From the human T2T-CHM13v2.0 reference genome, Homo sapiens: a stretch of 64,000 bases of DNA. Location: the NCBI RefSeq assembly GCF_009914755.1, contig NC_060929.1; one strand, given 5' to 3'. This document shows positions 1-64,000 of the stretch, piece by piece. A program made the position numbers and the translations under genes. The notes under the pieces were generated by a model that was not told the DNA's origin, ran no database searches, and worked only from the letters and a program-made list of their open reading frames with translations. Position 1 is the stretch's first letter, and every line of letters begins with the position of its first letter.

Positions 1-300
1 TCCTGTTTCACTAGTTTGCAGCTGTTATTTGGTGCAGACACATTTACAATTGCTGTGTCTTTTTGGTGGACTGACCCTATATTATTACATAATATCTCTC
101 CTTGACTCTGGTACTTTTCTTTGCTCTGAAGTATGCTTTATGTGATATCAATATAGCCACTCCTACTTTCTTTTGGTTAATTATTACATCATATATCTTT
201 TTTCATTCTTTTATTTTCAACTTGCCTATTATTATACTTGAAGTGAGTTTCTTGTAGAAAGCATATACGCAGTTCATATTTTCTAATCCATTCTGCCAGT
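1..300 (-). mobile_element. Old L1M fragment, interrupted by the L1PA insertion
   Basis: Degenerate L1 endonuclease-region antisense sequence (gatatcaatatagccactcctactttc); resumes after 6650. Confidence 0.7.
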
Positions 301-557
301 CAAAATACAATGTTGTAGATATTTATGTTTTGTTATTTTGTTTGTTTGTTTTTACTATACTTTACGTTCTGGGATACATGTGCAGAATGTGCAGGTTTGT
401 TACATAGGTATACACATGCCATGGTGGTTTGCTGCACCCATCAACCCATCATCTACATTAGGTATTTCTCCTAATGCTATCCCTCCCCCAGCCCCCCACC
501 CCCAGACAGACCCCAGTGTGTGATGTTCCCCTCCCTGTGTCCATGTGTTCTCATTGT

Positions 558-3500
558 TCGACTCCCACTTATGAGTGAGAACATGCAGTGTTTGGTTTTC
601 TGTTCCTGTGTTAGTTTGCTGAGAATGATAGTTTCCAGCTTCATCCATGTCCCTGCAAAGGACATGAACTCATCCTTTTTAATGGCTGCATAGTATTACA
701 TGGTGTATAGGTGCCATATTTTCTTTATCCAGTCTATCATTGATGGGCATTTGAATCAGCTCCAAGTCTTTGCTATCATGAATAGTGCTGCAATAAACAT
801 ACGTGAGCATGTGTCTTTACAGTAGAATGATTTATATCCTTTGGGTATATGCCCAGTAATGGGATTGCTAGGTCAAATGGTATTTCTGGTTCTACATCCT
901 TGAGGAATTGCCACACTGTCTTCCACAATGGTTGAACTAATTTACACTCCCACCAACAGCGTAAAAGTGTTCCTTTTTCTCCACATCCTCTCCAGCATCT
1001 GTTGTTTCCTAACTTTTTAATAATCACCATTCTAACTGGCATGAGATGCTATCTCACTGTGGTTTTGATTTGCATTTCTCTAATGATCAGTGATGATGAG
1101 CTTTTTTTCATATGCTTGTTAGCTGCATAAATGTCTTCTTTTGAGAAGTGTCTGTTCATATACTTTGCCCACTTTTTGATGGGGTTGTTTGATTTTTTTC
1201 TTGTAAATTTGTTTAAGTTCTTTGTAGATTCTGGATATTACCCTTTGTCAGATGGATTGCAAAAATTTTTTCCCATTCTGTAGGCTGCCTGTTCACTCTG
1301 ATGATAGTTTCTTTTGCTGTGCAGAAGCTCGTTAGTTTAATTAGATCCCATCTGGCAATTTTGGCTTTTGTTGCCATGGCTTTTGGTGTTTTAGTCATGA
1401 AGTCTTCTCCCATACCTATGTCCTAAATAGTATTGCCTAGGTTTTCTTCCAGAGTTTTTACGGTTTTTGGTCTTACATTTAAGTCTTTAATCCATCTTCA
1501 GTTAATTTTTGTATAAGGTGTAAGGAAGGGGTCCAGTTTCAGTTTTCTACATATGGCTAGCCAGTTTTCCCAACACCATTTATGAAATAGGGAATCCTTT
1601 CCCCATTGCTTGTTTTTGTCAGGTTTGTCAAAGATCAGATGGTTGTAGATATGTGGCATTATTTCTGAGGCCTCTGTTCTGTTCCATTGGCCTATATATC
1701 TATTTTGGTACCAGTACCATGCAGTTTTGGTTACTGTGGCCTTGTAGTATAGTTTGAAGTCAGGTAGCATGATGCCTCTAGCTTTGCTCTTTTTGCTTGG
1801 GATTGTCTTGGCTATACAGGCTCCTTTTTGGTTCCATATGAAATTTAAAGTAGTTTTTTCTAATTCTGTGAATAAAGTCAACGGTAGCTTGATGGGGACA
1901 GCATTGAATCTATAAATCACTTTGGGCAGTACGGCCATTTCTACAATATTGATTCTTCCCATCCATGAGCCTGAAACACTCCATTTGTGTCCTCTCCTAT
2001 CTCCATTGAGCAGTGGCCTGCAGCTCTCCTCGAAAAGGTCCTTCACATCCCCTGTAAATTGTATTCCTAGATATTCTATTCTCCTTGTAGCAATTGTGAA
2101 TGGGCGTTCACTCACGAATTGGCTCACTGTTTGTCTATTATTGGTGTATAGGAATGCCTGCAATTCTTGCACATTGATTTTGTATCCCGAGACTTTGCCG
2201 AAATTGCTCACCAGCCTAAGGAGATCTCGGGTTGAGACAATGGGGTTTTCCAAATACACAATCATGTCATCTGCAAACAGAGACAATTTGACTTCCTCTC
2301 TTCCTGTCTGAACACCCCCCATTTCTTTCTCCTACCTGATTGCCCTGGGCAGAACTTCCAATACTATGTTGAGTAGGAGTGGTGAGAGAGAGCACCCCTG
2401 TCTTGTGCTGGTTTTCAAAGCCCCTGACCATTCAGCATGACATTGGCTGTGGGTTTGTCATAAACAGCACCCTTTATTTTGAGATACATATGATCAATAC
2501 CTAGTTTATTGAGAGTTTCCTGCATGAAGGGGTGCCAAACTCCATCAAAGGCCCTCTCCGCATCCACTAAGACGATCATGTGGCCTTTGTCACTGGCTCT
2601 GCCCATGTGATGGACCACGTTCATCGATCTGCTTATGTTGAACCAGCCTTGCACCCCAGGGATGAAGCTGACCCAATCATGGTGGATAAGCTTCTTGATG
2701 TGCTGCTGAACTCGGCCCACCAGCATTTTACTGAAGATTTTCAAATCAATGTTCACCAGAGACACTGGCCCAAAATTTCCTTTTTCTGTTGTGTCTCTGC
2801 TAGGTCTTGGCACCAGGACGATTCTAGCCTCATAAAATGAGCTAGGGAGGAGTCCCTCTTTTTCCATTGTTCGGAACAGTTTCAGAAGGAATGGTACCAG
2901 CTCCTCTCTGCATCCCTGGTAGAATTTGGCTGTGAATCTGTCTGGTCCTGGGCTTTCCTTGGTTGGCAGGCTATTAATTACGACCTCAATTTCAGAACTT
3001 GTCATTGGTCTATTCAGGGATTCAACCTCCTCCCAGTTTAGTCCTCGGAGGGTGCATGCATCCAGGAATGTATCCACCTCTTCCAGACTTTCCAGTTTAT
3101 TTGCACAGAGGTGTTTATAGTATTCTCTGACGGTAGTTCGTATCTCTGTGAGATCAATGGTGACATCCCCTCCATCATTCTCTATTGTGTCCATTTGATT
3201 CTTCTCTCCTGTGTTCCCTATTAATCCAGCTAGCGGTCCATCTATTTTGTTAGTCTTTTCAAAAAACCAGCTCCTGGATTCACTGACTTTTTGAAGGGTT
3301 TTTCGTGTTTTTATCTCCCTCACTTCCGCTCTGATCCTAGTTATTTCTTGTCTTCAGCTAGCTTTTGAATCTGCCTGCCCCCGCTTCTCTAACTTTTTTA
3401 ATTGTGATGTTAGAGTGTTGATTTTAGACCTTTCCCACTTTCTTCTGTGGGCATTTGGTGCTATAAATTTCCCTCTAAACACTGCTTCAGCTGCATTCCA

Positions 3501-4217
3501 GAGATTCTGGTACATTGTGTCTTTGTTCTCATTGGTCTCCAAGAACTTATTTCTGCCTTAATTTCATTATTTATCCAGTAGTCATTCAGGAGCAGGTTGT
3601 TCAGTTTCCGTGTAGTTGTGTGATTTTGAGTGAGTTTCTTAATCCTGAGTTCTAATATGATTGCACTGTGGTCTGAGAGACTGTTTGTCATGATTTCTGT
3701 TCTTTTGCATTTGCTGAGGAGTGTTTTACTTCCAATTACGTGGTCGATTTTAGAATAAGTGTGATGTGGTGCTGAGAAGAATGTATATTCTGTTGATTTG
3801 GGGTGAAGAGTTCTGTAGATGTCTATTAGCTCTGCTTGGTCCACAGCTGAGTTCAAGTCCTGAATATCCTTGTTAATTTTCTGTCTTGTTGATCTGTGTA
3901 ACATTGACAGTGGGATGTTAAAGTCTCCCACTATTATTGTGTGGGAGTCTAAGCCTCTTTGGAGGTCTCTAAGAATTTGCTTTATGAATCTGGGTGCTCC
4001 TGTATTGGGTGCATATATATTTAGGATAGTTAGCTCTTCTTGTTGCATTGATCCCCAGACTATGTGTGTCTTTGCACGTGAGATGGGTCTCCTCAATACA
4101 GCACACCAATGGGTCTTGACTCTTTATCCAATTTGCCAGTCTGCGTCTTTTAATTGGGGCAGTTAGCCCGTTTACATTTAAGGTTAATATTGTTATGTGT
4201 GAATTTGATCCTGTCAT
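558..4217 (-). pseudogene. L1 ORF2p remnant (endonuclease, reverse transcriptase, Cys-rich domain), disrupted and A-to-G hypermutated
   Basis: MTGSNSHITILTLNVNGL start; VGDFN and SDH endonuclease motifs; [11 protein letters not shown] motif; [18 protein letters not shown]; several stops, frameshifts and deletions. Confidence 0.95.
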
Positions 4218-4280
4218 TATGATGCTAGCTGTTTATTTTGCCTGTTAGTTGATGCAGTTTCTTCATAGTGTTGATAGTCT

Positions 4281-5313
4281 TTACAATTTGGTATGTTTTT
4301 GCAGTGGCTGGTACCAGTTGTTCCTTTCCATATTTAGTGCTTCTTTCAGGAGTTCTTGTAAGGTAGGCCTGGTGGTGACAAAATCTCTCAGCATTTGCTT
4401 GTCTGTAAAGGATTTTATTTCTCCTTTGCTTATGAAGCTTAGTTTGGCTGGATATGAAATTCTGGGTTGAAAATTCTTTTCTTTAAGAATGTTGAATATT
4501 AGTCTCCAGTCTCTTCTGGCTTGTAGGGTTTCTGCAGAGAGGTCCACTGTTAGTCTGATGGGCTTCCCTTTGGGGGTAACCTGACCTTTCTCTCTGGCTG
4601 CCCTTAACATTTTTACCTTCATTTCAACCTTAGTGAATCCGACAATTAAGTGTCTTGGGGTTGCTCTTCTTGAGGAGTATCTTCATGGTGTTCTCTGTTC
4701 TCTGTATTTCCTGAATTTGAATGTTGGCCTGTCTTGCTAGGCTGGGGAAGTTCTCCTGGATAATATCCTGAAGAGTGTTTTCCAGCTTGGTTCCATTCTC
4801 CCTGTCACTTCCAGGTACACCAATCAAATGTAGGTTTGGTCTTTTCACATAGTCCCACATTTCTTGGAGGCTTTGTTCATTACTTTTCATTTTTTTTTCT
4901 CTAATCTTGTCTTCACACTTTATTTCATTAAGTTGATCTTCAATCTTTGATAGCCTTTCTTCTGCTTGATTGATTCGGCTATTGATACTTGTGTACGCTT
5001 CACGAAGTTCTCATGCTGTGTTTTTCAGCTCCATCAGGTAATTTACGTTCTTCTCTAAACTGGTTATTCTAGTTAGCAATTCGTCTAACCTTTTTTCAAG
5101 GTTCTTAGCTTCCTTGCATTGGATTAGAACATGCTCCTTTAGCTCAGAGGAGTTTGTTATTACCCACCCTCTGAAGCCTACTTCTGTTCAATTTGTCAAA
5201 TTCATTCTGTGTCCAGTTTTGTTCCCTTGCTGGCAAGGAGGTGTGATCCTTTGGAAGAGAAGAAGCATTCTGATTTTTGGAATTTTCAGGCTTTTGCGCT
5301 GGTTTTTCCTCAC
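4281..5313 (-). pseudogene. L1 ORF1p remnant (frameshifted; start codon reads GTG)
   Basis: ORF-track peptides ...NEQSLQEMWDYVKRPNL... and ...KMLRAAREKGQVT...NFQPRISYPAKLSF...YQPLQKHTKL; start region reads AAAG-GTG-AGGAAAAAC. Confidence 0.92.
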
Positions 5314-6009
5314 CTTTGTGGATTTATCTACCTTTGGTCTTTGATGTTGGTGACCTTCGGATGGGGTTTTTGTGTGGACCTCCTTTTTCTTGATGTTGAT
5401 GCTATTTCTTTCTGTTTGTTACAGTCAGGCCCCTCTGCTGCAGGTTTGCTGGAGTTTGCTGGAAGTCCACTCCAGATTCTGTGTGCCTGGGTATCTCCAG
5501 CAGAGACTGCAGAACAGCAAAGATTGCTGCCTTTTCCTTCCTCTGGAAGCTTCATCCCAGAGGGGCACCTGCCATATGCCAGCCAGAGCTCTCCTGCATG
5601 AGGTGTCTGTTGACCCCTGCTGGGAGATGTCCCCCAGTCAAGAGGCAGGAGGGTCAGGAACCCACTTGAGGAGGCAGTCTGTCCCGTAGCAGAGCTCAAG
5701 CACTGTGCTGAAAGATCCACTCCTCTCTTCAGAGCCGGCAGGCAGGAAGGTTTAAGTCTGCTAAAGCTGCACCCACAGCCGCCCCTTCCCCCAGGTGCTC
5801 TGTCCCAGGGAGATGGGAGTTTTATCTATAAGCCCCTGACTGGGGCTACTGCCTTTCTTTCATAGATGCCCTGCCCAGAGAGGAGGAATCTAGAGAGACA
5901 GTCTGGCTACAGCGGCTTTGCCAAGCTTTGGTAGGCTCCACTGAGTTCGAACCTCCCCGGAGGCTTTGTTTACACTGTGAGGGGAAAACCGTGTACTCAA
6001 GCCTCAGTA

Positions 6010-6150
6010 ATGGCAGATACTCCTCCCCCCAGCAAGCTTGAGCATCCCAGGTCAACTTCAGACTGCTGTGCTGGCAGCAAAGTTTCAAGCCAGTGGGTAT
6101 TAGCTTTCTGGGTTCTGTGGGGGTGGGATCCACTGAGCTGGACCACTTGA
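6010..6150 (+). pseudogene. L1 ORF0-like antisense ORF (46 aa, MADTPPPSKLEHPRSTSDCCAGS...)
   Basis: Hand translation; position in the L1 5'UTR and N-terminus resemble L1 ORF0 (MAGAPPP...SDCCAS). Confidence 0.65.
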
Positions 6151-6912
6151 CTCCCTGGCTTCAGCCCCCTTTCCAGGGGAGTGCACGCTTCTGTCTTGCT
6201 GGCGTTCCAGGCGCCACTGAGGTATGAAAAAAAACTCCTGCAGCTAGCTCTGTGTCTGCCCAAATGGCTGCCCAGTTTTATGCATGAAACCCAGGGCCCT
6301 GGTGGAGTAGAGACCCAAGGGAATCTCCTGGTCTGCAGGTTGCAAAGACTGTGGGAAAAGCATAGTATCTGGGCCAGAATGCACCATTCCTCATGGCACA
6401 GTCCCTCACGGCTTCCCTTGACTAGGGGAGGGAGTTCCCCGACCCGCTGTGCTTCCCGGGTGAGGTAACACCCCACCCTGCTTCGACTCGCCCTCCGTGG
6501 GCTGAACCCACTATCTAACCAGTCCCAATGAGATGAGCCAAGTACCTCAGGTGGAAATGCAGAAATCACTCACCCTTCTGCATTGATCTCACTGGGAGCT
6601 GCAGACTGGAGCTGTTCCTATTCAGCCATCTTGCCACCCACCTCCAACAATCCTTTATTCCATTTATGTTGAATGTAATTACAGATATGTTAGAGCTTAA
6701 GTCAGTTATTTTGTATTTTGTTTTCTGTCTATTCTCTCTGTTGTTCATTTCTCTGTTTTCTTTTCCTTATCTTCTTGTGGGTTACTTCCGGTGGGTTACT
6801 TTTTAGAATTCCATATTAATTTTTGTTTTTGAGTGTATCTATTTCTTTTTCACTAGTTGCTTTAGGTATTAAAAGTATACATATTTTTATAACTTAAATT
6901 TTTTCATATATT

Positions 6913-7202
6913 TGCTATGGTTTAAATGTGTCCCTTCCAAAATTCAGGCGTTGCCAATGTGACGGTATTAGGTAGTAAAGTCTTTAAGAGGTAATTAAGT
7001 CATGAAAGTTCTTCCTCATTAATGTTATTAAGGCCCTTATGAAAGAGGCTTCATGCAACAAGATGGTCCTCAGCAGATACCAGATGCCAATGCCTTGATC
7101 TAGGACTTCCCAGTTTCCAGAACTGTGAGAAAATAAATTTCAGTTTATTCTAAATTACTCAGTCTCAGGTACTGTGATATAACAGCATAAGCAGACTAAG
7201 TC
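6913..7202 (+). mobile_element. MaLR solo LTR (MST-like)
   Basis: Starts tgctatggtttaaatgtgtccc; contains gacttcccagtttccagaactgtgagaaaataaattt; ends gcagactaag. Confidence 0.8.
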
Positions 7203-7844
7203 AATATCGATATCAAACCTATCCTAGTGTACTTGTGGTGTAATTTTGCCAGTTCAAGTGAAGTGTAGAAACCTTATTTCCCTTTATAGCTCCTTACCTT
7301 TTTCCTTTTATAATATGATTGCTCAAGTATTCTCTCTACCAAATCAGATGTTAAAATTTCTGCTTTAACCTTCAAATATAATTTAGAAAACTCAAGAGGA
7401 GAAGGGAAGCCTATTATATTTACTCATATTTTTACTTAGTGTTTTCTTGGTTCTTAATGTTCCAATATTCTTTCTTTCATAATTTCCTTTCTGTAGCCAT
7501 GCTTTTAGAAAAAAAACTGCTAGTGACAAAATCTCTTAGTTTCCCTTCATCTGAGAATGTCATGATTTCCCCTCCATTCCTAAAGGATATTTTTGCTGGA
7601 TATTGGATTTGGGTTGACAATTTTTTCCTCTCAACACTTGAAAGATGTTGTGTCACTTCCTTATGGAGTCCATGGTTTCTGATGTAAGATCCACTGTCAT
7701 TCAAATTGCTTTTCCCTTACAAGTAAGGTGTCATTTCTTGCTCTCTGCTTTTAACAATTTTTTCTATGTTCTTAGTTTTCAAAAGTTGAATGATATATCC
7801 TGGCATGACTCTCTTTGAGTTTATCCTATTAGGTTTCATTTGTC

Positions 7845-9140
7845 TTTTTTTTAGTAACAGCTTTATTGAGATATAATTTTTAACCATAAAACTCACCCTT
7901 TTAAAGTTTATAATTCAGTGGTTTTTAGATTCACAACATTATGTAACCTCCACTATCTAACTTTAGAACACTTTAATCACCTAGAAAAGAAACCCTATAC
8001 TTATTAGTAATCACTATTTCCCTCCTTGACCCTTGGAAACCACTAATATGCTTTGTCTCTATATATCTGCTTATTTTAGACTTTCACATAATCATGTAAC
8101 ATGTGGCTTTTGTAACTGGCTTCTTTCACTTAAAGAAAGCATAATGCTTTCAAGGTTGATTCATACTGTAGCATGTATTAGCACTTTATTCCTTTTTAGT
8201 ATCAATTAATAGTCCATTGTATATATATACTATATTTTGTTTATTCATTAATCAATTGATGGACATTTGAGTTGTTCCACTTTTTGGACATTACAAATAA
8301 TTACAAATAATCCTGCTTTTTGTACCACTTTTTGTGTAGACATATGTTTTCATTTTTATTTGGAGTAGAATTCCTGAGTCATAGGGTAACTCTATATTTA
8401 ATTGTTTGAGGAACTGCCACAGTGTTTTCCAGAGCAGCTATAGCATTTTACATTCCCACCAGCAATGTACAGGGGTTCCAATTCCTCCATATCCTCCCCA
8501 ATACTTGTTATCTGTACTTCATATTATAGATACTCTAATGAGTGTGAAGTGGTATCTCCTTGTTTTGATTTGCATTTCCCTAATAGCTAATGATCTTGAG
8601 CTTCTTCTCATAAGCCTATTGGTCATTTGTATATCTTATTTGAAGAAATGTCTATACAGATCCTTTCTCCATTTTTAATTAGGTTGTTTTTTATTATTGA
8701 GGTGTAAGAGTTTTTTATCTATACTAAATATAAATCTCTTATTGGATATGTAATTTGCAAATATTTTCTCCCATTCTGTGTGCTGTCTTTTCATTTTCTT
8801 TCTTGGTGGTGCCATTTGAAGCATGAAAGTTTGAAATTTTGATGAAATCCAACCTGTTTACTTTTTCTTTTATTGCTTGCGTTTTTGGTGTCATATGTAG
8901 GAGGTCTTTTCCTAACTCCAGGTCACAAAAATTTAATTCCATGTTTACTTCTGATAATTTTATAGTTTTAGTGCTTATATTTTGTTCTATGATCCATTTT
9001 AAGTTAATTTTTGTATACAGTGTGAAGCAGACGTCCAATTTTGTTCTTTTACATGTGGATACCCTGTTGTTTCAGCACTATTTGTTAAAAAATAACTACC
9101 TTCTTCCCATTTAACTGTTTTGGCTCCTTTGTTGAAAATT
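7845..9140 (-). mobile_element. L1MB-type 3' fragment
   Basis: acagctttattgagatataatt 3' end; ORF 8739-9038 resembles the ORF2 C-terminus (LYTKINLKWI...MTPKTQAIKEKV). Confidence 0.85.
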
Positions 9141-10849
9141 CACTCAGCTTCTTGAATCTGTAGGTTTATCTCTTTCACCAAATTTCAGAAGTTTTCAGAC
9201 ATTATTTATTTGAGTATTTTTAGCCTCACCCTTTTTCTTTTCTCCCTCTAGGACTCTGATTTCATGAATGTTACATCTTTTGTTGTAGTCACTTAGTTCC
9301 ATGAGACTCTGTTCTTTTTAGTCTATTTTATCTCTTTTTTAGAGTGGATAATTTCTGTTGTTCTGTCTTCAAGTTCCTTGATTCATTCCTTTGTCTCCTT
9401 CGTTCTGTTACTCAATTCATTTAGTTTTTTATTTTGATTATTGTATTTCTCAGTTCTAAAATTTCCATTTGGTTTTTCTTTATGTCTTCTGCTTATTTAA
9501 TGAGACTTTCTATTTTTTTCATTTGTTTCAAGTGTTTTTGTAGTTGCTCACTGAAGCATTTTTATGATGTCTGCTTTAACATCTTTGTCAGATAATTCTA
9601 ACATCTTTGTCTTCTTGGTTTTGTCATTTATTAATGGTCTTTTTTCATACAGTTTGAGATCTTCCTAGTTCATGATATAATGAGTGATTTTCATAAAACC
9701 TGGACGTATGGGATATTTATGAGGTTTTGAATCTTATGAAAATCTCTTTTAGCTGGCTTTTTCTAACATGGTACTGGCAGGGGAAGTGGGTATGGGGAAC
9801 AGGCACCACCTCATTGTTGCCAAGTTGGAGGAGACATCCAAGTTCCTCATTTGGCCTCCACTGACACCCAGGATGGGAGACTCCTTGTTACTGGCTTGTG
9901 ATGATGAAAGTACTGGTTCTTTATTTGACCTTCTCTGACACCACCCTGGGAAGGAGGGCTTAGGGCACCTCTAAATAATTATTTAAATATTTTTCCATAA
10001 TGCTAACCTGAAGATGTTTCAGTGTAAGGCAATTCTTTAAACTACCTAATAGTCTGGTGAGGGTGGGGATCTAGGCTATCCACTAGGACTTTGCTGACAT
10101 GAGTAGGATGGGGTCACAATTCTGTCTGTAGTTTTGCCTAGAGTATGCAATTATTGTCAAAAAGTTTTCTGTCTGCCATACTCCTTTTCTGGCCCTTCAG
10201 CTGGAGCAGTGTTTTGATGGGGCCTTTTTAGTCTGTGCCATTGGTGTTTCTAGGTTGCTGATGTGTAAAGTTTCAAGTCTCTAAAGACTCTAAAGCAAAA
10301 AGAAAACACAGGCAATTAACCATCATGTTGTTCCTTGGGTTCCAAGGTCTCTAGTTGATCTGTCTTCTTTCCACCATTTGGAGACCTTTATGTTTGTTTT
10401 ATACATAATGTTCAGAAGTTTTAATTATACTTAGTGGGAGGAATAGGGACAAGCATATCTATTCCAACTTCCCAAAAGTGGAAATCTAAGTAGACCTTTT
10501 TATAAGCAGAATCATATTATAATCACTAGGACATATTAATACTTAAAGGAGATTTGAAGTTAATTTTTCCCAGTTAATAACTCCCTAATTTATATTTTTA
10601 AGAATTCAAACTTTATATATTGGGTTTACTTTAAATGAGAAATGCCTGTAGATTATTTACACATTTCTGAATATTGACTACAATTGTCCTCTTCAATATT
10701 TTAATTAAATTCTTCCAAATAATTACTGAAACTTTTTTTCATAATGTCAACCTGAAGATGTTTCAGTGTAAGGCAATTCTTTAAACTACCTAATGTGAAA
10801 TAATTGTCTTCCAGAAGTATAAATGGTGACAATATTTTAGAAGATCCTA

Positions 10850-11177
10850 TTCTATTTTATTTGTTTATTTTTATTTTTTCATTTATTTTTGAGACGAAGT
10901 CTTCCTCTGTCACCCAGGCTGGAGTGCAAATGAATGGCCTGATCTTGGCTCACCGCAACCTCTGCCTCCCAGGTTCAAGCAATTCTCCTGCCTCAGCCTG
11001 CTGAGTAGCTAGAATTACAGGCGCCCGCCACCATGCCCAGCTAATTTTTGTATTTTTAGTAGAGACGAGGTTTCACCATGTTGGCCAGGCTGGCCTCAAA
11101 CTCCTGACCTCAGGTAATCCGCCCATCTCGGCCTCCCAAAGTGCTGGGATTACAGGCGTGAGCCACTGCGCCCAGGC
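10850..11177 (-). mobile_element. AluS with TSD-like TATTCTATTTT flanks
   Basis: Dimeric Alu in antisense; duplicated flank. Confidence 0.95.
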
Positions 11178-13479
11178 TTATTCTATTTTAGAAGCTTGCC
11201 TGTATATAAAAAATTACTTATCTTACTAGGTTTCCATATACTCACCAACAATTGCCTATTAAAGACATTTATTTAACAATTTTTGAATTTCCAGACTTAC
11301 TTTTTCAATAATATTCCTCCTTCTCAAACATCTTTGATTTATATTAATGTCTAGTAATACTTTCATTCATTGCCCTCTAACAACCTGCCCTGCACTCTGC
11401 TAATGAGTTCTTTATGTAACTTATCTTACTTAATCTTGTTTCAGACAAAAGAAAGTGAAGCTCAGAAAGACTGAGCCAAAAGCATTCATAAATGGTAAAG
11501 CCAGCATCTGCATATAGGTCCTCTGCCTGCAAGCTCCACACTTGTTTTAACAATGCTACACCTGACAAAATAAGCATCTTGTCATTCCTAGGTGAAAGCT
11601 TATAGGTATGTTTTCTCCCTCAGATGCTATTTTGTAACTTCTAACATGTTTTTATTTTTATCTTGGTAAATTTTTCACCTAAGAAAATAAAATTAATACA
11701 GAAATTTTAAATATATCTATGTTTTAAAGGTAAAAACAAAGTTTATAAATTTTAACTTCATTTTTGTCATTTAAAAATTATTAATAATTCTTCAAAGTTT
11801 TACCACATGAGCATATTTAGGTATAAAGAGAAAATACTACTGGATAGCTGCTATTATATGTGCAAACTGTCAAAGAAAAATAAAATAAGCCATGTTAATA
11901 AATCCTTGTTAATAAGATTTACTGTTTAAAACATGTTTTTTTAATTTGACCTAGAAGAGACAAAAAGGCTACATGTGTAAGAATCTCTATTCAACAGAAC
12001 TATTTTATATTAGTATTTTCATTCACTTTAATTTTTACAAAAGAATACATATTTAATTTGCTTAATCTCAATTTTACAACATCTGATAATCAACATTTTT
12101 TTCTTTCAAAATGTTTTGGCCAATAAATCCTCTTATGCTAAATAATATGTTACTTTTTCTTCAATTCATTTCAGCTATTTCCAAACTATTAATCAAGTGA
12201 ACTCCTACTAATTGCTTAGTCAGTAGTATTTACATCTGTCATTATTTGCTAATCTTTTGGATTTTAGAAATATTTGTGTTTTTTCCTTTAGCAAAGTAGA
12301 ATGCAAATACTACACATCTTCTGATTTGTATAGATCCTAGTCCACGATGTAACTTTTCAAATGCAGAAATAAGCCATTTGTTATTTGGATAAATATACTT
12401 TTTCTGGGTATATTTTCCTGCAGATAAACTACCATTCAGAAAAGTTTATATTACATTTTTTTCTTGGTAATCTACTCCTATTTGGGGGGGGGGGCTCTTT
12501 TTGATATACACTACTGTATCCAATTACTATCAAATTAATATTATAACATGTTGAAATCATGAATATTTTAGTTATCTATATTTTCCCTTGCTAAGTTCAA
12601 TTTCCCAATGATTAAAAAATGGTACTTTTAGTCTCAAATTTTAAGTTAAATAAACTAGTTGTTCCTGCAAAATGACTGTAATTCAAATGAAAATTGTTAA
12701 CACGTTTAGAAGAACAAATAAATTACCTTAGTAAAAATTTAGACATTTTCTAGTATTATGTACTGTAATTTTACCTAAACTATGACAGGAAGGCAACAAC
12801 TGTCACACATTTTCAAAATATATACAGCACTTCCAGTAAGATAGTCGGAACTGCTGGTATTTCTACTCACACTGATCATGTGAGGAATATTATCACGGGC
12901 ATCATCACCTTAGAAAATAAAAATCAGCTAGCTATGCAAATTTTAAGTATTTTTATACAGTAAATTTTACATATAAGAATAATCTGAGGGAAGGAAACTG
13001 ATATTTATCTCATTACCCTTGTTGCAGTTGGGTATAAAAACGTCCACCACTCCCATTTTGAATCATTTGCCGTACAGAAAATACAGGACATTTTAATTTC
13101 TCATGATGGCAGGTTAGGGAGAGAAAGGCTTGTTATTTCTAAGAGCAAGAAACTACAGTTTTATAGGATTGAACACCTGGAGGCGTAAACATTTTATAAA
13201 TCACTGAATTCTAATTACATAGTAGTTTATACGCCAGATACAACATACGTCAAAAGCCTATCTTGTTCTAAGCGGGCAGCCATCCACCGGCGTCTACCTA
13301 CCGAAGCCATTTCTGCTTTTTACCAGCGACGCTGGAACAGTGTTATTGTGGGATATGTTCAGTGTTGAACAGGCTCCCAGGGCACGGCTGTTACTTTGGA
13401 GGTTATGCTGGGGTACAGAAGTTAGGCTGGGGCAGGGCCATCCACCTAGGAGGGCCCAGCACAGTCTGGGCAACCACAC

Positions 13480-14450
13480 CGGCGGGCCGTTTTGCTCACA
13501 GCCCCACCGCGCCGGGCAGCGTCTGCAGCTGCTGCGTGCGAGACCCAGAGGCTCCGGTCAGCGCGCCGGCCGCAGGGAGTGCGAGCACTTGTGAGCCCCG
13601 CGCCGGGCCGGTGAAGTCTGGTGCTGCCGAGCCCGCTTAGAAAGCACGGCCGCGCGCTGTCGGACGCAGGCCCACAGGCCCAGCCGACCCAGGCAGCAAT
13701 TTTCCTAGCCCCGCCGCCGTTGCCAAGGCGACCGCCGCCGAACGTTCCCGCGGCGGGCTCCGCCCCCCGGCCAATCGGACCGGCGCTCGGTGAAGCCCAG
13801 ATTCTCTTTGTTCCGCAGCCATTTCAGGCCCCGGACAGGAGGCAGTGCCGCTTCGGCCGAAGGCCCGAGCGCCCGAGGCGTCTGGGATGGTGTGGGACCG
13901 GGTAGGTGGCGTGAGGGTGCGCGGCCCCGAACTGCAGGGGCGGGAACGGAGGCTGGGAGCGCCGAGCTGCCTGACGCGCCTACGGGAGAGACGCCGGGCT
14001 CGCCCGCTCTCTCGGCGCCTGCCCGGCCGTTTGAAGCCGAGAGGCAGCGGCGGCGCGGTTCTAACCCCAACAGCTGCCCGCCCAGGCGCCCTGCGGGACC
14101 CGGGTAGGGAGCAGGCGACGGCGGCTCCTCAAGCGTCCGAGGATCCCGTTAGGGGCGGCAGGAGCCCGTTACAAGGGGCGGGAAGGGAAGGGTCTTACAT
14201 TCAGGGGAGCGTTTGCCTCGCCTGTTAAGCTGTGGCGTTTGAGGGCCCTTGAGTGCTGCAGTCGGCTGCCCCGGGACGGCTGCCTTTCACTGGTTCTGGG
14301 CGCTGGCCGGCGCTGCCCGAGATGGGCCAGTCTTTGTCCCGCCCTGGGCCCCTCTGCCCGGGTCTCCTGCGTCCGCACACAGCGCCCATCGTCCTTACAT
14401 GCAGCTTGCCGTTCTCTTCCTCCCGGCGGTTCTTTCTCCTTGGGGCCTCT
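13480..14450. promoter_or_regulatory. CpG island, upstream TNPO1 promoter
   Basis: High GC and CpG density; GC box CTCCGCCCC ~13758; CCAAT at 13771; pyrimidine-rich TCTCTTT at 13803-13809; GCCATTT (YY1-like) at ~13818; exon 1 inside. Confidence 0.92.
13887..13901 (+). CDS. TNPO1: Transportin-1 coding exon 1 (MVWDR), long isoform
   Basis: GGG-ATG-G Kozak context; ATG GTG TGG GAC CGG followed by donor GTAGGT at 13902; joins in phase 0 to QTKMEYEW at 45538, giving the known N-terminus [18 protein letters not shown]. Confidence 0.93.
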
Positions 14451-16162
14451 TGGCCTCACGACATGTTTACATAATGTTTGTGACTGTACGAGTTTTGCGT
14501 GGGCTTGTGGGTTTTGCCCTTCTACCTCCACTCCCATGCGTACAAGCAACAGGGAACAGCTGCTGAGGAGCAGACTGGCCACCACAATCAAGCTATTTTC
14601 GGAATGACTTTCTTTAAAAATGATCGCGTGTTGCTTACTGATTTTAAAAATCAACTGGATTTTGCAAGGATTGCTTAGAGTTTAAGTCTGTTATCTTAAT
14701 CGCTAATCAGGATGGTCTATCAGTAGATGTAAATGTAGAAATTTGAAATTGGAGGCTATCTACAAATTGATTTTGACAGCTGTATTAAGAAGCTTAATAA
14801 CTGTCCTTTGAAACAGTAATGACTTAAATGATGAATGTGTAAGTGGTACTTTTTTTACCCTAAAGAAAAGATACTTTTAAAATTGCAAGATGTATGGTGT
14901 AATAGGTGTTTGGAAATGAAGGTTGTAAAATGGCTGTCCTGACGTACTACTCACTTTTAGAATAACAAAAGTTCCTGCAGCTTTTTAAGTTTCCCTGTTA
15001 TATCAAAGCTTTCATGTTAGAGTGGTGAAGAAGCTATGTTTAGTGGAAAAGGGGAAAGTTCCGTTTTTTGGGAAAGGATCTGTTTTCCACTTTCACCTTA
15101 CCTGGCACCGTAGTTGTTCCTAGAGAAGGCTGTGCCAGGATGAAAATTAGCAACCACAAAAGGGAAACAATAGTTTGTAGGTGCAGATATCTTTTTTAGT
15201 CTCTAGCTATGCAGTGCATAAATTTATACTAGCTTGGCAGTACGATTTTTACTTCATGCAATTTAACGTGAGCCTAATGAAGTACTAGTGTTCTGTTTTC
15301 TTTTTCCTAAAAGGGGCCGCCACCCTTGATGTGGCTGCATCTTTCTCCTAGTCAGGAATTATTAAATTCCTCCCACTGAAATATCTATAAAAATCTTGTT
15401 TGCACTTCTACCTCAACTCTCAGTGGCTTTATTACCATTATATAATGTGAGCAGAATAAGATTTTTGTAAAAATACATGATTCTAGTTGTAAGCTTTTCC
15501 AATATCAACATTTCTTATTGTATTCATTGTTTTTATGACTGTAGTTTTGCTTATTTATAATTTTAAAGCCATTCCATGAACTCAGTTTTTCTAAATGTTG
15601 TAAATGAGCTACTACATTGAAATGTAAACATCTGTATTTAGAAGAATTTCTTGAATTTTAACCATGTTGGATTCTGCAAATGTTTTTTTAAGAAAAGAAA
15701 CCTGGTTATAAAGTGACGTCAAACCAAGTGACATAGGTAATGAAATAAATGAATTTATCAAATATAAACTGCAGAGAGGAGCACAGCAGTAAGTGGGGGA
15801 GTTCTTTTTATTGGCCAGGGTATAAATTGTGATATTTTTTCCTGAGATTGATATTTGAATACATATTGGTGCTAAAAAGATATCTTCCCCCCTCAAAACA
15901 GTTTGGTTTACCAGCAAAAGGATGAGAAAGCTGAGAGAATCAAAGAAACTGATGAGGTTTTCAAAAACAATGGCGAACAATGCCATCCTCAAAGAGGAAG
16001 GATCAGAAACAGTGAAATTCCCCTGGAGGTTGAGGATTTTTCTTAGTTGACCCTATTCAGCCATTGCCATGGTAAATCTGTTGAGTGTTGGCAGGTGAAG
16101 GAGTCTTCTGGGTTGTACAAGGGATGAGCTTCACAATGGAAGACAGATGTTTGCAAGAGTGG

Positions 16163-16490
16163 TGCCTTAATCCGTATTGTGTTGCTGTAAAAGAATACCT
16201 GAGACTGGGTCATTTATAAAGAGAAGAGGTTTATTATTTAGCTCACGGTTCTGCAGGCTGGGAAGTATAAGAAGCAAGGCGCCGCCATCTGGTCAGCTTG
16301 TTGTGCTGCATCATAACCTGCTAGAGAAGGTCAAAGGGGAAGCCACCCCAGGCAAAGAGGGGGAAATCTGAGGGAAGGGCCTGGCTTTCTAACAACTCAC
16401 CCTCAGGGAACTAAATCATGTCCACCAGATCATGATCAGATTTCAACATGAATTTTGATGGAGACAGACACACCATATTCAAACCACAGC
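16163..16490 (-). mobile_element. MaLR solo LTR (MST-like)
   Basis: gaatacctgagactgggtcatttataaagagaagagg...atttcaacatgaattttg...aaaccacagca. Confidence 0.8.
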
Positions 16491-16869
16491 AAGTGGTAAC
16501 TGATTTGTAGTTGTATGCGTGGATGTTAGTTAGGAGAGGTTTTCAAAAGCAAGTTTGATTGGGTTGCTTTGAAGGGTCCTTTGAAGTACTGTAAGTTGCT
16601 GTAGTAAGTAGGAATATTAGAGTTCTAGAGTCTGAATGGTCAAATGAGATATTGAAATGGGAAATAGGGAGGTGGATTTGTCCTGGAATTTTCTGGAGTA
16701 GATAGAATACATATAGGAATAGTGGCTACATCTTAATCCAAAAAGACACTCCATGCCAGAGCGAATATTACAACTCAGTACTGAAAAAAAGCTGATAACC
16801 GTGAGACCATAAAGTTGGGATTGATATATGCCTTTTTAATGGTTAAATTTTTAAAACAAAGCAAAACTT

Positions 16870-17060
16870 TTCAATGTAGTGTAGAGAACAGGCGCTTTGG
16901 AGCCACACTATTTGGATTCAGATTTTGGCACCTTCTGTAATTATCTGTGTGACCTTGGGCAAGTTATTTAATCTCACTTTTTCATCTTATGTTATGAGGA
17001 TTAAATGAGTTAATACACTAAGCTCTTAAAACTGGGCCTGACATGTATTAACTTTTCTAT
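16870..17060 (+). mobile_element. MIR SINE
   Basis: ctgtgtgaccttgggcaagttatttaatctc core; gaggattaaatgagttaatac. Confidence 0.8.
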
Positions 17061-19046
17061 AAATAATAACTGCTGTTATCATCAATGTCATTATCACTGT
17101 TAATTATTTCAGAAAACTATAGAAAACCATAAAATAAAAATTACAAATATCAGTACTACGTAGTAACTACTGTAAGCCCTTTTGCGCATTTCCTTCCAAT
17201 GTTTTTTTCTGAGTTTATTGGATTTTTTTCACAGTTGAGACTTTACTATGTGAGTAATTTTGTATTCTCACCATAAGCATTTTCTTATGCTACTTAATTA
17301 TTTTGTCACCATATTTAATGTTTGCATGTTTGTGTGGATTTCTCATTATTAAACAGTTTCTAATTTTTTTGCAGTTATAAGAAACACTGCAATGAACATC
17401 CTCATACAAAAATCAATTTCTGCATTCTGGATTATTTAGAGTCCCCAAAGCAAAAATACTGAGTCAAAGTAAACATCCAAAGCTCATGGTCCATACTGCA
17501 AATTGCTTTTACTTAAGGGAATTTAATAATGAACTTATTAATATAATAAATTGAGACTACACAGTATTGTTCCTGTTGCTTTGGGATTGGAGGAATAGAG
17601 AGTGGATTAACGTTTTCCTTGTAATGTACTAGACATCATTTGTAGGCATTTAACATACATTGTCACTTTCATGTACATTTTTCTCATTTATTATGTTGGC
17701 TCTGTGTTATACATGGAAGTTACTTCTATTTTACTGATGAGAAAACAAAGTGTAAATAGGTAAGTACTTTGTCCAAGGGCTCAGAGCGTTCGAGCCTGAA
17801 TCTGAATCTAGATCTGCTTGACTGCAAAGCTCATCATGCTGTTTTATTTGTATACTTTTATATCATATACATATTCAGAATTTTATACTATAACTAACTA
17901 TAGATCACAGACCACATTTTTAAGATAGCTAAACTGAGCTGGGAATAATGAATGGGTAAGTTGCAAAGTTAAACAAGACAGGGCTTAACTTTCCACATTT
18001 TAGAAAAAGAAAATCTTTACCTGGATGAGATATAATTGGTAACAACTATATAAAACCGGGTTCTAAAGTGAATGCACCAAATATCTGTGGGTGCAATTCT
18101 TAATGATCTTAACACAAATAGGTGAGAGAAAACCAAAGAAATCTCAAATTTGATTAAATTTGGGGAATAAGAGAAATGAAAAGGCCCGTAAGTGCTAAAA
18201 TTGAAATATACGTTTAGTAAAACTCCTGGTAAAGTAAATGAAGGTTTTACTGGGGAAACAAGCAAAAAAATATGTGTTTCACATAAGGAGAATAGAACTG
18301 CCTACAAGGTGTAGGAAGTTAAATTTATACTGAAAATTAGAGAAAAAAACATTCATATTTGAGTTGCATTTTATAGATGACTCCGAAGCCATTAGTAAAA
18401 TAATTTATTAGTGGAGCCCCTTTATCCTAGATGCATATGTTTCTACCACAAATGAAAAAGTTAATGCTAGGAAGGATAAGATTCCACCACTTTTGTTTTT
18501 ACTAAGAAAGGAATTAAGGAAGAGAAGTATTTCAGCAAATCATGAATATACTAAATAAATGCAAATAAATTATTAGGAATAGGTGGTATCCAACAAGATT
18601 TTAAAGATATGAATATAAAAGTACAGAACTATTGATTATTATGCTACCATTTGAAATTGTGTTTTTGAAAAATATTTAATGAAATTAAATATATATTTTG
18701 ACTGGAACATAGCAGAACTAGGAAATGATGAGAGAGCTAGCAAACCATGAAGGACTTTTGTGCCATTTATTAGTGCTGGGATTATCTCTTGTCGAGAGAT
18801 TTACATACTAGTGGAGAAAGAGATATGTAAATAAACAAGTTCAATAAGTGTATTTACAGCTTTTGTGATATAAATCTGTAAAAACACCAAGAAAGGCCAG
18901 TAATAGATTCGTTGAATAGATTAGGGGGAATGTCTGGAGCATTTTGGGAACTAGGAACAGCATTTCAGTGAGTGTGTCAGTAAACATAAAGATCTGCTGT
19001 GTTCTTGGAACTCTTAAGCGGTTCAGGGGCCCTGAAAGGTATATAG

Positions 19047-19190
19047 CAGGGGTCCACAAACTTTCTGTAAAGGGCCAGGTAGCAAATATTTTCTGCTTTG
19101 TGGGCCATACCATCTCTACCACTGTAGTGCAAAAACAGTTATGAAACCAATGGTATGGCCAGATTTGACTAAGGTCTTAATTAGACAAAC
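19047..19190 (+). mobile_element. MER58-like hAT DNA transposon remnant
   Basis: caggggtccacaaactttctgtaaagggccaggtagcaaatatttt. Confidence 0.7.
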
Positions 19191-19677
19191 TCTAATATAT
19201 AGTAGAGAGGGATGTTGAAGAGAGAGAACCTACTGAGCCTTATGTCACCCTATCATGAGCCATTGAAAGATATGAAACGAATCTAGAAGATTGATTTGTA
19301 TGAATCATTAAGAGCAGAATAAAATAGATTTTTAAAGCACTCTACATCGATTTAAAAGGGAAAACAACTCAGTTTTTTAAGTGGGCAAGTTCCACAGAAG
19401 AGGAAATATGGCTAGCAGGTAAACATGGAATAATGATTTACCTCACCAGCAGAAAAATGCAAAGTAAAGCAGTGACTTTTTTTTTTTTTCTCATTATACT
19501 GGCCAAAGAGAAAAAAGTTTTGTTAGTATGTATTGAGAAGGTTGTAGGGATAACATTGAATATATCGGTACGGCTATTTTAAAGTAAAAATATCTTTGAC
19601 CCAGCAGTTTCCATTTCTTAGAGAAACACGTGAGTATATCAGGAGTCATGTGTGCTAGGATTAGTCCTTGTTAGTAA

Positions 19678-20226
<549 letters not shown>

Positions 20227-22441
20227 TAGATGTTGCTTTCACTTTCTTGCTGTAATGGAAACCGGACTCTCTTCCACTGTGCAGTTGTGGCTGTTTTTGT
20301 TTGTTTGCTCCGTAACTTTCCTCCCACTGTTTCTAGAGGTGGGAAAGATATCTGTCATGAGTCTTCTTACTTCTTTCAGACTATGCTTCCTCCTTTCTCC
20401 CTATAATCTTCAGTTTTGAATTATGTCATAAAGGCCCACTGTCCCACTCTCCAGTCTTTATATTGAAATTGATAAGAATGTACATAACTGATCCACCCAA
20501 ACCCTGGCCTCTCACTTCCTAGACCTCTCTTCCAGTGCTCTTCCCATCTATGCTATATCAGCCACTCATTCCACAGTGATACCCTCGTGCACTGTCAATA
20601 ACTGCAGTCCCTCCATAGTTGCCATTTCATGTGTTCTGCTCTGTTACCGCTTCTTCCTATTTTTGCAGCTCACTCCTAGTGCCTCAGCCCTAACCATCTT
20701 CTGACCCCAATGGAATCTCCAACCCATTGATCCTATTACTGCTCCCCTGCCCCTTACCCTCTTGATGTTTTCACTCCCTTTTATGTGGAATTTACTCATC
20801 TAAATTTCATGATTAATCAGTTTAATTACTTCTTTGGATCCCTTTCCTTGCTCTTTGCTTGTTTGGCAAAACCAGAGCTCTAGTTAAAACAAACTCTGGG
20901 GTTTTTTTTGCACTTGCCCCTATGTAACTGAGCATGGCCAGAAAAAAAACCACACAACCACACATGGCCACAAACCTTAAGTGGGTCTGTAATGCTGCCT
21001 GATGGTTGTACTGTATTTTCCTAGTCTGCTTACTCTTCCACTCCTCTAAATGACTATTTCATATCTTATTTTCCCCAAACCTTCTATATCTCTTTTCCCA
21101 TCCTCACCTTCAGCTCATGACCTTGCTTCCCACTTTGCTGAGAAAATTGAAGTAATCAGAACTTCCATAGATTGCCACCACTCCACATACCTCTGGCACT
21201 CTATTTATGAAAGGGTCTGCGCAGCATCTGCTCAGTACATGGCTGTCTTCCTGCCTGTTACCTTAGATTAACTGTTCATATTCTTGTCTGCCTTTGTACT
21301 AGGCCCCATTCTCTCTCATCTGCTCAAGGACTTTGCTTCAGGTTCTCTTCTTCCACATCATCAATTTTGTTCTTTTTATTGAATCATTTCTATCAGCAAA
21401 CAGATATGCTATTATTTCTCCCCTCTTAGGAAAAAATCTTGTCCCACTTCACCACATTACCCCAATTTTTTGTTTCCTTTGGGAGCAGTATTTCTCAAAA
21501 TAGTTGTCTGTACTTGCTATTGCCAAGTTCTCTCCTCTAGTACTCTGTTAAACCCACTCTAGTGAGGTCTTTGTCTGCACCACTCCCACAGAAACAGCTC
21601 CTCTGGTTCTTCAGTAGCCCCCATATTGTTAAATGCCCTGTGTTATTGATTCTCATCCTATGTGACCTGTCAGCAGCATTTGACACAGCTGTTTGCTTCC
21701 CTTAGCCTTGAAACCATTTCTTCTTTGCCTTCGAGGACGTCACACGTTCCTGGTTATCTGCTGTCTCAGTGCTGGTCCTTGTAATTCTCCTTTTCCTTTA
21801 TTTTCACTGACCTCTTAATGTTGGAGAGCCCCAAGTCTTAATTGTTTGTTTATTTGTTTCTATCTATGCTCACTTTATTGGTAATCTCATTTAGTCTCAT
21901 GGCTTGAAATACCATGTAAATATCAACAATACCCAAATTTAGATCTTTAGCCCCCTCCTCAATTCCAGTCTTACATGTGCAACTACCTATTCAACATCTC
22001 CCCTAAATGTTTAATAATAGACATCAAAGTCAGCATATCCAAAACTAAACTCCTAAACTTTCTCCCCAATGCCTGCTTTACCCACAGACTCTCCCATTTC
22101 TGTCAGTGGCAACTCCGTCCTCCTGTAGCTCAGACCAAAATCTTGGCCTTATTTTTTTACTTCACTTTTTCTTTTACTCTTCAGATCTGTTCTTTCAGGA
22201 CAATCTGTTTTCTGTATCGTCAAAATACATCGAAAATCCTATCATGCCTCACTGCTTCCTCCACTGCCACCACCCTTGTCCAAGCCACTACCATCACATC
22301 TTGTTGGATTACTGAAATAGGTTACTACCTGGTCTGCCCCTTCTGCCCTATCCCCTTCCAACAGTATTTTCTCAATACAGTAGCCAGAATAAACCTTTCG
22401 CAAATTAAGACAGTCCCTGTCACTTCTCCTGCAATGGCTCC

Positions 22442-23051
<610 letters not shown>

Positions 23052-23421
23052 TTCCCTTTCATTCACTCAGAGAAAAGCTGGTCCTGTGAGGCTCTACATG
23101 ATCTGCCCAATCCACTCCACTTTCTCCTTACCTTCCTGACCTCATTTACTGTTACCACTGTTCTCCCCTTACTCACTGGCCTGCTTGCTATGTCTGTCCT
23201 GTTCCTACTTTAGGACTCTTGCTGGCTCCACTCTCTGAAATGTACTTCTTCCACATATCTGCTTGGCTCAATGGACTTACCTCCCAGTCTTTGCTCAGAT
23301 CTTACCATCTATGAATACCCTGTTTAATACTATATTCTATCCTGCCCTTCCCCACCCACTCTTATCCTGGACTCCTTTTTATTTTTTGCATAGCACATAC
23401 AACCTTCTAACATACTATATT

Positions 23422-23600
23422 AGGGGTCAGCAAGCCACAGCTCCATGAGCTTCTGCCCTGTTTTTGTACATCCTATAAGCAAAAGAATGGTTTTTACATT
23501 TTTAAACGGTTATGAAACAAAGCAAAAAATACGTGACATATATATGTGGCCTGCAAAGCCTAAAATATTTACTCTCTGTCCCTTTTCAAAAAAAGTTTAC
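23422..23600 (+). mobile_element. MER58B-like DNA transposon remnant
   Basis: aggggtcagcaa...aagaatggtttttacatttttaaa...tgtggcctgcaaagcctaaaatatttact. Confidence 0.7.
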
Positions 23601-24109
23601 ACTATGTATTTTATTCTGTTTATTGTCCTCCTCCTCCTGCAAGAATACAAGCTCCAAGAGGGCAAGATCTTTGTTTTATTTTTTGCTGTATCTGCAAGAT
23701 ACAGATACAGAGCCTAGAATGTAGTAGACACTTAGTAAGTATTTGTTAAATGAATTGTTCGTGATGGTGCAAAATGGTAATTATGTTAAATGTTCACCAA
23801 TAGACCTATATATCACAATGAGTAACAAAATCTGTATAATGACTAGGAAAGTTAAGGCGTATTTTGAAGTTTGTTACAGAACAGGCCTAAAACACTTTTT
23901 GTTTCTACAGATACCTGTGTATTTAATTCCATAGAGAAGAACGCTACAAGGATACATAACCAAATGCATACTAAAGTACTTCTGGGGAGGGGACCGAGAT
24001 TAAGAGAGATAGTTGAAAGGAGCTTGAATTTCATATGTATTGTTTGCTTTTCTTTTTTTTAGCAATGAGAAACAGTCACATGTTAATGTTTTACATTAAG
24101 TTTTTTTAA

Positions 24110-25480
24110 TGAAGAGATGAGAAAAAACAAATACATATTAAGAAAATAAAGCAGTGAGAGGAAATGGAGAGTAAAGGGTAGGGTAGAGAGAAAAGGAAGA
24201 GGACATTGCCTTTCTTAAATGTCGTATTTGGCCAGCAGTCAATCTGAAAGAGGGGAAGGAGTGAGCAATGTGAATATGGGGGAAAGAGCATGCAAAAGTA
24301 AAGGCCCTTAGGTGGGAACAAACTTAGCATGATCTGGGCACTGTAAGAAAACCAGTGTGATGAACATAGTGAAAAAGGGGACAGAGACTACTAGGTGATA
24401 AGTTCAGAGAGATGGGCAGGCACCCATGTTAGGTACAGCTTTGCAGGCTGTGATGAGGATATAAGATCTGTGTGATAGGAAACCACTGGAAGATTTTGAT
24501 GGGGGGAATACATGATTTAATTACAGATTTAATAATTACAGATCATTTTTGCTGCTTTGTCTCAGACAATGGGTTATAAGGGAACAAAAGAGGAGGCAAG
24601 CAAATCTGCCTAAACCATGGACTAGGGTAGACAGCAGAGGGGGTGAGAAGTGGTCAATTCAGAGTATATTTTGATGGTGTATTTTAAGAGTCTTGGCTGA
24701 TGGTTAGGATTTGGGATATGAAGGAAATCAAGGGAAATAAGGATCATTGCTTCTGATCTCCATAATTGGCCTGAACAACTGAGTGAAAACTAGTAGTATT
24801 TAGTGGTATTAGGCAACTGGAGGAGGAGATTGGAATGGGTTGGAGAAGGGAATCAAGAGTTTTGTTTCAAGCCTGGGCAGCATAGGGAGACCCTGTCTCC
24901 ACAAAAAAATTTTTTTTTTAAATTAGCTGGGCATGGTGGCATGTGCCTATAGTCCCAGCTACTCAGGATGCTGAGGTGAGAGGATTACTTGAGGCTGGGA
25001 GGTCAAGGTTGCAGTGATCTGTGGTCATGCCACTGCACTCCAGGCTGGGCAACAGAGGGAGATCCTGCCAAAAAAAAAAAAAAAGAGTTTTCTTTCAACC
25101 AGCAAAGTTTGAGATGCCCATTTGACAAACAAGCAGATATGTCTTGTCAGACGTTGGATACTTGAATCTGGAATTCAGGGTGCTTTTAATGTTGCAGACT
25201 GATGAGATTATATAGATAGTGAATAGAAGGGGGTCTAGGATATTGAGGGGAGCCAGCGAAGGAGACAAAGAGCAGCCAGTGAGATACGAGGAGAACCAGT
25301 GAGATGTGGTGCCATAAGAGGTGAAACAGTGGTCACCTGCATTGAGCACTGTGAAGAAATTAAGATGAGGCCAAGAAGAAGTTGTTGGGTTTGGCACCAT
25401 GGAAATCTCTCAGTGGAGTGGAGTACAATGGGAGACAGTGACTATTTACAACTTTCAAGATGTTTCTGTGAATGGTGGGT
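24110..25480 (-). mobile_element. L2 remnant with nested truncated AluJ (+, ~24866-25084)
   Basis: Purine-rich L2 antisense motifs (gcaaaagtaaaggccct, gaaaccactggaagattttg, tttgagatgccc). Confidence 0.7.
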
Positions 25481-25664
25481 AGTGGAGAAATTTAGTTGTG
25501 GGGGATGAACGGAGTCTAAGCTGGTTTTTAAAGATATTATTTTAAATTAATTTTGAACTATAGAAAAGTAGTACAAATAATTCAGAAAACTCCCATATTT
25601 ACTTTACATGGATTCACCAATTTTTAACATTTTGCTACATTTGTTTGCTTCTCTCGCTGTCTCT

Positions 25665-25683
25665 ACACACACATACACACACA
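25665..25683. repeat. Short interrupted (CA)n tract within an old L1M-like fragment
   Basis: acacacacatacacacaca. Confidence 0.8.
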
Positions 25684-28600
25684 AATTTTTGGGGGGTCAT
25701 TTGAGAGTAGGCTGCATACATCTGTGCCTCTTTAGCCCTTAATACTTTAATGTGCATATCCTGAGAGCCAGGATATTATCTTATGAAACTGCATACGTGA
25801 GCAAATTCAGGATATTTAGTTTTTTACAGCCCACATTACAATTTTGCCAGTTGTCCCAGTAACATCTTTTGTAGCATTTTTTTTTCTACCAGTACCTGAT
25901 CTGGTGTCTAGGATTTTATGCTATATTTAGTTGTCGTGTCTTTTTAGATGGAGAGGTATTTGCAATGATCGTTATATCAGAAGGATAATTTAAAAATTTC
26001 TAGATGTGTATTATAACTCTTCATAATGGTAGATCAGTTTAATATGTCATCCTGATAAACATTAGGACAGAAGGAAGAGCAAGAAAAGTAAAGATACTTT
26101 ATATGTAAATTTATCAGACTTTGGCATAAATAAATGATGTGTTTTCAGAGTTATTGGTACTCATTGTTTAGAAAGGTAAAACAACTTGGATTCTTTTGTG
26201 ATAGGGTTGAGTTGGCAGTATTATATGGACATGGTTTAAGAGTTTTTCAAAAAGAGTTTGTTTCAGCTCATAAAATCCTGCATGTCAAACCTTTATTAGA
26301 AAATATTGTGAGACTTAATTTAGGAAAAGAGCATTAAAGAGTGAAACATTGGAACCACAAGTGCTTCAGAATAGGCATTAGAATGCTCCATTGGATTTTT
26401 GGTTCAGTGATGAACACAGTTTTCTGTTACACAGTTTTGAGGGTTAGTGAGTAAAGACTTCCGTTGGATAGAAGCACAAGTTATGATGAAAATTTGTCTC
26501 CAACATTTTCAACCAAAGATTGTTCCTGCTATTGAATATGACTTCTGCAAGAAGTCACCTAAGGCTGGCACAGTACTGTGCTCTTTCACAGGAGCCCAAG
26601 TATTTGCTGAAAGATTCAAGTGACATGTAGCTTTCAATCAGGTAACTTAGACCCAGAACTACCGTTGAACAATCGAGTTGAATACAAGTTTCCCTGAAGG
26701 ATAGGAGTGGCTTGGAGAATTTCAGTAGCAAGTATAAGAAGTAATGCCAGCTTTTGTATGTGAAGTATGACTATTCCTTGTTTATAGGTGTCTAAATGTT
26801 TTACTTCTAGAAGCTGAAAGGAACATGGTCTTTAGTTACTTTATAGGTGAGGAACTAAACCAAATGAGAGTATGTGATTGGTGTAGGATTTCCCAGCTGG
26901 CTGTTCTTATGCAGAGAATTGAGACAAGAGCCCCAGATTCCTGATGCCCCTTCTTTTTTTCTGATGTTATTTTGGCTCTTCTTGGCACTGAAGACTTAAA
27001 CACCCTTAGAGGAAGGCAGTTAGTCCTAAAGCCCCATGCAGTTACCCTGGGCTGTTAGCTCTAGACAGGTTGTGGCTGTGAGTTTAAGTGTCTGTGTCAT
27101 CCTTCCCTTGGCCTGATACCCCTGCCCAAGTAGGAAACAATAAAACCATAAAGGGATTGTGAAGGTAGGAGATTTTCCTGGAGTCTGATTTTAGCATAGA
27201 TAATAAGCTCTGAATCAAGAGAGTGGTATAGTAGTTTAATATTTAATGTAGGAATTTGATGGAGAAGCTTAAGAGTGAGTAGAGAAATAAAAGGATGAGA
27301 CATAAAAAGGATAAGGTGCTGATAAAAATTCTAGCTTTGTTTTAACCTTACATCCTAATGGGCTAGAGACTTTTGTTAGGTACGTGGCAGGCAATTTTTA
27401 TTTGTAAAGCAGAATATACACACACTCACTGGAGTGTGATTCCCGTAGAGTTTAAATTGCTCAGCAGCTAGGGCAAAATTGTCATTTTAGATAAAATTAT
27501 TGTATTCTGATTCTGGGAAATACAAACTCCTGAACATCTCAAATGTTTTTGGGCAAGTTCATCAAATGCCTACCCACATATCGAATTATTGAATTTAATA
27601 ACAATTTAAATTAATAGGTTAAGAAATCTTAGGAATTTCTGAGTTCATCCTCTCATTTCAGATGTTTTATTATTATATTGGTAGTTTCCAGCTGTGAGAT
27701 CCTGCACATACAAGCACTTAAGAAATGTTTGCTTTTGATTTAATAGCTGGCATTCCTTCCTTCTGGAAGATGCACAGTATGCTTATAATAATGTATGACC
27801 AAGAGTTAACTGAAGATTATGTATTTTATTAACTGTAAATAATATGGATCAGTTACTACATGAAATTATTTTTTAAATTGAGGTATCGTTTCATGTGACT
27901 CAAGACAAAGATTTTCTTTTTGTGTCTCTCAACCCTCCTCCAGGATTTAGGACAAGTTTATAATAAATGAATTTATGTTTTTTTCTAAGAATCAGTTTGC
28001 CATAATGGAAATAGTATGTGTTTTTGAAATAGTAATTAGACTCTTAGGTCTACCACTTGTAAGTGTATAGTCATGAATGGTATCTACCTTAAAGACTAAA
28101 CAGGCACGCAGAATTATGCCATTAGCTCGTTAGTCAAGATATTTGTAAGCATTCATGTTCTTTCCATCCCTTCTTACTTACCACATTAGTTTTCTTCGGC
28201 AGAAAAATGTATTAAGAAGACTCTTATTGATGATTCTAACATAAGTACTTTAGATTTATTTATTTTTGCAGTAGAGATTTTATTATGAATTAGTTTTTTA
28301 CTTAACATATTTTAGTTATGATTATTGAGACAGTCTGTAGAACTTATTTCTGCAGAAGTCTCAAGAACCATTGTAGAAGAATATAGGCCCTCTTTTCTAA
28401 GCTAAAATTCATTTTCATTTGCTTTTGGCTTTTACATATTTAGTAGGGTTTTTTTCTTAGTTCTTCTAGTTCAACATATTGTTTGAGCTATATATATTGT
28501 TTTTTCTTATATTTCCAGAATTTTGTATCAGCATTTGAAAAATTAGGAAATTAGTGAAAGATCCTTGTATTATTATGTCTGATATAAAATAAAATTTGGG

Positions 28601-31159
28601 GATTTGTTCTTCTAAATTTTGTACTATTACTGTTTCTGTATTTTTTACTTAGTATTTTGTAGCATTTAAATGTCAACATGAATTTCATATTATTAACATA
28701 TTAAAAATTATTTTGTATACACAAGGTATCAGAACAGTAATCACAAGTATAGAATATGTAATAACTCCTGTTATCTAAGTAAAACTTCTGTTCTCTAATA
28801 TTCAAGAAAGCCTTTCTCTGAAACTAAGTCTCTTGGATTATTAAACAATTTTTCTGGTATAATGCTTGAGCTTTGCAAAAGTTGAATCCATTTTTTTTAT
28901 AACTATGAAGATTTTTTGTTTTCAGTGTTTTCTTCATAGTATGCCTACTTATTTTAATAGCTTAATCTGGGAAAAAGTTGCTCTAAGTACATTAATTGTC
29001 TAGGTAACTAAAACGTAACCGTTCAAGTACCGTAACTTAAGTATTTTATCTTTTTTTCTCACTTTTTAAGCATAAATACTTTTCACGTCATTACAGAAAT
29101 TAACCTTCTTTTTTTGATTGTTGCATAATAGCCCCATCAGTTGAAGGTTATATTATTTGCCATATATTTACTATTGATACTAGAAATAACCCTGGGATAA
29201 AATCTTTGAGTATAATACTCTCTTTTGTGTATTTAGGATTCTTAGGATATAGGCTCAGAAGTGTAATCATGAGGACAAAGTGTATGAAAATGTATATGGC
29301 TCAATATAGATTGTTGAGTTATTTCTTATAGGTCATACTAGTTTTACACTACCATCAGTAATTTGTTAAAAGTTGAATCATCATCTCCTCAGCAGCATAG
29401 GATATTATCATTCCAAAATTATCTTTGCTAATTGGACTAAAACCATTACTTTATTATTACATTTATTTGATTACTAGTAAGGTTCAGCATTTTCTCATGT
29501 TTGTTTAATGTTGTATTTCCTCCTGTGAATTTTCTTTCATGTGCTACTATTCGTTCTATATTAGCTTCCCAGAAAAGTTACTAATATATTGCTTTCTTGT
29601 TGGAATATTTTAGGAGCTCTCTTTTATGCTTGTTCATACAAAGCAGATATTCATCTGCTATATTTGTCAACAGTGGTACCTCCTGGAAATGCCTAAGAGA
29701 TGTTGTAGGTCCTTTGAGATATGGAGTGTCTGAGTCTTGAGAACCAAGTACTACCTGAAAGCTAGCATCATAGTGAGAGTAAATTGCCACTGTCCCTACA
29801 TCTTCTCCTGTTGTAAAGTGTTAGTAAAATGAATATTGTGAGGTGTTTTTTCCCTTGATGGCATCAGTGGCAGTGATTGTCAGTGCTCAGAAACAAAATA
29901 GTGTAATTTGGAAAAGATAGGGGAAGAGAGGAGAGGAGAGGGATAGAAGTAGATGGGGAATGAATTCTGTTGTCCGTAAAGAGGTGTACACCTGAATTGG
30001 CAGATGACTTTATTCTGGGTTTTCTCTACTCTTCCCACTCAGTTTACTCTCCACCCATCTGGGTATATTCATTAGACTTCCTACCTTTCAGAAACTTGCA
30101 TGTCAGCTCTCAGATTTACATTGGTGTTCAAATCAAAGGAAATTAATTCCCATGGCAGTCATCAGCCTTCATTGTACCAACCCTGCAATTCCTAGAGAAC
30201 TCCCTGCTGCTGAAAACTGCCTTCTTCCTGATGGCTTTCTATTTCTAATCCATGAATGACTTAAAATAAACCTCCCCTTTTCTCTTAGACAATCCGAATT
30301 TGAGTTATTCCCCCTCTTGAAAATAAAAGAGCTTAATCAGGATAGCAATATTAGATAAAAATTCAAATATATACCACATGATTATATATATTACATAATT
30401 ATATAATGTTATGTATTATGACAAACTAGTCCCAAGATGTTTTTGCTTTAAGTGGAAGAATTTGAATGTTTTAGGGAGTTCGTCCACCTCTACCTCCCTA
30501 AGTGCTGGTATTACAGGCATGAGCCACTGCACACAGCCCCTCTTAATCTGTAATGTTGGTTTCTGGGTCTTGATTTCCCCATTTTTAAAATAAGAGGATT
30601 GGATAGATGTTGTCTAGTACTCATTACATTCTGAAGCTTAGATGCTATGATTGCCATTCTCTAATTACAGTTAAAGTTAATAAATTTTTATTTTGTGGGC
30701 TGAGGGGAATGAATGGACATGATATTCAATTGGCCAACAACTTAATATCTCTATTTGTAAGACTAAAATAAGCTTTTTAACCTAAGATTCAGTTTTAAGG
30801 GTCCATGCTTATAAACTGAACACTTTCTTAATGTGTACAGATTAACATTATCTTTTGTGTCCAGTGTCATTTCAGATTTCCTTCCCATCTCACATTTCAT
30901 TCTGTTTTTTATACTCATGAATTTTTATACGTCTCATTAATCCTGGTTGAGCCTCAGTGTTTCTTTATCACAGTAACAGAAAAATAATGTGAACACTTAC
31001 AGAATATATGCTGCTGTTTTTTGTACTAAACTTTTAGTTGTACGGTAGTCTATCATATGACATTAGTTCCTACTGATTTTTTCCCACTTTTGGACCATCT
31101 CTATAGAATTTTCTTGTCCTATCCCTTTGCATAATATGAGGTGCACCCTCCATTAACTA

Positions 31160-32335
31160 CACTCATGCATTTCAGTCAACGATGGACTACATATACCATG
31201 GTGGTCCCATAAGATTATGATAGAGAGCTGAAAAGCTTCTATTGCGTCTTGATGCTGTAATGCAATGCATTACTCACTCATATGTCTGCGGTGGCCCTGG
31301 TGTAAATAAACCTGCACTGCCAGTTATATAAAAATATAGCACATATGATTATGCACAATACATAATACTTGATAATGATAGTAAATAACTATTATTGGTT
31401 CATGTATTTACTATATTATTGTTATTTTTAGTGTACTTCTACTTATTTTTTAAAAAGTCCACTGTAAAACCACCTCAGCCAGGTCCTTCAGGAGGTATTC
31501 TAGAAGAAGGCATTGTTATCATGGGAGATGACAGCTCCATGCTTGTTATTGCTGCTGAAGACCTTCCAGTGGGACAGGATACAGAGGTGGAAGACAGTGG
31601 CATTGATGACACTGACCCTGTGCAGGCCTAGGCCAATGTGTGTGTTCGTGTCTTCATTTTTAACAAAAAAGTTTAAAAAGTAAAACAAAAATTAATATAA
31701 AAAAGTGTGTAGAATACAGCTATAAGGAGAAAATATTTTTGTATAGCTGTACAGTGTGTTTGTGTTATAAGCTAAGTATTAAAAGAGTCAAAACTTTTAA
31801 AATCTAAAGTTCATAAAATAAAAAGTTACAGTAACAGCTGAGGTTAATTTATTATTGAAGAAAGAAATTGTTGTTTAAGTACAGTAGTGTACAGTATTGT
31901 CCTAGGCCTTTGCATTCACTCACCGCTTACTCTCTGACTCACCCAGGGCAACTTCTAGTCCTATAAGCTCCGTTCATGTTAAGTCCCTTATATTGATAAA
32001 CCATTTTTTTATTTTTCATGCTTTTTATACTTTATTTTTTATTTTTATGCCTTTTATCTTTTTATGCTTTTTTACCGTACCTTTTGTATGTTTACATATG
32101 TGTAGATACACAAGTACTTACCATTGTGTTACCATTGCCTGCAGTATTCAGTACAGCAACATGCTATACAGGTTTGTGGCCTAGGAGCCACAAGCTATAC
32201 CATATAGCCTAGGTGTGTAGTAGGCTATACCATCTAAGTTCATGTAAGCACACTCTATGATGTTACAACAACAAGGAAATTGCCTAACAATGCATTTCTT
32301 AGACCGTATCCCTGTCCTTAACTGACACATGACTA
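31160..32335 (+). mobile_element. Tigger3-family (Tc1/mariner-pogo) non-autonomous DNA transposon
   Basis: Degenerate TIRs ta-cactcatgc and catgact; ggtggtcccataagattat; ccttcaggaggtattctagaagaaggcattgttatcat. Confidence 0.85.
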
Positions 32336-32471
32336 AGTTTTTGCCCGTATACAATTTTTGTACTGATTTAATTCATGTCTGCTTTAATGTCCACCACTTG
32401 GTTTCCATTTTTTTCTTTGTTCTTATTCTTCCAATATTTCTGTTTTGATTTTTCTACTTTAGAATATCACC

Positions 32472-34717
32472 TGCCTTTGTCTGTTGCTGTTGCAAAATAC
32501 CTTAGACTGGGTAATTTACAAAATAATAAAAATGTATTTCTCATAGTAGTACACAGCCTGGGAAGTCCAGCCAATTTGATGTCTAGTGAAGGCTTGCCCT
32601 CTGCTTCATAAATGGAGCCTTCTTGCTGCATCCCCACATGGACGAAGGGATGTGCCCTCACATGGTGGAAGGGGAGCAGAAAGGCCAAACTGGCTCCCTT
32701 AAGCCATTTGATAAGGGTATTAATCCCATTAATGAGGACAGAACTCTCATGACGTAATCACTTCCTAAAGACTCCACCTGTTAATATTGTTGCATTGAGG
32801 GTTAAGTTTCAAGATGAATTTTGGTAGGACACATTCAAATCATAGCATTCTGCCCCTGGCCCCCCAAAATTTATGTGCTTCTGTCAAAATACATTTATTC
32901 TATCCCAAGAGCCCCAGAAGTCTTAACTCGTTCCAGCATTAATTCAAAAGTCTGAAGCCGAGAATCTCATCTAAATCAGATATGAGTGAGGCCCAAAGTA
33001 TGATTCATCTTGAGGCAAATTGCTCTCCAGCTATGAGCCTGCAAAACCAAGTAAGCCCAAGACCCACGAAGGCAAACAAGATTAAATCTTAAGGCTCCAG
33101 AATAATCTTCTTTGACTTTTATGTATTGCCTTCCAGATACAGTTGGGTAGGGGTTGGGCCCCCAAGTCTCCAGGTCACCCTGTCCCCATGGCTTTGCTGG
33201 GCACAGCCTATGCTGCAGCTCTCATGAGTTAGTCTACTGCCTGTGGTTCTCCCAAGCTGGAATTGCACTCCAGTGGCTCTTTCAGTCTAAGGGGATCCAC
33301 TCCAACAGCTCCATTAGTTATTGCCCTTGTGTAGGCTCTCTGCTGTATCCCCGCTACCACAGCTCCACTAGGCGTGCCCTAGTGGGGCCTCTGCGGTGGC
33401 CCCACCCTGTGATGGTGCTCTGCCTGAGCCCCAGGGTTTTTCAGGGTGTTCTTTCAAATCTAGGTGAGGTAACAGTGCTCCCCACAGCTTATGCATTCTG
33501 TGCACCTGCAGAGTTAGCACCATGTAGACACCACCAAGGTTTACCACCTGTGCTTTCTGGAGGGGTGGTCTGAGCTGCACCTGGGTGTGGCTGTGCCACA
33601 GCTAGGGTAGCCAGGGAATGCTGCACTATAATGTGGGTAGCAGAGCTTTGAAATCATTCTGTTCCCAAGGCACTGACATTCTGGGCTTATAATAGGCAAG
33701 ATAGTCCCAACCATCTCTGAAATGCCTTTTGGTTCATTTGTTCATTGTCTTGATGAATAGCACCTAGCTTCCTTCTGTCCATACTAATCTCCTTATCAAA
33801 CAGTCAGGTTCAGAATTTTTCAAATCTTTAAGTTCTGCCTTCCTTTTAGTTACAAACTCCATCTTTAATTTGTTTCTCTCTTCCTGCATCTTACTATAAG
33901 CAGTCAAGAGAAGCCATGCCACACCTTGAACACTTTGCCAAATATCCTATTTCATCACTCTTAAGTCCTGCCTTCCACACAATGCTAGGACATGAACACA
34001 ATTCAGCAAAGTTCTTTGCCCCTTTGCAACAAGAATGGCCTTTCCTCTAGTTTCCAATAACATATTCCTCGTTTCTGTCTCAGAGACCTCATCAGAATGG
34101 CCTTTACTGTCTGTATTTCTACCAGTACAGAGAGGACCACTTAAGAAATCTCTTAAGAGGATTGAGGCATGTCATGCAGCTCTCCTCTTCTGAGCCCTTA
34201 CCAGAATAGCCCTTTACCATCCAACCTTTACCCATTACCCAATTGCAAAGCCACTTCCACATTTTTAGGTATTTCTTATAGTAGCACCCCACTTCTTGGT
34301 GCCAATTTCTGTCTTAGTCCATTCCTGTGCTATAACAAAATATTTTAGATTGGGTAATTTGTAAGTAGTATAATATATTTCTCACACTTCTGGAAGCTGG
34401 GAAGTTCAAGTTCAAGGCACCAGTGAATTAGGTGTGCTATGAAATCTGGCTTTCTGCTTTGTAAGTGAAACCTTACAGCATCCTCACATGGAGGAAGGAA
34501 CAAACACTATTTTCTCACATGGCTGAAGGGGAGCAGCAGGGCCAAATAGATGCCCTCAAGCCCTTTTATAAGGGCATTAATTCCATTCACGAGGGCAGAG
34601 CCTTCATGACAATGGCAGTCCAAAGTGCCTTCCAAAGTCCCCACCTCTTAATACTATCGCATTTGGAATTAAGTTTCAACATGAATTTTGGAGGGATACA
34701 AACATTCAAACCATAGC
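32472..34717 (-). mobile_element. Two-LTR MaLR provirus (MST/MLT1A-like): LTR ~32472-32847, internal region, LTR ~34310-34717
   Basis: Two similar LTRs both ending acattcaaa.catagca; MaLR-internal sequence between; near-TSD TCACC/TCACT. Confidence 0.85.
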
Positions 34718-36919
34718 ATCACTTCATTTAAATGACAAGTTAAACAGTCCATTTTGATACATATTCTTTGATTGTACAAAAATAATCTAAGAAATCTTCA
34801 TCCTATTGTTATCTGATGGTACGAACTGCCATCAGTAAACCTGGGTCTCAATGACAATTTTAGTTGGGAGTGTAGTGTGCAGGGAACAAACATTAAGTAC
34901 TGACTATTGTGGTACTTTACGTTCTCAGTTAATCTTCTCATCAACGCCATTTCACAGATGACTAAACTGTGGCTTAGAAGATTGGACAATTTTCCTAAAA
35001 AAGACAGCGTCAATAATTAACAGAACTGGGATTTGAGCCAATGAGTGTATGACTCCAGAACCCATGCTTCCTCTACTCCATCAGGAACTAAACTTGTAAA
35101 AATTGATTCCCTTTCAAAAGTTTTTTCTGCTATGTCTCTTTTCATAACTGAGATCTGACTAATATATGCCCCTGTTGTGTGTGAGATTTCTATGAAGAAA
35201 TGTATGGTTAGGTAAAACCTAATGCTAATCAGCCTACTAACCACTTAACTTTTTTTTAACCTTTCTATTTTGCTATCTAAACTGCTCTGATCCTTTTCTC
35301 ATTCAGCCCTTACCAATAAATACAGTGCTGTGTTCCTTTTTCTGCATACACTTGAAAATGTGAAATACTGAATCCATACATTATACTTAATAAAGGATAG
35401 CTTTGGACATAAATAAGACATTCCTGGATCCTTCTCACTTCAGAACTTCAGGAGCAATCGAACGGCAATAAAACAGTATACTTGCAGTTATCAAAATGAG
35501 CTATAATGGTTATCCCAGTGTGCTAATTTTTTTTTAATTATCAGCTTGGCTTATCAACTGTTTAGGTATGTCTCACTTTATTAATTTGTAAAGTGGATTC
35601 TAAAATATTGAATCATACCTTTTATTAACTTAACAATTTCAGATGTGTTTCACAGGAAAATATTTGGCTATTTGCATCATAGCCTTTTTTTACCAGCTCC
35701 TTAAATTCAGTAAGTATAGCTATAATTAGTAACTTTCCTGGTGCTCATATTTTGTCATTCAGTGCCATTATTTTACCTAGAGTACTACAGCTTGTCTCCA
35801 TCTTTTATGCATGTCATCATATAAATCAGCAAATGTATAATCAGCGTAGAGCAGTGTTACTTGAAGACAAGCTACTCTTTTAATTGATGGTACTTACATA
35901 TTTAATGAACTATGAATTAAAGGAATAGTTTGGAGTAGTAGAAACATTCGACCAGAAATAGACATTCATTCCAACCCAATTCTTAACATTTACTAGCTGA
36001 GCAATTTTTGGCAAGTGACTTAATATCACTGAGACAGTTTCCTTAACTCACAGGGTAGTTTTGAAAATTAAATGAGGTAAAATATGAAAGTACTTTGAAA
36101 CTTTTTAAGCACTGTGTTTACTTAAAACCACTTGGCAGTGATAAGTCAATGTTCTGAAAGGAAATTTATAATCATGTTATAATACGTAAGGCTTTTAAAA
36201 AGCTTTTTTTCTTAAATCTGTGTCACAGAAATGAAAACTATTGGACTAGGGTTAACAATAGGCAGTGACAGTAGTCCATTGAACTACTTAAAAACTAACT
36301 CTCCAGTTGAATGTAGCAGTGGGACAATCCCTAGTAAAGCACATTAATAAATCCTATGATACTAAGAGAATCGGACCTAATTATTTTGATTAATTGGTTT
36401 TTAATGTGTAGGCTTATTAGAAGAGTTTACTTTTATGAATGACTTAATATTGCCATTTGAAGAAAGATCTAGTTACTCATAAGTTGATTTGATATACAAA
36501 TGTAAATCATATTTTGCCAGTTAAGGATCATAATTTTCTAGTGTGTGTTGTTATTATTTACTGGAGATAAACTTCCCCCAAAACTTACTTTTCCCAAGTT
36601 CTCATTTCTGTCTTACAACTTAAGTGGAACTTCTTACCCATTTTCTGTCACTGTTAAATTACAAAGTAAATAAACATTGTACTTACTAGTCCTTACTAAG
36701 AAGTACAAATTATTATGTAACTTTAAATAGTATGTTCTTATGTTTTGGTTTTCATTAAAGACTTTTTTAGTGATTAGTAATGTTTCCCATATTAATCGGT
36801 GCAGTCTGTATTCTGTTGTCTTTTTCTGTTTTCTGTTATTTCTAATACAGCTAGAACACCGCTGCTTATTAGAGTAAGAAATAATGGAAATTGCCAGGAG
36901 CAGATATATTAATTTAATA

Positions 36920-36987
36920 TAATGGTTCTCAACTGGCTATAAGTTCCCAGTAATTATAATGTGTAGTTAGGGTTGAGAACCACTGAT
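36920..36987. mobile_element. Miniature MER5-like hAT element (essentially TIRs only)
   Basis: Inverted repeat TGGTTCTCAAC (36923-36933) / GTTGAGAACCA (36972-36982). Confidence 0.6.
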
Positions 36988-37359
36988 TTAAGTTGCTTAA
37001 ACATACATGGAGAGTGAGACCAACCGTTAAATCTGTTTTAGAACTCAACAAGGAGTTGATGTTTTGAGGGTGACAATGAGATAACTAAAAGTTAAATATC
37101 TGGGAGGTGTTACTCCTATCAGCCTTTTGTTTTCATTAAAAATGAAAAATTTGTGCTCTGAAAAGCAAGGTGCAGTTATCATATCTGAAGTGATTGACCT
37201 GAAGTAGACATTCATCAAGAGAGCTGTTGAATTATTGGTGATGCATGGAATAGAAAGGGAAAGAGTTGTATAACGCAGACTGCTCATAGTCTGCCCACTG
37301 TTAAGTTCTCTAAGGGTTAGTCACATGTTCGTGGGGTGGCAGAATGAGAATAATATGGC

Positions 37360-37785
37360 AGAGTAGTAGTTCAGTGCATGGGCTCTGGAGTTGGGTGCAT
37401 CTGGGCTTGAGTCCTCGCTTTGTTCATTACTGTGTGATCTTGGACACATTGCTTAAGTTCTCTTAAGCCTGTTCCTCTTCTGTAAAATGGAGATAATTAT
37501 AGTACATATTCATGGAATTAAATGAGATCATGTATTTAAAGAATTTAACATAATAACTGGCACATGGAAGGACCCATTAATGATAACAGGGTTGCTGTTA
37601 TTAGTAGGCATGGTTCAGACTTTGGAATCACACAGGTTTGGTTTTGAATGCCTAATCTGCCACATACTAGCTGGGCAAGCTACTTAACCTCTCTGAACCT
37701 CGGTTAATATAAAATGGAGTTAACATCTACCTCATAGTGCTGTTGTGAATATTAAATGGGCTAAAGTATAGGAAGTGTCTGGTTA
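37360..37785 (+). mobile_element. Two tandem MIR elements
   Basis: ctgtgtgatcttggac...ctgtaaaatggagataat and ctagctgggcaagctacttaacctctctgaacctc. Confidence 0.75.
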
Positions 37786-38262
37786 TAGATTGGGTCAAAT
37801 TTTGAGATCAAGCTTTCCTTCTTATCACTCAATTTGATACCACACTCTTTTTTTTAATGTTGATTTGTAAACTTTAACTAGCATTTAGTAAGCATGTCTA
37901 GTCATCTTCAAAGTTCTTCCAGAAAAGACACTCTAAGCATACATTTATTCAAACTTTCCTTAGTACCTATTTTCCATTTTCTGTGTTCTGTTAATCTCTA
38001 AACTCCTAGATGACAATAACTTTGTAATGCCAGAAAGTTAAAATTTTAACGTCTTAGCCTATTTTCAAGTGGTGAACTAGATGATTTACCCATCAGTCTC
38101 AATCGAGGATGATTTAAACCCCATGTGCCTAGCACTGTGTAACATGAGTTATGGTCCCTGTCCTTCTAATCTAGTTGAGCTCATTTCCGTAACTAATATG
38201 AGCTCAACAGTTAGTTTTGCATTTTTTTCTCTTCCTTCTTGATCCATAACCTCTGGTTTTAG

Positions 38263-38791
<529 letters not shown>

Positions 38792-39444
38792 TATAGACTT
38801 TCTTAAAGGACTTTCTAGTTCCACTGATAGCTATAATTTAACAAGTTTGTCAACGTTTTGATTCATCATTAGGTGCCTGTAAACTTTTCCTTCTTTCCCT
38901 TCATACCTGAACTTTGGTTCAATTTCTCATGAAAGTTTTATTAAATAATTGTATTCTTTAAATAGCATGCTCTTTTTAGATCATTGGATAGCTCTGATTT
39001 TTTTTCTCCTTGCTCATCATAGCATTTTTCTGTAAAAAAAAAAAACAGTATAAGAGAGATTTTCTGTGGAAGTCTACATATCTGATTCACATTCAGCAAA
39101 TGATTCAGCAAATTTCTTAAGCTGTTTTGATTTATCTGCTTGTCAAATAAAAATAATACTTGCTACCTACTTACAACAGAGGGGTGTTGTGAAGATTATA
39201 TTTAGAATGTTTTTAACTCATTTACTCAATGCTATGAGAATACCTCATTTTTATTATATTGTCATACTATATACATACTACTGGTTTTTTAGATCTATTA
39301 TGACTTTTATGATGGTGAAGTGTGATTTTACTTTTCTCTTTTACCTCACCACAAAGGTATCAAAATATATGTTCTTTCGTATGCACATGGTTGTATTTAT
39401 GAGTAGTTTCCCAGTTTATGGAGATTGATGTTTCTTTTGGAAAG

Positions 39445-39650
39445 GCAGTATATCAGGGGCTTCCAGACTGGACACTGGAGCCAGATTAGTTGGGTTTGAA
39501 TCATGGCTTTGGCATTTACTAGCTGACCAACCTTAGGCAAGTAACTTCTCTGTGCCTCAATGTACTTATTTGTAAAATGTAATTAATAGAGCAGCATCAT
39601 AGAGTTGTGAAGTGCTTAGAACACTGCTTGGCACTCAAAAATATTAGCTA
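39445..39650 (+). mobile_element. MIR SINE
   Basis: tgggtttgaatc...ccttaggcaagtaacttctctgtgcctcaa. Confidence 0.7.
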
Positions 39651-40465
39651 TCACTATTACTAACAAAATAGTGCATGTGTTTAAGTCTTCAATATTTAAG
39701 TACCAGAGTTTTTGGTAGCATCTTGGCTCTCTGTGAAACAGGACTGCCCTTCCCCTAACAAACTGGAATTCCATTTTGTATGCAGATTGGACAGTTAGGT
39801 CTTCCTATGGCTCCTCCTGCCCTCATTGCAAACTGATGGGTTTTAAAAATCATTTTTATTGAAATATGACACATTCTAAAAATTAACCTAATATTAAAGC
39901 TATAGAACAAAAGATGAACCTCTCCTTCCCCATTTCTAGGAGGATTAATTCTTTTCCAGACTTTGATCATGTTTTTTATCAATTTAAACCCCTTTCACAA
40001 GCTTTGTATTATCCTTAAGATAGTCCAAGCTTCTTAACATCATCTATGAGGTCCTCCTAGCCTCACTTTTGCTTTTTGATAATTCCTGTTAGATTTCTGA
40101 TAAAGAGTCACTTCCTCAAGGAAGTCCTTTCTTGACCTCCTAACTGGGTTAGCATAATGTTTTCACAGCCCTTAGTCATTTACCATAGTCATTCTCCACT
40201 GAGGCAGTGCTGCTCTCTGGAGGTGTCCTAGTGACTGGGAGGTGCTCTTGTCATTTACTGGGCAGGGCTGAGAGTGCTAGATGTTCACCATGAAGAATTG
40301 TCCTAGCTTTGTATGACTTGTAAATGTCTTGTTAGATAGTCACAAAGGTGTAAGAAATCTGTTTATAGATATCAGAGCCAAGAGCCTAACTCAATTTTAC
40401 ATATACATGTGGAACTTTTTGCAGAGTTTTAATATATGTTGAATTTTCTAGGAATAAAAACTATG

Positions 40466-40787
<322 letters not shown>

Positions 40788-41199
40788 TTATTGAAGGACA
40801 ATTGTACCTTGTTTTGTTTGGATCTCTACCAAGAGTTGTTTACCATTTTGGGAAATGACGTCACTAATAGCAACATTTCTCACATTCATAGTGATTCAGC
40901 ATATAGATAGAAACATCTAACTTTGAATTTAGTTGAAATTAGATGGAAAAAATTTTAATTGAACCAGATGGGGGGAAAATGCATCTCTCTCTCCTGGTGG
41001 AATGTATTTGCTTTTCTCTCTTTTCCTATTGTACTTTACCATATACTTTATTCATTGACAGGTCATCTGCCTCTCTCACCAAATGAGAACTTAGTGAGGA
41101 TAAAAACAAACTATATTTTACTTATCTTTGAATCTCCAAAATTCACTGAGCACATGGTAGTTCTACTTAATAGTTACTCAGTTGAATTAATAGCAACAA

Positions 41200-41960
41200 C
41201 AATAGCGTTTATTCAACAAGTATTTGTTGAATCGGACTCTGCCAGGCAAAGAGAGTGAAAAGACACTGTCCCTGCTCTCAAGGAACTTGTGATCTATTGC
41301 CAGGACAGACCTAGAAATAATTATAATACAATATGACAGTTTCTAGAATGGAAATAGCTATAAACCATAGATCTGTAATGAAAAATACACTTAAGTCTTG
41401 TGAGGAGATCTTGGAATAATGACACAGAAGAGAAATAGTATCCAGTATCAATCATAGTGCCAAGAAAGACTCTCAATAAATATTTGGAAAATCAGTGGAT
41501 GAGGGTAGCTCTAAAGAGTGAGAAGGAGTTTGCCAATTGGTCAGGTTTAAGGAGGGCATTCCCAGCAGGAAATCCCTATGCAAAGGCTCAGAGGTAGGAG
41601 AGGTGCAGGAAAAGATGATGGAGCATAAAGTTGGAAGTTGAGTCATAGATAAAATTGTCTTTGAAGGTGATGAACCAGATGATGAAGAGACTTCTTCCAT
41701 GAAAAGAAGTTAGATTTTATCTTGCAGATGCTAGAAAGCCATTCATTTAACTATAAAACTACTATTTTTCAAATTACACATATTGTGTGCCAGGGACCTA
41801 TGATCTGCATACAGAGTTAGTATATTCCCATTTTAGGGTTGGGAAACTAAGACTTAGATTAATTAACTTGCCCAGGTTTTCACTGCTACTAAGTGGAAGA
41901 ACTAGAATTCAAACGTGGTCAGTTGAGTCCATATCTCCAGTCTGCTTTTTAAACTATATT
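41200..41960 (-). mobile_element. L2 remnant followed by MIR
   Basis: attcaacaagtatttgttga, ccctgctctcaaggaactt, tgcaaaggctcagagg; MIR ttaattaacttgcccagg. Confidence 0.65.
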
Positions 41961-44900
41961 TTACAGACTATCCAACAAGGAAGAAGCTATATATTTTTAC
42001 TTTCTCTTCAGCCAGTCTGGCTTCTTTACTTCACATGATTCTCAACTGTAGCAAATTCAAAATTTTTATGTAAATTTAAGTTAAAAACTTACTCATGAGT
42101 AAGCTCTAGTCTTCTGAAAGTCCAAAATGGTATCACAGTAACTCACCACTTGCAGGCTACTTTTTATTCTGGGGCTGTCTTCTATCTTGTTTTTCAAATA
42201 ACTGTATTTTGGCTTGTTGAAATGCCTTTTTTTTTTTTTTGGTCACCATTGAATGTCATGGGCCAATCAGGCATAAGTTGTAAAGTTAATATTAGTGTAG
42301 TATGGAGTATCATCTAAGGGAGCGAAATTTGAAGTACTACTTCCTTTTTTTGAGACATTTAGAAAGCTGAGCCTTCAACATGCAAAAAGAATACTCCAGG
42401 TAATATTTAAATTTTATAAGAAAATCCAATATTGATCTTGATATTCTATTTAATTAATATAAATGTAGTTTACTATTTAAATAAATGATTTCTACCTCAT
42501 ATAATAATCCTGATGTGCTTGGTTAGCTTGAAGTACTTCAGATGTTATCTAATTAACCCTGCAATGTCTGGCTACCCCAGGGTATAAGATTCTTCCTTAT
42601 TTTAATGGCTTTTAAAATATGGTAAGTTTTGGAGATGGATGCCACTGAACTGTATACTTAAAATGATAAATGTTATGTATGTAGATTTTATCACACTTTT
42701 TAAAAAGATGTGATAGAAAAGTTCAAAGTGGCTTAAGATCTCTTATCAAGCAGTTATCTGAATCAAATATTCTTGAGAGCCCTTTGTTACAGATAATTTG
42801 AGTAAGGTGTGGGGAAACACCTATTCTGTCATCATAGGCTGATCAAATTAAATGTCCTTAATACTAAGCTGTTTGAAAAGAAAACCCTAGTTGACGACAG
42901 AAATAAAGAAGGAAGCATGCTATTGGCCTGATATTATGGTACAGCCATCCTCAGGATGGATGTGATAATGAAGATGCCTTTCAGACTTGACTGCTATTGG
43001 TCCCTTGCTTTAGTTTCTTGTTTAAAAGGGCAGCTAGGGGGTTGAGTGGGCTATCTGAATGTCACCTCAGCAGGTAGGGTATGCCTGGTAGCAGCTCCAA
43101 CTCTAATATTACTAAGGCTCAGACTTTAAGTTCCCCATCCCCACTGGTATCAGGGGAAATTAAATTGGCATTGTTTAGCTTCATGAAAATTAAAAGAATG
43201 TGCTGGTGGAGATAAAGGAAACATTCATATTGTTGGCGTGTGTGAATTGCGTAACTTTTTGGAAAGTAATTTGGTAATAACTGTTTAAAGTTTTTAAATT
43301 CACATACTTTTTGGCCTAATAACCCCACCAGGTTGCCACTATTATGTAGGGACATTGGTACAAGAATTTTTTTGCTGTGTTGTTGGTAGTGGCAAAAAAG
43401 TAGAAGCAATCTGGAAGCCAATCAGGAGATGGTTGAACAAATTATGCTCTATCCATTCTCAAGACCAATGTGCATCTATTAAAAGGTGAGTTAAATTGGT
43501 ATGTATTGGCCCGGAATTATGGCCATGTCATATTAATGTGTAAAAAACGTTGTAGAGTTAGTATTAGTGTAGTATGGAGGATGATCTTAAAAAAAGAGGA
43601 AAAATATATGTGAGATTAGAATGTAGAAAGATTCACATAAAACTGTTAAAACGGGTTCTCTAGGGAGCCTGGAGATAGGATTGAATTAACTTGTCTTATA
43701 CAACCATGTTGTTTGATTTATTATAATATTTGTAGTTTTTTAAAAGTTTCTGAAGTTAAGAGAGGGAAGGGGAGAAATCTATAGTGATAGAAATTATACT
43801 GGGGATTACTTTAGGAAGGGTTGATGGCTGGGATTGGACACAAAAGAAACCTCTTCATACTCAGCGATCTCTATCTTGAGCTGGGTGTTGGTTACACAGA
43901 TGGGTTCACTTTGTAAAAATCCATCTATGGATCATATGCTTATCATTTGTACAATGTTGTGTCTATATTGTATCAAATAAAAGTGTATAAAAATGACAGT
44001 GGTACAATGGAATACTATTCACTTTTTATTGAAATATTTTCAATAAATATTTAATGATATACGAAGTCAGGCAAGAAACAGGACAATCCCATTATTATAA
44101 AATATAATGTGCATAAAAACACATAGAATGAAGACTAGAATAAAAGCACTACAGTATTAATACATTTTATGTCCAGATGGTGGTGATTTTGTTTTGAGTT
44201 TTTTTTTGTTTAAGAACAGTTTATTAGATTGGGCCATTTACGAAGTCATTAGAACTTGGTGAGCAAAGTCAGATTACAGGCTATTAAGCAGAAAAATAAG
44301 AGTGAAAGAGAGAGGAAAAGGCATTTTTAAAAAGAAAGAAAAAGCTAACTAGAGAGGTGGAAAGGTAGTAGTTTTTTTAAGCCCCTACTAGCAAGGGACT
44401 TTTCATGTTAAAAATCCTCTCCTTTATCAAACTGTTTGGTTTTTACAAATAAGTCATGCTTGATACTTACATTTTGTTGTTTTTGTTTAAGCATTTAGTT
44501 TTAGTGAAAAATGTCATTAATAGCTTCAGTTGACTGTAGCAGATGCAACTCATAGTAGCTTTAAAAACCTATATTCGTGTCTCAGTCTTCACTGATTAAG
44601 TGTGGTTGTTTGCTCAGATCTTTTTTAGCTTTAGTTGCCACATGGAGGCAAATAATACCTCACTAGGTTGTAATGAAAATCAAATGAGAAAATGTAGTAT
44701 GTGAAAATACTTTAATGGAATTAAACACTACCCAGTTGTAAAATTACATCATTTTTATTGTGTTTCCTTCGACCCAAAGTCCTTACTTTTGGAATGTAGT
44801 TATTTCATAATGGAATTTATTTCCCTTAATAGGAGTTCAAAAGTTGAAGTTTATGCAGAAATGCAATTTTTTTTAAGTCAAGTTCTGCAAATGTTGCATA

Positions 44901-45199
44901 TAATGGTTTTCGAGGTCTGGGTTGCGACTGCATCAATATTTTAGACTTTTTAGTGCCTTATATATCAAATTGAAATGTAAACATTTTTATTGCTTCTAAT
45001 TATTGCTGAACTGTCAGGGAAATTAACAACCTTTTTACCCTATTTCAATCATTTTTCGTTAATTCACCATGTGTATGTAAAATAATATACCCAAAACAGA
45101 TCTCTTCAGGTGTTTCGCAGGGGTTTTGATAAGGACTTGACTTTTTATTAGCCCTTAAGTCAGTAGTAATCTGGACGGAATTAGAGATGGGTTGGGTTG

Positions 45200-46160
45200 G
45201 AGAAAACTGCGTGGCACTAGGACCCAGGGGGCTCCCGTGAGCGGATCTTGGGGCCAGATTGCAAATTCGCGGTGACTCAGTCTGGTCGGCTCCTTGCGCT
45301 CGGCGGCCGCGGCGGCAGCAGCAGCAGACGTTGGCGGCCGGGCTGCCAGGAGCAGTTCCGCCGGGTTTCACTGTCCGTGACTTCCTTCGGGGCACCTCAG
45401 GCAGGTCCGCGGCGTTTGGGGAGCGCTGGGGTTGTGGTGGCGGGGAGAACGGGTCAGCTGCGCGCGGGAAGCCTCTGGGCCTGTGCACCGGGAGTAACAG
45501 TTGCTCCGTCTCTTCCTGTGTCTGGCTTTATTTGCAGCAAACCAAGATGGAGTATGAGTGGAAACCTGACGAGCAAGGGCTTCAGCAAATCCTGCAGCTG
45601 TTGAAGGAGTCCCAGTCCCCAGACACCACCATCCAGAGAACCGTGCAACAAGTATCCTTTCCGAGGCCTGGCCGCCACCCGCGCAGCTCGCCCCGCGCTG
45701 CGGCCCAGCCCCCGGCGGCCGGGGGCTCCCGTCGCCTCCGCCTCTGCCCCTCCCCCATCCTCCGAGACCGGCCTCCTCCCTGGGTCCGCGCGCGGGGGAA
45801 GCCGCCGCTGCCCCTGCCGGGCGACTCGCGCACGCGGCCCTGGTGCCTGGGCCGGGGGCGCCGCCGCGTGGGGCTCACGCCGCCAAGGCCACCGGCTTCC
45901 GGCGCGCAGGAGGCGGGGGCCCCCGGCCGCCGCCCGGGATCGCGACATGTGCGCGGGCCGGGCCGCCACGTCCCCGCCCGCCGCTGACCTGCCGCGGGGG
46001 TAGGGAGCGGGCGGGCGGGAGCGGCCCGGGCCCACACAATGCGCCCCGTGGGTGGGGGTGGCAGGCCGAGCGGGAGGCCGGGTGGAGGGCGCTCTGTGCG
46101 CGGCGGAGCTCGCCGCCTGACTGGCCAGAAATGGGTGGAGCTGGCGCGGGGTTTGAACTG
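45200..46160. promoter_or_regulatory. CpG island, probable alternative (internal) TNPO1 promoter
   Basis: CpG-dense island spanning exon 2; AP-1 site TGACTCA 45273-45279; GGC/AGC triplets ~45301-45325; strong-context ATG at 45547. Confidence 0.85.
45538..45651 (+). CDS. TNPO1: Transportin-1 coding exon 2 ([38 protein letters not shown]); internal ATG at 45547 can start a shorter isoform
   Basis: Acceptor tttatttgcag; 114 nt; donor GTATCCTTT at 45652; peptide matches the transportin-1 N-terminal HEAT region. Confidence 0.97.
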
Positions 46161-48396
46161 CAGCTGTGTGGGTCTTGGGGGTTTTTCCACGTCCTTGCCC
46201 TAAAAAGGCTGGGGACCTACAGGTGGGGGAAAGGGGTCTCTGTGCCTCACCCTGGGGTTACTGGTGTTAACACCTGTTGCGAACTCCTTGTCACCCAAGT
46301 GAGATTTTCTTTTTAAAGCTTTGGCTCAAGGCTGACTGCACAATTATGTAGGTCTTTACCGAGTGTGCTGGTGTAGTGATCCTGTTGCTACGGTTTTAGA
46401 GACAGGAAAGGTTAAGAGAACCAAAACTCTACCACGTATGCTTTCTGTAGTGCCCTAAACCGTGCTCAAATGGAGAGCTCTTACTGGATGCAGTAAAGGA
46501 AACATTCACTCTATATCATGAATAACCTTTTAACCCCCGTTTTAAGCCTAAAGAAGTTAGTTAAGTCTACTATTTTTTGCAGAAAAGCCTCTTGATTTTT
46601 ATTGTCAAAAAGCAGCAAAATTACTTAATATGGAGTTTGGTAAGTAAGCTCTTCGTGTTTGAGTTTATTTACATTTAAAACATCTGTAAAGATGAAGTTA
46701 TTTACCCCGAGGGTTTCGCAGAAATACTGCATTGCCGTAATTTAAAACCTTCAATAGATGACAAAATTAGTACTTACCTTCTTGGTTAATGTAGTACTTC
46801 CCATTTAAAAGTGGAAGGGATAATGATTTAGATCTGCTTGGATTTTTTAAAGCCATTTTGTTTGGATACTTCTAGTACTGAGGAAAGAACACTTTTGGAA
46901 TGTATTGCCGTTTGTATCTTGTAAACAGTGCTATGGCTCAGTCTTAATTTGTGTTGTCATAGTTCTAGGGATGATAGAAGTTGATAGTTGATTAATTGCA
47001 GGTATTATATGATACAGTTACTAGTTTCTTAAATTAGCTAAGCCCAATCCTGCATTGTAGTTATTCTGTGGCACCATATATCATAATTTCTTGTTTTAGT
47101 CTACATTTATTAGGTACCTCATAAATGCTTAGTACCGTGCTTGGGCAAGTAGTCAATTTACAGTTTATTCTGTGTGCCTGGAACTTAGTATGTCCTCTGA
47201 GAAAGAACAACTTTCTGTTGCTGTGAGAGGAAAACTACTTTAGCTAAGAATACATACTGCTGTTTCAGAGTGCCTTATTTTGTTTCTCCTAAGAAGATAA
47301 TATATTTAATTATTATTTTGTATAGGCTTTTGAGTACTTTTTGAAAGACCGCTATAATAGGATAAAGAGATGTAGCTTAAGTTGTAAAAAGGTAAACTTT
47401 ATCAGGAAATAGTTTTGAAAAATTCATTGGCATATCAGCTTGTTGTTAATCTGGGCCATTCACTAAAACAAGAATTACTGTCTTGGTTGGAGAAAGTAGT
47501 TACACCTTGCAGTTTTACTAGAGACTATGTTGTTGGTTCGTTTACTTTCTGACCCATAAACATTGAGGGTATTCAAATATGTAATAAATAGCTAATAAAG
47601 TGTTACTGGAGTTTGATTCATGGATTTAATCAGAAATTTAGATTTGTTGGGTGACAAAACATTTTAATCTTTCTGTGTAGTAAAACACAATTGGGAAGCA
47701 TGTTAGTTAGGGGTTGGGAGTCAGGGCTTGAAGAAAGATGTAATAGAGCATTTTGTCACAGCTGCCTCCCGACAGCGATGAAATACCTGCAAATTGGTAT
47801 CACTAGAAATGTTGCATCTTGGGGCTGAGGGGAAGAATTGTACAGCTGTAGTGCAATAATCTCATAATGCTGACTTTATAATAAGATATATAGCCTTGTG
47901 CATAAATGGCACTTTATCTTTTTGGATTCTAAAGAACAAATGAGTCTGAGAAGTATCTTTTTTTTAAAAGTTATTCTATAAAGTTAATTTCTCTAAATGA
48001 TCTTCAACTCTGAAAGACTTGTTTTCATTTGGAATGCTTTTATTTTTGTCATTTTATGCTTAAATACCTTTCTATTTAGAATGGTTTAAAGTTGAAATCC
48101 AAGAATTTTTTTGAATATTTTTTGCTATATTGAGCATGCTGAAGCTGGAACTTTCTTATGTTGTATTGCATGTAATTGATACATTTCAGCCATAAAGCAC
48201 CTAAGAGGTTTAGCAAGCACTAGCGTGTTTTTGAAATAGATGTTGATAGATTTAGTAAGATATCCTTATTCTTAGTTTAAAAAAAAAACGCAGGACTGAA
48301 AATACCACCAAAGAGATCCTTGATTTTTAGATTTAAAATGCTTAATTTCTTCCTGAGATTACACAGAGAAGTTTCCTTAACTACTGTTTGTTCTAG
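45652..48396 (+). other. TNPO1: U12-type (minor spliceosome) GT-AG intron, TNPO1 intron 2
   Basis: 5' site GTATCCTTT matches the U11 consensus; branch point TTTCCTTAAC at 48372-48381 about 15 nt upstream of the exon; no long polypyrimidine tract. Confidence 0.95.
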
Positions 48397-48472
48397 AAAC
48401 TGGAACAACTTAATCAGTATCCAGACTTTAACAACTACTTGATTTTTGTTCTTACAAAATTAAAATCTGAAG
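48397..48472 (+). CDS. TNPO1: Transportin-1 coding exon 3 (KLEQLNQYPDFNNYLIFVLTKLKSE)
   Basis: U12 branch point TTTCCTTAAC then ttctag; 76 nt; donor GTAAGT at 48473; read by hand (not in ORF track). Confidence 0.96.
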
Positions 48473-48644
48473 GTAAGTAGGATTTGTATTGATAACTATT
48501 TAAAGTTTCTTTAAGACCTGTTTAAATGTACTGAGAATTATTCATTTCAAAGGATTTCATTTTGTAGTAACCTTGTGCTTTATAGATGTGGGATGAACAG
48601 TCTTAGTTAATACCACTCAGTATTTACATGTTTAATAAGAATTC

Positions 48645-48946
48645 CTTTTTTTTAATGTATATACAGACAGAGTCTCACTCTATCACCCAGGCTGGAGTGC
48701 AGTGGTGCGATCTTGGCTCACTACAATATCTGCCTCCCGGGTTCAAGCAATGCTCATGCCAAACCTCCCTAGTAGCCGGGATTACAGGCATGCGCCATCA
48801 CATCCAGCTAATTTTTTTGTATTTTTAGTAGAGACAGAGTTTTGCCTTGTTGGCCAGGCTAACCTTGAACTCCTGGCCTCTGGGGATTCGCCTGCCGCAG
48901 TCTCCCAAAGTGCTCGGATTGCAGGTGTGAGCCACTGTGCCCAGCC
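48645..48946 (-). mobile_element. Alu
   Basis: Antisense dimeric Alu ~170 nt downstream of exon 3. Confidence 0.92.
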
Positions 48947-50321
48947 AGCATTCATTTTTAATAGGGTGTTTGTATAATAAGTTACTTAATTCTTTGCAGA
49001 TGAAAAACTTGTTGCAAAGTCTACTTTAATGTTTTGCTTTCATGCATATAGATGGATATAACAAAGGTTGTAATACAAAGATTGAATGTAGGTTTTAATA
49101 ACTGAATATGTGTGTTTTTTGTAGAAAAAAATTGAAAGGTCATATAATCAAAATGAAAAATTATTTATCCCATCTTCCAGAGATGATTATTGTTGATCTC
49201 TTCAATTATATCCTTCTCTGCTCTTATATGGTCACATACTATTTTAAAATTATTTAGCAAAAAGTGGGATCATTCTATTGATAAGTAGACTTTTGTAACT
49301 TTTTAAAAAACTTCTAAAAGTCTACATGAAACTTTTTCATGACTCTTAATTTTAAATTTAAATGATTTCTATGACAGTTTAAAGCCTGAGTAGTCTGATT
49401 TTTAAATAACATGGTCATTTGATTATTTCTAATAATATGTAATGCATCCCACTAGACATTATTTCATAAATATTTATGGAGCGCCATCTCTGCCATGCAA
49501 TTTACAGGCTCAGGAGAGAAAAGTGAACAAAACAGACAAAAATCACTGCCCTCAAGGAGCTTACGTTGTAGTGAGAGTTGTTTCTCATAGCATTATTTGG
49601 GTATTCCCTCCCTGAAACATTGTGGACACATAGAAGTCAATTAAATATTTATTGCGCAACTGATTGGCCTCTAAATGAAAGCGCTGTACCCTATTCAGTG
49701 ATTAGTGTTTTAGAAGCCATGGTGCAATTAATAAAATCACTGCACTTGGAATTGGGAAATAACAAGGTTTAGACAACCAGACCATCTGTAAAGTTTCAGC
49801 TCCAAATTCTGACAGGTTAATGGTGTTATTGTGTAGTAAAAACTCACTGATTTGTATTCAGATTTTCATAATTCTTGCACGGTGATTTCTTTTGAATTAT
49901 TTTCAGTTGATTTTGTAGTTAATTTGGGGGATTTTAATTTGTGAATGAAGGACACAATAGAAAATTTAGAACTCTTAAGTCTAGGTTTTAAGAAACTAAG
50001 AATTATTTCAACAATTAATATTCCTAGTTTGATATTTGCGATACATTGCTTCTTAATATAGAAATTTTTCTGACAGTTTGTGATCAACCTGTTTGTTTCT
50101 TATACTAAGATATTTATAAATGGATTTTTTAAATCTAATTGTTTTATTTGAAATTTTTAAATTTATTTTCACTAAGCTGTCCACTCTCATGTTCTTATCC
50201 TACATTCCAAATATTAGGATTGTTACAATATTATACTCTTGAGTACAGCTTTCTTGGGATATAAGGATACTTCCTTCAGGCCAGGCAAGGTGGCTCTTTC
50301 TTGGGATATAAGGATACCTCA

Positions 50322-50566
50322 GGCCAGGCAAGGTGGCTCACGCCTGTAATCCCAGCACTTTGAGAGGCCAAAGCAGGAAGATTGCTTCAGGCAAGGAGTT
50401 CAAGATCAGCAACATAGTGAATGGTGAAACTCCATCTCTGTAAAAATTAGCTGGCATAGTGGCACACACCTGTGGTCCCGCTACTCAGGAGGCTGAGGTG
50501 GGAGGATCACCTGAGCTCAGGAGGTCAAGGCTACAGTGAGCTGTGATCGTGCCACTGCACTCCAGT
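50322..50566 (+). mobile_element. AluJ-like, 3' truncated
   Basis: Alu consensus ending at cactccag. Confidence 0.88.
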
Positions 50567-52149
50567 GTACTTAAGTGCTTCAGAAGTACTTAAAAAAACA
50601 CAAACACACAACTTGTTAAGTAGTGGCAAGAGGGTTTGGAAGTCATTGCTTCCACAAAGACATTAATTACAAAACCATAAAATGTTGGAAAGGATTTTAT
50701 TCAGATTTTCTTGACCCTAAAATGTGTTTCTTATGTTCATTATGCAGTTTCTCTGAGGATGCAGTAGTTTTACGTTGGTGTAACACTTGATATTTCTTCT
50801 TGTGTTTATGCATTTTTTTTTTTTTCCCTGGGAAGATTGGGACACAAGTTTGCTGCATGTAGTTTTCCATTTTAAAAAAATCTTTGCATCATGGCTGTTC
50901 ATATTAAAGCAGCAATACAAGTAACATCTTAAATGAAAATGCTTATGTAGTAATCTTATCACTGAATTGTAGAGTAAAATTTTTGATCTGTAAGAGATCT
51001 CAGATCAGCTGCTCTAATTATCTCACTTTACAAATGAACAAATTGAGGGTACACTGAAGTAGTCTTAATTTTTGTAAAACAAAGGAAATCGTTAGTCGTT
51101 GAATTTTTTAAATGGATTTTAAGAGAGTATATACTTTTAATATTGAATTGTTTCACCTCATGTTGTGGTTTATTAAAATTCTTCATCTTGTAACCTTTAT
51201 GGTAAAAACAATATACTATATTTCTCGTAAACAAAGTCATGCCATTTAAAATAATTATATGGCTGAATTATTAACAGGTAATTTAAGGCAAGTTTATTGC
51301 TTAAAGAAGTTAAATATCTGGCTTCATTTATTTCATGGCAGTTTTTAACTTTTAAGAGAATTTAAAGGTATTTTTGTTTGTTTTGTTTTGGTTTGAGACG
51401 GAGTCTCGCAATGGGTTGTAATTGAAAATGGAAAGTAGTTTTTAAATGATGACATACAAGGTTTTATAGTGCTGTGATGACCTGAATGAAGTTTGTGTGC
51501 AGAGAAACTGCTCTTTTTGCCTCTACATGTTGCTTCACTCTTGAAGATTTCAGTGCCATTCAGAGTTTGGGAACATCATACTAACTAGAACAAGCTTGGG
51601 ATATATTATTTTTTAATAAGACGGGTAAAACAATGGTTTTACAATAACATTCTGTTCAACATGCCAGCTCTTCATCTTATAGCCCTTTGAGTGGGGGTAA
51701 TACTGAAGAATGATTCAAAGTCCTTAGTTTCTTCACTTGTGCAATGGGGTGAATAATACCTGCCTCATGAAGTTGTAAGGATTAAGTGCAGTGCCACTTG
51801 GAAAGCACTTAGCAATGTTTAATAAATCATAAGCATTTCGAAGATGTTAACTATTGCTAATATTGTTGGTGTTGATGCCAACTGGTAAAGCCGTCAGTTA
51901 TGTTCTACTAGTATTAAGTAGCTTTTTGAAAATTTGTAAATACTATCTATGGATTAAACTTATTTTAAGAAAACTCTTTTTAAATGTTTTTGGAGGTATT
52001 TTTTTGCTTTTAAGTTCAGAGGCAAATGAAAAACATGATATAAATTAACAGCAATTATATTTGTTACATGAAGGTCTTATATATTCTTTGTCCACTTAAT
52101 TTTTCAATATTATATTTTTTTGACACTGGAGGAAAATGATTTCAAAAAA

Positions 52150-52427
52150 TTTTTTTTTTGTTTTTGAGACAGTCTCACTCTGTCGCCTGGGCTGGAGTGT
52201 AGTGGCATGATCTTGGCTTCTCTGCTTGCAGCCTCTGCCTTCTGAGTTCAAGTGATTCTCCTGCCTCCGCCTCCCAAGCAGCTTGGATTAAAGGCACACA
52301 CCACCATGCCTGGCTAATTTGGGGGTTTTTAGTAGATACGGGGTTTCACCATGTAGGCCGGTCTGGTCTCGAACTCCTGGCCTTCCAAAGTGCTGGGATT
52401 ACAGGCATGAACCACCACGCCCAGCCT
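52150..52427 (-). mobile_element. Alu
   Basis: Antisense Alu with an internal deletion in the left arm. Confidence 0.9.
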
Positions 52428-52566
52428 TAAAAAAAAAAACCAGCAACAAAATTTTAATAGGATATGTTTAAGACTAGTACTTCCAGCTCTATAATGATGT
52501 GTATATCAGGAAACAATAAAGCTTGAGCACAGTGGCCATATATATAAACGAAATTAACTCTTAAAT

Positions 52567-52760
52567 CAGTGGTTCTCAACCACTGGCAATTTTAACCCCC
52601 AGAAAACATTTGACATTATCTGGAAACATTTTTGGTTAACACAACTTGGAGGGGTGCTGCTGGCATCTGTGGCTGATGATGCTACTTAACATCTTAAAAT
52701 GCACAGGACAGCACCCTCCAACAAATAATTGTCAGTATGTCAAGGTTGAAAAACCCTGAG
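52567..52760 (+). mobile_element. MER20-like hAT element
   Basis: cagtggttctcaacc...tctggaaacatttttggtt...aaggttgaaaaaccctg. Confidence 0.75.
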
Positions 52761-52928
52761 CTATAAATGATAGAGCTAATCTTTTGTTAATCAGTTATAA
52801 TTATTTTAACTGGTTATAGCAAGTTTGAATGTCAATCAACTTTTGAATATAAATGTTTTTAAAACTTATCGGCACATTTTGAAATTAAGACTACTTCAAA
52901 ACTCATTACTATTACTATTTTATTACAG

Positions 52929-53078
52929 ATGAACCCACAAGATCATTGAGTGGTCTTATCTTGAAGAATAATGTGAAAGCACACTTTCAGAACTTCCCAA
53001 ATGGTGTAACAGACTTTATTAAAAGTGAATGTTTAAATAATATTGGTGACTCCTCTCCTCTGATTAGAGCCACTGTTG
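52929..53078 (+). CDS. TNPO1: Transportin-1 coding exon 4 ([50 protein letters not shown])
   Basis: Acceptor ttttattacag; 150 nt; donor GTAAGT at 53079; phase 1 on both sides, compatible with neighbours. Confidence 0.97.
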
Positions 53079-53305
53079 GTAAGTTATATTACAACAGTTT
53101 TGCTTACTTTGTTTGTAACTGGGTCATTTTTAGAGATGACAGATTATTTCCTTAGGAATTTTTGTCTGTTTCATGTTAAATTGTGATGGGGAAACTTTCA
53201 TTGCCTTTAAATGCTTTTGAAATGGTGTAATCATGGTAAAAGCGCTCTCATCCAGTGAAACTAGTGACCCTGGATAAGAGGAGAGCCTGATCAAACTTAG
53301 CCTAA

Positions 53306-53688
<383 letters not shown>

Positions 53689-54193
53689 GGAGTTCCTATT
53701 TTCTGCCTAGCATGATGCATAATTTCTTGTTTCACTTTTACATGTGAAGAAATACTTTTTAATTGCTTATGAAAAACCTAAGTGTATATAGGATTCTAGA
53801 TTTTTACTATTTTCTCCCTTGTTTTTAAATATAAGCCTTGTCAGTAATTCAGCAGCAACTTTTTAGTCTTTTCAGAGCGTTCAGCTTATTTTCAGGGGCA
53901 GTACAACTTTCTGTTAGCTTATGTAATACTGAATTAACATGCTTAATTATAGTAACTCGTATAAATCTATTTGGAAACACACACAACTGGCTATTGGTTA
54001 ACACAATTTGCCAACCAATGGAAGCAGTAATAAATAGCCATACTGAAGAGGAGCGTACTAATGGGCAGCCTTTAGTATACCATGGGCTTAAGCAGCTAAC
54101 TTCTACAAGGACCTGGAAAGCTTCTGTTAATCTACCCAGGCTGGTTAAATGAAAGTCCGTTAAATGAGTCAGATGCTTTCATTAAGAGTTCCT

Positions 54194-54519
<326 letters not shown>

Positions 54520-55649
54520 TTATCTCTTACTTACAAAGCATTGGCTCTATGACCTCCCTGCAGATATTCTTGTATTAAACAGTGCCATCATTGACACTGA
54601 TTTTACATTTGATGGGTAGAGGACATTTGTGGTTTGAGAAAAAGAACTCCCTAGATTACTCTAATGTACTCTTACGTACCTTAAGGCTTTACCTACTCTT
54701 GACACTGTTAAAAAGAATGGTGAGCGTGTGCCAGCCTTTTCCATTTCGGATCCAGGAGAGAAATCTCCATACGTAAGTGGAATGGAATTTAGAAGGAAGG
54801 TGGGTTTCCTCTGAGTGTTGGCAACTCAGCTGAAAGGAAAGGAGAGGATATAGAAACGAGTTATGAGATTGTTTCTTCCTAAACTGTATTTCATTATAAA
54901 CCTATCTTTAAGTGCCATTTGGTTCAAACTACAATACTCTGTGTCTTTAAATTTGAAAGGTTAGAAGTAATAATACTAGGGAGAGAAGAATTGGTTTTAT
55001 CTCCTAATGAGTACTTTCACCTTCCATAAGGTTTTTGAACATGTTTAGGAGCTGACTTTATCTTTGGAATTATTTAAGCACTTAGGTATCATCTGACTTA
55101 TTTTAAAACAGAGATTGGTGAAATTGACTTATGTAGGCATTTTTATTTCTTGCTGTGTATTAGTAGAATACGAAAGGTCTTTCATTTTAGTTTATGTTAA
55201 GTAGATACTTAAGTATTCTAATTGTGAGGGACCACTGCAGTTTTCAGTATAGAAACAGCTTTTATTTAGTTGCTTTACTACAGATGAAGGAGCTTCAAAC
55301 ATAACTGCAGTGTATTTTCAAATGACATGATGTCTAGGATTTGATAAAAAAGCAATTAGGAATGTGAAGGTGGTTGTGGGTAGAAGTATGGATGAAACAA
55401 GATTGACCATGTATTAATGACTGCTGAAGCTAGTTAATGGATACATTTAGTTCATTATATTTTTCTATTTTTATATATGTATGTGAAATTTTCTATTTTA
55501 AAAAGTCTGTAATATTAACTAGATAAAACAGCTATGAGCTTGAAATAAGTTAGCTAAAAATGAGTTCGTTTTTGTCCCTCCTGCCTTCACACCCACCTCC
55601 ACCCCACTTTTTGATATGTATTAGTGAAGGTGGTGGAAAGTATGATTGA

Positions 55650-56126
<477 letters not shown>

Positions 56127-56357
56127 TCACCCAAATTGCCTAATCTTAGTTTACATGAGAAAAAGATTTAAAACACTTCTAGGAACATATTTTGTAAGTG
56201 AAATAATTTTTTGGAGTTTCTGAAAATCATCTCTAAGAATTGGCAACAGACTCTTCATCACTTACTAACCTTCACAGAAAATTCTTGGTATATGTATAGT
56301 AGTGCAAGTACTCTGACTCTACATTATCAGTTGATGTAGGACTCTGTTCCTCTAGAC

Positions 56358-56545
56358 CAGAGTTTTCCAACCTCAGCACTTGACATTTTGGACTGGATAA
56401 TTCTTTGTTGTTGGGCTATTTTGTCTGTGCACTACAGGATGTTAATCAGCACACCTGACCTCTACCCACTGGATACCAGCAGCAGCCACATACCCTGCTG
56501 TAGCAACCAAAAATGTCTCTAGACCATGCCACGTGTTGGGGTCAG
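56358..56545 (-). mobile_element. MER20-like hAT element
   Basis: caacctcagcacttgacattttggactggataattctttgttg...caaccaaaaatgtctctagac. Confidence 0.7.
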
Positions 56546-58070
56546 GGAGTGCCTGACTGAGCTCCTTGAGGGAAAGGACCATGTGTTATTTTTGTATTTC
56601 TTAGCATCTACTAATAATATATACAATATTTAAATATTTTAATTAAAAGATTACTGATTATAAAAATAGACTAGCAGCTTTGGCTTTTAAAATTTTTATT
56701 AACCTTAACAATACATGTTGGGAATCTTATCAAGGAAGTCTATTTGGAAGGGACCACATCTGAATGACTGTGGGGTAATTCATCAGATGAAGTAAAGATG
56801 TTTCTCTTGTTTAGAGAGTATACAGTTTGTTTGTAATTTTATTATTTCAATGAATATTCTCTTGTGTATGTTTGTACAATTACAGGAAGATTTCTATAGG
56901 ATTAATTTGTGTATTTGGCATTATTGGGTCAAAGTGTGTTTAAACATTTTTAAGATTTTAATAGGTGTTGCCAAGCACACTGATTTCATTCCCGTATTTG
57001 TTATAAATACTGAGAAATATTAAGTTATGCTTGGTTTCTTTTAGACAGATCCAGATCTTGCTCATTCCCTTATTTCTTTTATATTTTAACTTTAGGAAAG
57101 ACTAATTTGCAGGAACGATCAGATCTTGCTGCTTTTGGATCTTAATGGAAGGCTATTTTATTGTAAGGGCTATATCTTGAAAATGCTATCAGTACATTAA
57201 TTCTTACTATACAATTTAATTTTTTTGTGTGTGGAGAATAAATTTGCCGGGAGCTTTACTTTCTAGATTCTTTTTTAGTTCTTTATCATTGAGAGCAACC
57301 TTCTCAGAACTAAAGGTAGAAAATTTATACACATGGTGATATTTGCTGTTCAGTGATAGTCATTGAGTGTTTACTAGATGCCAGGCATTTTCTATATATC
57401 CAATTGAATTTTCAAAATAACCCTATGAAGAGTTTTCTTTTTTCATTTTTGTACACTCATATTTTGCAGCTTAGAATGCATATAATTTGCCTATTGTCAG
57501 AGCTTATACTCTTCTGGCACTAAAAGATCCATAATCACTAAGCATATTATATCACTAATATGTTTACTAAGGCAGAAAAAAATATTAACACGAAACCTTT
57601 CTGTTGTCCTTGTGTTTGTGTTAACACAAAACTTTCCTTACATTTGTGTGTATTTGCATAATTCATTGACTATCACAACTCTACTGCATAACACAGTTGA
57701 GATAATCCATTCAGTCAGAACAACATGATCAGTGAGCATGGGCCACCCAGCCTCGAAGATCGCCTTTCTGGCGACTCATTCTTGATCCAGTAAGTGGGAA
57801 CTGTTGTAGGAGTATGTAGCCTGCCTACATGAGGGAGAGTGTTGTAAGCAGTGAAACATACAGGATTATTCTCAAGTGATACTCATCTGCTTAAGTTTTT
57901 CCTACCATGGTCCTTGGCTCTGGTTCCAGGTTAAGTCAGGGAGCTATTTTTAGCTTCTTAATGTGTCTTTTATTTGAACCTAACAGACTCATAAGTTTAT
58001 CACCCAGTGTTAAGTGCTGCTAACGTTTTGGCATATTTTCTTTCTACTCTTTTGTATGGATAAATTAGAA

Positions 58071-58858
<788 letters not shown>

Positions 58859-58963
58859 AAATGTTATTATTTACATAAAATGTGTTTGTGCACACAGTTG
58901 CTCACATGGCAATGCCTGACATAATGCTGTTGGATTTCCTAAAGAAGTGTGTTTTTGTTCAAG

Positions 58964-59070
58964 GTATTTTGATCACAACTATAGCCTCCAAGGGAGAATT
59001 GCAGAATTGGCCTGACCTCTTACCAAAACTCTGTAGCCTGTTGGATTCTGAAGATTATAATACCTGTGAG
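58964..59070 (+). CDS. TNPO1: Transportin-1 coding exon 5 ([36 protein letters not shown])
   Basis: Acceptor gtttttgttcaag; 107 nt; donor GTAAGG at 59071. Confidence 0.97.
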
Positions 59071-59460
59071 GTAAGGATATTTGTTTCATACATAATTGGG
59101 TGTTTTCTGTTTTTCTTGTCATGTTGTGTATTAGCAGCTTTTGGGAAAAATAGTTCCTCTGAAACATACAGCTTCTCAAAACTTAGAAACCTAAAGTTAC
59201 CTTTGTGTTATATTACATTTGTAAATCATTTATTTTTCTATAAAAACTGTTACATTATAAACCTCTTTTACTGTATTTCACACAAGGACGTATCTTGCTT
59301 TTCTGTTCTAAAATTATTCTTGGATGTATATGTATGTAATATACAGTTTTTGTCAAGCCTAATCAGTTAAAGATAGAATGAAATTTACCAAATTCCTGGA
59401 CCATGAGTACTTTTTTAGCTTCTCTAAATTGTTTTTATGCCTCTTATATGAGATATCTAA

Positions 59461-60117
<657 letters not shown>

Positions 60118-60145
60118 TAATCATACATTAACTCTGACCTGTGGG

Positions 60146-60149
<4 letters not shown>

Positions 60150-60183
<34 letters not shown>
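60150..60183. repeat. (TG)n microsatellite
   Basis: About 17 uninterrupted TG units. Confidence 0.97.
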
Positions 60184-60184
<1 letters not shown>

Positions 60185-60496
60185 TTTTTTTTGTTGTTTT
60201 TTTGGGGTTTTTTTGCCACTGATTAGATCACTAGCATCCTTTTTGTTTGGGGAGAGAGGATGATTTCTCATGGTTAGTGGATACAGTAAGTATCTCTTTA
60301 ATTAGCAGGCTTCCAATTTGGGTAGAAATCTATTTTTTGTGGAAACCATATTTGGTGTTTTGACTCTGTAAAGCATCGACTCCTATACCTCTCAAAGAGC
60401 GGAGGTTGAAGGCAGGGCAGGCACAGGAATAACCTGTCAACAACAAAAAAACCCCACAGGAATAACCTAACCTAAAAGGGAAAAAAGAAACTATCC

Positions 60497-60937
<441 letters not shown>

Positions 60938-61721
60938 TTACAGATTACAGAAAAGCTAAATAATAAGTCATCATGTGACAGTTGATTGCATTTAAATAGT
61001 GCTTTGGTGTGATGGTAATAACATAAAAGAAGATCAAAATTTTAAGCAAGTGCTTTCCAAGAATAAAAAATTTAAGCTGCAGTAATTGTGAAATTGTTGA
61101 GCTAGTGTACTACATAGAAGTCATACTGTAAATAAACAATATTCCCATCCATCTGAACTAAAGATAGTGGTTTTCCAGATGTTGGTATGGAGTGATAGCT
61201 AAATGTTTGTTCTTATTTGAAATTTTTAATTGCCACATGGGTAACAAGTTCACATTTAATTTGATGTAATAGGCTTTCAGAAGTAAAGCTTTTTTAAAAA
61301 AAAAACCTTAACAATTGAATATGACTATTTTAGCATGTTAATTAAAATTCCTGATATTTAATGCATATTAAATTGAAGTCTGAAATTTAATATATTGATT
61401 AAATTTTAGACTTAAAAATATTTTCAGATTTAATATTTTTAAGATATTATAAAATCTAAAAGGATGTTGGGTAGTTTCCTTAAAGGATTTTACCTTCTGT
61501 TGGACACTTTAAAACTGTACTATGGAGAATAAGCATCAAGTTGCCGCTGATGGAATTATATAGTATAAACAGTAAAGTAGGTGGGTGGGTAACTAGTAGG
61601 TTACATGTTATGTACAAAGTCTCTGGATTATCCCCTTTAGTATTAAAATGATTATAGGAAAATGGTTGCCAATTTGCACTGCCTGCCCTTGCAACAGATT
61701 TTGTCACCAGTTACCCAGTGA

Positions 61722-62065
<344 letters not shown>

Positions 62066-62303
62066 TAAGTAACTTTTTAATGGTATTAATGACCTCTCTG
62101 TGCTTCAAAAAGAAAAGTATTACAGTGGTTAACTACTCTTCTATGTAAATGTAGAGTTTTATATTTAATTTAAACAAACTGATATTTAATTCCTGCCAAC
62201 CAAAATATCCTCCACTTCTAAGTCATTTAATGCTAAAACTAAAATATACCCTTGTATTTTAACTGAGATTTTTACATACTCGATGATATAATAATTTGTT
62301 TTA

Positions 62304-62678
<375 letters not shown>

Positions 62679-62756
62679 TTAATCAGCATTCTTCAGTTTG
62701 TTTTCAAATGGCTTCATTTTTAACAAATTCTGATAATTTAAATGTGTCTCTTACAG

Positions 62757-62890
62757 GGAGCATTTGGTGCCCTTCAGAAGATTTGTGAAGATTCTGCTGA
62801 GATTTTAGACAGTGATGTTTTAGATCGTCCTCTCAACATCATGATTCCCAAATTTTTACAGTTCTTCAAGCATAGTAGTCCAAAAATAAG
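62757..62890 (+). CDS. TNPO1: Transportin-1 coding exon 6 ([45 protein letters not shown]); gene continues beyond the window
   Basis: Acceptor tctcttacag; 134 nt; donor GTACTT at 62891; read by hand. Confidence 0.96.
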
Positions 62891-63194
62891 GTACTTATAT
62901 TGCCAGTACTAATTGATTAACTGTGATATAAACCTGACCATTATCTTAGTTTTCATTACCTAATATTTTTGACATTAGCAAAAGATCAAAAGATATTGGA
63001 TGTTCCAGAGAGGTGAACTTATGTAATTGAAATTGACTACTTCAGTAACAAAACCTGTGAAATGTTGACTCTTTGTGAGGAAATTTTTGTTAAACATGAT
63101 AAAAGTTTTGTGCCTTTTACAGTGGTTAATTATATTCATGATAGTTAACAGGCATCTTCTAACTTCCTTTATTTAAGGCCAGGATTAGTTGTGG

Positions 63195-63470
63195 GTTTTT
63201 TGTTTTTGTTTTTGTTTTTTTAGCTTTGATTTTAGAATCGGGATACATGTGCAGGTTTGTTACAAAGGCGTATTGCGTGGATGCTGGGGGTTTAGAGTAC
63301 AAATGAATCCATCACCTAGGTGGTAACCATAGTACCCATTAGCTAGTTTGGCCCTCTCCCTCCCTCTTCTTATATTCCCCAGTGGCTGTTGTTCCCATCT
63401 TTATGTCGAGGTGTACCATATGTTTAGCTCCCACTTATAAGTGAGAACATGCAGGTATTTGGTTTTCCAT
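63195..63470 (-). mobile_element. 5'-truncated L1PA/L1PB 3'UTR fragment
   Basis: gatacatgtgcaggtttgttaca...tttagctcccacttataagtgagaacatgc. Confidence 0.85.
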
Positions 63471-63619
63471 TATTACAACATTATAATAATGTTGTTATTT
63501 CTGGCATAGTTAACTGGATAGGAGTTCACGTTTCCAGGAAGTTTCCCCCTTTTAACATTTTAACTAAGATAATGAAAATGTGGCAATATACATACTTTAC
63601 TTTTTGTGACTGATTCTCA

Positions 63620-63935
<316 letters not shown>

Positions 63936-64000
63936 TTCAAAAATCATATTTCTGGTAATCGATACACCATTGCTGGATATTAAATATTAATAAATATTTT

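What the first reader, a model, noticed from the sequence alone, without database searches (positions are those of the whole stretch)
1690..3500. Full-length L1 with dense strand-specific A-to-G hypermutation: probable genomic fossil of an ADAR-hyper-edited retrotransposon RNA
Seen: across ~1.8 kb of ORF2, most differences from the recalled L1PA consensus are A>G on the L1 sense strand (T>C on +), often in runs. At ~2301-2325 sense AATAAAGGGTATTCAAA reads AATGGGGGGTGTTCAGA; at ~2550-2563 ATGCAGAAAAGGCC reads ATGCGGAGAGGGCC. At protein level KAFDKIQ>RAFDGVW, YQRYKEEL>[15 protein letters not shown]>ENDGGDV and FKENYKP>FEESCRP, i.e. I>V, I>M, K>E/R/G, N>S/D, Y>C, T>A, Q>R, all A>G-accessible. ORF1 and the 3' end show mostly ordinary decay. 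In the examples read, the A directly after a G is spared. Established: ADAR deaminates A to I in long dsRNA, disfavours a 5' G neighbour, and RT copies I as G; APOBEC3 leaves G>A instead. Inference: the template RNA was hyper-edited over a dsRNA segment and still integrated full length, so RNA editing was written into the germline. The edited ORF2 may have needed translation before editing or supply in trans.
Basis: partly seen in the sequence, partly recalled or inferred. Interest (0 to 1): 0.9.

Follow-up and report, generated by a model that had tools for sequence, protein, structure and literature searches.

The report
RNA edits fossilised in human L1
A full-length human L1 jumping gene carries a 1.6-kb stretch in which one A in five reads G on one strand, with the neighbour pattern of the RNA-editing enzyme ADAR, likely because an edited RNA was copied back into germ-line DNA millions of years ago.

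Summary
Confirmed. A full-length L1 (minus strand, about 6645-335) has an internal ORF2 tract (best fit 1882-3436) where 140 of 648 conserved As read G. Outside it the count is 39 of 1689; T>C inside is 4 of 302. Other changes are at background, and 47 other L1 copies show 1-3% A>G there and do not share the Gs. Neighbour bias follows ADAR's published order (5' U>A>C>G; 3' G highest). Eight of 20 CpGs created by the changes have since decayed to TG, so the Gs are old germ-line changes, not artefacts. Biased gene conversion, subfamily state and a switch to another subfamily are rejected. Best reading: hyper-edited L1 RNA copied into DNA at insertion (0.62). The CpG clock leans younger than the insertion (p 0.01-0.24 by baseline), so later overwriting by an edited cDNA stays open (0.2). 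ADAR edits in L1-made retrocopies are already reported in cultured cells; nine literature searches found no germ-line-fixed L1 case. Primate orthologues and the dsRNA partner could not be checked.

The parts
335..6645 (-). Full-length, decayed primate L1 (5' UTR, ORF1, ORF2, 3' UTR, A-rich tail); 4.5% from the majority of its relatives outside the tract; probably L1PA7-L1PA8 age (subfamily name inferred, not tested)
1882..3436 (-). A>G hypermutated tract (edges uncertain, up to 1817-3494), about ORF2 residues 310-835, covering the reverse-transcriptase core; 140 of 648 conserved As read G
   Evidence: residue numbers estimated
2162..3228 (-). Eight CA>TG double changes (3228, 3060, 3035, 2772, 2719, 2675, 2537, 2162): CpGs created by A>G that later decayed, an internal clock
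4055..4059 (-). Junction of a deletion of about 155 nt in the endonuclease part of ORF2, outside the tract
6662..6670 (-). Possible upstream copy of a 9-nt target-site duplication; 16 unassigned bases lie between it and the L1 5' end (weak)
321..329 (-). Possible downstream copy of the 9-nt target-site duplication, directly after the A-rich tail (weak)

Best explanation
This L1 copy has an internal 1.6-kb tract of sense-strand A>G changes with ADAR's neighbour order, which likely records ADAR editing of a double-stranded part of the L1 RNA that was then likely reverse-transcribed into the germ line when the element inserted. Shown: the tract, its strand, its context, its confinement, its uniqueness among the copies examined and its age in the germ line. 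Inferred: (1) a sense L1 RNA paired over about 1.6 kb with an antisense L1 RNA; the internal ends suggest a partner such as the inverted piece of a 5'-inverted L1 (speculative); (2) ADAR changed about one A in five to inosine; (3) ORF2p made before editing or supplied by another copy read inosine as G during target-primed reverse transcription and finished a full-length insertion, dead on arrival; (4) the new CpGs were methylated and decayed like any other.
For: A>G 140 of 648 inside, 39 of 1689 outside, T>C 4 of 302 inside. Other changes are unchanged once the secondary CA>TG sites are set aside: 55 of 1516 inside, 164 of 4568 outside, p 0.94. 5' neighbour rates T 37/107, A 70/288, C 26/162, G 10/127 (p 2e-6); 3' G highest, 38/134 (p 0.024 against the rest); no significant effect at positions 2 or 3 on either side. 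The published ADAR1 order is 5' U>A>C>G and 3' G>C~A>U (PMC3113232); hyper-edited human RNA has G depleted upstream and enriched downstream (PMC4365171). Subfamily-diagnostic columns keep the same state inside and outside the tract. Synonymous 26 of 139 and non-synonymous 90 of 371 changes do not differ, so no selection acted. Precedent: 3 of 235 new L1-made pseudogene insertions in cultured cells carried ADAR-type clusters (PMC11702581).
Against: The CpG clock leans younger: TG among new CpGs is 8 of 20 (11 of 26 with looser calls), against 30 of 39 (body) or 48 of 69 (whole element) for this copy's own old CpGs (p 0.01-0.02); it does not differ from the pooled relatives (p 0.17-0.24). No antisense partner lies in the window. 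ADAR1 left no edits in more than 2.5 kb of plasmid-made L1 RNA (PMC5224506). The 3' order below G is T>C~A rather than C~A>U, and the overall 3' test is not significant (p 0.08). A four-class 5' model beats a simple W-versus-S model only by 3-5 AIC units. The target-site duplication is unclear.
Confidence: 0.62

Rival explanations
1. ADAR edited an RNA made from this locus (the L1 lies in sense inside an intron of the lncRNA TNPO1-DT) or from a sister copy long after insertion, and a cDNA of that RNA overwrote 1.6 kb of the resident L1 by gene conversion or RNA-templated repair.
For: Relative age of the new CpGs 0.41 (0.19-0.79) and 0.43 (0.20-0.82) against this copy's own CpGs. The gene table places the L1 inside TNPO1-DT on the same strand. 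A bounded internal tract is what a conversion would leave. Context and strand fit ADAR equally well.
Against: Against pooled relatives the age is 0.67 (0.33-1.15), p 0.16, and this copy's own CpG retention (0.15) is the lowest of 19 copies, so partly chance. No inverted ORF2 partner in the 64-kb window, though the TNPO1-DT side beyond base 1 was not read. I know of no germ-line precedent (own knowledge), whereas copying at insertion has one.
Confidence: 0.2
2. An error-prone DNA synthesis event put G opposite T over one tract: polymerase eta-like synthesis, or second-strand synthesis by ORF2p under a skewed dNTP pool.
For: A after A or T is favoured, as recalled for polymerase eta; the W-versus-S model fits far better than uniform. 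3' G enrichment could be a next-nucleotide effect (inference).
Against: No rise in any other substitution inside the tract; T>C stays at 4 of 302; C and G differ as 5' neighbours (p 0.05-0.10) and the four-class model fits best. A 20% error rate held over 1.6 kb is beyond what I recall for these enzymes.
Confidence: 0.08
3. ADAR deaminated the DNA strand itself in a long DNA:RNA hybrid with an antisense L1 RNA.
For: Same context; fits a younger age. ADAR activity on hybrids is recalled, not read here.
Against: Hypoxanthine in DNA is repaired and activity on hybrids is weak (own knowledge); no plus-strand transcript over this L1 is in the gene table.
Confidence: 0.04
4. GC-biased gene conversion, an unrecognised L1 subfamily with these Gs, or a sequencing or assembly error.
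For: The changes raise G+C. Three of the 144 sites are G in about half of the other copies.
Against: Other weak-to-strong changes are 9 of 950 inside and 32 of 2561 outside (p 0.6). No copy shares more than 8 of the 144 Gs; the best other genomic match is 82% (39 other candidates scored of 13,886). C>T beside a new G is 8 of 20 against 3 of 124 beside an unchanged A (p 4e-6), which needs methylation over germ-line time.
Confidence: 0.02

Closest known systems
ADAR-edited processed pseudogene insertions made by L1 in cultured cells (PMC11702581; passage and Fig. S8 caption read)
   Same: ADAR-type clustered A>G changes copied into DNA by L1 machinery
   Different: There: somatic, new, host mRNAs, limited to inverted Alus or a palindrome, 3 of 235 insertions. 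Here: old germ-line change, the L1's own ORF2, about 125 excess changes over 1.6 kb, no self-complementary partner in the element
APOBEC-edited retroelements in vertebrate genomes (PMC4866542; passages read)
   Same: A deaminase signature fixed in one germ-line retroelement copy, strand-specific, damaging the reading frame
   Different: G>A from editing of cDNA, screened in LTR elements; that screen kept only G-to-A and filtered out A-to-G. Here A>G with an ADAR context in a non-LTR element
A>G clusters in retroviral proviruses ascribed to ADAR1 (bovine leukaemia virus, PMC8025556; passages read)
   Same: RNA editing fixed by reverse transcription and integration
   Different: Somatic, about 70 bp in the LTR, seven or more changes; an endogenous mouse case (Mtv61) had A>G excess without the ADAR context (PMC12548423, passage read)
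Hyper-edited human RNA (PMC4365171; passages read)
   Same: Dense A>G, G depleted 5' and enriched 3'
   Different: Seen in RNA against unedited DNA; here it is in the reference DNA

Membership tests
ADAR hyper-editing signature | A>G only, on the RNA sense strand, far above T>C | tested here: met
   140 of 648 against 4 of 302, p 1e-20
ADAR hyper-editing signature | 5' neighbour order U>A>C>G | tested here: met
   0.35, 0.24, 0.16, 0.08; order from PMC3113232; adjacent steps are each only p about 0.04-0.06
ADAR hyper-editing signature | 3' G favoured | tested here: met
   38 of 134, p 0.024 against the rest; four-way test p 0.08
ADAR hyper-editing signature | A long double-stranded partner matching the edited span | tested here: inconclusive
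   None in the window; the flank beyond base 1 was not read, and a source-locus or trans partner would not be here
Retroelement edited before integration | Edits as old as the insertion | tested here: inconclusive
   Relative age 0.41-0.67; equal age rejected against own CpGs (p about 0.01), not against pooled copies (p 0.16)
Retroelement edited before integration | Edits shared by all orthologous copies in primates | not testable with these tools
   No primate genomes held (no relatives)
Retroelement edited before integration | One template: same subfamily inside and outside the tract | tested here: met
   Diagnostic columns keep the state of the 20 full-length relatives throughout, apart from A>G and CpG-type changes and a few private ones
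APOBEC-edited retroelement | G>A excess on the sense strand | tested here: not met
   G>A 11 of 246 inside, 31 of 972 outside
GC-biased gene conversion tract | All weak-to-strong changes raised on both strands | tested here: not met
   9 of 950 against 32 of 2561
Primate L1 (L1PA lineage) | ORF2 homologous to human ORF2p; 5' UTR to A-rich tail present | tested here: met
   E about 1e-146 for two frames; colinear with full-length copies
L1PA7 or L1PA8 subfamily | Diagnostic 3' UTR positions against Dfam or Repbase models | not testable with these tools
   No repeat library on hand; name inferred from divergence and recall

The most novel reading that the evidence does not exclude
This is one member of an overlooked class of germ-line fossils of ADAR editing, missed because screens for edited retroelements kept only G>A. 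In the boldest form, the edits are younger than the L1: an edited RNA overwrote 1.6 kb of an existing chromosomal locus in the primate germ line, which is RNA editing written back in place.
Probability: 0.2. Interest if true: 0.92.

Novelty: new variant of a known kind. Interest (0 to 1): 0.72.

Why it matters
It is a datable record that A-to-I RNA editing can become inherited DNA sequence: about 125 changes in one step. It shows that L1 RNA, reported as bound but not edited by ADAR1 in cell assays, was likely heavily edited in an ancient germ line, and that a reverse transcriptase likely copied a 1.6-kb inosine-rich template. It gives a simple screen (A>G tracts with ADAR context against subfamily models) for how often this happened, and the orthologues would decide between editing before insertion and rewriting in place, a long-debated route from RNA to genome. 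No function for the host is suggested.

Tried and rejected
Sister copies sharing the edits: none among 47 copies covering the tract or among 39 other scored candidates. One 18-base pattern with up to 2 mismatches had its only exact match here; its 88 hits against 54 for the control were not followed up and say nothing about other edited L1s. Inverted L1 partner in the window: none; the other L1 pieces (8206-9089, 63377-63467) lie in the same orientation. Mosaic with another subfamily: rejected. Regional mutator: rejected, as the L1's own flanks are at background and 21 Alus in the window show no such tract (highest 9 of 69 with other changes also raised). The 155-nt deletion as a splice: its ends are not GT-AG in the alignments. 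Rfam over 1-14000: no match. The 29 copies proved mostly to be of another subfamily and served as a null, not as reference; copies L031 and L042 do not cover the tract and drop out of tract counts. PMC10680173 had nothing relevant.

Full report
What is there. The minus strand from about 6645 to 335 is a full-length, decayed L1. Two stop-free frames match solved human ORF2p at E about 1e-146. By the supplied gene table it lies in an intron of TNPO1-DT, on the same strand. For a reference I took 20 of the 39 other copies that best match its 5' UTR and called a position only when at least 70% of at least 8 copies agreed (6084 positions). The 29 copies found with the ORF2 query were mostly of another subfamily and served as a null. 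Outside the tract the element is 4.5% from the majority, like its relatives. I infer L1PA7-L1PA8; the name is not tested. Ages of about 30 and 40 million years for those subfamilies come from passages of 10.1101/2021.04.06.438727.

The observation. A changepoint fit gives a tract at 1882-3436, with 1817-3494 nearly as likely. Inside, 140 of 648 As read G; outside, 39 of 1689; T>C is 4 of 302 inside and 15 of 872 outside. In 47 other copies covering the tract A>G is 1.0-3.0%, and none shares more than 8 of the 144 Gs. The densest run of 300 reference As holds 81 Gs here and 5-27 in the 49 other copies (its printed label says 600, the code used 300). The best other genomic match to the tract is 82%. 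All other changes are at background once secondary CpG decay is set aside: 55 of 1516 against 164 of 4568.

The signature. In 1817-3494 the rate by 5' neighbour is T 37 of 107, A 70 of 288, C 26 of 162, G 10 of 127 (p 2e-6); by 3' neighbour G 38 of 134, T 33 of 149, C 20 of 107, A 51 of 288 (G against the rest p 0.024; four-way p 0.08). More distant positions show no significant effect. Human ADAR1 prefers 5' U>A>C>G and 3' G>C~A>U, the 5' base mattering most (PMC3113232, passages and section 9), and hyper-edited RNA is G-poor upstream and G-rich downstream (PMC4365171, passages). The match is good but not unique: a W-versus-S model, recalled for polymerase eta, is only 3-5 AIC units worse. 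What excludes a sloppy polymerase is mainly the lack of other errors. Synonymous and non-synonymous sites were hit alike (26 of 139, 90 of 371), as expected for a one-off event with no later selection.

The changes are old. Where a change made CA into CG, the C has since become T in 8 of 20 cases, against 3 of 124 where the A is unchanged (p 4e-6). That needs methylation and decay in the germ line, and argues strongly against a sequencing or assembly error. Biased gene conversion fails, as other weak-to-strong changes are 9 of 950 against 32 of 2561. Subfamily-diagnostic columns keep one state through the tract, so it is no patch from another subfamily.

When. The same sites date the event. 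TG among new CpGs is 8 of 20 (11 of 26 with looser calls). This copy's own old CpGs give 30 of 39 in the body and 48 of 69 overall (p 0.01-0.02); the pooled relatives give about 55% (p 0.17-0.24). Relative age is 0.41-0.43 (upper bound about 0.8) on the first baseline and 0.67 (0.33-1.15) on the second. This copy's retention is the lowest of 19, and the spread among the others looks like sampling noise, so I weight the pooled baseline more; the clock is a mild vote for a later event, not a proof.

How it most likely works. A sense L1 RNA paired with an antisense L1 RNA over 1.6 kb of ORF2 (inferred; no partner in the window; the flank beyond base 1 was not read). ADAR changed about a fifth of the As. 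ORF2p, made earlier or supplied in trans, copied inosine as G and completed a full-length insertion (inferred; 0.62). That the tract stops 1.5 kb short of the 3' end fits an internal antisense piece, such as the inverted part of a 5'-inverted L1, better than an ordinary truncated antisense copy (speculation). The main rival (0.2) is later overwriting by a cDNA of an edited transcript, helped by the L1's sense position in TNPO1-DT. Error-prone synthesis (0.08), editing of DNA in a hybrid (0.04) and artefact or conversion bias (0.02) trail. An ADAR origin in some form is about 0.86.

What is known. Three of 235 new L1-made pseudogene insertions in cultured cells carried clustered changes ascribed to ADAR, limited to inverted repeats (PMC11702581, passage and Fig. 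S8 caption), so the route from edited RNA to DNA is shown somatically. ADAR-type clusters occur in bovine leukaemia proviruses (PMC8025556, passages). An endogenous mouse provirus had A>G excess without the ADAR context (PMC12548423, passage). The vertebrate screen for edited LTR elements kept G-to-A and filtered out A-to-G (PMC4866542, passages). ADAR1 restricted L1 without detectable editing of more than 2.5 kb of L1 RNA, the authors allowing for rare editing (PMC5224506, passages). Nine searches (listings and abstract openings seen, six of the listed papers then opened by passage) found no germ-line-fixed ADAR-edited L1. The library lacks most subscription papers, the earlier genome-wide screen by Carmi and colleagues (2011) was seen only as a citation, and supplementary lists of such screens were not read, so a prior mention is possible.

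Verdict. A real, large and clean feature; a new variant of a known kind (deaminase-scarred retroelements, here with ADAR's mark on an L1 in the germ line). Interest 0.72. Primate orthologues would settle the timing.

Noticed in passing
window 335-6645, outside the tract: C>T exceeds G>A on the L1 sense strand (59 of 1013 against 30 of 952, p 0.005), more than in most relatives; possibly a transcription-linked bias from TNPO1-DT, which runs on that strand.
   Followed up: partly
window 1-340: The downstream flank matches L1 sequence at about 65%, so this L1 seems to have inserted into a much older L1 in the same orientation.
   Followed up: partly
window 4055-4059: About 155 nt of the endonuclease region are missing, with a few bases left between two apparent breaks.
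   Followed up: partly
window 1980-2004 and 2420: Four small indels lie inside the tract, three within 25 nt near its 3' end; the overall indel density looks similar to the rest of the element.
   Followed up: no
window 6646-6661: Sixteen bases between the candidate target-site duplication and the L1 5' end are unassigned.
   Followed up: no
window 1972-3543: The stretch left unmasked in NCBI's repeat mask overlaps the tract closely; unmasked gaps inside L1s may be a cheap way to find more such tracts.
   Followed up: no
window 8206-9089 and 63377-63467: Old L1 fragments in the same orientation as the main element.
   Followed up: no
window 32657-32753 and 34514-34610: A 97-nt direct repeat, 79% alike, not an Alu; not identified.
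   Followed up: no
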